A DNA stretch of 63,124 bases, filler included, from Globobulimina sp. (taxonomy: Eukaryota), in the NCBI GenBank assembly GCA_003354225.1. It is 48 parts of 48 records of this genome, joined end to end, with 100 filler letters (N's around TTAATTAATTAA, not from the genome) between each part and the next. Parts side by side here need not be neighbours in the genome. Positions count along the whole stretch, not along the records: positions 31,627 to 32,843 come from PIVH01020767.1; 47 more parts are not named here. The stretch is one strand, 5' to 3'. The translations under genes and the position numbers were made by a program. Shown one piece after another: positions 1-63,124 of this stretch (the first letter of the stretch is position 1; every line of letters begins with the position of its first letter). Below the pieces are notes generated by a model, which saw only the letters and a program-made list of their open reading frames with translations, searched no databases and was not told the DNA's origin.

Positions 1-477
1 CTGAATTAAATGAAAAGTTGTTATTATGTACATGTGGTGTAATGAGTGGGCATCAACAAAATGGACAACATAATTTGGGTGGAGATATAGATCCAAATTC
101 ATCCTCTGAGGAGGACTAGTCACCAGTTGTCAACAGCGATGCTCTCATTTTTTCAACATATCATTGTACTTATTTTCTCTCATTGCATTGTATTTTTTAA
201 AATCTATCCTTGCGCTTCAGACCTTCAGTAACTATACATTCAAAGCACGTGAAAAGCACTCGACACGAATTAATAATAAGAATATTAATTATTATTCAAT
301 CATGAAAAAGCTTAAAGTTAATTTTGAAGATAACTGATTATCCATTTGAATACCATGCAATAATGCAAGATGACTACGATACCTTTACTGATGTCATGTT
401 GCAATCACCAGACCAGGATTGAGTTCAACTCAGTACCGTTCATGCACTATTTACAAAAAACAAAAGCAAGGTTATTA

Positions 478-1183
478 CTACTGTGATTTTATTACTTTTA
501 CATTTAATTTCCAAGTTGGGAATCCCAGACTAATCGCAGGATACCAAGCACATCTCTCTGGTAATTGCATCGGACCGTATATGATTTCATCGTTAATTTT
601 GAAAATAAGTTGTGATAATTTAGTATCCAATTCCATTCTAACAATGTCCTTGTTCTTTATATATGTATTATGTTTTGCATCTCTTTGAAATGCGTCGGTG
701 GTGCCTGTCCATACATTGCGTGATGCAGAGATACCATAGACATCAATCAATCCGCCCCATGGACATTTGCCAATATTATTGCATTTATCAGAAACAACAC
801 CAAACATATCAAATCCTCCAATATTACCATCTTCGGAATCTATCATAATCTGCCACATATAAACAGTATCTGAATCAGTATAAATCGGTGTGTCCAACTT
901 AGCCGATATGTATGCACCGCCTGTCTTTTCTGCATGGAATTTAACTTCAGTGTCGCTGATGGGAATGATGCCCTTACCACAGTTTTCTGTTACAAATTTC
1001 CCGTTATATTCAATCATATCGTTATATATAATATTCGATAATGATTTGAATGATATTGCTTATTGAGATTGCTTTATAATTATCATGCATTATTATCCTA
1101 AACCAGTATTCCCAAACAATTCCAGCTTTTTGATTTGGATTTAATGTTGACATTTTCAATTTTGATGAACTAAGGTTGCCCAT
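478..1183 (-). CDS. SPRY/B30.2-like beta-sandwich protein; N-terminal part (MGNLSSSK, ATG at 1183) is one base out of frame near 1025
   Basis: WQIMID...FGVV...YGI...KNKDIVRMELD...LIFKIND...WYPAISL is the SPRY pattern. The upstream frame hits TAA in a (TA)n run, so frameshift or sequencing error. Confidence 0.65.
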
Positions 1184-1218
1184 TAAAAATAGACTAGAGC
1201 TGACTAAAAAAACACAGA

Positions 1219-1318
1219 NNNNNNNNNNNNNNNNNNNNNNNNNNNNNNNNNNNNNNNNNNNNTTAATTAATTAANNNNNNNNNNNNNNNNNNNNNNNNNN
1301 NNNNNNNNNNNNNNNNNN
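1219..1318. other. Artificial contig spacer (N44-TTAATTAATTAA-N44); first of 47, recurring every 1316-1318 bp
   Basis: Identical 100-bp block with stops in all six frames, at a regular period; the contigs between are size-sorted (1218/1217/1216 bp). Confidence 0.99.
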
Positions 1319-1525
1319 ATTTTTGTCACATCTTCAAATCAGGAAAAAAATGCATTTGGTTTAAATTTTTTTTTAGCATTAAGACGCGAATCACTTCAAA
1401 CAAACTTAGTAACACAGCAAATTGGCCGATTATCCACCGGCAGAATATCGACATTTAGGAAACCGGTTTCTATTTTTGCGCCAAATCCGCGGCAGTCAAG
1501 ATTCCATAATCCAAACACTCAAAAA

Positions 1526-1957
1526 ATGGAAAATAATAAAAATAGTGAACATTTTTTACCTAAAATTGATAGTGAACATGGTATAGAAATAAGTAATTTG
1601 CCCGATGAAAATGATCAAGATATTCCAATGCAATCACCAGATTTTCGACGGGTTTTTAGTAAAATAAGAGAAGAATTATTACAAAATAATAATAATACAT
1701 CACATGCAACTTCGCCAATTAATAAGTCACAAAAACTTAAATCACAAAATTCAATGCATGGTATTGTGCCGGCACTGGTCGTGGCCACTCCAAACTGTGC
1801 AAAAAGAACATATCAAGCCGGTACATTCTTTGTTGGCTCAGAAATATTAGAACATCGATTAATACATTTATGCGAACAATTTACTGACAATCAAGTTCAA
1901 TTTGAATTTAATTCTATGATTGTTGGTAATCAATATACAAAACGATATTCAACATGA
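1526..1957 (+). CDS. Hypothetical protein (possibly first exon or truncated)
   Basis: 143-aa ATG ORF with plausible composition and no recognised motif. Confidence 0.35.
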   Translation: MENNKNSEHFLPKIDSEHGIEISNLPDENDQDIPMQSPDFRRVFSKIREELLQNNNNTSHATSPINKSQKLKSQNSMHGIVPALVVATPNCAKRTYQAGTFFVGSEILEHRLIHLCEQFTDNQVQFEFNSMIVGNQYTKRYST

Positions 1958-2636
1958 CATGAACTAAACATTGTATGAATATATTCCAAATATGTTTTAT
2001 ATTTAATTCCGATATTTTTCAGTCTTTTATGTGAGAAGTGTTTCTATGTTTATATCTTTTAAAAAATATTCATTAAGAATTGAGATCTCACAGTTGGGGA
2101 GGACACAGCCGAAGCTGCAGACACACGCTCTATCAAATATTATATTGAGCTACTGAGTCTCGCATTTCTTGTCTTGTTCTTGTGCATAACATACATTATT
2201 GAGCAGCTATATATGTTGCTACTGAATGGCACACAAATATTTATGGTATGCTATATATTATGCAACAGCAACAGCAACAAATCAAAATATAATATGTATT
2301 GTCCATTGTCGATCCATTGCATATTATTATTCGGTGTTTGATTTGATTCATTATAAAAATGTATTATAAATTGCAATTGGATGATATCGATATCGAATAT
2401 TTGATTGCATGGTATTAAAATCATTGTTATTGTTTACTATCAATAGTACTAAATTGAGAGGCAGCAATATATGATATCGATATCACTGATATGAATGCGT
2501 ACGTTGTGTAACAACAATAAAATGATTATATGTACTNNNNNNNNNNNNNNNNNNNNNNNNNNNNNNNNNNNNNNNNNNNNTTAATTAATTAANNNNNNNN
2601 NNNNNNNNNNNNNNNNNNNNNNNNNNNNNNNNNNNN

Positions 2637-3854
2637 TGGTCCAATCTGTTTCGTAAATCAATGATAAATTCAACAGCTACTTCGTCATCGTCAATATCAA
2701 CTACAATAAGCCCATTCGACGTAGTTTTGATCCGTACCGCATCAAATCCTTTCAAACTCGCCACTTGACTCTCATCCTCAAACACCACCTTATCCCGCTT
2801 GATCACTCCATTGCCAGTGGGGTCAATAAAAAATAGCCACAATGTATTGTTGAAACACTCCGGGTCCGGTATCCCATTGGCATCCCAAGCTTGCGTAGGT
2901 GCCACGAATATATCTGCAGACTGCTCCGTGCCCGCTGCATGATACATAATGGCAGTCCGCAAACTGCACCACGACGCTATAAATTCCACTTGATTTAAGG
3001 GTGCTATATACGTCGTATGTCGGTCTGCAAACATTGACATATCAAAGAAATCAGAATATTGCGGTGCAAATTCCTCCACAATTGGATCGGGATAACCTGC
3101 CCAGAAAAGAAACATCGCCTTCGATATGCTCGTATTGTATTGCTCCGAGAAAAGAACCGCCAGCGCGGATAAAGGACCGTCAAATGGATACGGGCCATAC
3201 GGCGGAGAAATAGGCTCCTCCGTCGTGTACGCGTCAGAAGCCATAATCTCTGGAACAATGCCAAAATCATTCATATCCGCACTGGTTAACGTTGGGCAAT
3301 AATCAAAGAAATAAGAAATTTGAAACATACTATCATAGGTAAATGCGGCGCAGTTATCCGATTGTAATGTACAATACGTTTTGGATAAATCTTTTTGTGT
3401 CTCTGCGTCGTACTCACCATCCAACAGAGTCCAGGGAATGGCGAAAATTAAATTTGCTTTTTTTGTTGCAGCTAATGAAGTGGCCCAATCGTTGGGATAT
3501 GAGAACAACGACGATACCACACCAGCAGCGAAGGCTACATTTTCCGCCAAACCTGCAGTAACTGCCTCCGTCACAAAATCACAAATGGTTTGTTCCTGCA
3601 CGTTATCCCATGTCGCCGGCGCCATCGGCTTACATTCCACCAAAGGAGTTTGCCACTGTGCTTGTGATGAATTGTATGGATTCAACATACAGGCTCTGCG
3701 CGCATACCATATATTACCAGCGTTTACTGGATCGCAGGTATCGTCAGATTCGGCTTGCAATGTAGAACTAATTTGTGTGATGGTAAATGCGTCCAAATTG
3801 GCTGGATTCGCAGAGTTGACAAAACCGCCTTGGATTTTATATACAGAATGCACG
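2637..3854 (-). CDS. Hypothetical acidic, Cys-containing, probably extracellular protein (partial at both ends)
   Basis: Open frame across the whole contig; GC-richer than neighbouring contigs; no family recognised. Confidence 0.55.
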
Positions 3855-3954
3855 NNNNNNNNNNNNNNNNNNNNNNNNNNNNNNNNNNNNNNNNNNNNTT
3901 AATTAATTAANNNNNNNNNNNNNNNNNNNNNNNNNNNNNNNNNNNNNNNNNNNN

Positions 3955-4144
3955 CCAGCTGCATAAAACGTATCTTTATCATCTCTGTAAATTGTAAATC
4001 CAAACCATTAAATACTTGAGTTACATTGATCTGATTGCTCCATTTTAATGGACTTAATCGTTTTAATTTGCGAGAATTACCATCACCGAATTCGCCATCG
4101 ACATTACGACCAACAGCATATACAATATTTGCTTTGTAAGCCAT
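3955..4144 (-). CDS. RCC1-repeat protein, N-terminal fragment
   Basis: VYAVGRNVDGEFGDG resembles the RCC1 repeat consensus VYxWGxNxxGQLGxG. Confidence 0.55.
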
Positions 4145-4250
4145 TGCGTTTGATGGCAGATTGGGAGAGACTGGCGATGAGAAAGAAAAAACGATTATTT
4201 ATTATTGGAATTATTATTTATTATTGTAACTGTTGTTGTACTTTAGAATA

Positions 4251-4373
4251 GGACCTGTTTTAAACACATTGTTTTTAAAATACGCAAATTCGCAAGTCGT
4301 TTTGTTGGGAGATGGTGATGACCTCTCCATAGGTTTTAAAATTTTTCTAAAACGCGGTGTTTCAAACAGGTCC
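4251..4373. mobile_element. MITE-like element with ~30-bp imperfect TIRs flanked by TA
   Basis: TA|GGACCTGTTTTAAACAC...GTGTTTCAAACAGGTCC|TA; a TA target is typical of Tc1/mariner derivatives. Confidence 0.55.
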
Positions 4374-4425
4374 TATTTTGTTCAATTTGTTTTTAACTAC
4401 TGTCTAAAAACTATTATTAAACTAA

Positions 4426-5172
4426 ATGGCGTCAAGAAATGGTAGACAAACAAACGTATTCGATGGCTACAACACTGACGAGCACGCACAGCCAAACAAC
4501 CCCAAAGTATACAAAACAGATAAAATAAGACCGCGTCGATCCTTTGACATGACCTCATTGCGCCATTATACCACAAACAAAAACAAATTTGGGTACATAT
4601 CAGAACCGGATCGCGACGAATGCAAACAATACATCATCGGCGGAGGTATTCCAAATCGAAACGAAGCCTTTTCTTCCTCGGAAGTGAGTGATTTTTTAGC
4701 TCAAATCAAATATAAAAACAAAACCAAAAACACACACTTATTACAATTGCACCAAAGCGTAGTCACCGACCACTTCATCCAAACTTCGCATAAAAACAAA
4801 AAAAACCATCCCACACAAATAAATTACATCGGAATTGGCCACGATTCCGACTTATCCACCGATTCTGAAGTGTTTGCCATCAAAAAGAATGAGAGTTTCT
4901 CCTGCATTAAGAACATTGGTTTGACCCTCGAGCGTTTCAAGAAAACCTTAGAGAAACAACCACAGCGTTTACACCTAACCTTCCACGGCGAATACGACCC
5001 AAATAAAAATATATCCACTGTCAAATTCGATTGCATTCCCACTTTGCCGCAATTACTCACCTCAAACAAGCAGTTTTTGTTCAAAAACCGCACGCAGAAA
5101 TATTACAGGGACTACATCGCGGCGATCGCGCGCATTTTCGAAGAGGAGTTGATGGCTTTTATAGCGCAGCCG
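4426..5172 (+). CDS. Hypothetical protein (3'-partial)
   Basis: Long ATG ORF running to the contig end; no motif recognised. Confidence 0.5.
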
Positions 5173-5379
5173 NNNNNNNNNNNNNNNNNNNNNNNNNNNN
5201 NNNNNNNNNNNNNNNNTTAATTAATTAANNNNNNNNNNNNNNNNNNNNNNNNNNNNNNNNNNNNNNNNNNNNTCCATTTTTTTTGACAATTTTTGTCGTA
5301 TAAACGCATTGTAGTATGTTCAAAGTACTTCAAAATACTTCAAAGTAGATGGTCAAATTATGCTGTTTTTCACAACTGT

Positions 5380-5780
5380 GTATACAATGCCGTTGTTGTT
5401 CAAGCACCATCCAACTGCATTGTGCCCTATTTATGCATACAATTCATTGCATTTGTTGCAGAGTGAAGTGTATGATCATGAAACAAACCACCGCCCAGAA
5501 CCGAAAACTGTAAAGCAAATGTTTTTGTAAAATTAATTGTTTTCTGAATATCTCCATTGTTCATTGGATTCACAATTAATAACGGATAATATGAATTTCT
5601 TGGGTTATCAATAGACGTTGTGATGTTGTAATATTCTGAATCGGATGAATTGTATACATCACCATCGATAATAGAGATGAAATCGACAAGTTCTTGTGAC
5701 CGATTGACTCGATATACATCTGCAGCTATAGTAAATATTGACGCCAGCAGTAAACTCGTGACTGTTTGGAAATGTGTCAT
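5380..5780 (-). CDS. Secreted FAD-binding (FAD_binding_4 / berberine-bridge-like) oxidoreductase, N-terminal exons
   Basis: Signal peptide; YPLLIVNP..DIQKTINF..LQFSVLGG spliced to GHNAVGW gives the GGGH flavinylation motif. Confidence 0.6.
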
Positions 5781-5870
5781 TACTTTAATTTACTAAAATA
5801 GATAATCTAGTCAGCTCAAACATACTCAAAAACCTCAACTTACATATATATATATAAATAAGCAAACATC

Positions 5871-6490
5871 ATGTCAATCCCAACTGACATTGATGAGTTA
5901 AAGCGACGCATGAAATTACTGGGCGTCTCCGACGAAGATCTTGACAAATTCCAGGAGGAAGTGGACGATGCAGACCATGACATTGCATCCATCACAGAAG
6001 ACATATCCGATCGGGAACAATCTATGTTGGTTGATTTTTTTCGCGAGGAATGTGCCGGCGGCGAGAAAATATACGATGTGGTTAAAGCCATTATGGATGG
6101 CACTGAGATTGAAAATAAAATAACAACGCAACAACAACAAAAACAGCCACACATCGACAGCAAAATAGATGATGTCGACAGCAACAATCAAACAGCAAAA
6201 CCTATAAAAAAAGCAATAGAAAAACCTGTGCAAGAAAGCAAAAACGACGAAGAAGAAAAATTGTATGCTGCCAAATGGACATTCAATAAAAGAGAAGAAA
6301 AGGAAGGCACTGTGATATTGAATGCGGGTTTGATTTGTATACCGGATGAAGTTATAACGAATTCCTATTATTTAGAAAACATCGAAGGTATTACCTATGT
6401 GCTATATTATAATAACTGCGGTTTAGGTCTCTGTGGCGGCGAATGTCGTTTACCATTTTGTTACATTGAATTTTGGAATGAATATTTGAA
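5871..6490 (+). CDS. Hypothetical acidic protein (3'-partial)
   Basis: ATG ORF running to the contig end, divergent from the FAD oxidoreductase with 90 bp between starts. Confidence 0.5.
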
Positions 6491-6590
6491 NNNNNNNNNN
6501 NNNNNNNNNNNNNNNNNNNNNNNNNNNNNNNNNNTTAATTAATTAANNNNNNNNNNNNNNNNNNNNNNNNNNNNNNNNNNNNNNNNNNNN

Positions 6591-7808
6591 TTTCCCACAG
6601 ATGCAAATGATGGCGTAGCTAAAATCATTTTGTGTACAGCTAAATGTTGATTGTTTTCATCATTATCAATCATTGTCTCCTCCTCCCCATCATAACATTC
6701 ATTGCCATGTATATTTATATCAATATGTGTCTTATAAATAGCCAAAGAATCATGTATATCGTTTTTAAATTCTTCCTCTTCCTTTTGATCTGCTTTATCT
6801 TCACTCGCTGACATATTGAATTGTTGTCGTATAAAATCAAAATTATTTTGCAACTGCTGTTGCGGATTCATTATTTTTTCTTTTTTTAATTTCATATCGG
6901 ACTGATATTTGGATAAAATGGGCCATAACCTTTTATACAACTTATTACATTTTGCCTCCGCATCAATCCCCTCCGCGATATTAGCAGCGGGTATTAACGA
7001 TTTGACCACTTTGACATCGAACGCTGAACTTAAACGCTTTGCCGTTTTGATGTTTAACGGCGCCACAAAGTCACGAACAAAATGTTGGCAGTTATTATGA
7101 GTCAATTCATAAATGGCATGTTTGTCATATTTCAGCCATTCTACAATTAAAATGCCAATCAATTCACATGATATCTCGCCTAAATATAACCTCTCCAAAA
7201 CTGTCCATCCTATATTCAAATGCTGCCACTCCATTTCCTCATTATTAGCCCTTGGCCAATAATACCAAAATAACCTACGATTTAAAGACGTGTTTGGCAC
7301 AATGTTACTTAATATAATACCATGTTGCACATTGAAGGAAAAAAAACCAATTGTCATTAACTCATTATTGCCTAAATTTATGTATGTATTTCATAACAAA
7401 GTGTCAATATATCTGTTTATGAAATACCTTCAAATTTCAAAGCCCAATGGTCGCAGCCAAGAAACGCAGCATTTCTGTCGTTTAGTGGTCGTTTGACAAT
7501 CCAAAGTGTATGGAAATTAATGCCATGTTTTCTTTGTAATTTTGTAGGATCTCTCAAACATTTCTCATGCAAATGTTTATTTAATTGGAACCAAAGAGCT
7601 TTTAATTTTGATAATGCTAAGACTTTAAATAAAGTTATTATGTCTTTGTCGTTTATATTCAGTATTTCATACAATTCATCATTTAATAGTAACTGTGCGT
7701 TATTTAATATTTTGTGTAAATATTTTGAATATTTTACTAGATCTTTGTGTGTCATTGATTTTTTTTTGCCAAAAATGCCAATACTTCGACTTGGTCCATC
7801 CGGTAATA
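6591..7808 (-). CDS. PPPDE/LRAT-like permuted papain-fold peptidase; intron 7372-7427
   Basis: DHWALKFEG (His) spliced to an exon with YELTHNNCQHFV (NC motif); a 56-nt GT-AG intron restores frame. Confidence 0.65.
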
Positions 7809-8082
7809 NNNNNNNNNNNNNNNNNNNNNNNNNNNNNNNNNNNNNNNNNNNNTTAATTAATTAANNNNNNNNNNNNNNNNNNNNNNNNNNNNNNNNNNNN
7901 NNNNNNNNGCTGATTTGGAACAGGGAAGGATAACAATAATTTCCTGAAACCAATGATGCATCATCACTGACTTAATCAATACAAATCATTTCTAATTTAA
8001 TATCTTAGACTAAATCATATATCCATACATTACTTCATATAAAAAATATAACGACTATAACACGCGCAGTCTGATCGATATT

Positions 8083-8637
8083 GTGAAATATGAAAATGAC
8101 TCTGAAATAGAAACGTTATTAGATTGGATAGAGTTTGGTGCAAACACCGAAATTATAAATTGCAAAAATGCGAATTATAAGTCTTGGGATGATGATGACA
8201 CAAAATATTATAATTGTATGATGATAGCGGCAAAAAAAGGAAAATTACAACATTTAATGGTATTAATTGCTTCCGGATCTGATATCAATGCATTTGAGCA
8301 AATTGAACATAAAACAGCTTTGCATATTGCTACAATAAATAATCAGTATAAAATTGTAGCGTTATTATTGAAAGCTGGAATAAATGCGCATCAAATGGAT
8401 GTTTATAGAAAAACTGCAATGCATTATGCATCTTTATATGGCAATGTTAAATTAATTAAGAAATTGTTGCAAAATGGAGCTAATTTGTTTCAAAAAGATA
8501 AAGAAAATAAAACGCCAATGATGATTGCAAAAGAAAATAATAACGTGAAAGTGTTGCAGTTTTTAGAGAAATATAACAAACAATTTCATCACAACGGTAA
8601 GTATCGAGCAAAGCAAAAAGAGGAAAAAGAGCAATGA
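8083..8637 (+). CDS. Ankyrin-repeat protein
   Basis: TALHIATINNQYKIVALLLKAG, TAMHYASLYGNVKLIKKLLQNGA and TPMMIA repeats. Confidence 0.9.
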   Translation: MKYENDSEIETLLDWIEFGANTEIINCKNANYKSWDDDDTKYYNCMMIAAKKGKLQHLMVLIASGSDINAFEQIEHKTALHIATINNQYKIVALLLKAGINAHQMDVYRKTAMHYASLYGNVKLIKKLLQNGANLFQKDKENKTPMMIAKENNNVKVLQFLEKYNKQFHHNGKYRAKQKEEKEQ

Positions 8638-8685
8638 GCAGAAACATTACATACTTGCGACAATAGTATATTATTCAATTTGTTT

Positions 8686-8804
8686 TTTCGAGACAAGAAA
8701 CGTGTTTCCGAAAACACAGTTTTTGGCCGAGGGGGCTGGGGGGTGGTGGGGGGAGCCCCCAAGGCAAAAAACTGTGTTTTCGGAAACACGTTTATTGTCA
8801 AGAA
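8686..8804. repeat. 40-bp near-perfect inverted repeat around a G-rich core (hairpin/MITE-like)
   Basis: AAACGTGTTTCCGAAAACACAGTTTTTG / CAAAAACTGTGTTTTCGGAAACACGTTT; inner GGGGGCT...AGCCCCC stem. Confidence 0.85.
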
Positions 8805-9226
8805 AGTTAAACAAATTGAATACGTAGTTTTATTGCAAACAATGACCATACAGGGAATTTGTCATCGTCATAATCATAGAAACTAATATATGTTTTCGGA
8901 TTTTTGATTGAGTTTATGGGAAAAAATACAAACACAAGCATTACATCTATCAATTCTATTTAGAACAATCCATCCATCCATCCAACGAGACACAAACGAT
9001 CGAGGACATTAAGCTCAAACAAAAGTTTTTTCTCTTCGCAGCATCAAAAACAATGGATGCTCCGTTGGATATCGCGAAGCCGCCGCATTACGCTATTTAT
9101 TATGGTATTATGGCGGCGAAGCCGCCNNNNNNNNNNNNNNNNNNNNNNNNNNNNNNNNNNNNNNNNNNNNTTAATTAATTAANNNNNNNNNNNNNNNNNN
9201 NNNNNNNNNNNNNNNNNNNNNNNNNN

Positions 9227-10137
9227 TTAGGCATTGCAGGCGCAAAAATAACAGAAATAACCGAATTTTTTAAATTGGAATACATATTGGACAATTTGTT
9301 AGGAACATTACCTGATTATGTGCATAATGTGTGTTTATTAAATGGGATAACGATGGGTGGCGGTGTAGGCATATCAGTGCATGGAAAGTATAGAATTGCC
9401 ACTAATAATACGTTATTTGCAATGCCTGAGACTGGAATAGGATTTTATACAGATGTTGGTGGCTCATATTTTTTACCAAGATTAGTACCAAATGGTTTAG
9501 GTTTGTTTTTAGCATTAAATGGGTATCGATTGAAAGGGTCAGATGTATTACATGCTGGTATTGCTACTCATTATATTGATGAAACAAAAATTGATCCATT
9601 AGTTGACGACCTATTATTTAATTCGAATCAATATAAAAACGGCATATCTACGCCTTATGTTTTAAGGTATTTATAATGTTTATATAATGTTAATGCTCTT
9701 TTGTGATTAACTAAATATATTAATATATACTAAGTAAATATGCCACACACCAATCCAATTTGGCAGCTTTTACGTTAGAAAATGAATTGGAATCAATTCA
9801 TAAAATATTTAATTTTAGTGATTCAAAATGCATTGAAGAGATTATAAATGGATTAGAAGCATTGGGTAATGAATGGGCATCAAATACATTGAAACAGTTA
9901 GATTCTGTATCTCCAACGTCATTGAAAGTTGTACACAGAGCATTATATGAAGGGAGAAACAAGAATTTGAGGGAATGTTTAGATATGGAATTTGATATTG
10001 TTACAGAATTCATGAGACAGCATGATTTTTATGAAGGCATAAGGGCAGTGTTGGTTGACAAAGATAGAAATCCAAAATGGAATCCAAGCTCATTGCTTCA
10101 TGTTACAAATGTTGATAATTATTTCCCAAATATTTAA
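9227..10137 (+). CDS. HIBCH: 3-hydroxyisobutyryl-CoA hydrolase (5'-partial); intron 9667-9734
   Basis: NGITMGGGVGISVHGKYRIAT, FAMPETGIGFYTDVGGSYFLPRL, SPTSLKV, DFYEGIRAVLVDKDRNPKWNP; a 68-nt GT-AG intron joins the two ORFs. Confidence 0.95.
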
Positions 10138-10544
10138 CATTCCATTGCTTGTCTCAATCTCCATAGATTTTTACTTCTCGGATATCCAACACAACTCGCA
10201 GTCTCGCACAGACAAACAGATTTATTGAAGCCTTTTATATAATCTAATGGAAACTGTTTTTTTTCAACCTCTTTAGAAAATTCTATTCCTCGATCTGAAA
10301 ATTCTAATGTCATCTCTTGCCGTTTGTTTCTCGATCATCGTCGCAGGATGCATTGGTATGTTCAAAAGTTATATTGTTTGCATGAAATCATTACAAGCAT
10401 TGCCAATATATAGCAACCTCACCACAAAGTATCTCAGAAAATGTNNNNNNNNNNNNNNNNNNNNNNNNNNNNNNNNNNNNNNNNNNNNTTAATTAATTAA
10501 NNNNNNNNNNNNNNNNNNNNNNNNNNNNNNNNNNNNNNNNNNNN

Positions 10545-11762
10545 TTTATTGTCTGAATTGTCATTGGCAATCGAAGTTGGTCTGGTTTTCAGCGCGTCCT
10601 TTCAAGAGTTACCATCCAAAATTAAGCTAATTTCAGTGATAAGAAACAATCCGCACATAGGTACTGTATCATTTATTCTTTTTTAAATTCGATTTACATA
10701 AATATGTGTATTATATACAGGCAATGTATTGACAGAGTTACATGAATATGCGACAGAAATAAATAACGAATGGATGGAAATTCATGAGAAATACCCCGAG
10801 GTTTACACTGCGATTCAGACAAAGCATGCAGTTCAAACCGTGATTCATGACGAAAGACACGACATTTTAAAGTTATATAATGTGGGTGTTTTAGATGAAT
10901 CTGAGAAGCAAAGAATGACTAAATTGTTATTACAAACACAGCATAATATTTATTTCAGTGCGTTTTATTATGTCACCAGCATTTATGGAACAAGTTTCTC
11001 TCAAAAACAAACATTATTATCGGTACTATTTATGACAAAATTGAATAAAGATTGTTATGAGCAAGTTATAGAAAGTTTATTTGATAAAATTGAATTAAAA
11101 AAATGGCAGCAAGGACAGTACATTGTATCCACACATTCACGGAACGCGGATGGAATTTATATTGTTGTGTCAGGCCGCTGTGCATTGTTAGAATGTGGCC
11201 AGTTTAGTATAAATATAACAAGATCGGAGCAGGAGGACGATGAGGACATTGTGGATAAAAAACATCCGTTATTGGCAGGAGGTGACGGTGGAGCTGCTGC
11301 AGGCAATCAACATGAAATGTACTTAGGTCGCGGAAGTATTATTGGTGGATTCGAATATTTGGCAGGATTGAAATATTTAAATCCGTGTGTTGCGAAAACA
11401 GATGTTATTGCATATTTTATTGATAATGACACTTTGTCTGATTTATTGAATGAAGAGCAAGCGGCTTATCAATGTTTGTGGAAACAATGTGCGACCAATT
11501 TAATATTAGCAATGTATCCAAAGAATGATGAATCTTTTTTTAGGCAATATAGCAAAACACAAATAAATAATATGTGTCAAAAATCGCAGTTTATTTCATT
11601 CGATAATGATGATGTAAACAAAAGGAAGTTATTATTGAATAATTTTGAGAATATGGCATTGATATTATATGGGAAATGTTACTACGATGTTGATATTGAT
11701 AATGGTACGGACGAGAATAATAATAACTTATTGACAACTAAAACAACACAAAGATATAATGA
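10545..11762 (+). CDS. SOS1/SLC9C-like Na+/H+ exchanger cytosolic region with a cyclic-nucleotide-binding-like domain (partial); intron 10661-10720
   Basis: YPEVYTAIQTKHAVQTVI...LYNVGVLDESEKQRM matches the SOS1 helical region; GIYIVVSG...LGRGSIIG...VAKTDV is a CNBD pattern. Confidence 0.7.
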
Positions 11763-11862
11763 NNNNNNNNNNNNNNNNNNNNNNNNNNNNNNNNNNNNNN
11801 NNNNNNTTAATTAATTAANNNNNNNNNNNNNNNNNNNNNNNNNNNNNNNNNNNNNNNNNNNN

Positions 11863-12917
11863 ACAATGATGATGTAAATTATCGATATAAATTTGAGAAA
11901 TTATTCATTCGATTACAAGGTAAAAATACGGGACAAAAAACTGCAATGATTAATATTCTTCAAATTGCAGATGATATTTTAGGCACAAAAATGGGAAGAG
12001 ATAATGCAATACGATACAATAAGTCCGATATCACGAAAACAGCGCAACATATTTCCAAATATATTGGTAAAAAATTAGGCGCACAGTGTCAGTTTAAAAA
12101 AGGCAGAGATGTTGCTATTATTTCTGGTGTCTATCAACAATATGAATTACAAAATGTGTTATTTGAGTATGTGAAGCAATATGCGATGTGTCCACAGTGC
12201 AATATTCCCGAATTAACTCCAGCCATTCACGCGGATATTCACTGTAAATCCTGCGGATACAATCATAATTATTCAAAAAATAACAGTAAAAAACATAAAA
12301 AAAACAGAAAAGATGCATATGAAAAGAAACAAAACAAAAAACAGAAAAAGAAAAGAAAAGCAAAACAAGAAAGTAATGATGGAAGCGATGAGGATTCGGA
12401 TAATCAAACACAAATTAGCAGAGATCCAATATTCGCATTCAATTATTTTATGGAAGGAAATGAGAATGTTTTGTGTGGGGACATTATGGAAAAGATAAAG
12501 ATATTAAGTATTGCACATACATTGGACAGAAAAGAACAAATTAAAATGGTGGTTTATGTGTTAATGCAGTACAAAGGAGATGACTATAAATTATTCATTG
12601 AATCCATCAAGAAATATTCACGGATATTTGAGGTGTTTACGATGTTACAGAATGATACAGAAATATTTTTAGCATTCGTTGAAGAGGTGATAGTGTATAA
12701 AGCAATGGGTGATAATTTATTAAATCATTCGTATGCGATTTTTAATTGTTTATATGATGAGGATATAATCGGCGAGGATGAAATCATGGAATGGTATAAT
12801 TCATTATGGCAGAACAGATTTACTCTTATTAATAAAGATGAAGCGCAATTAATTCGGGACAAAACTAAACCGTTTGTTGCTTGGTTAGAAAATGCGGAAA
12901 ATGACGATGAAGATTAA
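11863..12917 (+). CDS. EIF5: Eukaryotic translation initiation factor 5 (divergent; 5'-partial)
   Basis: YRYK..L.I...G...G.KT, KYIGKKLGAQ, CPQCNIPE and CKSCG zinc ribbon, Lys-rich linker, W2 domain (LYDEDIIGEDEIMEW, KPFVAWLENAE). Confidence 0.85.
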
Positions 12918-13396
12918 AAATATTTATTTATTTTCAATAAACTTTTGTTTTTCTTTAAATTAAGTTACGATGACGACCTGTTTTAATTTGAATGCGAATA
13001 TGTTTTGTTTCTAAGAGTCGAGAAAAAATGATGTAGTGCAAGGATAAAATAAAAATATGGTGCAAGGATACAATTAAAAGNNNNNNNNNNNNNNNNNNNN
13101 NNNNNNNNNNNNNNNNNNNNNNNNTTAATTAATTAANNNNNNNNNNNNNNNNNNNNNNNNNNNNNNNNNNNNNNNNNNNNCTGGGTTATATGTCGGGGGT
13201 GGTCCCGCAGTATTTTGTACATATACAGGTTGAAGCTGCTGTGGTTGTGGCCGTGGTTGCTGTACAACTAACATTACAGTTTGCTGCTGTTGTACTTGTG
13301 GCGTTTCTGTCGGTTTATTCGCCTCATTTATGATTTCTACCTCAATGACCACACCAAAAATCCCATATTTATCAATGGTAAATCGGACTTGAAAAC

Positions 13397-13535
13397 GTTC
13401 TGGGGATTTCGCCCATTAATGTGCTCAAATAATTAGTTCTGGGGATTTCGCCCATTTATGTGCTCAAATAATTAGTTCTGGGATTTCGCCCATTTATGTG
13501 CTCAAATAATTAGTTCTGGGGATTTCGCCCATTTA
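13397..13535. repeat. Tandem minisatellite A, 39-bp unit x ~3.5; two degenerate copies recur at ~14017-14087
   Basis: GTTCTGGGGATTTCGCCCATT(A/T)ATGTGCTCAAATAATTA repeated head to tail. Confidence 0.9.
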
Positions 13536-13761
13536 CAAACAATTAAACAAAGGCGTTAAAAGTCATTAGAACAATTTAATTATAACATATATAGAGGGGC
13601 AACACAGTAGCATTGAGGGTCGATAGACCCCAGAGGCAAGAAACATCGAAGTGAGAATGAAACCCGGTGGCAAGAAACCCAGGATGCAAGTGGCTTATTT
13701 TTTTTTTTTTTTTTTTAATTTTCGGACCTAGAGGTTTTTGAGTGACTCAGAAGTTTTTGGG

Positions 13762-13893
13762 TTCGTTTCTGAAATCCATGTACAAAATTCGTTTCTGAAA
13801 TTCATGTACAAAATTCGTTTCTGAAATTCATGTACAAAATTCGTTTCTGAAAATCATGTACAAAATTCGTTTCTGAAAATTCGTTTCTGAAAA
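13762..13893. repeat. Tandem minisatellite B, 26-bp unit x ~4 plus half-units
   Basis: TTCGTTTCTGAAAT(C/T)CATGTACAAAA repeated. Confidence 0.9.
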
Positions 13894-14013
13894 TCATCCA
13901 ACTGCAGCTCTCAAAGTCCATCCAACTGCAGCTCTCAAAGTCCATCCAACTGCAGCTCTCAAAAAGTCCATCCAACTGCAGCTCCAAAAGTCCATCCAAC
14001 TGCAGCTCCAAAA
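13894..14013. repeat. Tandem minisatellite C, ~24-bp unit x 5
   Basis: TCCATCCAACTGCAGCTC(TC)AAAG repeated. Confidence 0.9.
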
Positions 14014-14498
14014 GTAATTAGTTTTTGGGGTCTCGCCCGTGATGCATTTACAATTAGTTCTAGGGATTTCGCCCGTGATGTATTTACAAAGGAGGTGCGT
14101 TGGAATGGCTCCTTTCTCATTTACAACCAATATCATTGCAGGTCATGTATGTCATGCCTGACTAAGCGGGTGAACGTCATGAATCGTGTCAAGGATCCAT
14201 GGTCAGCTAGCTTAGATTGATGAATGTTTTTATTTTACAAATTAAAATGAAAAACATGTTTGAGTGTAGACTCTGAGACCTGGTTAAATACAAAAACAAT
14301 TGCAACACAATAAAATACAAAACATAGATATATCAATGATGAGTGATTTGTCCATGTATATTTATTTGTTGCCTTTTTCGTGTATATTTTAAAGTCAANN
14401 NNNNNNNNNNNNNNNNNNNNNNNNNNNNNNNNNNNNNNNNNNTTAATTAATTAANNNNNNNNNNNNNNNNNNNNNNNNNNNNNNNNNNNNNNNNNNNN

Positions 14499-15209
14499 TT
14501 TGATATTCAATACCATCATTCGTTAATTCATAATATTGGCCATTTCCATCTTGAGTGTTTGGTGAAATTAAATGAACGGAATTTGTTGGAATAAAATTAC
14601 TTCTTTTTGCTGTCACATTTTGTACCATGTCACTCGCATCAATCCACGGACAACAGTCGTTATCATTACATTCATAATTCCCATCATCACTATTAAATGT
14701 GGTACGTGTTGCCACTGACAAAGTTGATATATCTTGGCAAATCCATCCAACATCGCAAATATAATCCATTTGATTTGTTCGTGGACATATTAATTCCATA
14801 TAATTGCTAACAAAACTATTTGAAGATGGAATAGTAATAGATACGCCACGACAGGCACTGCTCACTGACATACAAAGTAAACTAAATGCATACGGATTAT
14901 TATACGGTGGTGATACATTGGTAGAATAGCATGAAGAAAGAGCATAACAATTTATTTCTAATTTATTTGTATTTGCGCTATAAATATTTGCTGATCTTAA
15001 TGAATTTTTACCTTTTCCATTTAACGTCGATTTAATTGATACGGAGTCCAAATAAAAATCAGACGAATAACAGTCATAATCCAAGTCGCAATCAATAGTT
15101 ACTGTGTTGGCATTGGCTGCATGTAATTCCAAATTATAACATCCTCCGCCATATTGATAATTTATTTCACTGCGACACTCTACGTTTATATTGTTCGTGT
15201 TAGCTAATG
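14499..15209 (-). CDS. Cys/Asn/Ser-rich extracellular repeat protein (eukaryotic, partial)
   Basis: Repeated xIxC...SC motifs (VTIDC..DCY, LEINC..SSCY); the open frame extends up to the dnaG junction. Confidence 0.55.
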
Positions 15210-15716
15210 AAAAGTTACCTTTTCGGCATATCTTCTTAATAGCTTGATCTGGGCGTCTGTAAGTGCTGTTCCCAAAGTAGCAACAACATTTTTTACTCCA
15301 GCCTGATAGAGGCTAATAAGATCAAGATAACCCTCTACAACTATAACTTCTCGCTCTTTCCGGATATCCTCTTTGGTAGTCGAAAGCCCATAAAGCGACC
15401 CACCTTTGTGATAAACAGGAGTTTCAGGAGAATTTATATATTTAACTTCTTCAGCGTTTGCCTTTTCTTCAAAAATCCTCCCTCCAAAACCAATAGTTTC
15501 ACCACTAAGGTTGAAGATCGGAAAAATTATCCGGTTTCTATACCGGTCATAAGCTCCATCACCTGACTTTCGAGGAATAATCACACCAAGCTCTATTAAA
15601 CAATTATAATTTAATTTTTCAACTTGTGCATGCTCTAATAGTGCACTCCAGCTGTCTTTTGCAAGACCTAGCTCAAAACACTCTTTTGTCTCTCCGGTAA
15701 TTCCTCTTTTTAGAAG
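15210..15716 (-). CDS. dnaG: Bacterial DNA primase fragment (chimeric join)
   Basis: YDRYRNRIIFPI, IGFGGR, KYINSPETPVYHKG, VVEGYLD, VVATLGTALT; cut just before the Toprim DxD motif. Confidence 0.95.
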
Positions 15717-16062
15717 NNNNNNNNNNNNNNNNNNNNNNNNNNNNNNNNNNNNNNNNNNNNTTAATTAATTAANNNNNNNNNNNNNNNNNNNNNNNNNNNN
15801 NNNNNNNNNNNNNNNNCCAACTCAATGAATCACTTCTCCATTCATTTTGGGGCTCGGTAAAACATTTTAAATGTATAACAACCACTGCAAGTAAATTAAG
15901 TAACATTCCTTGTGATATTGCCATTTATACACTATTGCATGTAAAAAACCTCAAAGTTTTCAGCTCAGTATTTACATCTCGGTTAATGCCACCCGTATCA
16001 CCCTCTAATACTCTACTTGTACTCGTATAAATACATCATTCTATTAACAATTTTTAAGAAAT

Positions 16063-17034
16063 ATGGTTTTACGTGGCACAAAAACACGTCCGGAACAAGC
16101 AGATTTATTATTTATTCAAAAACATATCGCCCGCCTCAAAATCTTAATTGATTCCTTAGAAGAGCAAGGGAGCGATGTGGAACAAGAGATAACTAATATT
16201 ATCACAGACAAATATAAAACAGTGGTCAGCATTGACCAGTTAAAATCTGGCGGCTCCACTGAATTGACCAAAATTGGACAAATATCACCCAATGTGTCTG
16301 AATCGATAAAAGTATTACTTGATAGATTAGAATTCCTCGAACAAAAACAACAGAGCACAGTCAAACAATTGACTGAAAAACAGGATGAGCTCTCCATTAT
16401 GATTAAGCAGTTTGTTTGTGGCGGTTTTGCCGGTGTTATTGCACGGAGTACAGTAGCACCCATCGACAGAGTTAAATTGATTATACAAACTGCTATGACG
16501 CGCGGCAACATTGAGTCGGGACAAAGAGGTATTATCGGCACAGTGCAACACGAGATTGCCAAAGGTGGGATACGTGCAATGTGGAAAGGCAACTTTACGA
16601 ATTGTATCCGGGTTTTCCCGTATGCTGCCTTGCAATTTGCAACTTATGAAAGATATAAAAGTCATATCGTCGATTATTGTGAAAAAAAGAATCGTTCCTT
16701 TGGATTTGTGGAGAGATTACTAAGGTTTGTCATACATTTTACTGTGCACTTAAATGACGGATAACATAAAAGGCAAACATTTATGTTATTTAAGCGTTTA
16801 AAATGTACGTGATTCAGTCATGCTGACATTGTGCAAAGTGAAATTAAAACAAAAAAACTTTTGAAGCTTACATGTCATGTCAGCGTGTACTGAAGCTATT
16901 TGTAGATCACTTTATATGATAAATACATTTTAGTGGTGCCTGTGCGGGTGCAACCGCCGCCACATTAACCTATCCATTGGATGTTATGAGAGTACGTCAA
17001 GCCGTTTATGACGATATACGCGGACCAACGGACG
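16063..17034 (+). CDS. Mitochondrial carrier (SLC25; CoA/ATP-Mg carrier-like) with coiled-coil N-terminal extension; intron 16725-16933
   Basis: GGFAGVIARSTVAPIDRVKL, WKGNFTNCIRVFPYAALQF; spliced to SGACAGATAATLTYPLDVMRVR. Confidence 0.9.
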
Positions 17035-17145
17035 NNNNNNNNNNNNNNNNNNNNNNNNNNNNNNNNNNNNNNNNNNNNTTAATTAATTAANNNNNNNNNN
17101 NNNNNNNNNNNNNNNNNNNNNNNNNNNNNNNNNNATTAGACACGA

Positions 17146-18352
17146 CCTTTATGTGTGCATCTAACTAATTTTTTAACTTTCATCCAATTCCACTCATACA
17201 TGTCCATAATATGCATCGATTTCTGTCGACTTATACAGATTCCGTTTCTCAAGAAATTTCCTTGCGTTTCCATATAATCCGCAAGAAAAAGGTCAACAGA
17301 AACCAATGCATTTTTTCATTAAAAGCTTGGGGGGCTTTTTTTTAATATCCATATTCCTATTCATTATCATGTAAACCCAATGTGGTTCCATTTACAGCTC
17401 AATACAATTTCAAAATAATTAGTTCTCTGTCCATCAACATAATTATCCATTATTAGATCCACAGTATCCATTAGATGCGATTGGTATGGATTTCGACCGC
17501 TTTACACGCATTCCATCGTTCCATGCTCGATTGTGCGAGTTTTTAAGTGGTCTTGAGATTTTTTAAACTAAATATTAAAGCTTAATCTTAATTGCTGACA
17601 TTTACAACCATGGGAAACGAAAAGCCTGTCTACCAAATCCAATAGACAGAGGACCAATGGAATCTGCGCGACAATTATTGTCAATTAATAAGTGTCGATC
17701 TTTGTATTTGTGATACGTTTTGTTGCATGAAATATTTGTTTGTTTATATGTGTTTAAACAGAATGAAATTATAGTTCTAAACTAGGAAAGTGAGAAGAGA
17801 TTTATTTATGGATGTAATGTAGAAAAAAATGGTAATTTATCTTGGAATTAAAAGGAAAGAATTTGGAAACTGATTGGTTTATATGGACGTATATGTATTG
17901 GATGATGATGATAGAATCTTATGGCAACACTTTTGTAAATGAAAAACTTGTTTGCAAGGTTCTATTTTCAACTTTATAAAATCAATAGATTTGCACATAC
18001 ATCATGCTGCATTTTTTTTAATAATGCTGGATTAAAAATCTCAACACCACTTAAAAACTCGCACAATCGAGCAGGGAACCATGGAATGCGTGTCTTAGCT
18101 TCAAAACACTAAGAAATCAATACCAATCGCATCTAATGGATACTGTGGATCTAATAAAATAATGGATATTTATGTTTATGTTGATGGACAGAGAACTAAT
18201 TATTTATGTTTATGTAAATGGAACCACATTGGGTTTAGATGATAATGAATAGGAATATGGATTATATGGCGACAGAAATCGATGCATATTATGGAGATGT
18301 ATGAGTGGAATTGGATGAAAGTTAAAAAATTAGTTAGATACACATATAAAGT
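17146..18352. mobile_element. Long diverged inverted repeat (foldback-like): arms ~17146-17565 and ~18030-18352
   Basis: ATCTAACTAATTTTTTAACTTTCATCCAATTCCACTCATACAT matches the reverse complement at the contig end; the arms differ by substitutions and indels. Confidence 0.75.
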
Positions 18353-18503
18353 NNNNNNNNNNNNNNNNNNNNNNNNNNNNNNNNNNNNNNNNNNNNTTAA
18401 TTAATTAANNNNNNNNNNNNNNNNNNNNNNNNNNNNNNNNNNNNNNNNNNNNAGTCGCAAAAAAAACAAACAGTGACTATATGTAGTCCTTTGCTTTAAT
18501 CAT

Positions 18504-19670
18504 TTAATTGTAATAAACTTGTGACGTTTGGTAGTGTGGATTTTGGTTGATAGCATTTCTTACTTTGTGCCCTCTCCACACAGCTTGTACTCGCGTAGCT
18601 GCAGCATCAGCGGATAATGGATACACAAATTGCGGCACTTGTTGCTGTTGGACGTACACAGGTTGTTGAGGTGCTTGTGCTACATACACGGGTTGCTGTA
18701 CATATCCAGGACCAGGGCGCATAACTTGATTTTGTACGTACACAGTTTGCAGAGGTACTGGTGCTGGTTGTACATAAACGGGTTGTTGTACATGTTGCAT
18801 AATTTGTGGAGCATATGCTTGTTGTTGAATAGGTTGTGGATTTGCGTGAATCACATTCATGTGTACTGGTTGCAATGGTCCCTCTGCTGGCTCGTCTTCT
18901 GTTGTCTCTTTTGTCTCAACTTCTCCTTTGATATATTTTTTATACACCCATATCGCAAATGGTACAAAATACCAACATATCAGTGCGATATCTAAATACA
19001 ATGTGGTGTAATTACTCTGTTTAACATCGTCAATCTAAATATTACCATGAGTTTATAACATCGGATTTTAACGAATTTGTGAAAATATATAATTACTTAA
19101 CTTGACTGCCTAAAGAACGCATGGCTCTGTTTGTTAAATCATCACTGCACTCCGCTTCGGCAGAAGTAGTGAAAAACCAATGGATATTATCAGTTACAAC
19201 TAAACATAACACCAAAGGAATCATTTTGGCAATTTTGGATATAAAAGAAAACAGTTTTTGAACTTTATTTAAGGTGTTTCTTTCTTGTTCACCTTCGCCA
19301 GGGATACACGGCAAATCATGATCTTTATCACATGCATGCATGAGCATTATCACTGGAATACAAATTCCTAATATTCCCAAACCAAATATACAATTAACCA
19401 CTAATAAGGAGAATTGAAAACCAACAACGCGTCGTAACGGCTTTAAATGCCATACCAAATCTGTAATATCTCCAGACGCACAATCACTTGACCAAAATAT
19501 TTGCCTTCGATACGTTAATTTCCAGGTCACATCAGCACTCGTATTGTAATATTGTATATCGGAATAATCGCCATTGCCCATCAGCCCTCTCCCGCTGGTT
19601 TGCACATCATTTTCATTGTACAGTGATGGCTCATCATACGAATCCCAATAAATAAATCTTGTGTCGTCTT
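18504..19670 (-). CDS. Multi-TM membrane protein with Pro/Gln-rich tail and C-terminal IQ motif (5'-partial); intron 19035-19101
   Basis: Hydrophobic helices; QQPVYVQ repeats; AATRVQAVWRGHKVR is an IQ motif; a 67-nt phase-0 intron joins the ORFs. Confidence 0.75.
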
Positions 19671-19770
19671 NNNNNNNNNNNNNNNNNNNNNNNNNNNNNN
19701 NNNNNNNNNNNNNNTTAATTAATTAANNNNNNNNNNNNNNNNNNNNNNNNNNNNNNNNNNNNNNNNNNNN

Positions 19771-20983
19771 AGAATTTCCGTGGGAGTCCTGCTATTCTGG
19801 TGATGTGGCGACGTGGTTTGGAAAGCAAGAGATTCACATTAATGGCGATGTGGTGATGGCCATAAGGAAAATATATCTGGCTACAAAAAACGTGTCATGG
19901 CTAATACAAACTATGTCAGATCCTCCAGCCTCTATTAACAGAGAGGAAGAGTTGACCGTAAAATATAATTATTGGAATATGAGCTATAGAGTTTGTAATT
20001 TTTTTGATAGAAACTTTGTAAAATTGAATGGTTTCTATACCATTTATAATGTAATACCGCCAGATGAAAGTGCAGGAATTGTAAATTCATCAATTTATAC
20101 GAATGCCATTGGCTCCTTAGTGTTGAAGTGGTGTTTAAATATTTCAAATGTATTAAATGAATATGGTTATAATGTGGATATTGATCAAAATAAAATCAAT
20201 CATTGGAATGATATTATCGCCAATTTATATTTGCCAATGACAGATACTTCAAAATTGAATGCAAACAATACAATACCAAATGATACATTTATTCATTTAG
20301 AATACGAACAGTATGATGGTCAATATGTAAATCAAGCGGATGTTGCTTTGTTGCAGTATCCGTTGTATTATTTTAATGATAAAACATATGGAATATTTAT
20401 TGATTTTAATAAAACAATTTTAATTTATGATTTGTTGTATTATGAACTTAAAACTCAACAAGGAAATTCTGCTCATTTTTTTACGGGAAACAGTGCGTAT
20501 TCCATTGCCTGGTTAAAAATGAATAATATTTCAAGTGCACAAATATTTTTTGATAAAGGATTTCAACATATGGATAGTGATTATTTTTATATCTTTGTTG
20601 AAAAGGCCTCCTCAGACGGCGGACATTTAAATTTTTTAACTGGAATTGGCGGATTATTACAAAATGTATTATTTGGTTATGGCGGTTTAACACTGACGCC
20701 AAAGTATGCCTATTTCAATCCAGTTTTGCCATTATTATCAGCCACAAATATTACAAATATTAAATTCCATTCATTAAATTATAAAGGTATCCAATTTGGA
20801 ATGGATTATGATGAAAATCAGATTAATATTGCATTGCTTGATGATAATTCTAATATTTTATATATCGAGACATTAGTCATTGATTACCAGAATAATCGAA
20901 TAGTTGTCAATAAAACATATAAACTATCATTTCCGGATAATATTAATATAACTTTTAGCGTCACAACTTTTAGGATTTCCTAA
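19771..20983 (+). CDS. GH65 glycoside hydrolase (PGGHG / acid-trehalase-like), 5'-partial
   Basis: FPWES, EIHINGDV, VIPPDE, N..YTN, VNQADVALLQYPL and NFLTGIGGLLQ.VLFGYGG motifs. Confidence 0.9.
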
Positions 20984-21204
20984 CTCTTNNNNNNNNNNNN
21001 NNNNNNNNNNNNNNNNNNNNNNNNNNNNNNNNTTAATTAATTAANNNNNNNNNNNNNNNNNNNNNNNNNNNNNNNNNNNNNNNNNNNNGGAAAAAAAAAA
21101 AAAAAAAAAAAAAGCAAAAAAAAAAAAAGAAATAACAAACGAGAATTAATTGAAACACATCCAAATCACACTACAAAAAACATAAAAATCTGCTAAAAAC
21201 TTCC

Positions 21205-22220
21205 TTATTTTGCAGCAGCTTCACTGACTAAACTATGTACCCTTGCTCTCCAATCCATTTTCTTTCCAGTTTTTGGTAAAAATCTTCGCATATTTTTAAA
21301 AGTAGAATCATGCATTTGCACATAAAACTGATCCAATCTTTTCTGAAAGGCATTCTCCAACGTTGTTATTGTACCTATTACGGCCTTCGCTGTACTCTCT
21401 GGATCCTAAACAACACACATTCCATATATGCGAATTTGCGACCAACACACACAAAAAAACAAAAAAAACTTAACCGACACCTCCACTTCGCCCTGTTCAT
21501 TAAAAGTGGAGTTTAATTGAACATTGCCATCCTCAAAATAATGCACATTAATTCTGATTCTTCCATCCAACTTAATCACGCCGGGCTTACTCACATTCAA
21601 CGTCCACTCAGATTGCCAGCCGCCCGTCCAATAATTGTTGGGATTCAAATTCTTGAACGAGATCACGATCGCGATCTGTCCGCTGGGCGACACATAGACG
21701 CTGCCAACGCCCGAAGCCACGCTGTTTGGACTGCTGCCATCCTCATAAAAACCCGATAAATACTCACTCAACACACCCGATATGGCGCTGCGATATTCTT
21801 CATTCTTTCCTGTACCTACTAACCCGGAGGCGTCTGACTCGGAGGTTATTTTCTGAGTTGTGAGGGGTGTGTGTTGTGGTGGCGTTTTATGCGAATTTGC
21901 GTGTGTATGGAATCACATACTTGTTCAACCGGGTTGACGGTACAAACTATTTTCTTGTCAGGATGCAAGTATTTGTTTGGCTCAACCTCGGCTTGCGGAC
22001 AGCAGATCACTTTGGTTGCGTTGGCACCGGATACGATTTCAAATCGACGTTTGTTATATTCAGTCATGGATTCTTGTAACCAGTTATCGGAGATGATACT
22101 CGATGGTTTCACCACGGCGCGTAAATCTTTTACGATGTCATGAACTTCGCCATGAGGGGTCACGTACAAAAAATGTCGCGCTATTTTCGCTTTTTGGTCT
22201 GGCGTATAATCATCCGCCAT
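21205..22220 (-). CDS. CAPZA: F-actin capping protein alpha subunit, complete; introns 21853-21920 and 21406-21474
   Basis: PHGEVHDIVKDLR, NYWTGGWQSEW, VHYFEDGNVQL, FKNMRRFLPKTGKKMDW; both GT-AG introns restore frame. Confidence 0.95.
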
Positions 22221-22406
22221 TTTGCTTTTTTTTTTGGTTGTTTTTTTTTATATTAGTTTTGGCCGAGGATGGTCGAAGGACTTCAGAAAAAACTCTTTAC
22301 TTAATTNNNNNNNNNNNNNNNNNNNNNNNNNNNNNNNNNNNNNNNNNNNNTTAATTAATTAANNNNNNNNNNNNNNNNNNNNNNNNNNNNNNNNNNNNNN
22401 NNNNNN

Positions 22407-23270
22407 GTGAGATGCAAAGCAGTGAACAAAGGCATTAAAGCCGCCGATGAGAAGGTGCCATTTGACCCAAATGCACCGGGAATTGATATGTTGATATTAT
22501 CGGCAGTCGAAGATTTGGCCCAAACTGCGGATAAACGCAAGGAATTAATTAAGAAAACAACAACAATGTTGGACCGATTAATGACATTTGACAAAGACGA
22601 AAATGTCAATGAAATGATTGAGATTTTGGCTGAATTTAACAAAGAAATGGCCCGAAGACAGCAAATCTTATTATTAGAATCATGGATGGCCGAAATGGCG
22701 TTCTTTGAGCAATACGGAGCCACCGATAAACTGCGCAAATTGCTCCAAGTAATGATTTACCAAAATGAGGAGAAACGAGCAAAGAAAGCAGAGGCAAATG
22801 GTGATAATGATGAGGAAGCGAAGGAACCGCAATCCATGAAAGCAACGTTCTTGCCATGGAATGAAATGATTGAGATGGGATATGACAAAATCGAGCAGTT
22901 AAAAATCGATGAAGTTATCAAGAAACTTGAACCAAAAAAGATCAGCCCCAAAGTAGCGATCTTTGGTCAACGAAGTGGTAAAAGATGCCCTCACGACAAG
23001 AAAACGAATGGATGCATTGACAATCTGTACAATGGATTCTGTGGCGAAGGATGGCATATTAACGGAATTTGTGGAATGTACAAACATCTCCCAAACCCAT
23101 TACGGAACAGAAAGAGAAAGTGGCCGCAAAATGCAAATGCGCCCAATAATGGCAATTGGAATGAAAGTCAGGGGCCGCAATATCAACAACCAGCATATTC
23201 TGCGCCCGCACCACCACCAGACAGATATTTGCAGCCTCAACAGCCGCAAAGGAGAAGAAATAGAATGTGA
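22407..23270 (+). CDS. Hypothetical coiled-coil protein with a Cys/His cluster and Pro/Gln tail (5'-partial)
   Basis: 287-aa open frame; CPHD..GC..FC..WH..C..H cluster. Confidence 0.55.
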   Translation: MRCKAVNKGIKAADEKVPFDPNAPGIDMLILSAVEDLAQTADKRKELIKKTTTMLDRLMTFDKDENVNEMIEILAEFNKEMARRQQILLLESWMAEMAFFEQYGATDKLRKLLQVMIYQNEEKRAKKAEANGDNDEEAKEPQSMKATFLPWNEMIEMGYDKIEQLKIDEVIKKLEPKKISPKVAIFGQRSGKRCPHDKKTNGCIDNLYNGFCGEGWHINGICGMYKHLPNPLRNRKRKWPQNANAPNNGNWNESQGPQYQQPAYSAPAPPPDRYLQPQQPQRRRNRM

Positions 23271-23724
23271 TTGAAAAAAACAGCAAATAAAAAACATCTT
23301 TTTTTGATTGTAAACGATAAAAAGCAACATCAAATATCGTTTATTATCTTGTGGTTGTGTACATGTTTATGTTTGTATACATTCTGTGTGTCGAAACAAT
23401 GCAATTATCGACATTTATAACACTTGCTTTCTTTTTTATTAATTGCATTAATTATATTTAATTATAACTCATTTTTTCAATTTGCTTAAATTATACAGAA
23501 TAGAAAATATAAGAGTCAACACCCCGCAGTCGCAACAAACCCGACAGTAAGGAGTTTTTACAAAGAGTGGGAACAGCAAACCCCCCCTAAAAGTCCACCA
23601 AAATGGCACCTACCCACTGGTAAGNNNNNNNNNNNNNNNNNNNNNNNNNNNNNNNNNNNNNNNNNNNNTTAATTAATTAANNNNNNNNNNNNNNNNNNNN
23701 NNNNNNNNNNNNNNNNNNNNNNNN

Positions 23725-24120
23725 CATCGCAAGATCCTGGTAGTCGATGGTCGTGTTGGCTTCACTGGCGGAACAAACATTCGAGAGGAACACTGGTTTT
23801 CAACTGCCCCGGTATACCCGGTGCAGTGTCTTCACTTTCGCCTTCATGGCCCGGTGGTTGCTCATTTGCTGGAAGCATTTGCAATAGATTGGTCTTTTGC
23901 GACAGGTGAGTCGCTCCATGGAGATACCTGGTTTCCGAAAATTGTGTCTCAAGGATCCACTTGGGCCCGTGGGATACCTGATGGGCCAGACGAAGATTTT
24001 GAAATTTTACTGGATACTATGGTTGGAGCATTGTCTGTCGCAACTGAGCGTGTCTGGATAGTCACCCCATATTTTTTGCCGGAGCTCCCTCTTATTCATG
24101 CTTTGAATGTAGCGGCGATG
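23725..24120 (+). CDS. cls: Bacterial cardiolipin synthase (PLD family) fragment (chimeric join)
   Basis: HRKILVVDGRVGFTGGTNI (HKD motif), GPVV, DGPD, IVTPYFLP, ALNVAAM; stops where RGV is expected. Confidence 0.9.
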
Positions 24121-24941
24121 AACAAGGAAGGATTCATAGCTACGGTGTTTGGCGACGATTATCATGCCACTTTTTTGGAGAATAACTTAAGCATTTTCCA
24201 ATTGGATTTGGTGCTGTTTGGTGCGACTGGGTTTACGGGGAAGATGGCTGTGGAATATCTGGTGGATGCCTATATTTATAGAAACAGGAATGTGTCGGAG
24301 GAGGATGGTGCGGAGCGAGCGAGGGAAAAGAAATTAAATTTTGGCATTGCGGGCAGGAATAAAGTCAAGTTACAAAATGTGTTGTATGAGATTAAAAGTA
24401 TGGGGAAATACAATGGCATTTGCGACGAGATTGACGCTCGGATTTGTATCATAGAATGTGACTGTTTTGATGTGCAGAGCGTGGAAGCCATGGTGCAGAA
24501 AACCAGCGTGATTGTGAGCACTGTGGGTCCCTTTGCCATATATGCAGAGAATGTGATTGTGGCGTGTTGCAAATATGGCGTTGACTACGTTGATTTGACA
24601 GGTTATTCCTTTTATAAATTAATTATATGGTTCGCTGATTGGTTGATATACATAATATTTAGGTGAATTTGATTGGGTTAAAAGGATGATTTGCAAATAT
24701 GACGCGGACGCAAAACGATCCTCAGCCAGAATTGTGAATTTTGGCGGTTGTGTCGCAGCGTTGACAGATTGTGCAATTTATTCCGGCGTTGAGTTATTGA
24801 AAAAGGAGGTGACGGTGTCGTGTATATCGTGTATCAAACCGGGATGTACAATATCTGGGCACGGCGGTTCTTCGGGAGGTACAGTTGCGTCATGGTTACA
24901 TTCGGTGGAATCGGGTGCGTATAAATATGATCCGCATAATG
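24121..24941 (+). CDS. Saccharopine-dehydrogenase-like oxidoreductase (eukaryotic, partial); intron 24602-24662
   Basis: LVLFGATGFTGK, IAGRN, STVGPF, YVDLTG|E completed by a 61-nt GT-AG intron, SGGT. Confidence 0.85.
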
Positions 24942-25128
24942 NNNNNNNNNNNNNNNNNNNNNNNNNNNNNNNNNNNNNNNNNNNNTTAATTAATTAANNN
25001 NNNNNNNNNNNNNNNNNNNNNNNNNNNNNNNNNNNNNNNNNAGAAATACCAATTAAACTGATTACGTGTAACTGTCATTTGTTTGTTTTTTAGAGTCAAC
25101 AAACCCGAAGATACGCGGTAATTAAAAA

Positions 25129-25785
25129 TCACAAGATTATACATTGTGGTTTATTTTCTTCCTCTTCCATCTCATTAAAATCAGTTAAAAAAATGCTATC
25201 TCCTTTATACGATGTACGCATTCCAACCACCAAATAATATGTTTTTTCCAACCGTAAATTCCGAAAAGCAATTCCTTGATCACTCCCACTTACTGAATAT
25301 CCCATCTCTTGTTTTTCAAAATCAACTCTCATTTCAATTACATCACCGACACCCCATTTAATTCCATATTCTTCATATTTACCTAAATGCCATTTATTAC
25401 CACTAAATCCATCATATCCATAATCTATCTCATTCCAATCAACATTGACATTCCTGTTTGATTGAATACCAATATACATTGAAACAATCCTTTCCTTACA
25501 TGTCAACTTCCATTTATATTTATATTTGCTGCCTGCCTCAATTCCTATACTTCCAAATGCATTGCCATAATCATTCCAACCACCATCACCTTTGCTTGTA
25601 ACAGTTTTCCCATTCTTTGAGATTGTAATTGTTTTATGAGCAATTTTGAATGTGTCTACAATATTTTCATAATAGTCGCCATAATAATTATAACAAATTT
25701 GAACAATGGATATTGGAATGATTTTCTGTTTGATTGTTTTTTGAACTTTTCGTATGTAGCCATTAACAATTAAAACCTCCATCAC
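25129..25785 (-). CDS. SPRY-domain protein with C-terminal CaaX (CIIL)
   Basis: KYKWKL, MYIGI, YGYDG, YGIKWGVGDVIEMRVDF, DQGIAF, YYLVVGM. Confidence 0.85.
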   Translation of the reverse strand: MMEVLIVNGYIRKVQKTIKQKIIPISIVQICYNYYGDYYENIVDTFKIAHKTITISKNGKTVTSKGDGGWNDYGNAFGSIGIEAGSKYKYKWKLTCKERIVSMYIGIQSNRNVNVDWNEIDYGYDGFSGNKWHLGKYEEYGIKWGVGDVIEMRVDFEKQEMGYSVSGSDQGIAFRNLRLEKTYYLVVGMRTSYKGDSIFLTDFNEMEEEENKPQCIIL

Positions 25786-25978
25786 TTAAGTTAGCTTACT
25801 TCAGTGTGTGATTAACGATATATTCCCTTAGATAACGAATTGGTCTCTCCTGGTCCCAGGGATACAGAATATACACGAATTGGTCTCTCCAGGTTGGTAC
25901 AGATTTTGGCAAAAAGTACAACAGGTTCTTTCCCTATCACGAAAAGTTTGGTATCCTAGCCCCCAGTGAAAAAAGTTT

Positions 25979-26031
25979 GGACCGGCTATTTGCACTGCTT
26001 TCTACGCCGGGGATGGACCGGCTATTTGCAC
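25979..26031. repeat. Dispersed repeat GGACCGGCTATTTGCAC (two copies here, one at 50232-50256)
   Basis: CCGGGGATGGACCGGCTATTTGCAC is identical (25 bp) in two unrelated contigs. Confidence 0.85.
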
Positions 26032-26129
26032 GGGCAGTTTGATGAGGCAGATGAGCATGCGTGTCATAGCAGAGGCTCGTGTTTATTTAATTAAATAATA
26101 ATCCATATCCATATAATCCATAACCATGC

Positions 26130-26210
26130 CATCACCGTAGGATTCGAACCTACATCCATTTGGTTTGCTTTCCATTCAAACCAATGCTCTGCCAATTGAG
26201 CTAGGTGTCC
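26130..26210 (-). ncRNA. tRNA-like element 1 (possible tRNA-Phe(GAA) with a mini-intron, or pseudo-tRNA)
   Basis: TA-GCTC-AATTGGCA-GAGC D-arm; TTGGT/ACCAA stem around a 15-nt loop starting TT-GAA; GTAGG-TTCGAAT-CCTAC T-arm; acceptor stem only partly paired. Confidence 0.7.
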
Positions 26211-26531
26211 ATTTTTCTTATTTGTAGCATTTTCCATTTTTGAAAAAGTAAATCTGGANNNNNNNNNNNNNNNNNNNNNNNNNNNNNNNNNNNNNNNNNN
26301 NNTTAATTAATTAANNNNNNNNNNNNNNNNNNNNNNNNNNNNNNNNNNNNNNNNNNNNATGTTTTTGGTGATGGCTCTTCTTTAATTTCTCGATCTTTAC
26401 CTTTTTTTGACTTTGATGCTTTATTTACGAAATCTTTGTTGTAAAATGAAGCAACGTCTTGCTTGTTACCCATGATTATTGAATAGAATAATCCAGGCAC
26501 AGTGCCACTGCAGTCACAACTATTGAGCTAA

Positions 26532-27575
26532 ATGAATGGCAGCACACCTTTCACAGCACTTGCAATTCTTTCACATATCATTGCAACCCTTTTCAGCATC
26601 TCATTATTGCTGATCATTAGCAACAACACATATTGTCTCCCAATCGAGTACAGACCAAAGATTGCAAATAATAAAATTCTTTTATATAGTTATGGCGCAC
26701 TGATTGCTTTTGGTTTATCCGATGTTGCAAATGTTCTTCGCTTATCAGATATTGGTGCATTAAATCACAATGAAATTGCATATTATGTTTTGTACGAAAG
26801 TTGTCTATATTTATGGCGTCTGGGACAGATTTGTGTTTATATGCTATTCATTATGAGAATGAAATATTCGTTTTCTGCAACAAAATACCAATCACCAACA
26901 TGGCATTTTATATTATTGTATTCAATGATGTTTATTTTTTTTTTGCTTCAAATTGCACTTTCAATTGAAAAGTATATATTTTTTGATGCATTTGGTATTG
27001 TTTCATCTTCGTTTAATTCTATTTTTGAAGAATCTAACATTTGGTGCACAGAGGTTGTTGATTTGATGATTTCTATAAGTTTATTATATTTATTTTACAG
27101 TAAATTAATCAGATTAAATATTGATATCGTTGGTTCTATGACTTCTATCAAATACGGACAATCAGCAACAAATACTCCAGATTCTGGATTTTTACTGTTA
27201 AGCAAACAAGAATCAATAATTAGTATAATGAGTAAACAAACCATTCTTTCCAGCGTTGTTATTATTGTGTCGCAATTATTTTGCATATTAATTGGTGTTG
27301 GATATGTATTCTGTCCTGGAAACAATTCCGATGTTAACTTGAGAAATCAAACAAAATGTATGAAATATTGGCGTGATGGCTGGAGGTGTTACTGGGCGCT
27401 TGTTTCTATAATCAATAATTTGTGTGTTTTTCTATCATTTGATTTTTTAGCATCTTCTTATTATAAATTATGTGGACTATGCGACCATTGGTGCAGATCT
27501 TGTATGGAACGTACGTTTAACAAACAAAATCAACCATTTATTGGTTATGATATTCAAAACATTGAAAGCAAACAA
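26532..27575 (+). CDS. Seven-transmembrane (GPCR-like) protein, 3'-partial
   Basis: About seven hydrophobic helices and a Cys-rich juxtamembrane tail (YYKLCGLCDHWC). Confidence 0.7.
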
Positions 27576-27675
27576 NNNNNNNNNNNNNNNNNNNNNNNNN
27601 NNNNNNNNNNNNNNNNNNNTTAATTAATTAANNNNNNNNNNNNNNNNNNNNNNNNNNNNNNNNNNNNNNNNNNNN

Positions 27676-28892
27676 CATGTTATCGTCGGTATAAATGGAG
27701 AGGAATGTATGAGCGGAGCAGTTATAGATACACCAAAATCTGGCAATGCAACATTCGATATGGGAAATTCCATTAAAGGCCTTGCTGGAATGACAGTTAA
27801 TGCCGGCTCGAATGCACAAAATATTATTATTACTGCGGAATCCACCAATATCGCTGGTGACGATTGTAAGGGAATGCAAGTTACGCAACAACACTGCTCA
27901 AATTTTATAGAATCGTTTCCGTGCAAATAATTGTTTCTGTCTGCAAACAGATCTATACATCAACAGCAGAATACGTTCAAATCTCCCTCGGAAGTGGCAT
28001 TAAATGGGAAAATGGTATTTTACAATGTCCAGCAATTACAGACCGATACAACGCAGCCAAAAACATCACACCGTGCATGCTCTACGCATCCAATGCGATA
28101 TTAATGAATACGCACATAATCGCCAATTACGGAATACCTACAAATGTCTGGATCTCCCCCGGAGTGATATATATAGGCATTAACACACTTACATGCGATG
28201 GAGCTACGAGCATAGCTCCATTTGATATGAACAGTGAGTGTTGGTTCACATCAGATCGACAGTCAACATTCTATCCATTTCCTACCATCCAATTGACAGG
28301 TCTCTACATACAACATCGTCAGATTTTTGACTGCGACTACCAAAAAAAACACATTTTTGTTTTGTTACAGCAAACGCAGCAGATACCACAATATCAGGCA
28401 CAGATTCATTCGATCAGCAAACCAGTACAAGATCCATAGCATCCTCCCCTTATCAAGATTTTTTCAGTTCATATATAATCGAAACTACAACATTAGTTAT
28501 TTTTGCTGTGTTGCTGTTGTTGTGTTGTTGCTGCAGTGTTTTATTATGTTATTGTATCCGTCGCGCACACCGTGCTCGCAAACTACATAACCAACTATTT
28601 GGAAAAGCAAATGTAGCGCCAACAGTTACCATCGCTACAAAAAACAAGCCGATTCTCATTGAAATACCATCCAAATCCATGGCCACGCCAAGATCCCCGA
28701 CCATATTGTCCGGCAATAGCAATAACAGCAACAGCGGACATGGGACGTATTTGCCTTCGCCATCATCCAAAAGGTCCAAGTCAAAACCGTCCGTTTTGCC
28801 CGTTTCCAATGTTGCTTCGTATCCTGACACTCAGCTATCAGAATGGCACAAATACCAACAGATGGCGAATAGGCACAATTCATGGCACTTTC
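27676..28892 (+). CDS. Type-I membrane/surface protein fragments in several frames (spliced or decayed)
   Basis: Cys-containing extracellular repeats, TM helix (LLCCCCSVLLCYCIRR), Ser/Pro-rich tail; frames not reconciled. Confidence 0.4.
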
Positions 28893-28992
28893 NNNNNNNN
28901 NNNNNNNNNNNNNNNNNNNNNNNNNNNNNNNNNNNNTTAATTAATTAANNNNNNNNNNNNNNNNNNNNNNNNNNNNNNNNNNNNNNNNNNNN

Positions 28993-29332
28993 TTATTGGT
29001 TGCCCTTGAGGTTATCAAAGATGATGAAAGATCCTCAATTTCAGAGCTCCTTTAAATTTGTGATATCATTATTATCGTTTCCTGTCTTCTATATAATTCA
29101 GTCATTAATAATACTTCTAATCTTTGGTGATTTTAAAATCCTCGTTATATATATTTTTAGCCTTCCACTGTCAGCATCAGCTGCATGGTGTTGGCGATGT
29201 AGGTATCTCAAAGTTATGAGTAGTTGGTATTATAAGATCTTAAACTTGAGAAAAAACAATGATTTTATTAAAATGAGAGAACTCTATAATGAAATTATAA
29301 TACGCGGTGATAAGATTGTAGAGGACCAGTAA
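28993..29332 (+). CDS. Bacterial (Bacteroidota-like) membrane acyltransferase C-terminus (chimeric join)
   Basis: KDPQFQSSFKFVISLLSFPVFYIIQ resembles the C-terminal TM region of PlsC-like glycerol acyltransferases. Confidence 0.5.
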
Positions 29333-29595
29333 TCCATAGGGATATAATAATTTACCAATTCCTCCTATTTTTAGATATATCATTACATAAAAGAAATGAG
29401 TTGAAAATAATTTATATGATGCAAATGTTTGGAGATCAACATTGTACACATAAAGATAAACATAATTAACCTATAATTTGTATGCAATATTTGCAAACCT
29501 TATTTATGTAAAAAAAAAACTAGTTTTCTCCTCTTGTTTAATATGAGTCGCTCGTTTTGTTTGTAACGAATAATAATTGATAAACAAAACAAAAA

Positions 29596-30209
29596 TTATA
29601 AATTCAACCATATATTCCGATTTTCCCTTTTATTCACAAAATATTTCAAACAATCAAACAAAAAAAAACAAGACAAAAAATCATTATTATTATACTCTCC
29701 ATTCAACAATGCGATTGTACGCAAACCGCGCAATAATATTTGTTCCTCGGTATCCGAATATAGTGCTTCATCGCCGTCTGCATTCTGGACAATGCTATTC
29801 AGTACATTCCGCACCACCACTTGCTGACAGCCAATGCCATCCAGATACTCTTTGCCATCATTAATCATCGCCAAATTATTTAATATATTCATTACACCCA
29901 ATTCTAAATCTTGTAACAATTCCAAATCGAAATCTTCTTCATCTCCATCTCCATCTCCATGTTGATGCAAATCGGTAATAGCGGCATTCATTAATATTTG
30001 CACCAAACCACATTGCATCAATGGCCCATAATATTCTGGCGACTCTGACAATTCATACACGATATCGATCATTAATGTGGCAATATCTTGAGATTTATCT
30101 TCATATTGACACCATATTTGCAGCAACGTATCAGTTAATAACAAGGCATCAAATGCTTCATCGTCTGCGGCGGCGGCGGCTGACAATAATTTGGATAAAA
30201 TATCATTTA
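29596..30209 (-). CDS. ARM-repeat-like acidic helical protein (partial)
   Basis: LMQCGLVQILMNAA and MNILNNLAM helical repeats. Confidence 0.45.
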
Positions 30210-31814
30210 NNNNNNNNNNNNNNNNNNNNNNNNNNNNNNNNNNNNNNNNNNNNTTAATTAATTAANNNNNNNNNNNNNNNNNNNNNNNNNNNNNNNNNNN
30301 NNNNNNNNNTTTTGTGCATGCCACGTTTAGATAGATAAAAAAATGAAAAATACTTTTCGAACTGACTGTAGGTGTTCGAAAAGTTTTTTTACAAATTCAG
30401 TACATTCGTCTTTGAAGTGTTGCGGAACAAGTGTATACTTGCTCCTCTATGCGGTCCTACTAACCCTTGCAATCTGAGTGACTGCGCCTCCAAGATGGTT
30501 CCGCAAAACATCACATTGCCGATCCGCAAAAAAACCGCCCAACACCACTACCATTTGTTCATCAAGTCATCGCTATTCGTAAATTATATATGTGCCAATT
30601 ATGTTTGATGATAGAACCCCACATTTAAATGCAACAAAACAATCTATAAATGATATATACGTGATAATATGGACTGCATTAATAACTCAATTGTAACAAG
30701 CGACTATGAAGCAATGGCAATGTAAAATGGTGGACATTCGCCTCAAATAGTAAAATGCAAATATTTAAAATAAAAAAGATTCTGTTTTGCAGCTGCATAT
30801 GACATTTTGTTCAAAATGTCCTACGTTAATTCATACTCGCTTAAATTAGAAATAAAAATATTACACAGTGCAGACAGCAAATATACAAATTATTGACTAT
30901 AGTTTTGAACATTAGAAAAGTTAAAATTTGAAAATATTCAAGAAGCAGATAATCTATGGATTTGATGTGCAAAAATATAATGCATTCCATGGAATTTATG
31001 GAATTAGACAGGATACAAAACTAAATAATATTTTTGATTGTAACTTTGAATATAATTCTATTTGATTTGTATTATGAGTTGGATGTGTTTAGGGATAATC
31101 ACATGTATATTTTCTATTTATTATATTAAAATAAACCTGTTCATTTTGCTTTTTATTAACTGTCTGTTTGTTTGTTGCTAAAATAAGGAGATTAAAAAGC
31201 AGTGGATGACGGTGCTGAGTTGGATTACGAATTGCGTTATGCTGCTAAACTGAATCTCCTCTCATCAACACACCAATTGCAACTTCGTAATGAATTTATA
31301 AATGTTGTAAATGAGCTTGAAATGAACAAAGATTATGTTATGCTGACCATGCCCGTATGCAATTGACTAATGCTAAATAACTTTTTTCTAAGTACTAATA
31401 CTTAAATCTTTGAAAAACACTTAGTGAATTGCATGCAAGGAGCGTGGATTAATTAAAAGTACTCATTCCACTCCTCCCTTGACATGAATATAAAATCAAA
31501 AAGTCATTTGAAAAATATCTCTTGCANNNNNNNNNNNNNNNNNNNNNNNNNNNNNNNNNNNNNNNNNNNNTTAATTAATTAANNNNNNNNNNNNNNNNNN
31601 NNNNNNNNNNNNNNNNNNNNNNNNNNCAGTACAGCTAGCGTTACGACAGTGTAATCATAAAACGTTCCCATGTTCATACACAGTGAGGTTTTTTTTACTT
31701 GAAAATTAATGAAAATGATTAATTTGAATAGTAACGTTAAACTATAGCCATAGCGAAAAATGAATAACAAGGAAAATAGACAAATTTACACGAATCGGAG
31801 AGATATTTATGGAA

Positions 31815-32842
31815 TCATTTAAATGCTTTGACAATTTTTTTTTGATTATCATCATATATTCGAATTCCATTCTTGCCGAAATTCTTGGCTTCATACAATC
31901 CCTTATCAGCAAATGACAACCAATCTTGTGCTTTTTTAAAATTACTCCCTGGCGACGGATATCGATCAAGTCCCATACAACACATTCCAACCGATATGTT
32001 TACATCTAAACTATTTATTTCTTTGTTAAATGATTTATAAAACAACTCTTGTTTATGTATCGGTGTTCGTCCGTCTTGCTCGGTAACTATGGCAAATTCA
32101 TCGCCGCCTTGACGGAAACACCAACAACGCTCAATTCCCAACTGTTCCTCTTTGAATTCATCGCCTGTTTTATGTTCGAAATGCCTTAATATGTTACCCA
32201 TTGCTAGTAATTTCTGGTCCGCACCGTCATGGCCTAATTTCTCATTCAATGTCTTAACGTATATCATGTTGCGTATATTGCCAATATAATGTTTGTACAT
32301 AATATCCAGAAACAGACACATATATTCTGTGCCAGCGTGTTTTTAGAATTTAAATATACAGAATTACAGCACCTAAAATAATAAAAACGCGTACGCAGTA
32401 ATTATATATTTGCTGTTTCTGAATATATGTACAAGACAAACATAAAAAATGGTATAACTACCTTAAACCCATCGATATCGAAGACATACAACGAATATCT
32501 AAATTTATTCTTATCCACAGATATCTCATTTAGCAAATGAACCAACGAATTTTTATTCTTTAAACCCGTTAATAAATCTATCGCAATTTGCGGGTTGGCC
32601 TTTAAAGTTCGAATTACTCTCTGTTGGATCTGCCTATTTCTTTCCATGTCTTTCTGCACAGATTCCGGATTATGTGTGGTTCCACACTTTTGACAACATA
32701 AATATTTCGAGAAAGTTTCATCGTAATTATCGATATTAAATACTTTGTCATAATTCATACAAGATTCACATTCATAAACATTTCCTGTGTTGGCGCCACA
32801 TCCATAACATTTGTCATCATACCATTTTTGACCAAAATAGCT
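31815..32842 (-). CDS. ZZ-like zinc finger + GGDEF diguanylate cyclase (5'-partial); exons 32842-32462 and 32252-31815, intron 32253-32461
   Basis: Splicing gives DLLTGLKNK...VFDIDGFK|TLNEKLGHDGAD...FRQGGDEFAIV...ISVG...ADKGLYEAKNFGKN, the full GGDEF consensus. Donor AAG|GTAGTT, acceptor TTAAG|ACA, phase 0. Confidence 0.92.
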
Positions 32843-33451
32843 CNNNNNNNNNNNNNNNNNNNNNNNNNNNNNNNNNNNNNNNNNNNNTTAATTAATTAAN
32901 NNNNNNNNNNNNNNNNNNNNNNNNNNNNNNNNNNNNNNNNNNNTTCGCCTAGTTTTGGAAGGAATCCCGTCATTTAAAAAGCTGCTTAATTTAAACATTG
33001 ATGATAAACCATTTACAAACATATGCAAATGTATGACACGATCATACTACACACTTTCGAATTTTTCATGAACAAAAATACACAATAATAATATAACAGA
33101 ATATTCTGGCAAATTGATGCAACTCATAAGTTAATATCGAAATCCAGATTGATAAATTGGTTGAATCAAAAAAACATGCCATAAAACAAAACAAACGAAA
33201 ATAAAACAACACAAAAAAGACAAAACAAAACAAGCAAATGCAACACAAACCGTTCATTTTATCGTTGGTCAATGTTTGGTTGTAGCTACTTGCAAAATAA
33301 ATTTAAAACACGTAAGACAGAAAAAAGCAAAATAGAATAAGACAGAAAAAACCAACAAAATAAAACACGGAAAAAAATTATCCTTGCACAAACACAAAAA
33401 TTCACATCAACCAAATATAATATATAATACAAACCTGTAGGGCTATCGCCA

Positions 33452-33519
33452 GTGCAACAACAGGATTTGAACCTGTATCCCTGGCGATCGCCAGTGCTCT
33501 ATATTTGAGCTATATGCAC
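33452..33519 (-). ncRNA. tRNA-like element 2 (cloverleaf with a 4-nt anticodon loop)
   Basis: GTGCATA TA GCTC-AAATATA-GAGC A CTGGC-GATC-GCCAG GGAT ACAGG-TTCAAAT-CCTGT TGTTGCAC. Confidence 0.7.
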
Positions 33520-34260
33520 ATAAACAATCACAGAGCGCAAAGATACTGTGTTGCGAGATAAATAAATCCAATTTACAATACTACAAAATAAAGCATAACT
33601 TCCCCCTGTTGGAATAATGCATATTGGATCTCAATTTGCCGTACATTACCATTAAACAACCACTTCATTCATAACAAGCAAAATGCAATGGACATGCATC
33701 ATTCTTGAAGTGTCAGCCATGCTGACATTGTCGTATGGTGATAAAATAAGATGTCGAGATTAAGTTAAAACTTCAAGTCACAAAAAGCTTTTAATTAATC
33801 AGCAAGTTCTACATTTGGTTCCTGTTTTGAAACATTGTTCTATGTTTTGTTCCAAGTTTGGTTTGAATTCAGGTACTATATTCAGTTCTATACTGGTTAT
33901 GAAATTTGTGACAGTTCTGAGCGGGCTACTTACTTTGGATAGTGGCATAAGACACCGCTAAAATGAAGTTGATGCGTTTCATGATGGGACGGCTTCTAAG
34001 CTTTGTTTGTGATTTACTACTCTTGAGTTGCGAGGATGTTAGAAATTGTTGTTTTGAGAAATCCCGAAAATCTCTTTTTAAGTAAACTTGTCATCAATAA
34101 TGCGGTTTGAAGTTTGAACTTCCCGTGAATAACTTGAATATGATCCCTGTGTTATTTATANNNNNNNNNNNNNNNNNNNNNNNNNNNNNNNNNNNNNNNN
34201 NNNNTTAATTAATTAANNNNNNNNNNNNNNNNNNNNNNNNNNNNNNNNNNNNNNNNNNNN

Positions 34261-35477
34261 ATGAGTAAAAATAATAACATTGACGATAAACAAAACGAAT
34301 TGATTAATAAATTAAAACAATTTAATCAGATAAATCCCGACACAGCGCAATTAAATCGAGAATGTAAACAAATTATAAATGAAATCGATCAAATGTATGA
34401 AAATGAAAAAGTAAAGAAAATTAAAAAAGAGATAGAAGCAATAAACACATCCGTCGTAAATAATGATCATAAATATTGGCGAGCAATGAAAGCAAAACAA
34501 AAAGACGATGGAGGCGTAATGATTAAAAATCAACATTATTACAATTCGGCAATCAAAGCACAGCAAATATATGAAGATATAGCTTTGATGTACAGTAAAA
34601 ATAATATATTGGAAGAAAAGTGGGAAAAATATTACTCCGAAGAAGACGAATTAATCCAATACCAAAATCAAGTAAAATATCACAATCAAATAAGATTCCA
34701 TTGGCAAGAAATAATAGAGTTTGTAACAAAATATAAGAAAAAAAAGAAAGTAAACAAATCGAGCGGATTAGATATAATCAATTGGAATATATCCAAATTA
34801 TTAGATGATGATTGTGATATAACTAAGTTATATTTGATATTGAACCACGGAGAAATCCCAAATAAAATGAAATTGTCAAAATTAGTGACATTAAAAAAGA
34901 AAGAATTTACTTATCGATGTATCAGAGCAATTGGAAAAGACAGATCATTAATTGAGGCATTTATCACAGATATTGAGAATAGCGGCAAAGAGATTGTTCA
35001 AGTACAACACTGTGAGAAAGGAACAACAGTTCAATTATTAGCATTTATTTTAACAATTGAAATAAATGTAGAATTATTAAAACCAATTGCAATCGGATTA
35101 GTAGATTTAGACAAAGCATATGATAATGCAATACCAAAAGTCATTCGTTGTCAATTCAAATACCAACAAACAGGAATCGATCAAAGAATCTATAAAATAA
35201 AAAAGAACATTGAAAATAATAATCATTTATTAGTACATGTCAATAAGAAACAAGTCGGTTGTACACAACAAGAATGCGGATTAAGCCAAGGAGGTACAAT
35301 GTCATTGCCCGATTTTTCCAATACAACAAATCCAGCGATAAAAAGCGGTGAACAAAAATTAAAGGGCGCGATAATACCATTAAAACCAAGCGAAAATGTA
35401 ATAAATCCGCAAACATATAATATGTCTCAATTGGAACAACAACAAAATCAACAACAAACGCAAAATGACCAGTGGCA
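34261..35477 (+). mobile_element. Divergent non-LTR retrotransposon reverse transcriptase (partial)
   Basis: IPNKMKLSKLVTLKK, TYRCI (cf. YRPI), LVDLDKAYD (cf. DLxKAFD), GLSQGGTMS (cf. GVxQGxxLSP); strongly A-rich coding strand. Confidence 0.75.
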
Positions 35478-35577
35478 NNNNNNNNNNNNNNNNNNNNNNN
35501 NNNNNNNNNNNNNNNNNNNNNTTAATTAATTAANNNNNNNNNNNNNNNNNNNNNNNNNNNNNNNNNNNNNNNNNNNN

Positions 35578-36545
35578 AAAAAAATATTGCGTTTTTTACA
35601 TCGCATGTATATGACCTCGGTATATCACAAGCCTGTTCCTTTGGTGCGACTGCCCCATTAGTAGGTCATAATGCTATTATCCGAACTGCTACATTAGATG
35701 AATGTGCTGCTGATAATGATGGATTATGGTGGTGCGAGCACATGGTGTCAGAAGATTTCGATTTTTGTTTAAGAGCATTTAATGGTGGCTATATAGGTAG
35801 ATATATTATGTACACTACAACTGATAAATGTTCATTTCAAGAAGGTGTCTCATTAAAACATAATGATGAGGTTATAAGGTTGAGAAAATATGCTTATGGC
35901 ACTTGCGAATTACTAGGTAGTAGTCTGTTTATAAAATTTATAAAAAGTAGTATTCCATTCGATAGCAAGATTGGTATATTAGCATATATAAGTACCTACA
36001 TAATAATGGCTCTTGCAATACCATTAACGATCATAACATCAATCGTCTGGTCAACCTATAATGCTAAGATTTATTTACATACACCAAGTGATATTTTTAT
36101 ACAAGTGTTTTTATTATTTGGCGCTTGTGTACCAATCGGAAGTGCAATTTTTTATTATCGCAGAAATAAGAAAAATAAAAGTATATTTTTTTTTTTATTC
36201 AAGGAACTCAAATGTATGTTAATATTAAATATGTTTTGGTCTGGTATATTATATCCCATAATGACTGCTGTTTTATGTTATATATTTAAAATCAAGATGT
36301 CCTGGGGCTCAACGACAAAGGAGCTTACGAAAGAGATAAAAAGTTTACAAGAAATAAAAATAGTTATATTAAATAATTGGAAAATGTTTGTGGTTCAATC
36401 CGTCATAATACTCGGATTTGTTATTTTCCATAGTGTTTCTGGTATTCACTGGTCAATTCATGACTTTCCAGTTTTATATAGTTGTATTTGTCATATAATA
36501 TCACCATTTTTTTTAAATCATCTTATAATGAGATGTAGTTATTAA
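35578..36545 (+). CDS. GT2 processive glycosyltransferase (Glyco_trans_2_3, fungal-like subfamily), C-terminal half
   Basis: APLVGHNAIIR, VSEDFDFCLR, FQEGVSL, DEVIRLRKYAYG.CEL, WGSTTKE followed by TM helices. Confidence 0.8.
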
Positions 36546-36719
36546 AACAACCACCCATCTACTCTTTCACAACAAGATAGTCCAGTTTCATTATTATAAT
36601 CATATGTTGTACATATATTATTACAATCTAAACATAGTCTTGTAGCAAAATAAATTTCGGGTGGTTTAAAATCGTGCATTGTTTGGTTTTACCACCGTTG
36701 CATATAACAAGCCATTCAA

Positions 36720-36785
36720 GAGGGAAAATTTACAGTTGGCTGTTTTCACTCCGTTCAACATTTTAGCCAACAATAAATTTCCCCT
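36720..36785. repeat. Short inverted repeat (~22-bp arms)
   Basis: AGGGAAAATTTACAGTTGGCT ... AGCCAACAATAAATTTCCCCT. Confidence 0.6.
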
Positions 36786-36894
36786 TAATGGGGCNNNNNN
36801 NNNNNNNNNNNNNNNNNNNNNNNNNNNNNNNNNNNNNNTTAATTAATTAANNNNNNNNNNNNNNNNNNNNNNNNNNNNNNNNNNNNNNNNNNNN

Positions 36895-37463
36895 ATATCA
36901 CAATGTTTGGCACAAGTGCACTTTTTCAAGACCCTCCACTCTCTATAGAAGCATAGATAACCAATGACGACATTGAAGCATATTTGGCAGGAATGGCAAT
37001 ATTGGCCCTGTATAAAGCATATATAATATCCAAACAACTGCAAATCCAGGAAATGGAACTAAAAACACACGTTTTCAAAGCATTCTGTATCTTATTGCTA
37101 TTTTTTGCGATCAATGCAAGTGATTTCTTGTTTTGTGAGCAAAGCAAAAATAAAATGTACTTTCCATATATACACTCAATGTGGCACATTGGCAGCGCCA
37201 TAGGTATTCATCAAATTTGTTTCATTGTTATGTACGCGCAATTGTTTGGACATAATCTGAAGCCACATTTTAAAGATATCAAATATATTGGAATAGCCAT
37301 TGGGATCAATATTGAGCTGGCTACAGATACGGATGATAAAGGTGTAGGTGGTGAGACGATAAAAACTTCAAAGACTGATACATGCATTGGAATAACATGT
37401 GTGGATGAAGCTAAATTAGCAAATGAGAATGGTAGCACACAAATCGAGAATGTGAGTTTATAA
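36895..37463 (+). CDS. Alkaline-ceramidase-like (CREST superfamily) membrane protein, C-terminal part
   Basis: SDFLFC...PYIHSMWHI is the DxxFC...HxxWH Zn-binding pattern. Confidence 0.75.
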
Positions 37464-37799
37464 TGCTTGTTGTGTTTTTTGTGACTGAATTAAAATTCAT
37501 TTTTTGTTTGACTGAATATTATTTTTAATTTTGTGACTGAATTAATATTTATTTTTTGTTGTCTGCATTTTTTATGGGCTCATTTTTTAAACGAAGCGTT
37601 TTCTATTCTAACACGTCATATTCTAAAGTAATGAGTATTGCTTTCTCGCTTATTCGCACTTTTATAAATACAAAAATTCCCAAACACAAAAAATTCTCAC
37701 AATATGATGAGAAACTGTTGCATCCACTTGTGTAGGAAGTCTGCACAGCACACCAGTGCACATATTCATAATTGGTATATACTTTTTGATCTATAAATA

Positions 37800-37963
37800 C
37801 ATGAGAATAAATGCAACTTTTCAATCATGGGGAAACAAAATAACAAAGCATATTGACAACAGAATAATAATATTATTAATTTCATATTGACAACAGAATT
37901 ACTGATATTTCATTATTCATTTGTTAATTTCCCCATGATGGTAAAGTTGCATTTATTGGCCTG
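37800..37963. mobile_element. MITE-like element with ~40-bp TIRs, CAG-type end and TA flanks
   Basis: TA|CATGAGAATAAATGCAACTTT..ATCATGGGGAAA ... TTTCCCCATGAT..AAAGTTGCATTTATTGGCCTG|TA. Confidence 0.6.
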
Positions 37964-38017
37964 TATTTATAAAATATAATATGACATTGCTGAACCAAAA
38001 AGAATTGTGATTAAATT

Positions 38018-38100
38018 GGCTTAGTAGCTCAACGATAGAGCGTATGTCTGCAGCTTTATGCTGTGTCCCTTGGAATGTTTCGACGTTTCACTCACAACCA
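38018..38100 (+). ncRNA. Degenerate tRNA-like element 4
   Basis: TA-GCTC-AACGATA-GAGC D-arm, CTGCAG, then hairpin TGGAATGT-TTCG-ACGTTTCA; the other stems are weak. Confidence 0.35.
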
Positions 38101-38211
38101 AAACCCCGATANNNNNNNNNNNNNNNNNNNNNNNNNNNNNNNNNNNNNNNNNNNNTTAATTAATTAANNNNNNNNNNNNNNNNNNNNNNNNNNNNNNNNN
38201 NNNNNNNNNNN

Positions 38212-39428
38212 GATGGATGATGCATTTAAACAAAAATTCAAAAAAGAAATAATGAAAATAATCAAAGGCATTCCTCCCGCAATAAAGACAAAAACAAAAA
38301 CAAAGACTCGCAGAAAGTCCAAATCCAATGTATCTTTGCATAAACCACCAACATCACAGAAACAACAAACACCGCCGGCTTTAAATGCAGCAAAACAACA
38401 GCTACCGAAACCAAAAAGAATTGAAAAATCTAATTCTTGCGAATCTCGCCCTTCTCATAAAAAGTTACGTTTTTGGAAAACGCGTCTATTTGAAAACTGT
38501 ATACAAAAAAAAATAGATCTCGCTCATCGGCATTGACATTTGGCAAGAAACTAAAATTAAAATCCAAAGCAAAGACACCGACACCGAGCACATCACCAAT
38601 ACCAAAGCCGTCAAAAAAGCAGAAAAATAAGAAAACAACGCCCGGCATTAAACGCAGTGCGACCCACAACAAACTACACTCGAAAACCAGATCAAATATC
38701 GACACATATGACATTGGCAGCATTTCTTCCAATTTATCAAATTTCAAATCACGTAAAAAATCAAATTCATCCAAAGATTTGAGTAAGAAATCAAAACATA
38801 AAACGTCGAGTTCTCTCAGTTTAGTGGATGCAAAAAAGCGTAAACAGCAAAAGGAAGAGAAGAATAAAACACGTGCTGGAAATACTGTGCATACAAATCG
38901 TAGGGTAAGACTCGATGATGGACGCATTGGCATTGTTAAGGTCTGAAAAACTTTTGAGTCAAGTTTTCCTTTTTCAACATGTCAACATGTTATAGTATAA
39001 AGGGCGAACAACATTTGGCAAATCGTCAGAAGATTGGATTGGTATTGTTGTCGAATATGGTAAAGGACAACACAATGGATCAGTTAATGGACGTTCATAT
39101 TTCCGATGTAGAGATGGTAAGGGCATTATGGTGCGGCCTGATCGGATTATTGAGGATTTAGGAAATCCAATGACCAAACAAATGGATGATGCGATGAAAA
39201 AAGGGAGTGAGGCAATTCAAGTGTTGTTGAAACAAATAGCAAAGGAAAGACAAGAGGAATCGCGAAAGAAGAAACGCGAAGCAATGGAAGCAGCGGCATC
39301 TAAGGAAAGGAGTAATTATGGCGGTAATATCGGATGGAAACCGGGTACTTTTGATGATTATAAACCCGATGATTCGACGGGAATGTTTAAACAGAAATTG
39401 ATGCATAGCAAAACATTGTTAGATAAGA
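38212..39428 (+). CDS. CAP-Gly domain protein with a Lys/Ser-rich N-terminal region (partial); intron 38941-38995
   Basis: RVRLDDGRIGIVK|YKGRTTFG...WIGIVV...GKGQHNGSVNGRSYFRC...GIMVRP. Confidence 0.9.
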
Positions 39429-39528
39429 NNNNNNNNNNNNNNNNNNNNNNNNNNNNNNNNNNNNNNNNNNNNTTAATTAATTAANNNNNNNNNNNNNNNN
39501 NNNNNNNNNNNNNNNNNNNNNNNNNNNN

Positions 39529-40745
39529 ATTCTTATTCGTGATGTTGCGCTCTTTCTGCCGCTCTTCCGCGATATCCGCATCCCGCAATATCTCAAATAA
39601 AATGCGCCATTCCCGCAACACCGGCAACTGCTTACTCATTGACTGCACGATGTAGTCCGATACCTGCACATAATTACGATACAACGCGTTCTCTTTCAAC
39701 ACCACCTTCGTTTTATCATCACCATCCTCCGCCTCGTCCTCTTCATTAATTCTCTGTTTCTCTGCATTTAACAGCGCATTTACGCGCAAATTCAAATCCA
39801 CCACGCGGTCCTTCATCAACTGTATAATCTCCACGATGTCATCCTTCATCTTCTGCACATCCTTGATCCGCAAACGAGTGTTTTCCGTATCTTCCCGCTT
39901 CTCCTCCTCGCGATTGCCGTCCTCCTCCAACGCCATACTCTGCGATTCGTGCGCTTTCAGCACCGCCTGATCGTCGAACGTGTCGTGGAAAATAAACGAG
40001 GCGCTCACCTGCCGGATCTCGTCGCTTTCATCGAATATGTAGTTCAGTATACAATCGCCGTCATTGGCGCCCAGCATATCGCCGCGTAGCAATATGTTGA
40101 TAAACTCAATGCAGTGCTTCACCACAGCCGCATTCTTGTCCTTTAACAGTCCGTTGACAGTCTCACGGATATCGTCCCAGAAAGGCTCCAAAACGCTGCG
40201 GCGAGTCTCATCCAACTGGTTGGCCGAGGACTCCTCGATGATGTTCTCGCGCTTTTTGTTTTTCTTTGGCTTGCGAGTATACCTCGCTTTGCCGTGAAAC
40301 TTGTGCTGATAATCAAATAACTCCATCAGTTGGCAGAGCGCAGTGATGCGCACTTTGTGCGATTTGTCCTGCAATCCATAGAACAGATATTGCCAATACT
40401 TGTCGCGGAGTAAAGAGTCGGTGCTGGGATCGATGTTGATCCATTTCACAATGTGCCGCAACACCATACAGCGGATAGTTTCGTTGCAATCGGACGCTTT
40501 GTACGCGGCGATCTTCTCAAACATGTCGTCTCTATGAAGCTCCAAATCGGCGATTTTGGTCTTGTATTCCTCGATGTTTTCGCGCAAATGCTTCATCTTC
40601 GCAGTGTCGGTCGGCCTTTTCTTGAGTTTGCGCGGCGAGCCGCGTTTGCAAGATTTGTTTTTGTTTTTTTGGATTATAACCTCGCGATCCAAGCTATCGC
40701 GCAGCTTTTCCATCGGTTTCCGGTTTTTGGCGATGCAACGGATGA
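39529..40745 (-). CDS. Cohesin subunit Scc3/STAG-like (stromalin conserved domain), partial
   Basis: IRCMVLRHIVKWI...LRDKYWQYLFYGLQDKSHKVRITAL...LKDKNAAVV parallels the STAG SCD/HEAT region. Confidence 0.7.
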
Positions 40746-40981
40746 NNNNNNNNNNNNNNNNNNNNNNNNNNNNNNNNNNNNNNNNNNNNTTAATTAATTA
40801 ANNNNNNNNNNNNNNNNNNNNNNNNNNNNNNNNNNNNNNNNNNNNCTTGTAAGAATGAAAAAGAAAAAATTAAAAAGAATTTAAACAGACAATCAATTAG
40901 ATATAGATATGAAGTATTATCAATGCAAGAATAAATAAGAAATAAGAAAGAGTTTTTTGTTATTATATTATATATTATGTA

Positions 40982-42000
40982 TTATTGTGTGCCAAAGCCC
41001 ATATAATACTTTGTGGTGCCATAGATCCACCATTGTAAGCCCGTCAAGGTGCCGATCATAATGATTCTTGTACCTAAACCTTTTGTGAACAAATTTAGTG
41101 TACCCATTTCTTTTGCCATTTGTCCCCATGGTTTGGTTTTATTTTCTGGAATTCCTTTCATTGAAACTAAATTATCCATTGGTTGCGTCGCAATGGCACA
41201 GAAAATTCCGGCCCAATAACCGCATGCAAATGTGATGCCTAATTTGGTGGTGGAAGCTAAATCTTTTTTGCCATAACCGTAACGTTTCTCAATTGTATCA
41301 TAGACTGCATCTGCAGTTAAATAAAAACCAACGAATTTAATCATTGTATAAGGAATTTGTCTGCCCCATAAAGGCACTAATGAGCCAAAAGGAAATCGGG
41401 TTTCTGCCGAACGAGCCGCCATCTCCCTCATTCCTGGCAACATTTTAGCCGATATAGCTCCCTCTTGACCTGGTAATGTCACCTGCATTTTGACTTTGCT
41501 GTATATTAATATATATTTCAGGAAATTTCTTATTTATTTAATTATAAGCCATGGCTACTTAACGTCATTTCAAATGGACACAAAGCAACATCAGCAAATA
41601 TTTCGGCAGAGCCAGACGCAGCGGCCCATAATGCCATTTTCCGTGCCTTTGATTGATTGACCCAATCCTCGCCAAGTGCGTGCGAATATATATCCTTAAA
41701 AAATTCATTTAATCCAAATTTAAATAAGCCCTGACAACCATAACCAAAAAACGTTGGCACCCAACCAACTCTCATCCCTCTCATGCCTTCGGTTGCCGCT
41801 ATTTTACGGATTCCTGGTATTAAACCACTTGGCCATCGACCTGCTTTTGAATGTGCCTGGGCTCGACATTTAGCAACATCTAATGTAACAACTGATGCGT
41901 GCGTAAAACCGCATGCCATAATACCGCCCCACATGCATTTTGCATAAAAGGAAAACGACCGCAATCCAAATGCACCACGTTCCATTTCTTTTGCGCTCAT
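40982..42000 (-). CDS. SLC25A3: Mitochondrial phosphate carrier, complete; intron 41499-41563
   Basis: CGFTH..V..LDVAKC, GWVPTFFGY..QGLFKFG, AEIFADVALCPFE, LVPLWGRQIPYTMIKF, RIIMIGTLTGLQWWIY. Confidence 0.95.
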
Positions 42001-42162
42001 TATGAATTACTTAGGGGCTCTGGCGGGAGGATGAAAAAATTGTTGATTTGAGAAAAAAAACGNNNNNNNNNNNNNNNNNNNNNNNNNNNNNNNNNNNNNN
42101 NNNNNNTTAATTAATTAANNNNNNNNNNNNNNNNNNNNNNNNNNNNNNNNNNNNNNNNNNNN

Positions 42163-43165
42163 TAAACAAAAAAAAGGCAACAAACGCAAACTATGATGGA
42201 TTACAATGCACGAAATGCCTTCAATCCAATCGAATGTCGTATTAAATCGACATTGTATGACACCTTCGTACACGACACCATCGTTAAAAAATAGACCGAT
42301 GAAGAATTTAATATTATGACTGATGGTCCAGGGATAATAAACAAATGCATATAACATCCAAATATAAATATGTTGATATTCGTGGAACCATTTTCTGTGT
42401 GTTTTTAGGTGTATTTCTGTATAATTTTATATATTTATATATATATTACCTCTCATAGGCTGTCAATACGCGCTTAACCGGATACATAGTGTCGTCATCG
42501 ATGGGCGTGATATTTGTATCGATATGATGCGCGATCACATGCTTAGCCGTCCATTGTTGCGGTGTGTCACCCAATAAACTCATATTTAACCAATATACAA
42601 ATCTATTTAAGCCCGCATAGCGTGAAAAGGACCAATGTGAGGCACTGTGGGTGGAACGGATAACCATTAAAGATTTACTGATGCCGAATATTATGGCACA
42701 TAACGCAGAAACGAATGGTATTGGCACCACGACGCACAACGAATAATAGGCACAAACTGCGAAAACTGATAAATTAAAAAGCCACCAAAATATCTCGACC
42801 ATACCGCCTTTTGTGTGCATGTTGTTGGCTTCAAAATATTGTAAAGCACCTTTTTTAACGACATCGTAAAATTCATTGTCGGCGTATGTGAATGTATAAG
42901 CGTCTAAATCTAATTTTCCTTGCTTTTCTGTGGGGGATCCTCGCACTTTATATTTTTGTATCAAATCTGGAGATGGTAATCGGGTGTGATAACTTTTAAA
43001 TAATGCGGTACAATCCCGGCCACGGCCTAATATAATGGCTTGTTCGCCGCCTGGATGCCGCGACATGAAGTCGCTGAAATCATATGCTGAGCCATATAAA
43101 TACCACCATTTCGGATTTAAGTCAGTTAATCGTTCAGACGCTTGATTTAATGGTTCCGTCGACAT
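42163..43165 (-). CDS. Cytochrome-b5-fused front-end fatty acid desaturase (3'-partial); intron 42395-42449
   Basis: HPGG haem motif; His boxes HSASH and HVIAHH; spliced RKWFHEYQHIY. Confidence 0.9.
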
Positions 43166-43479
43166 TACGTAAATGAACAAAGGACTACCTACACTAAAAA
43201 AAACGATACCTTTTCAAATATTATTAAATTCAATAAAAAACTAGTTATTTAAACAAAAACAAACAAAAACAACACTGTTTCTCTTTAGACAAACAAATGT
43301 TTTTATAATTATATTTACGAAATGCGGAAACGAAAAGAGGTTTTCTTAATAAAACTCGAAGTTTCTCGCATTTTTTAGTNNNNNNNNNNNNNNNNNNNNN
43401 NNNNNNNNNNNNNNNNNNNNNNNTTAATTAATTAANNNNNNNNNNNNNNNNNNNNNNNNNNNNNNNNNNNNNNNNNNNN

Positions 43480-44696
43480 TGAAGATGGCAAACATAATAA
43501 AAAATATGGCGCACCGAATGTGGATATTAGAGAAAAAAATATTGATAAGTATTTTAAAAAAAAAAAGAAATCAAAGCGTTCACCTTTAAATGGTGGAAAT
43601 TTGGAATTAATTCGGTCGCACAATGTTATTAAAGAAGGATTACATTCATTTGATTGTGATAAAAGACACAATCCACAACATTTGCGTTATAAAATTAGAT
43701 TATGGTCATTCAAATCAACATCAATTCAATGTAATGGATTAGTTGCGATGGTACATATTATTCCTGGATTAATATCAAAAATGTCAAGAATGTGTTTAAA
43801 TGGATGCGACAGAAGCTGGCTGGTTAAATGTTTGCGTACAGCCATTGGTATCAATGAAAATAAAGCGATCTATATATATTTATTGAAAATAGCAAATGAT
43901 TCATTATTTAAAACAAATTATAAACAGGATATGTCCACTGATAAATGGAAAGAGTTATTATCGTTTATTTTTGATTTAAAAGATATACAAAAACATAATG
44001 ATGTATGGCGAGCAGCATTTAATCAAACTGCGGAATTAGACACGTTTGATTTGCAGGATTTATCTCAATATCAAAATTTATTACAGATATTGAATGAAAA
44101 TAATATTATATTTGATATGGATTTGCTTAAGAAAACAAATCAAAATATTAATAATTATATTTATGATGATAATTACAAAAAATTAGCAAAATCATTGACA
44201 AAAATTGTAGAAACAGATGATATCAGCAAAGAAACGTTTTTATTATCGGACTTTAATGATAAAATGCATCTTATTCATATAACATTGTTTAATGACAGAA
44301 TTTCGTATGGATATTACACAGAATTTATGTGTGATAAAACTATTAAAAAGGAACGGGCGCCGGAGGCAATGATTATATCTCAATTAGTTTTAGCGGGAAT
44401 GGCATTTAGTATGGGTTTCAGCGTTGAAAAACAAAAAATCCATCAAATTATGAATGATATTCAAGGTTTATGCAAAGCAATGGAAGTTGGCAGTGATGAA
44501 TATTTAAAAATCATCTGTTTTTACTTGAACAATAATGAAGAGAATCGATTAATATATACACATAATATAAACGATATAAGTGATGTTAAATTATTATTAA
44601 ACAATGAGAGAAATATTAATTATTTGAATGATATTGCAAGAACATTAATTAATGGTAAATTAACAAATTTATTTAATGCAACAATCAGTAATGCAT
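43480..44696 (+). CDS. Hypothetical protein (partial at both ends)
   Basis: Open frame across the contig; no motif recognised. Confidence 0.55.
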
Positions 44697-44796
44697 NNNN
44701 NNNNNNNNNNNNNNNNNNNNNNNNNNNNNNNNNNNNNNNNTTAATTAATTAANNNNNNNNNNNNNNNNNNNNNNNNNNNNNNNNNNNNNNNNNNNN

Positions 44797-45564
44797 TTGA
44801 TTGATATTAAAATCCATGATCTGCACAGAATCATTATTATTATTGCAAGAAACCGCTAACCAGTAAAAAACAGATAAATCAATATTTACAAATGAATGGA
44901 CGGATTCCTGGTTTTGATAAAATGTTAATGTTTTATTGCTTATATTTAAATGTATTTCAATTATATCATTTCCCTCAAATTTACTTTTCTGATATTGCAC
45001 ACATTGCTTGTTATGAGAAATAAATCCTTTATTTGTTGTATTTTCTGTATTCCACGCATAGTATTTTTGATTTGGTTTCATCCAAAAGCAGTCATCGACT
45101 TTTCCGGTCATTGACGATAATCCGATGACTGCAGCATTCTGCATTTTAATTATTTTCAATCTCCACTCATAAATGCCATTGGAATATCTTGTCGAATCAA
45201 CCATTATCGAACCATACATTGTCTTCCATCTTTCACTTTGAATTGTGAATATATCATAAATTTTATCCGCTGCGCTTGATGATAACACAACAAATTTATT
45301 ATAATATTTCGCATTCCATTTATCAAACTGAACCAAATAATACGTAAAACAGACATAATATATTATGTTTGGTATAAAATCATAAATCTTCACGTTGGTA
45401 AATGTTTGATTAATATATGCATACACAAGTTTCTTTTGTGTATCATAATGATCATACGCATGGTTTTTGTTTGGGTTTGCTTCCATCTCACTGTCACTCT
45501 GACTGCGTGCGAAAAGAGCATTGTACTGAATGTAATCCGTTTCGTTTGAAGGTGTGTTGCCCAT
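44797..45564 (-). CDS. SPRY-domain protein with a putative N-myristoylation start (MGNTPS)
   Basis: LVYAYI..FIPNIIYYVCFTYY N-motif; IYEWRLKI, VIGL, YYAW, NDIIEIHLN, YWLAVS. Confidence 0.8.
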
Positions 45565-45648
45565 TAACAGATTGGAAATTCAAAGAAGCGGATTAGCGGA
45601 ATCTGGACTTTGCCAAGTTTTCTTCGTCAGCAAGACGTGAACAGCAAT

Positions 45649-46013
45649 ATGTCTTTGTTTCTTTTATCCTCTCTATGGATAGTGAACACATTCGCTGATG
45701 ATCCAGACATATTGAAAGCAATGAGCACTACCGCAGTGTTGTCATCAGCTCATCAGTTATCAGTCTCGATAAAAATAACCGAAGCGCATGATGCAATTGA
45801 TATTTATTTATGTGGCCCATCAGATGTATATTATGCAATTGGATTTGGGTCGGCTCAGATGGCAGATACACGCGCCGTCATCGTGACTGGTGATGGTGAG
45901 GCTGGATGGTTTGAGCAAACGTTAGCAAATCATGAATCAGGTAGCCAACCTCCAATAAAATCATTTGAAATGTTGGAAAGCAAATTCACTGCGCAATCAT
46001 TTTTAAGACGTAT
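45649..46013 (+). CDS. Secreted DOMON-like domain protein (3'-partial)
   Basis: Signal peptide; GPSDVYYAIGFGSAQMADTRAVIV matches the DOMON W/Y-x-x-GF...M..AD pattern. Confidence 0.7.
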
Positions 46014-46113
46014 NNNNNNNNNNNNNNNNNNNNNNNNNNNNNNNNNNNNNNNNNNNNTTAATTAATTAANNNNNNNNNNNNNNNNNNNNNNNNNNNNNNN
46101 NNNNNNNNNNNNN

Positions 46114-47308
46114 GTACTCTGAACATTGAGTGATGTTTCTTCCACAGAAAAAGAAGAAAACGAAAAGACATTCATGTCCATATTACTTGGTGTGCCGGGA
46201 CCAGAACTCAGAGCAATTGTATCTGCATTCGGCGAATCAACTCCCTGATAAAACGCGGTACTGCTACCACTATTTCCCATTAATAACAATTGTTTTTGTA
46301 TTGCAATATTTAATTTTCTTTGTGCGTGGTATAATTTCCATGCATTGAATAAAGAAACACCATGCGGAGCATCAGTAAAACCAAAATAGAACAAAATAAG
46401 ACATAAAAAGGCATTATATATTGTTGAAAATGTTCCATATACCAAGGGAATGCCTAATATTTGATTTCTTATTCCAATGTCATCGAATGTCAATGTAATG
46501 ATAGCTATGGCTAATATTTGATTTTGCATTCCCACCTCCACGCCAACAGCAATGCAACTCGGTGCTTTTAAACAAAGCAATTTTGCACAAATAATTCCAG
46601 TAAAAGAGCCTATCATTGTCGGCAAAAATATTACCAAATATACAATAGGCTCATATTCCCACAGTGGAGTATTTGATGTACCGTTGGCTACAAAACTGCC
46701 AATAATAAGACACAACATTGAGATTCTGGCAATCCGTTCCAATTTGAATGAATATATTCCATTTTTAAATGTTGATAAATATAAACCACAAATCGTACCT
46801 AAGATAACCACTGCGATCGATAGAGCTAAGCCCCCAATGTCATATTTTAAATCAGCAATTTCCGTATATAACTTTTGTAAATAAATAAACAGATTAAATG
46901 GAACAAATGCCAATGCTAATAATGATGAAAAAGTGGCTAAAATATGAATAGTTGTTTGTAATATGTATTTTCGACGAAAAGATAGTTTTTAACTCAACTC
47001 ATTGCAATTGATAATGTTATATCTTCCATAAACATATAGCACACAATATTTGATAGAGCACCTCCTGGACAGCAACCTATTAATATTATACCAACACTTA
47101 AATGTCCTCCAATTGAAAACATGTGGGTTAGAATGTAACAGGCAAATGGCATAAATGTAAATTGTAAAATAGCACCAATGATTATTCCTTTTGGTTTTTT
47201 TAATTTCAGAAAAAACTCATCCAATTCCAATGATGCTCCCAGTCCGAGCATTACTAAAAAGAATAAAACCAATGAGGTAATAGACCACCAATTCCAGACT
47301 ACAGTCAT
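46114..47308 (-). CDS. SLC10/BASS sodium:bile-acid symporter family; intron 46937-46998
   Basis: MLGLG, QFTFMP, CCPGGALSN, LSIAM|TTFSSLLAL, EVGMQN, PLVYG. Confidence 0.92.
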
Positions 47309-48747
47309 TGTAGAATTGTTAATTAAAAACNNNNNNNNNNNNNNNNNNNNNNNNNNNNNNNNNNNNNNNNNNNNTTAATTAATTAANNNNNNNNNNNNNN
47401 NNNNNNNNNNNNNNNNNNNNNNNNNNNNNNTTGATATTTCTCGCAATATCGCTCAATTGATTCAATGTCAAATGAGTCTGTTGATTCTATCCACTGCTGG
47501 CCACACAATTGAATTTATATGGGTGTTTAACAGTTTTAGCACTGATTTTATGACAATTTGCATCTGCGGTGTTGCAACTTAGGTGCATTTATTTGGCTCA
47601 CAGCTCTGATAACAGAAATTATCAAACACATATTTTTGGTGATGCTTTACCACTTTCAATGCGTCCTCGTCGAATTCGCGAAATTGATATTCTTGTAACA
47701 TTTTGTATAGCGTATTGGACAGATAGTTCTGTATAAAAATATACGGAGAGTTTTAACTGCTTTCGTCGAATCATTATTATAGATGCTTTCAAGGCGTTTT
47801 GTTTGTTCTGCTGATAATTTCCAGCCGTTTCTTGTTGCAATGAACAGCAACAATTTGTGATTTTTATTCTGTTTAAATTGATAAATTATGATTAAAATAA
47901 TTATTATTCCTAGATATAATACCATTATTGAATGGTTGGCTGCAGGGTGACACTCACTCAGAAGAGTCAGACATGTATTTGTAGACTAGTCAACCTGTTC
48001 AGTAAGCAGCGAGTTTACGGAGTAACAGTTAAATAAAATCAACAAAAACAAAAACATAAAGAACATTTCACTAAATATGTGTCCATTTCTAGTTTCATTT
48101 GTTGTAGTAATATTTAATAGTGATTGCGACTGCTAGCATTCAAATATGATCCATTTATCGCGTTTAATAAATTGCAAACAATCGACGCATAATTTTAATG
48201 AATCACCGAGGTATATTTGGTAATTACACTGACACCGATCTCACCAATAAGTACATTGTAATTTACTCAAATAAATGGAGTAACCAGAATCAATAAATAG
48301 AATACCAGCCATTGCAATGAGATTAATATCCATACAATTAAATATTATTCATTGTCCGCCACATATTACACATTTTGTATTTGAAAGAAAAAACAAATTT
48401 ATATAACCACCAATATTTAATGCATCGGATGATATCGAATATGTCATCACATGATGGATGCAACCAAATAATTTCATTCTCTGTTGCTTGCAATGTAGTA
48501 TCAATTTTACAGCTTGAAACATCAAATGATTCTAAATTGATTGTTGCGCCATAATTCATTGTTTGTGTCCAATTACCAGTGCCATAATCCATAATAATGC
48601 AATATTATTGGTTGAAATCATAATGCCATAATCCTAATACCCTAATCNNNNNNNNNNNNNNNNNNNNNNNNNNNNNNNNNNNNNNNNNNNNTTAATTAAT
48701 TAANNNNNNNNNNNNNNNNNNNNNNNNNNNNNNNNNNNNNNNNNNNN

Positions 48748-49635
48748 GCGAGTGGATGGGTGGATGAATTGACTACGTATTTTAATAATTTTATTGATTA
48801 TTGTGGCGGGACAATGTTCATCACCGATGGAACATATACCGGATATTCGTGCGCCTCGACGCAGCATCAATACCATGACAATTTGCAGGACAGTGTGTTT
48901 CGGGAAAACTATATCCAAAATGAGTGGTATTTATATTACAGAAATAAAGGGATTTATATCCATAGTCCGCAGAATTACTATTATTTTGGTATAAATAAAG
49001 CTAAATATCCGTACAATGAGCATACGAGTACATTGCCGCGATGGTGGGACTTGACCATTTATAGACAATTGATGTACGACAATAGTTACAGGATTCCAGT
49101 GACCGCCGGATGGATGTTTCTAGCAATGACGCCATATCATAATGGCTCACAAGATGCTGTTTTTCAGCCTGTCAGTCAGCATGTTTCTGATTATAATTTT
49201 GCATTGGCACAATATTTTAGTTATGCTGTGGCCGCAACCATTCGTGGCACGGAGTTATACGACAATAATGTTACGAGGGATATTGTGAGGAATTGGGTTA
49301 ATTATTATAAGAAATATCGATCCATTTTAATTTCTGATATTATACATATTGTGCGACCAAATAATTTAAATATTGATGCAATATTGCATGTAAATCATAT
49401 GTTGGATTATTGTGGAATGTTAATTATTTTTAATCCATTGAATAGAACTTTATTTAATCAAACATTGGATATAAATCTATATTACACCGGAGCCAAAAAT
49501 GCAGTATTCATGAAACACGAAGAGGGCAATTATACAAAAATAGATTTGTATGATGAATATTATTATACACTCACTTATGATGTAACGCAAAGAAATGTAA
49601 CCTATTTCGTGTTTAATTGTTTTAATTTCTTGTAA
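48748..49635 (+). CDS. Glycoside hydrolase (alpha-galactosidase-like, clan GH-D-related), C-terminal part
   Basis: GWMF..TPYH, RGTELYD, WVNYYKKYRSILISDIIH..RP, DAILHVN and FNP resemble a family found in Bacteroidota and marine eukaryotes. Confidence 0.55.
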   Translation, partial: ASGWVDELTTYFNNFIDYCGGTMFITDGTYTGYSCASTQHQYHDNLQDSVFRENYIQNEWYLYYRNKGIYIHSPQNYYYFGINKAKYPYNEHTSTLPRWWDLTIYRQLMYDNSYRIPVTAGWMFLAMTPYHNGSQDAVFQPVSQHVSDYNFALAQYFSYAVAATIRGTELYDNNVTRDIVRNWVNYYKKYRSILISDIIHIVRPNNLNIDAILHVNHMLDYCGMLIIFNPLNRTLFNQTLDINLYYTGAKNAVFMKHEEGNYTKIDLYDEYYYTLTYDVTQRNVTYFVFNCFNFL

Positions 49636-50530
49636 ATTTAGAAAGGCCGTAAGCACTTTTCAGAGTTTAATCGGTCATTTAAGCTGCTATGATACAGCAA
49701 ATACCAGGATACAGTATTAGGTACTAGTATAAATATACAATACACCATAAAAATATTTATTTATTCATCCTCGACACATCAACAAGATGATAGGATAAAG
49801 GTCCAAGTACACCAACGGCATGTTGCTCAACTTGTAAGTGTTGATTTCTATTTTGTTTTTCTAAGTATTTTATTGCATTTCGTAATTGTTCCAATGCTCT
49901 GCAAGACATTTCCATTGACTTCAATTTTGATTCAATCATACTCGCAATTTCCAATTGCAACTCCNNNNNNNNNNNNNNNNNNNNNNNNNNNNNNNNNNNN
50001 NNNNNNNNTTAATTAATTAANNNNNNNNNNNNNNNNNNNNNNNNNNNNNNNNNNNNNNNNNNNNAGGACCCCTATCCTTTCCTTCATTTTTTTCTTTTTT
50101 TTTTCAATTTTTATTTTGGTGTGGTGATGGTGGCGATGCACTGTGCCATCATCATAATAATCAAAAAATTTCCCTTCCAACCAATCACCATTTCCCTTTC
50201 CATTCCCATCAAATTCATCCAATCCTACCGACCGGGGATGGACCGGCTATTTGCACTGATTTAAATGTATTTAATTAACATGTTGTTTGTATTCTGCATT
50301 TTCCAGTTTCATTGTTTTCTGTTGATTTTCCAATGCTTCATAGTTGATTGTTAAATCATGTAATTGATCTTGCAATGTCTGTTTTATATTTTGTAATAAG
50401 TGTTTGAGAAATTAGTTTGAAGAAAGGATAAAATATATATGCACCATTGCTATTGCAGATTTTTGTGTGGTTGCAACAAACTTGATGCTGCTATACAATG
50501 TAGAGTTTTTTGAACAAAAAAAAAAGTAGA

Positions 50531-51280
50531 TTACAAAATGAGACATGAAGAAGATTTAGTCTGTTTGAGTCTGTTTATCTGTTCATTATTTAACGTTTGA
50601 TAGTAATAAAAGTCTAACACATTCTTTACAAATGCTGTAATTTGTTCCCTAAATATATTTCCAGATTCCCATTGCATAGCGACGTCATCCAATAAAAATA
50701 GATCTAATGTGCCAAAATCAACACAGCGATCCATTGCAAACTTTGCTGCATTCATTGACGATATTCCATCAGATACTGCTTCCAAATTGATTTTTTTTAA
50801 TTGTTTATTAATCCCAAACAAAGTGATTGGGAAAAAGCACATTTCATTGAGTTTCATTGATTCGAGCAGTTTGTCATATCCTTTTATTTTAAATATTGTA
50901 TCCAAAAAATGTTTAACGTTATGGAAACTGTCCAAATATCGGACATCATATACAATCATAAACGCATCAGTATCCAGAATATGTTTTGTTTGTAATGCAA
51001 TGTCTTCATCGTTGTACTTATTCTCATCCACTTTAAGTGCATCATTCTCCATTTGTTTGTACGCATCTTCCACTAAATATGGATTGATAAACTGTATTTC
51101 AACTAGTCCAGCAATATCAACCCAAGATTTGTATGAAATAATCTTTGTCATTTGATAGTCGATAATAGATTGTTCAATGGAATATGTAGTTTCATCTTTT
51201 TTACAATACCGGTGAAATGTGGTATAACTTTTTGCTGTTAATAATGCTGTAAAAAACTGTTTTTTAAAATTAATTGCTGG
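50531..51280 (-). CDS. Divergent Ras-like small-GTPase-fold protein with CaaX (CLIL)
   Basis: TDAFMIVYDV..LDSF.NV, PITLFGINK (degenerate G4), SIEQSIIDY (switch-I-like); G3 is degenerate. Confidence 0.55.
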   Translation of the reverse strand, partial: PAINFKKQFFTALLTAKSYTTFHRYCKKDETTYSIEQSIIDYQMTKIISYKSWVDIAGLVEIQFINPYLVEDAYKQMENDALKVDENKYNDEDIALQTKHILDTDAFMIVYDVRYLDSFHNVKHFLDTIFKIKGYDKLLESMKLNEMCFFPITLFGINKQLKKINLEAVSDGISSMNAAKFAMDRCVDFGTLDLFLLDDVAMQWESGNIFREQITAFVKNVLDFYYYQTLNNEQINRLKQTKSSSCLIL

Positions 51281-51380
51281 NNNNNNNNNNNNNNNNNNNN
51301 NNNNNNNNNNNNNNNNNNNNNNNNTTAATTAATTAANNNNNNNNNNNNNNNNNNNNNNNNNNNNNNNNNNNNNNNNNNNN

Positions 51381-51946
51381 AAATGTGGATTGTTATGAAT
51401 AGAGAATGAACGGAGGTTTGTGGCGGATGTGATGGCCGGAGATATGACTCCCGTCAAGTCGTTGTATGATATATCGAGATATTGCATGGATAGCAATGAA
51501 CTAAATAGCCAACTCGGGATTGTACCATTTAAGCCAGTATTATTTAGGCGGATGACACGTAATGATGTCAATGGGCGCAGTTGCGGTGGGATTGGCATTG
51601 CAGATCCATTAGTTTGAAAGTTATACGATAAGTCGAGGTAGGATAGTTTTTGTAAATTGGAGAATGAGGCATTTAATGTATGGGTTAGTCCACAACGTGG
51701 TAATTGTAAACGGGTAACATGCCATTCAGCTCCGACAAATGCACAGTATACTCCATATAGTTTGCATGGGTTATTGGTGATGTCAGTCCACTGCGCACAT
51801 GTCCAATTTGGGCCGTTGTTGAATTGGTACAGGTCGACTAATGCATCTATCTCTGCTTGTGGTAGACCTATAGCATGTAATGAATGGTTGGTAAAGTCTT
51901 GTGAAGACGAAAGGATGATGCCGACTAACAAGGAAAACAGAAGCAT
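51381..51946 (-). CDS. Secreted or receptor leucine-rich-repeat protein (plant-RLK-type LRRs), 3'-partial
   Basis: Signal peptide; EIDALVDLY...GPNW...PCKLYGVYC cap; LxxLxLSxNxLxGxIP repeats. Confidence 0.9.
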
Positions 51947-52697
51947 AGTTTTCTACTGAAAACAGTTGAAAACAGTTGAAAATTAATTTGACCACAATTA
52001 TATTCAATCGTATTCCTGTTTCAAATTATTCATGTTCTAAAGTAATTGAATCAATATTAATTTTCCAATGATTACCCAAATTTCCAATTAAATGTATCCA
52101 TTCATTACATACCCATCGACCAATTAATTTGATGATATAAAATGGTAATTTTTGGATATTTTGAAATTCTGGACATGCAAAGCATTGATTTACAAAACCA
52201 AACACCAGTAAATTATCTCGAATATCATCTCTCATAATTGTTGCTTTACATGTTCCAAATGGACATTTTATTGGCGATTTCGTGAAAGTTTTATTTTTAA
52301 GATTAAATATAAAAATTGTCTTAAATATAAAAATTGAATTAGTTGGATTAATAATATTATACACAGTGCAGCAAAAACTTGTTATGAGGCTCAAAATTGT
52401 GTCCGTTCAGAAATGCCAGCCAGTTTTCAAAATGCCAGCCAAATGTTGTTTTTCTAACTAGGTTCACCACTCTGCTCTCTCGTCATTTCTCTTGCTGTCT
52501 TTTATGTTGTACAGGTTTAAATAGATACAGATCAATTTATTAAATGGAAATAATTACAAACTGCAATCGATATCATGAAATATTAAAGACTTATGGNNNN
52601 NNNNNNNNNNNNNNNNNNNNNNNNNNNNNNNNNNNNNNNNTTAATTAATTAANNNNNNNNNNNNNNNNNNNNNNNNNNNNNNNNNNNNNNNNNNNNG

Positions 52698-53781
<1,084 letters not shown>

Positions 53782-54338
53782 GATGAAAAGAGCAACTTTT
53801 CTGGTTTGCCTGAAGTAAAATGAAATTTATTTTACGCAGTTATTAACAGATATGTGAGTATCGCCATGGGTATCCAAGCAATTCTGTTCGTTTTTTCAAC
53901 AACAAACACCGTNNNNNNNNNNNNNNNNNNNNNNNNNNNNNNNNNNNNNNNNNNNNTTAATTAATTAANNNNNNNNNNNNNNNNNNNNNNNNNNNNNNNN
54001 NNNNNNNNNNNNATCATACAACAACTATGTGTTATTATATGTGTGTGAATCATACATGTATTTAATAAATCCCTTGTGGATAAGTAATAACGTGAATTAT
54101 TGTATGTGTGTAATTAAATTAAAATCTTGCTTTCATAGGCCATTATAGGCTTGGAACATCGAAAAAAAGTGTATTTACTTTCGTTGATATTTAATTTCGC
54201 AGTATTTTCTCAATATAACGCTCAATAGTATACTGTGCAAGCAGAGAGACCTCTCCTACCACTCACTTGTCCTGAAAGCTGTATAACGATTTTTTTTTTT
54301 CACTTTGCAAAACACACTCCGATCCAAAGCATCTCCAA

Positions 54339-54777
54339 ATGGCGCAAGAAAAAATAGATAAAGTAAAAAATTGGTTTAATTCAACAAAACAGAAATTTGA
54401 TTACAGAATCACTATGGAAGGCATCTTGAAACAAGCCAGGGAATCTTTTGAACATTTTTTGAATTCAGCGATCGTCCCATTTGAGAAAAAAATTTCTGAC
54501 AAATTAATGAGGTTTGCTATTCATCACCAAATATCAACACATTTGTTTATTATAAATTATAATTCATGTCCACCACAGAGATGCATATGGAATTGTATTG
54601 CTCACAGAAGTTAAAGTTGGAGGTATTACATTATATATCACGTATTTTCTGTCATTAATTATATTCTCTCCATCAGTCTTGGCGGGCGGCAAGATTGGCA
54701 CTGGAATAATTATTGTACGCATCCAAAATAAAGAGGACGAATGGTCCGCACCAATAGGGGTTTCCGATAAGTACTGA
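54339..54777 (+). CDS. SYLF/Ysc84 actin- and lipid-binding domain protein, N-terminal exons; introns 54512-54578 and 54623-54676
   Basis: Spliced DAYGIVLLTEVKVGVLAGGKIGTGIIIVR...WSAP matches the Ysc84 consensus. Confidence 0.8.
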
Positions 54778-54920
54778 TTTTTTCAAAAACTTGTCAAACA
54801 GCTCTTATTTTTCCAGTCAGTTCAACAAGGTACGACAATACCAAAAAGCTAAGGAAACAATCCAGTAATTGATTGGATATGTATTTATTTAACGCCATTC
54901 AATTGGTATGTATATGGATT

Positions 54921-54988
54921 GTCGCCTAGCTCAAGTAGAGCACTGGATGTATGGATCCAGAAGATTCAGGTTCAATCCCTGAGGCGAC
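54921..54988 (+). ncRNA. tRNA-like element 3 (6-bp acceptor, 8-nt anticodon loop)
   Basis: GTCGCC TA GCTC-AAGTA-GAGC A CTGGA-TGTATGGA-TCCAG AAGAT TCAGG-TTCAATC-CCTGA GGCGAC; all stems are fully paired. Confidence 0.75.
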
Positions 54989-55362
54989 CTCAAGACAAAC
55001 AAGCAACTAAAATAATGAATTGTGAAATGTGAATATAAAAATGGAATGAATTAATTGATTGAAAATGAAAATTGGAAAAAGGTATTTTGTGGTAATAATA
55101 AACCACCAAATACACGCAAAGAAAGGATATAATTTGAGTTGGATGAATCTGATGATGATGATCATGATGTACTAGGTCATCATCATAAAATTTATATGAA
55201 GTTGATGATGGAAACAAATAAAAAATAANNNNNNNNNNNNNNNNNNNNNNNNNNNNNNNNNNNNNNNNNNNNTTAATTAATTAANNNNNNNNNNNNNNNN
55301 NNNNNNNNNNNNNNNNNNNNNNNNNNNNACAATAGACAATAAATGAAGATCTAGTGATGATT

Positions 55363-56523
55363 TTAATTCACAGTGTGCGCAGCGGCCGTACATGATATAT
55401 ATAAGAAAAACCAGCATGATACAATATACATTATACGTTGATAGGTATCTGTCTCTTTGAATATATTAACAAAAGAATAGGGTTCTTTGTGTTTGGTGGA
55501 TGTTTCTATTGCAACCGAATAAAAAAATAATAAGAATGCAATCTGATATGCAATAACTTTAAAACATTGAACGTAATAAACAAATGTATCATTTTTAATG
55601 TCAGCAAATTGAGGACAGACAATTTTTGTCAATACAACACCAAATAAATGAAACATAAAAAAGAAAATATATGCTAAATCATGGTCAAATCTATCGTTGA
55701 AATTATAATATTTCAAATTCAATTTCGCATCAAAATATACTTTAATATGAACAACTGACATCATACATACTGACGCAATTGGAATGCAACCAAATATCAT
55801 AAATACCAAACATATAAATTTGATCTTAAAATGTTTCACATATTTCTTATTAAAATATATCTTCATTCCAATGAATAATATACAATGTGACATGATGCAT
55901 ATTATAATGAATGGCATTTGCCTCACGGTACTCCGAAATATTCCAAAATATAAAACAGAAACAGTTGCTAAGCATACATAAAATATCAAAGTGTTTTTGT
56001 TTAGAGCACTGTTGCATTTCTGTAACGTTTCAATGGATTTAACGAATGGAATCGACAGTATTTCGATGAAACAAAGAATGGGTAAAAACCAAAGCCATCC
56101 AACGCCTATATGAATGAAACAATTTCTCCAAAAATAGTAAAATTCAAATTGAATGAAAGATGCTGCATTGTTGTGGCAATATGAATAAGAATTTCCATCT
56201 TGAACAGTTCTATGAATATACACCGAAGGGATGAAAAATAAGAAAGTGGATGATAGTAAAGCTGTGAGTAAATAATAACTGCGTTTAATGAAATGTTTAT
56301 GGGTTTGAATACCTTTAACCATTCCACTAATTACAAAAAATAATGGCAATCCCACACAATTCATGTATGTTCGGAGTGCATTTAAATGTTGATGCAAATT
56401 GGAGCCTTTTTTCCGATAAATCAATACTGCTTCAATTGAATGGTAAAGAATGACTTGATTAACTGCTATAATACGCATCCAATCTAACCAATGCCATCTC
56501 GTCGCTGCTTTAATTGGCTTCAT
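55363..56523 (-). CDS. Acyltransferase-3 (OpgC/MdoC-like) multi-TM protein
   Basis: RWHWLDWMRIIA...LYH, LPLFFVISG, WLWFLPIL motifs; about ten TM helices. Confidence 0.8.
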   Translation of the reverse strand: MKPIKAATRWHWLDWMRIIAVNQVILYHSIEAVLIYRKKGSNLHQHLNALRTYMNCVGLPLFFVISGMVKGIQTHKHFIKRSYYLLTALLSSTFLFFIPSVYIHRTVQDGNSYSYCHNNAASFIQFEFYYFWRNCFIHIGVGWLWFLPILCFIEILSIPFVKSIETLQKCNSALNKNTLIFYVCLATVSVLYFGIFRSTVRQMPFIIICIMSHCILFIGMKIYFNKKYVKHFKIKFICLVFMIFGCIPIASVCMMSVVHIKVYFDAKLNLKYYNFNDRFDHDLAYIFFFMFHLFGVVLTKIVCPQFADIKNDTFVYYVQCFKVIAYQIAFLLFFYSVAIETSTKHKEPYSFVNIFKETDTYQRIMYIVSCWFFLYISCTAAAHTVN

Positions 56524-56644
56524 GCATTATCCATTCATTTTTGANNNNNNNNNNNNNNNNNNNNNNNNNNNNNNNNNNNNNNNNNNNNTTAATTAATTAA
56601 NNNNNNNNNNNNNNNNNNNNNNNNNNNNNNNNNNNNNNNNNNNN

Positions 56645-57288
56645 CATTAGCATTATCCACATTGGCCAACAATATCAATAACAATAATAACACCAACAAT
56701 AACCAGCCAGATATCTCTGCAAAGCAAACCTTGCAAGTTATTTTAAATCAGTTACAGAAATTATGTGTTGAATATGAAAACAGATTTCATTCCAGTTTGG
56801 CGAATGTGGCAAATACCACTGAGCTTAAAACAGATCTAGATCTGCCTTATAATAACAATGTAAATAATTGTTCAAATCATGTTAATCATGCAACTGATGT
56901 TGCATTTGTAGATAATGAGTATGCGGAAAATAATAATTGGAATGAAAATAATTTCTATTTTAATAATTGTAATAATGTCTATTTAAATAACAATTGCAAT
57001 CAAAATACTTCAACGTTAACAGACTTTTCATCAAATGATTATACGCCAAATCATTCTCCGTTAATGGCAATTCCTGCAAATAATATTAATCATATTAATG
57101 ATATAAATAATATGAATAATATGAATGCAAATGCAGTAAACACACGGATATCCAATCCGTTTTTACCAAATGTTAATAAGCCGTATGAGTCATTTCGGGG
57201 TAATAACAATAGCAATAATAATAATAATAATTTTGTTAATGAGTATGGACCGGTGCATGCGTCAAATGTGTGCGTGTCAGGTACGTAG
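56645..57288 (+). CDS. Asn-rich low-complexity protein fragment
   Basis: Poly-Asn tracts typical of AT-rich protist proteins. Confidence 0.45.
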
Positions 57289-58143
57289 TTGTTGTGTTTT
57301 GTTTCTTTATTGTTTGCGATTGTAAACAGATCAACGCGTTTATTACGCGATAAGTATACACTAATTAAATATAAACAAAATATATATCCAGCAAATCGTC
57401 ACTCTCCTCTTCGGCCTCTTGATTATTATCAACATCATGAAGTTATTAATAATAACATTAATACTAATAATTATCAATGTACCTGCAATTGTCACTTGTT
57501 TATATAATTGCATATAATTAATTTATATGTTTTTGTTTTGGTTCTTTATTTTTATTTTTGTTTTTTTTGTTTTTTTTGCTTTTATGTTCTTAGCGACCAC
57601 ACTGTATTATATTTGTTTACATAAACTATTTTTCTTTCGAACAACCTTTATATTGTTTAACGTATTACGTACACTTAAACCCCTTTTTTTTCTATATTTT
57701 TATTTTTTGTTTGTGTATAAAAGCAGTCTTTTTTGTTTGTTTCGCTGTAATGGCTGTATGACAGCTTTTATTGTTTTTGTATTTGAACGCAAGCTTTACA
57801 TTTATCGTTATTACCGCGATCCGGATGTTGTTTCTGTTTTGTATATTTTTGTTTTACATCNNNNNNNNNNNNNNNNNNNNNNNNNNNNNNNNNNNNNNNN
57901 NNNNTTAATTAATTAANNNNNNNNNNNNNNNNNNNNNNNNNNNNNNNNNNNNNNNNNNNNAAATATTAAAAACAGAGTAAACTGGTTTTGGAACACCTTT
58001 AAAATTTGTTCACTTTGATTAGCTATTTTGCTTTGTAAAGATTCAAGGCATACAATGGAGAAACAAAACAGGTAAAAACACAAAAAAATATTAAAGACAA
58101 TTTGGGTGATTATTAAGAAAGTGGAAAATGCGTATTACAGTAA

Positions 58144-59176
58144 TTATCGCTGCGTTGTTTGTTTGCGTGTTGTCTGTCCATCGCCGTCTGTCAATGTCAA
58201 TGATATTAATCCATTATCATTTTCATCATCAGACTCCAATGCAACAAACTCATCCTTTGTTTGTATTTTTTTCTTTTTCTTTTTTGTCTGTGCCATATTA
58301 ATCAAATCATCCTCGTCACTCTCACCACCTTCATCCTCCTTATTATTTTTATTAATAACTTCTCTCATTTCAAACTCTGAAACTTTAGATTTGCGATCAA
58401 ATGACATCAATGCATTACTACTCTTATGCTTATAACAACAATATCCAAATACAAGCAAAATAACCATAAACAACACCAATAACATCATAGAAAATGCAAA
58501 CCATGTTTCACGATAAATACTCGCCGTATTATCCACAGTATCCTTCCCTGTTTTAGTCGGAATATTAGTGTCATATTTCACACTCGGTTTTGCTGACAAT
58601 GCTGCACCGCAAATGATGTCAAACTCATATCTTTGTTGACTTATTCCATTTTGTGTGGACGTATCAACCCAAATTGCATTCGACGGCACAAAATATAATA
58701 CAGATTGCGTCGAATATATTTTATAATAATCGTCAGCTGACGAACTACATAAATACACATCATACAAAACAAATTTTAATATGTTAATATATATATATAT
58801 GAATTCATACCTAATTGACATCAACCACACATTATTCCCATTATAATATATCATACCAACATAGCCTTTGTTGCAAGCATACGTATATTCATCCACTTCA
58901 TCGTCACAATCAAACGTCCAATACGGGTAATATTTATTCATCATACCGCCATAAACAAATGGAGAATTGAATATTTTTATGGCAATTTCATCACTAAATC
59001 CGTCTGGAAAATTGACAATTAATGCATTACACACTGGCGTTGGATATAACGTTGGAGCACTGCTTGGCGATGCAGTTGGTGAGAGAGTTGGGAGCATTAT
59101 AGGTGCCGATGTTGGGTGGTTAGTTGGTGTGGGTGTTGGTGGCATGGTGTTTGGATTGTTTGTTGGCGAATTTGTA
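58144..59176 (-). CDS. PT-repeat type-I membrane/surface protein (5'-partial; probable in-frame intron near 58735-58810)
   Basis: PTxxPT repeats, Cys-containing ectodomain, one TM helix (WFAFSMMLLVLFMVILLVFGYCC), acidic tail. Confidence 0.75.
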
Positions 59177-59339
59177 NNNNNNNNNNNNNNNNNNNNNNNN
59201 NNNNNNNNNNNNNNNNNNNNTTAATTAATTAANNNNNNNNNNNNNNNNNNNNNNNNNNNNNNNNNNNNNNNNNNNNTGGATTTGCAAACCGTTTCTGTAT
59301 AAAGGTATAACTGAACCAAATGTAAACAACTTATCGTTA

Positions 59340-59744
59340 TTAATAACAGTTTTTGTTTTGATTGAAAAACAGCGCAAAATGAAGCTTGAATACTATTTTA
59401 TAGCCAGTTAAAATCTCTTTACATTCATGTTTTATATGTTTATGAAATAATATCCATTGCCAATGCATACAATTACTTTGAATAATTTTATTTTTAATAA
59501 TTAATTCACCGCCAAAATAACTACATGGCGGAAATAATAGCAATGCATACTTGTACTCATCAATTATTGTATCACAATGTTTATTAAAATATCCGCCGCC
59601 GCCTGCTTCATAGACTACAATTTCACCAAATAAATGTTCATAATCATAATAATTAGCAATCTCAGAGGAAATAATAAGGTCAATATTAATATTTTTAATT
59701 AATTGTTTGTAAATTATGTATTGTAAACTTTCCTTTTCATCCAT
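59340..59744 (-). CDS. 2OG-Fe(II) oxygenase family protein
   Basis: GYFNKHCD (HxD), GGELII, HECKEILTGYK (distal His and basic residue). Confidence 0.75.
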   Translation of the reverse strand: MDEKESLQYIIYKQLIKNINIDLIISSEIANYYDYEHLFGEIVVYEAGGGGYFNKHCDTIIDEYKYALLLFPPCSYFGGELIIKNKIIQSNCMHWQWILFHKHIKHECKEILTGYKIVFKLHFALFFNQNKNCY

Positions 59745-60023
59745 TGTAGTTTTATAATTAATAATCCATTGATTTGGACATTTTAGGCTTTGCTTAATAT
59801 CATCGATCAGATATGAATGTAAATATAATTAATAATATATTTGGTGGTAGACGACAATTATTATCAATTATTGTATTTGCAAAATATTTAAAATCAATGT
59901 TCCATAAAGAATCATCCAAATAAAATTCAATTGGGTCAATATCTGCTTTTAGCACATGTGGACCCCAAATATATGTGTCAGTGTTAGATAAACACTCGAA
60001 ATGCCCATGTTCGGAAAGGCAAA

Positions 60024-60492
60024 ATGCAGGAAACTTCCAAGTTGCTGTCTGATGATGGCACTCAAGTCAGTAATATGGGTGCTATCACATCAAACCACAA
60101 GGATATAATAAACGTAATAACACCAAACCAGAAACCCAATATATTTTTTTATTTACATTTTGCATATTCGATAATATTTCTTGGTTTAACCAAATTTTTT
60201 CAACAATCAATATCTCCAATAACTGATATATTACAAAAGGAATTAAATACAACATCTTCTGGCATTGGAATATTATCATCATCGTTTTTTTTGACTTACG
60301 TAATATTTCAAATTCCAACAGGTATATTGCTACAGAATCACTCTCAATATATTTTACTAATAATATCAGTTTCTTCGGCAATATGTTTCATATTATTTGG
60401 TTTAATAAAATCATTAATATTTGCAATAATATTGCGAATATTATCTGGTTTATTTGCAGCGCCGCGATTTCTAATTGTACTAAAATTAGCTG
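60024..60492 (+). CDS. MFS transporter, N-terminal part
   Basis: GILSSSFFLTYVIFQIPTGILL and ILRILSGLF are MFS TM2 and TM4 patterns. Confidence 0.8.
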
Positions 60493-62030
60493 NNNNNNNN
60501 NNNNNNNNNNNNNNNNNNNNNNNNNNNNNNNNNNNNTTAATTAATTAANNNNNNNNNNNNNNNNNNNNNNNNNNNNNNNNNNNNNNNNNNNNGGCCAACT
60601 CGTGCATGGAGACTGACATTAAACTGACTTTGGTCTAACTGAACTTTGATGGTAAACACTTAGCGTTTGTTTTTGTATAATAAAAAATAAAATTGCTTCA
60701 AAACTTCCTGATTTATGTTGGAAAAAAAAAATGAAAAAATCGGAAAAATAGAAAAAAATAGAAAAAAATAACAAGTTGCTAAAATTAATAGATTCAATGT
60801 AGACAATAGTACAAATATAAATTACTGATTAGCGAATAGAGATACATAGATTGTAATATTAATATTCGATTTTTGAGATACAATCACATTAATTTTACAC
60901 AATTGAGATATGGTCATAGGCAGCAAGCAAGTTTAAATTGTTTAATCCGATATATAGCAACCAATCAGCAAACGTGCTATTATTTGAAAATACATGTTTT
61001 AAACAATATAAATCAAATAATTTACATATATTTAAATTTAAATCAATATTAATATTCATCGAACTTATGTCCTGTTAAAAAAACAAATCATACATACACA
61101 TAATTTGTATACAAAACAAACCGTTTTATATGAATAGAATCGATAGATCCGTATGGAAATAGCCATAATATAATTAATATGCAAATGTTGATGATGATTT
61201 GGGTATGGATTTGGTCCCCACGTTCTCTTTGTTGCTTCATCCCGAATCTGATGAGGATATGTTAAATAATGAATCCATATCATGATCATACATTCCAAAT
61301 TTGCGTTTTTATCAAGTTTTACTTTCATTTTATTTAGATCTACATTTTTCAATTGATGGAGCTCAACTATTTGTCCACCACACCATTCGTCGTCACGTAA
61401 AACCTCGACTCTAAGACCAATCACGACTCCTCGTTGAATCCGAGCATTCTCCAAGATTCGTTGCTCCATAATGCGTCTGGATGCTCCAACAAACATTGTT
61501 GCAAGTTTGCATAACTAAATGTTATACTAATTGTCAAAATCATTGTCGCTCAGTTTCTTTTCATAATCATTGTCATTTTTTAGGAATTCCAGGACTTTTA
61601 GAACTTTGGTCTGTACAGAAATGAATTGCTGGCTGACAAAAACGTTAAAATGTAACAAATGCGTTGCTGTTTGACAGAAAAACCTGCTCAAAACCTTGAG
61701 AAACGTTTCTATCTGCAGCGGGAACGAAGAATCGCAAAGTTCCAAAATCCCAAAAGTCTATGGATCCTAAAACATGAACGACAATGATTATGAAAATATG
61801 TATAAACANNNNNNNNNNNNNNNNNNNNNNNNNNNNNNNNNNNNNNNNNNNNTTAATTAATTAANNNNNNNNNNNNNNNNNNNNNNNNNNNNNNNNNNNN
61901 NNNNNNNNTATATATCTTGCCAAGATTGTATCTCGGCAAGATAATAAAGGCTAGCCACTGCTGTTAATTAAAAGGCAGGTACATATATGTTCAAGGAGAT
62001 GCCTGGTGGACATGAATAACTGTTACTAAT

Positions 62031-63124
62031 TTGGTTTGGTTAGTTATTGCTAACAAGATATTGATGAATGAAATATGTACATTAGATGTGGTGACATGGC
62101 GCCGTTTAACCAGAAAGGCTGAGCATCACATCAATACTCTCAAATATCGGACATTCAGTTGTGTTCGAGTTAAATCCGCAGGCAATTATGATCTCAGAAA
62201 TGGAGACTTGTTGGCCAGGAACCATCTCATTGCGATGATGGTTTACTGTAATTACGATGTTATGTGCCATGCACTATTTATCTCAACATTGTTTTATTAC
62301 TTTTATAAATATTAACACACAGGAATTACAACGCAAATTTTCGAAAACCTATCGGAGAAATCAGCAAAATGAAACAATCGAAGATATTAAAAAGAAGCAT
62401 CGCAATTATTGGCATTTGGGTCGATTATTGAGAGAAACTGTGGAATGTTTTGGGATGGAACACAAAAATGAAGCCGTTACAGTGTACCATGGAGCAAAGG
62501 GACAATTTGCATTTGAATCATTGTTTGCTTTCATTAAGTCGCCATTCAGTACGACCAGAGACTATGCGGTGGCTCTCAATTTTGCTGCAGCCGGAATTGT
62601 GTTGCAATTGAAGATTGACACAAAATCATGGACTTACAAAGTAGATGAAGGCTTTGATGCGTTTACGAGAATCAGCTGTTTTGATTGCAGCTTAATCAGC
62701 GACTTTGTCAACGAGCGAGAAATATTTTGCATCGGAGGATTGAATAAATTCCATTTCACTTCGATTATTGACGCGAATGTGGCCATTAACTATGAACATT
62801 ACATCAAAGGATTGAAGCAAATGACCACAGGAATGACGCATGGCGGCCTTGCGGGAGACACCTTCGATTTGGATATGCCTGAAAGCAAAGAAGAAGAACA
62901 AATGGTATACAGATTGTTAGCACATCAAATTTGGAGATGTTTGCCAAAGCATCGACATGCTCACGAATTCGAGTCATGCCCTCCATATATTGCCACTTTG
63001 ATGGACTCGCATTGCAGACATGTTCGAACCATTCATTTGGCAGAGCAGAAGCATAAAATATTGGATTTGGTTTTTAGATTCGATAATGGCTGGATAAAAT
63101 TGGATGAGTTGCTTTCAATCTTTC
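62031..63124 (+). CDS. ADP-ribosyltransferase-fold protein (H-S-E variant), partial; intron 62259-62322
   Basis: The spliced frame is open to the window end: VYHG (62482-62493), PFSTT..YAVALNFA (from ~62542), SDFVNEREI (E-x-E at 62713-62721). Confidence 0.65.

Follow-up and report, generated by a model that had tools for sequence, protein, structure and literature searches.

The messenger c-di-GMP has been treated as a bacterial one, and the sole eukaryotic case that has been worked out is that of the dictyostelid gene dgcA. It is established for diguanylate cyclases that their GGDEF domains pair in order to join two molecules of GTP into c-di-GMP. The best comparison for the gene described here is with bacterial enzymes of Pfam family PF00990 such as PleD, WspR, DosC and DgcZ (YdeH), in which a helical segment leads into the GGDEF domain and the domain is accompanied by partners such as PAS, GAF, REC and EAL. 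An RxxD site for allosteric product inhibition, five residues before the GGDEF motif, is typical of these domains, though it is not obligatory. In DgcZ, a zinc-binding domain is paired with GGDEF and brings regulation by zinc. Synthases of the cGAS/CD-NTase type are a more distant comparison, having a Pol-beta-like nucleotidyltransferase fold that differs from the GGDEF palm domain. Three papers present Dictyostelium DgcA as a characterised eukaryotic diguanylate cyclase (PMC4686194, PMC5055082, PMC5113120), and according to the first of these the dictyostelid genomes have single dgcA genes (PMC4686194). Such nucleotides were considered, according to another paper, to be "only occasionally introduced in eukaryotes" (PMC13375341). 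Our search of the literature, which covered neither subscription papers nor supplements, returned no report of a GGDEF protein or diguanylate cyclase in foraminifera or Reticulomyxa, and a search for c-di-GMP together with Rhizaria gave no rhizarian enzyme among the matches listed.

The gene that we compare with these systems was found in a stretch of 63124 bases (the window), in which 48 contigs of 1216-1218 nt, arranged by size, follow one another with 47 N/TTAATTAATTAA linkers in between. Because the contigs are unlinked, the rest of the window is not the neighbourhood of the GGDEF gene. Those of the other contigs that were scanned encode eukaryotic domains, namely eIF5, cohesin stromalin and cNMP-binding domains, and nothing relevant came of scanning the window with Rfam and for tRNAs. 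Our best explanation, to which we give a probability of roughly 0.7, is that this is a nuclear, spliced and expressed gene of a foraminiferan (or of a very close relative), that it is one member of a family, and that its product is most likely a diguanylate cyclase. The features of the locus are as follows.

31627-32843, minus strand: contig of 1217 nt carrying the GGDEF gene and no other
32462-32843, minus strand: exon 1, 127 codons read from 32842, with its 5' end cut by the end of the contig
32684-32809, minus strand: Cys-rich module, CxxC-x9-CxxC-x20-CCxxC, residues C12-C53 of the exon 1 product
32253-32461, minus strand: intron of 209 nt, phase 0, GTAGTT...GTTAAG, GC 0.287
31818-32252, minus strand: coding part of exon 2, 145 codons, holding the remainder of the GGDEF domain and a short tail
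32094-32114, minus strand: active-site motif R-Q-G-G-D-E-F, read directly
31815-31817, minus strand: stop codon TGA, read directly
31719-31814, minus strand: probable 3' untranslated region, where transcript-like contigs of two public runs end at 31719 (X1) and 31740 (X7); contig ends cannot prove the end of an RNA

Besides the Cys-rich module, exon 1 (32842-32462) encodes a linker helix and the first third of the GGDEF domain, and its product ends with ...YSLYVFDIDGFK, i.e. with ...FDIDGFK. The product of exon 2 has TLNEKLGHDGAD at its start, followed by RQGGDEF and then by ADKGLYEAKNFGKNG. Joined, the exons give 272 aa with the junction FDIDGFK|TLNEKLGHDGAD. The 5' end of the gene, about 94 codons when judged from the relative P0003, lies off the contig, and the full protein is best explained as one of about 365 aa, soluble, with a helical N-terminal region encoded in the missing part. 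No membrane-like stretch of 19 residues was found in the nine sequences checked, whose hydropathy maximum was 1.58.

Exon 2 was used as the query in an exhaustive phmmer search of 1.84 billion representatives. This gave only 73 matches at E<=1e-3; 12 of these have E<=1e-10, and no match has E<=1e-30. P0003 (361 aa) ranks first and is 51% identical, and the best bacterial-type matches appear at E about 1e-6. Names were checked for 30 of the 73. Twelve are foraminiferal and all come from transcriptome sets (10 from Bolivina argentea, 1 from Elphidium margaritaceum and 1 from Nonionella stella), four have names taken from bacterial or metagenome annotation, and 14 are unnamed. Relatives in foraminiferan transcriptomes, for which the original prediction had proposed a search, are present in Bolivina, Nonionella and Elphidium. 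No amoebozoan name occurs among the 30 checked. One match, the 4295-aa P0018, was set aside as a chance match to a bacterial repeat protein. The window gene is closest to P0017 and P0003, with 53-54% identity over the domain, and all ten of the top relatives that were scanned pass the Pfam GGDEF cut-off. Public transcriptome sets already include these proteins, and precomputed Pfam labels come with them.

All members of the family have three CxxC pairs before the linker helix, and the six Cys columns are nearly invariant. The window gene has these pairs, the linker helix and the W-x-F-R-Q-GGDEF signature that define the family. The Cys-rich module is related to no Pfam family, as no consistent match was obtained in any of the 15 members scanned, and a family-profile search of PDB sequences gave no significant match to it; a word-limited search with the Cys-rich region recovered P0003 and P0017 only. 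The module probably binds zinc, in which case the protein would resemble DgcZ in joining a zinc-binding module to GGDEF. Several paralogues carry further domains. P0005 has PH and SPRY in addition to GGDEF, P0013 and P0028 have ankyrin repeats (in P0011 the ankyrin score is weak and stays under the cut-off), and P0029 has a ubiquitin-conjugating E2 domain; these partners differ from the bacterial ones named above. The fusions are known from transcriptome assemblies, among which there could be chimeras. Like DgcA, the foraminiferal proteins are of the prokaryotic GGDEF type but encoded by a eukaryotic nucleus, but where dictyostelids have a single gene, Bolivina argentea alone has at least 10 named members, with varied fusions.

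Two trees were made. For the first, P0018, P0060 and P0072 (very long) and six rows with fewer than 110 domain residues were removed from the 73 matches and the merged domain of the window gene was added, giving 65 rows. With a quick method, 23 of these form a clade on a branch of 0.81 (SH-aLRT 100), and the other 42 are bacterial-type. The clade contains the 12 species-named foraminiferal sequences, P0017 (EukProt), nine unnamed sequences and the window gene. A metagenome scan for FRQGGDEF gave bacterial-type loci only; identity to P0003 is 27-43% for the best 80 of 423, whose median GC is 0.707. From these 80 loci, 78 domains (two were too short) were added to make a second tree of 143 rows. 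Against what were now 120 bacterial-type domains the 23-row clade was still exclusive, with a branch of 1.17 and support of 100; in this unrooted tree no bacterial sister group of the clade was resolved. The comparison with bacterial GGDEF domains that the original prediction had suggested thus puts the window gene within an exclusive foraminiferal clade, on a long branch separate from the bacterial cyclases. These relationships would fit a single origin followed by expansion within foraminifera, and we infer that the ancestry of the family is bacterial. The best explanation of the distribution is a foraminifera-specific, multi-paralogue family, which has so far been seen only in foraminifera, the searches elsewhere having been word-limited.

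The GGDEF assignment itself was examined by scoring the two exons separately against PF00990. Residues 2-128 of the exon 2 product match profile positions 46-160 with 33.1 bits (cut-off 23.8, E 5.8e-8), and residues 87-127 of the exon 1 product match positions 2-44 with 12.3 bits (E 0.15), which is below the cut-off alone. The two matches abut in the profile, since one ends at position 44 and the other starts at 46, so that exon 1 extends the match of exon 2 to the full-length domain (2-160) of the bacterial enzymes. The exon products are also colinear with intact relatives, FK|TLN standing opposite FKAIN or FKQLN. On sequence grounds the domain is divergent, because exon 2 alone has no match among PDB sequences (0 at E<=0.01) and the Pfam match of exon 1 falls below the cut-off. 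A profile of the whole family does reach solved structures, with DosC at E 1.9e-21 and WspR, PleD and DgcZ also matched, and the 52 best solved chains in that search (E<=0.002) are all GGDEF proteins.

The catalytic and binding residues listed in the original prediction, together with R-x-GGDEF, are all present in the gene and are conserved across the family at the same positions as in bacterial GGDEF cyclases (D-x-D, K, N, G-H, D, R-x-GGDEF and A-K-x-x-G-K/R-N). Both Asp residues of D-x-D are present in 21 of the 23 clade members, the other two rows being gaps from partial sequences. The Lys of D-x-D-x-F-K is found in 19, with Arg in 2 more. In the guanine motif N-x-x-x-G-H-x-x-G/A-D, which reads TLNEKLGHDGAD in the window gene, Asn is kept in 22/23, His in 21/23 and Asp in 21/23; the Arg before the active-site motif is kept in 21/23, G-G-D-E in 23/23 and the Lys of A-K in 21/23. 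At each catalytic position scored across the 23 members, the window gene has the commonest residue. We take the metal, guanine and phosphate roles of these positions from work on PleD and WspR, and the conserved Asn and Asp are presumably the guanine-recognising residues of PleD-type enzymes. The family differs from bacterial cyclases in having about 13 extra residues before FRQGGDEF when aligned by profile with DosC, and in the RxxD site at -9 to -6, which occurs in 0/23 family members and in 15 of 40 other rows (the window gene has IERC).

The protein is probably an active diguanylate cyclase, judging from these residues. The alternative that survives best, though we consider it unlikely, is that the gene is eukaryotic and spliced but that its GGDEF domain does not synthesize c-di-GMP, making instead another cyclic dinucleotide or linear pppGpG, or serving as a GTP-binding or regulatory module. 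Such a change of function could be read from the very long branch leading to the family (0.81 and 1.17 in the two trees), from the insertion before the active-site strand and the missing I-site in all 23 members, and from a weak contact with the Cas10 palm profile in 3 of the 15 members scanned. However, degenerate or regulatory GGDEF domains usually lose catalytic positions, and here the guanine-binding Asn and Asp, the metal Asp residues and GGDE are retained at the frequencies given above.

We next consider the interruption of the gene. The original prediction joined two open reading frame pieces through a 209-nt GT-AG intron lying exactly within FDIDGFK|TLNEKLGHDGAD, and the coordinates and sequence agree with that description. 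The GT is at 32461-32460 and the AG at 32254-32253 by direct reading, and the insert sits between the K and T codons, inside the D-x-D-x-F-K / N-x-x-G-H motif. If the frame is read on into the insert, a stop follows after 20 codons. Three inner AG acceptors had been said to run into stops; we found that all four AG sites do so, after 2-22 codons, and that of the acceptors within the insert the one at 32254-32253 alone restores the full frame of 145 residues.

Ten public runs are listed for the contig. Eight of these, from four studies, contain part of it, and X1, X4, X6 and X7 were aligned. The kind of run is not recorded for X1-X5 and is guessed to be RNA for X6-X8. In each of X1, X4 and X7 one contig joins 32252 directly to 32462, dropping exactly 32253-32461; the skipped 209 nt have CT..AC ends when read on the plus strand and hence GT..AG in the direction of the gene. 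X6 has two records whose loose ends at 32462 carry the initial 12 letters of exon 2. Depth is zero in the four bins spanning 32283-32446 in all the aligned runs, and the 209 nt are missing from contigs of 4/4 of them, representing four studies and three organism labels. The X1 contig is 1207 nt long and the X7 contig 1188 nt, and they carry different organism labels. Both reach about 290 nt past 32843; at the other end they extend beyond the stop codon by about 75-96 nt, to 31719 in X1 and 31740 in X7. In the relative P0003 about 94 residues, equivalent to 282 nt, precede the position where exon 1 begins, and the 290 nt fit what is needed, so that these contigs have the size and ends of a complete mRNA. 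From this mRNA-like size and these ends we infer that the aligned runs are RNA. On that understanding the junction anticipated in the original prediction is borne out by joins in X1, X4 and X7 and by loose ends in X6, and the GT..AG bounds and precise, frame-restoring removal are those of a spliceosomal intron, which bacterial cyclases do not share. That the 209-nt insert is a real spliced intron is supported, the spliced reading being based on the shape of these contigs.

It is improbable that the insert is instead a mobile element or an indel polymorphism, with the aligned runs being DNA of strains that do not have it. The joint between 32252 and 32462 has five ambiguous letters, TTAAG occurring on both sides, and this could be read as a target-site duplication; AG|GT and the closing AG of an intron, however, already explain two of the five shared letters. 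The middle of the insert (32293-32434) is an imperfect inverted repeat (69% over 145 nt), the intron forming a long hairpin when folded (z-score -3.36; 1 of 200 shuffles folds as well), as an element might, but there are no terminal inverted repeats. Nor is there a second copy among the 48 contigs, although these amount to 58 kb only and give the search low power. The kinds of the aligned runs are not on record, which leaves room for DNA; yet the contigs that do not have the insert are mRNA-like in length and have ends common to two organisms, and the gene, which otherwise shows purifying selection, would be truncated if the insert were retained. A paralogue fragment, P0016, starts with MLVQ|AINTALTHD, which would fit an open reading frame emerging from a ...CAG intron at the same site; it is a hint, from this start alone, that the intron may be older than the expansion of the family. 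An element that has turned into an intron (an "introner") would satisfy the intron and the mobile-element readings both.

The interrupted frame is under purifying selection. Coding differences were tabulated against the window for X6 and X7, which have the more divergent contigs, leaving out three rows in the 3' untranslated region and the difference at 32220, which is seen in X4 only. Twenty-nine of the 34 differences are synonymous and 28 of the 34 fall at third codon positions. The difference at 32220 is likewise at a third position and synonymous by direct reading. Two non-synonymous differences in the Cys-rich module, K>E at 32689 and C>W at 32696, separate the window from all four aligned runs, and a synonymous one at 32046 separates it from X1, X4 and X7. 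It is because of these three positions that the window copy is the odd one out, and it may be an allele, a paralogue or a copy that bears errors.

Codon use is host-like, as had been proposed, the GC3 of the exons (0.32-0.34) being near that of 8 of the 10 other long open reading frames of the window (0.21-0.31). The composition of family members follows the host as well; the Elphidium member is far less AT/N/K-rich. Intron removal, purifying selection, foraminiferal nearest relatives and host-like GC3 together uphold the view that this is a nuclear eukaryotic gene and not contamination, and the organism that carries it is most likely a foraminiferan. A source in some organism travelling with foraminifera, such as a eukaryotic symbiont, prey or a giant virus, seems to us a remote prospect. 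Foraminiferal transcriptomes and fragmentary assemblies do carry foreign sequence, and within the window itself the stromalin open reading frame, with a GC3 of 0.68, looks compositionally foreign. Against such a source, the family is found in three foraminiferal genera and in the present assembly with a composition that follows each host, it has at least ten paralogues in one species, the GC3 of the gene is like that of most open reading frames of the window, and a viral collection yielded no relative (0/30 pattern matches). GGDEF is overwhelmingly a bacterial domain, but that the contig is bacterial contamination, with an insertion breaking up its gene, is most improbable given that no bacterial-type match to exon 2 is better than E about 1e-6, that the FRQGGDEF metagenome loci (best 80 of 423) are so dissimilar and GC-rich, that the foraminiferal clade stays exclusive, that the insert is precisely removed, and that paralogues are fused to eukaryotic domains.

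If the gene is a foraminiferan diguanylate cyclase, a possible mechanism can be outlined. A family of one origin would later have acquired introns, taken on a host-like composition and been joined to eukaryotic partner domains. Two GGDEF domains, each with GTP and Mg2+, would dimerise and make c-di-GMP, and the helical N-terminus, the Cys-rich module and the linker helix could decide whether the GGDEF domains meet. In the paralogues, the PH, SPRY, ankyrin and E2 modules may provide differing inputs or locations. Since there is no I-site, output would be set by input and turnover and not by product feedback.

It is possible, and we put this forward tentatively, that foraminifera run an intracellular second-messenger network of their own, based on c-di-GMP (or a related dinucleotide), with an expanded and lineage-specific set of feedback-free cyclases that are gated by a new zinc-finger-like module and wired to PH, SPRY, ankyrin and ubiquitin-conjugating domains. 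Such a network might serve in innate defence against bacteria that are eaten or harboured, or in control of the reticulopodial cytoskeleton. There is an analogy, and an analogy only, with the cGAS/CD-NTase systems (cGAS-STING, and CBASS with its E1/E2 partners), in that an expanded family of putative cyclic-dinucleotide synthases is joined to E2, SPRY and ankyrin domains. Were this true, it would be the first case in eukaryotes of a c-di-GMP system fed by many inputs, in contrast to the single secreted morphogen of Dictyostelium.

The foraminiferal GGDEF genes have introns, are apparently transcribed, are under purifying selection, have multiplied and have been joined with signalling domains of eukaryotic type. 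If the c-di-GMP system is present in a second lineage of eukaryotes, independent of the first, this would show that a eukaryote can domesticate it fully. The family also provides concrete genes for assay, and makes the questions of a receptor and of a turnover enzyme testable in protists that are ecologically important and associated with bacteria.

The intron that interrupts the GGDEF gene can be folded into a secondary structure. The parts of the gene that bear on this and on the comparisons with its relatives are as follows.

32462-32843 (-), exon 1
32684-32809 (-), Cys-rich module, a conserved Cys-pair region N-terminal to the GGDEF domain
32253-32461 (-), intron of 209 nt, GT..AG
32293-32434, imperfect inverted repeat in the middle of the intron
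31818-32252 (-), exon 2

The inverted repeat is 69% identical over 145 nt, and in a folding computation the entire intron forms a single long hairpin (-50.9 kcal/mol, z -3.36). Such a hairpin would, according to this model, place both splice sites near each other. Its role could be to assist splicing through this structure; alternatively, it could be the remnant of a palindromic element.

Introns may also be present in other members of this multi-paralogue family, which has so far been seen only in foraminifera. The relative P0016, on a contig of 827 nt, has an ORF that starts with MLVQ followed by AINTALTHDVAD, as if the reading frame had run out from an intron that ends in ...CAG and whose position matches that of the GGDEF intron of the window. 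Abrupt starts within the GGDEF domain are also found in the short relatives P0009, P0020, P0024, P0025 and P0049, and these suggest more introns in paralogues.

Two Bolivina argentea transcripts, P0003, which encodes the GGDEF protein that matches exon 2 best, and P0076, are 100% identical over residues 1-69, beyond which P0076 continues into IBR domains of an RBR-type ubiquitin ligase. Such identity suggests that the two transcripts have a 5' exon in common, are alternatively spliced or include a chimera made in assembly. Among P0029, P0005, P0011, P0013 and P0028, the GGDEF domain is fused to a ubiquitin-conjugating E2 domain, PH together with SPRY, or ankyrin repeats, and P0004 carries an additional C-terminal Cys-rich region. 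These partners are of eukaryotic type and differ from what bacterial GGDEF architectures contain.

When the window copy was compared with contigs of four public runs, it differed from all four at two close non-synonymous sites in the Cys-rich module, 32689 (K>E) and 32696 (C>W), the latter changing the CCxxC pair. One synonymous site, 32046, separates the window copy from runs X1, X4 and X7. The window copy could accordingly be allelic or paralogous to the sequence in the runs, or contain errors of assembly. Downstream, a 1520-nt contig of X4 (window 31627-31676) terminates at 31676, followed by adapter letters, 43 nt from the end of the X1 GGDEF transcript-like contig (31719), and may be a neighbouring transcript near the 3' end of the gene.

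Because positions 1-63124 are a concatenation of 48 separate, size-sorted contigs of 1216-1218 nt, joined by 47 linkers (N/TTAATTAATTAA), neighbouring features have no physical linkage and ORFs spanning linkers are artefacts. The contig at 39529-40745 is open from end to end as one ORF, which encodes a stromalin (cohesin SCC3) domain. Its GC3 is 0.68, versus 0.21-0.34 for most other window ORFs, and the contig may come from another organism in the sample. One frame of 405 codons is open across each of 34261-35477, 43480-44696 and 2637-3854, with no Pfam match for any of the three; the first two are strongly N/K/Q-rich and may encode lineage-specific or repeat-element proteins. An ORF at 10702-11760, without linkage to the GGDEF contig, carries a cyclic-nucleotide-binding domain (PF00027, 28.1 bits), and represents a further component of cyclic-nucleotide signalling in the same assembly as the GGDEF gene.
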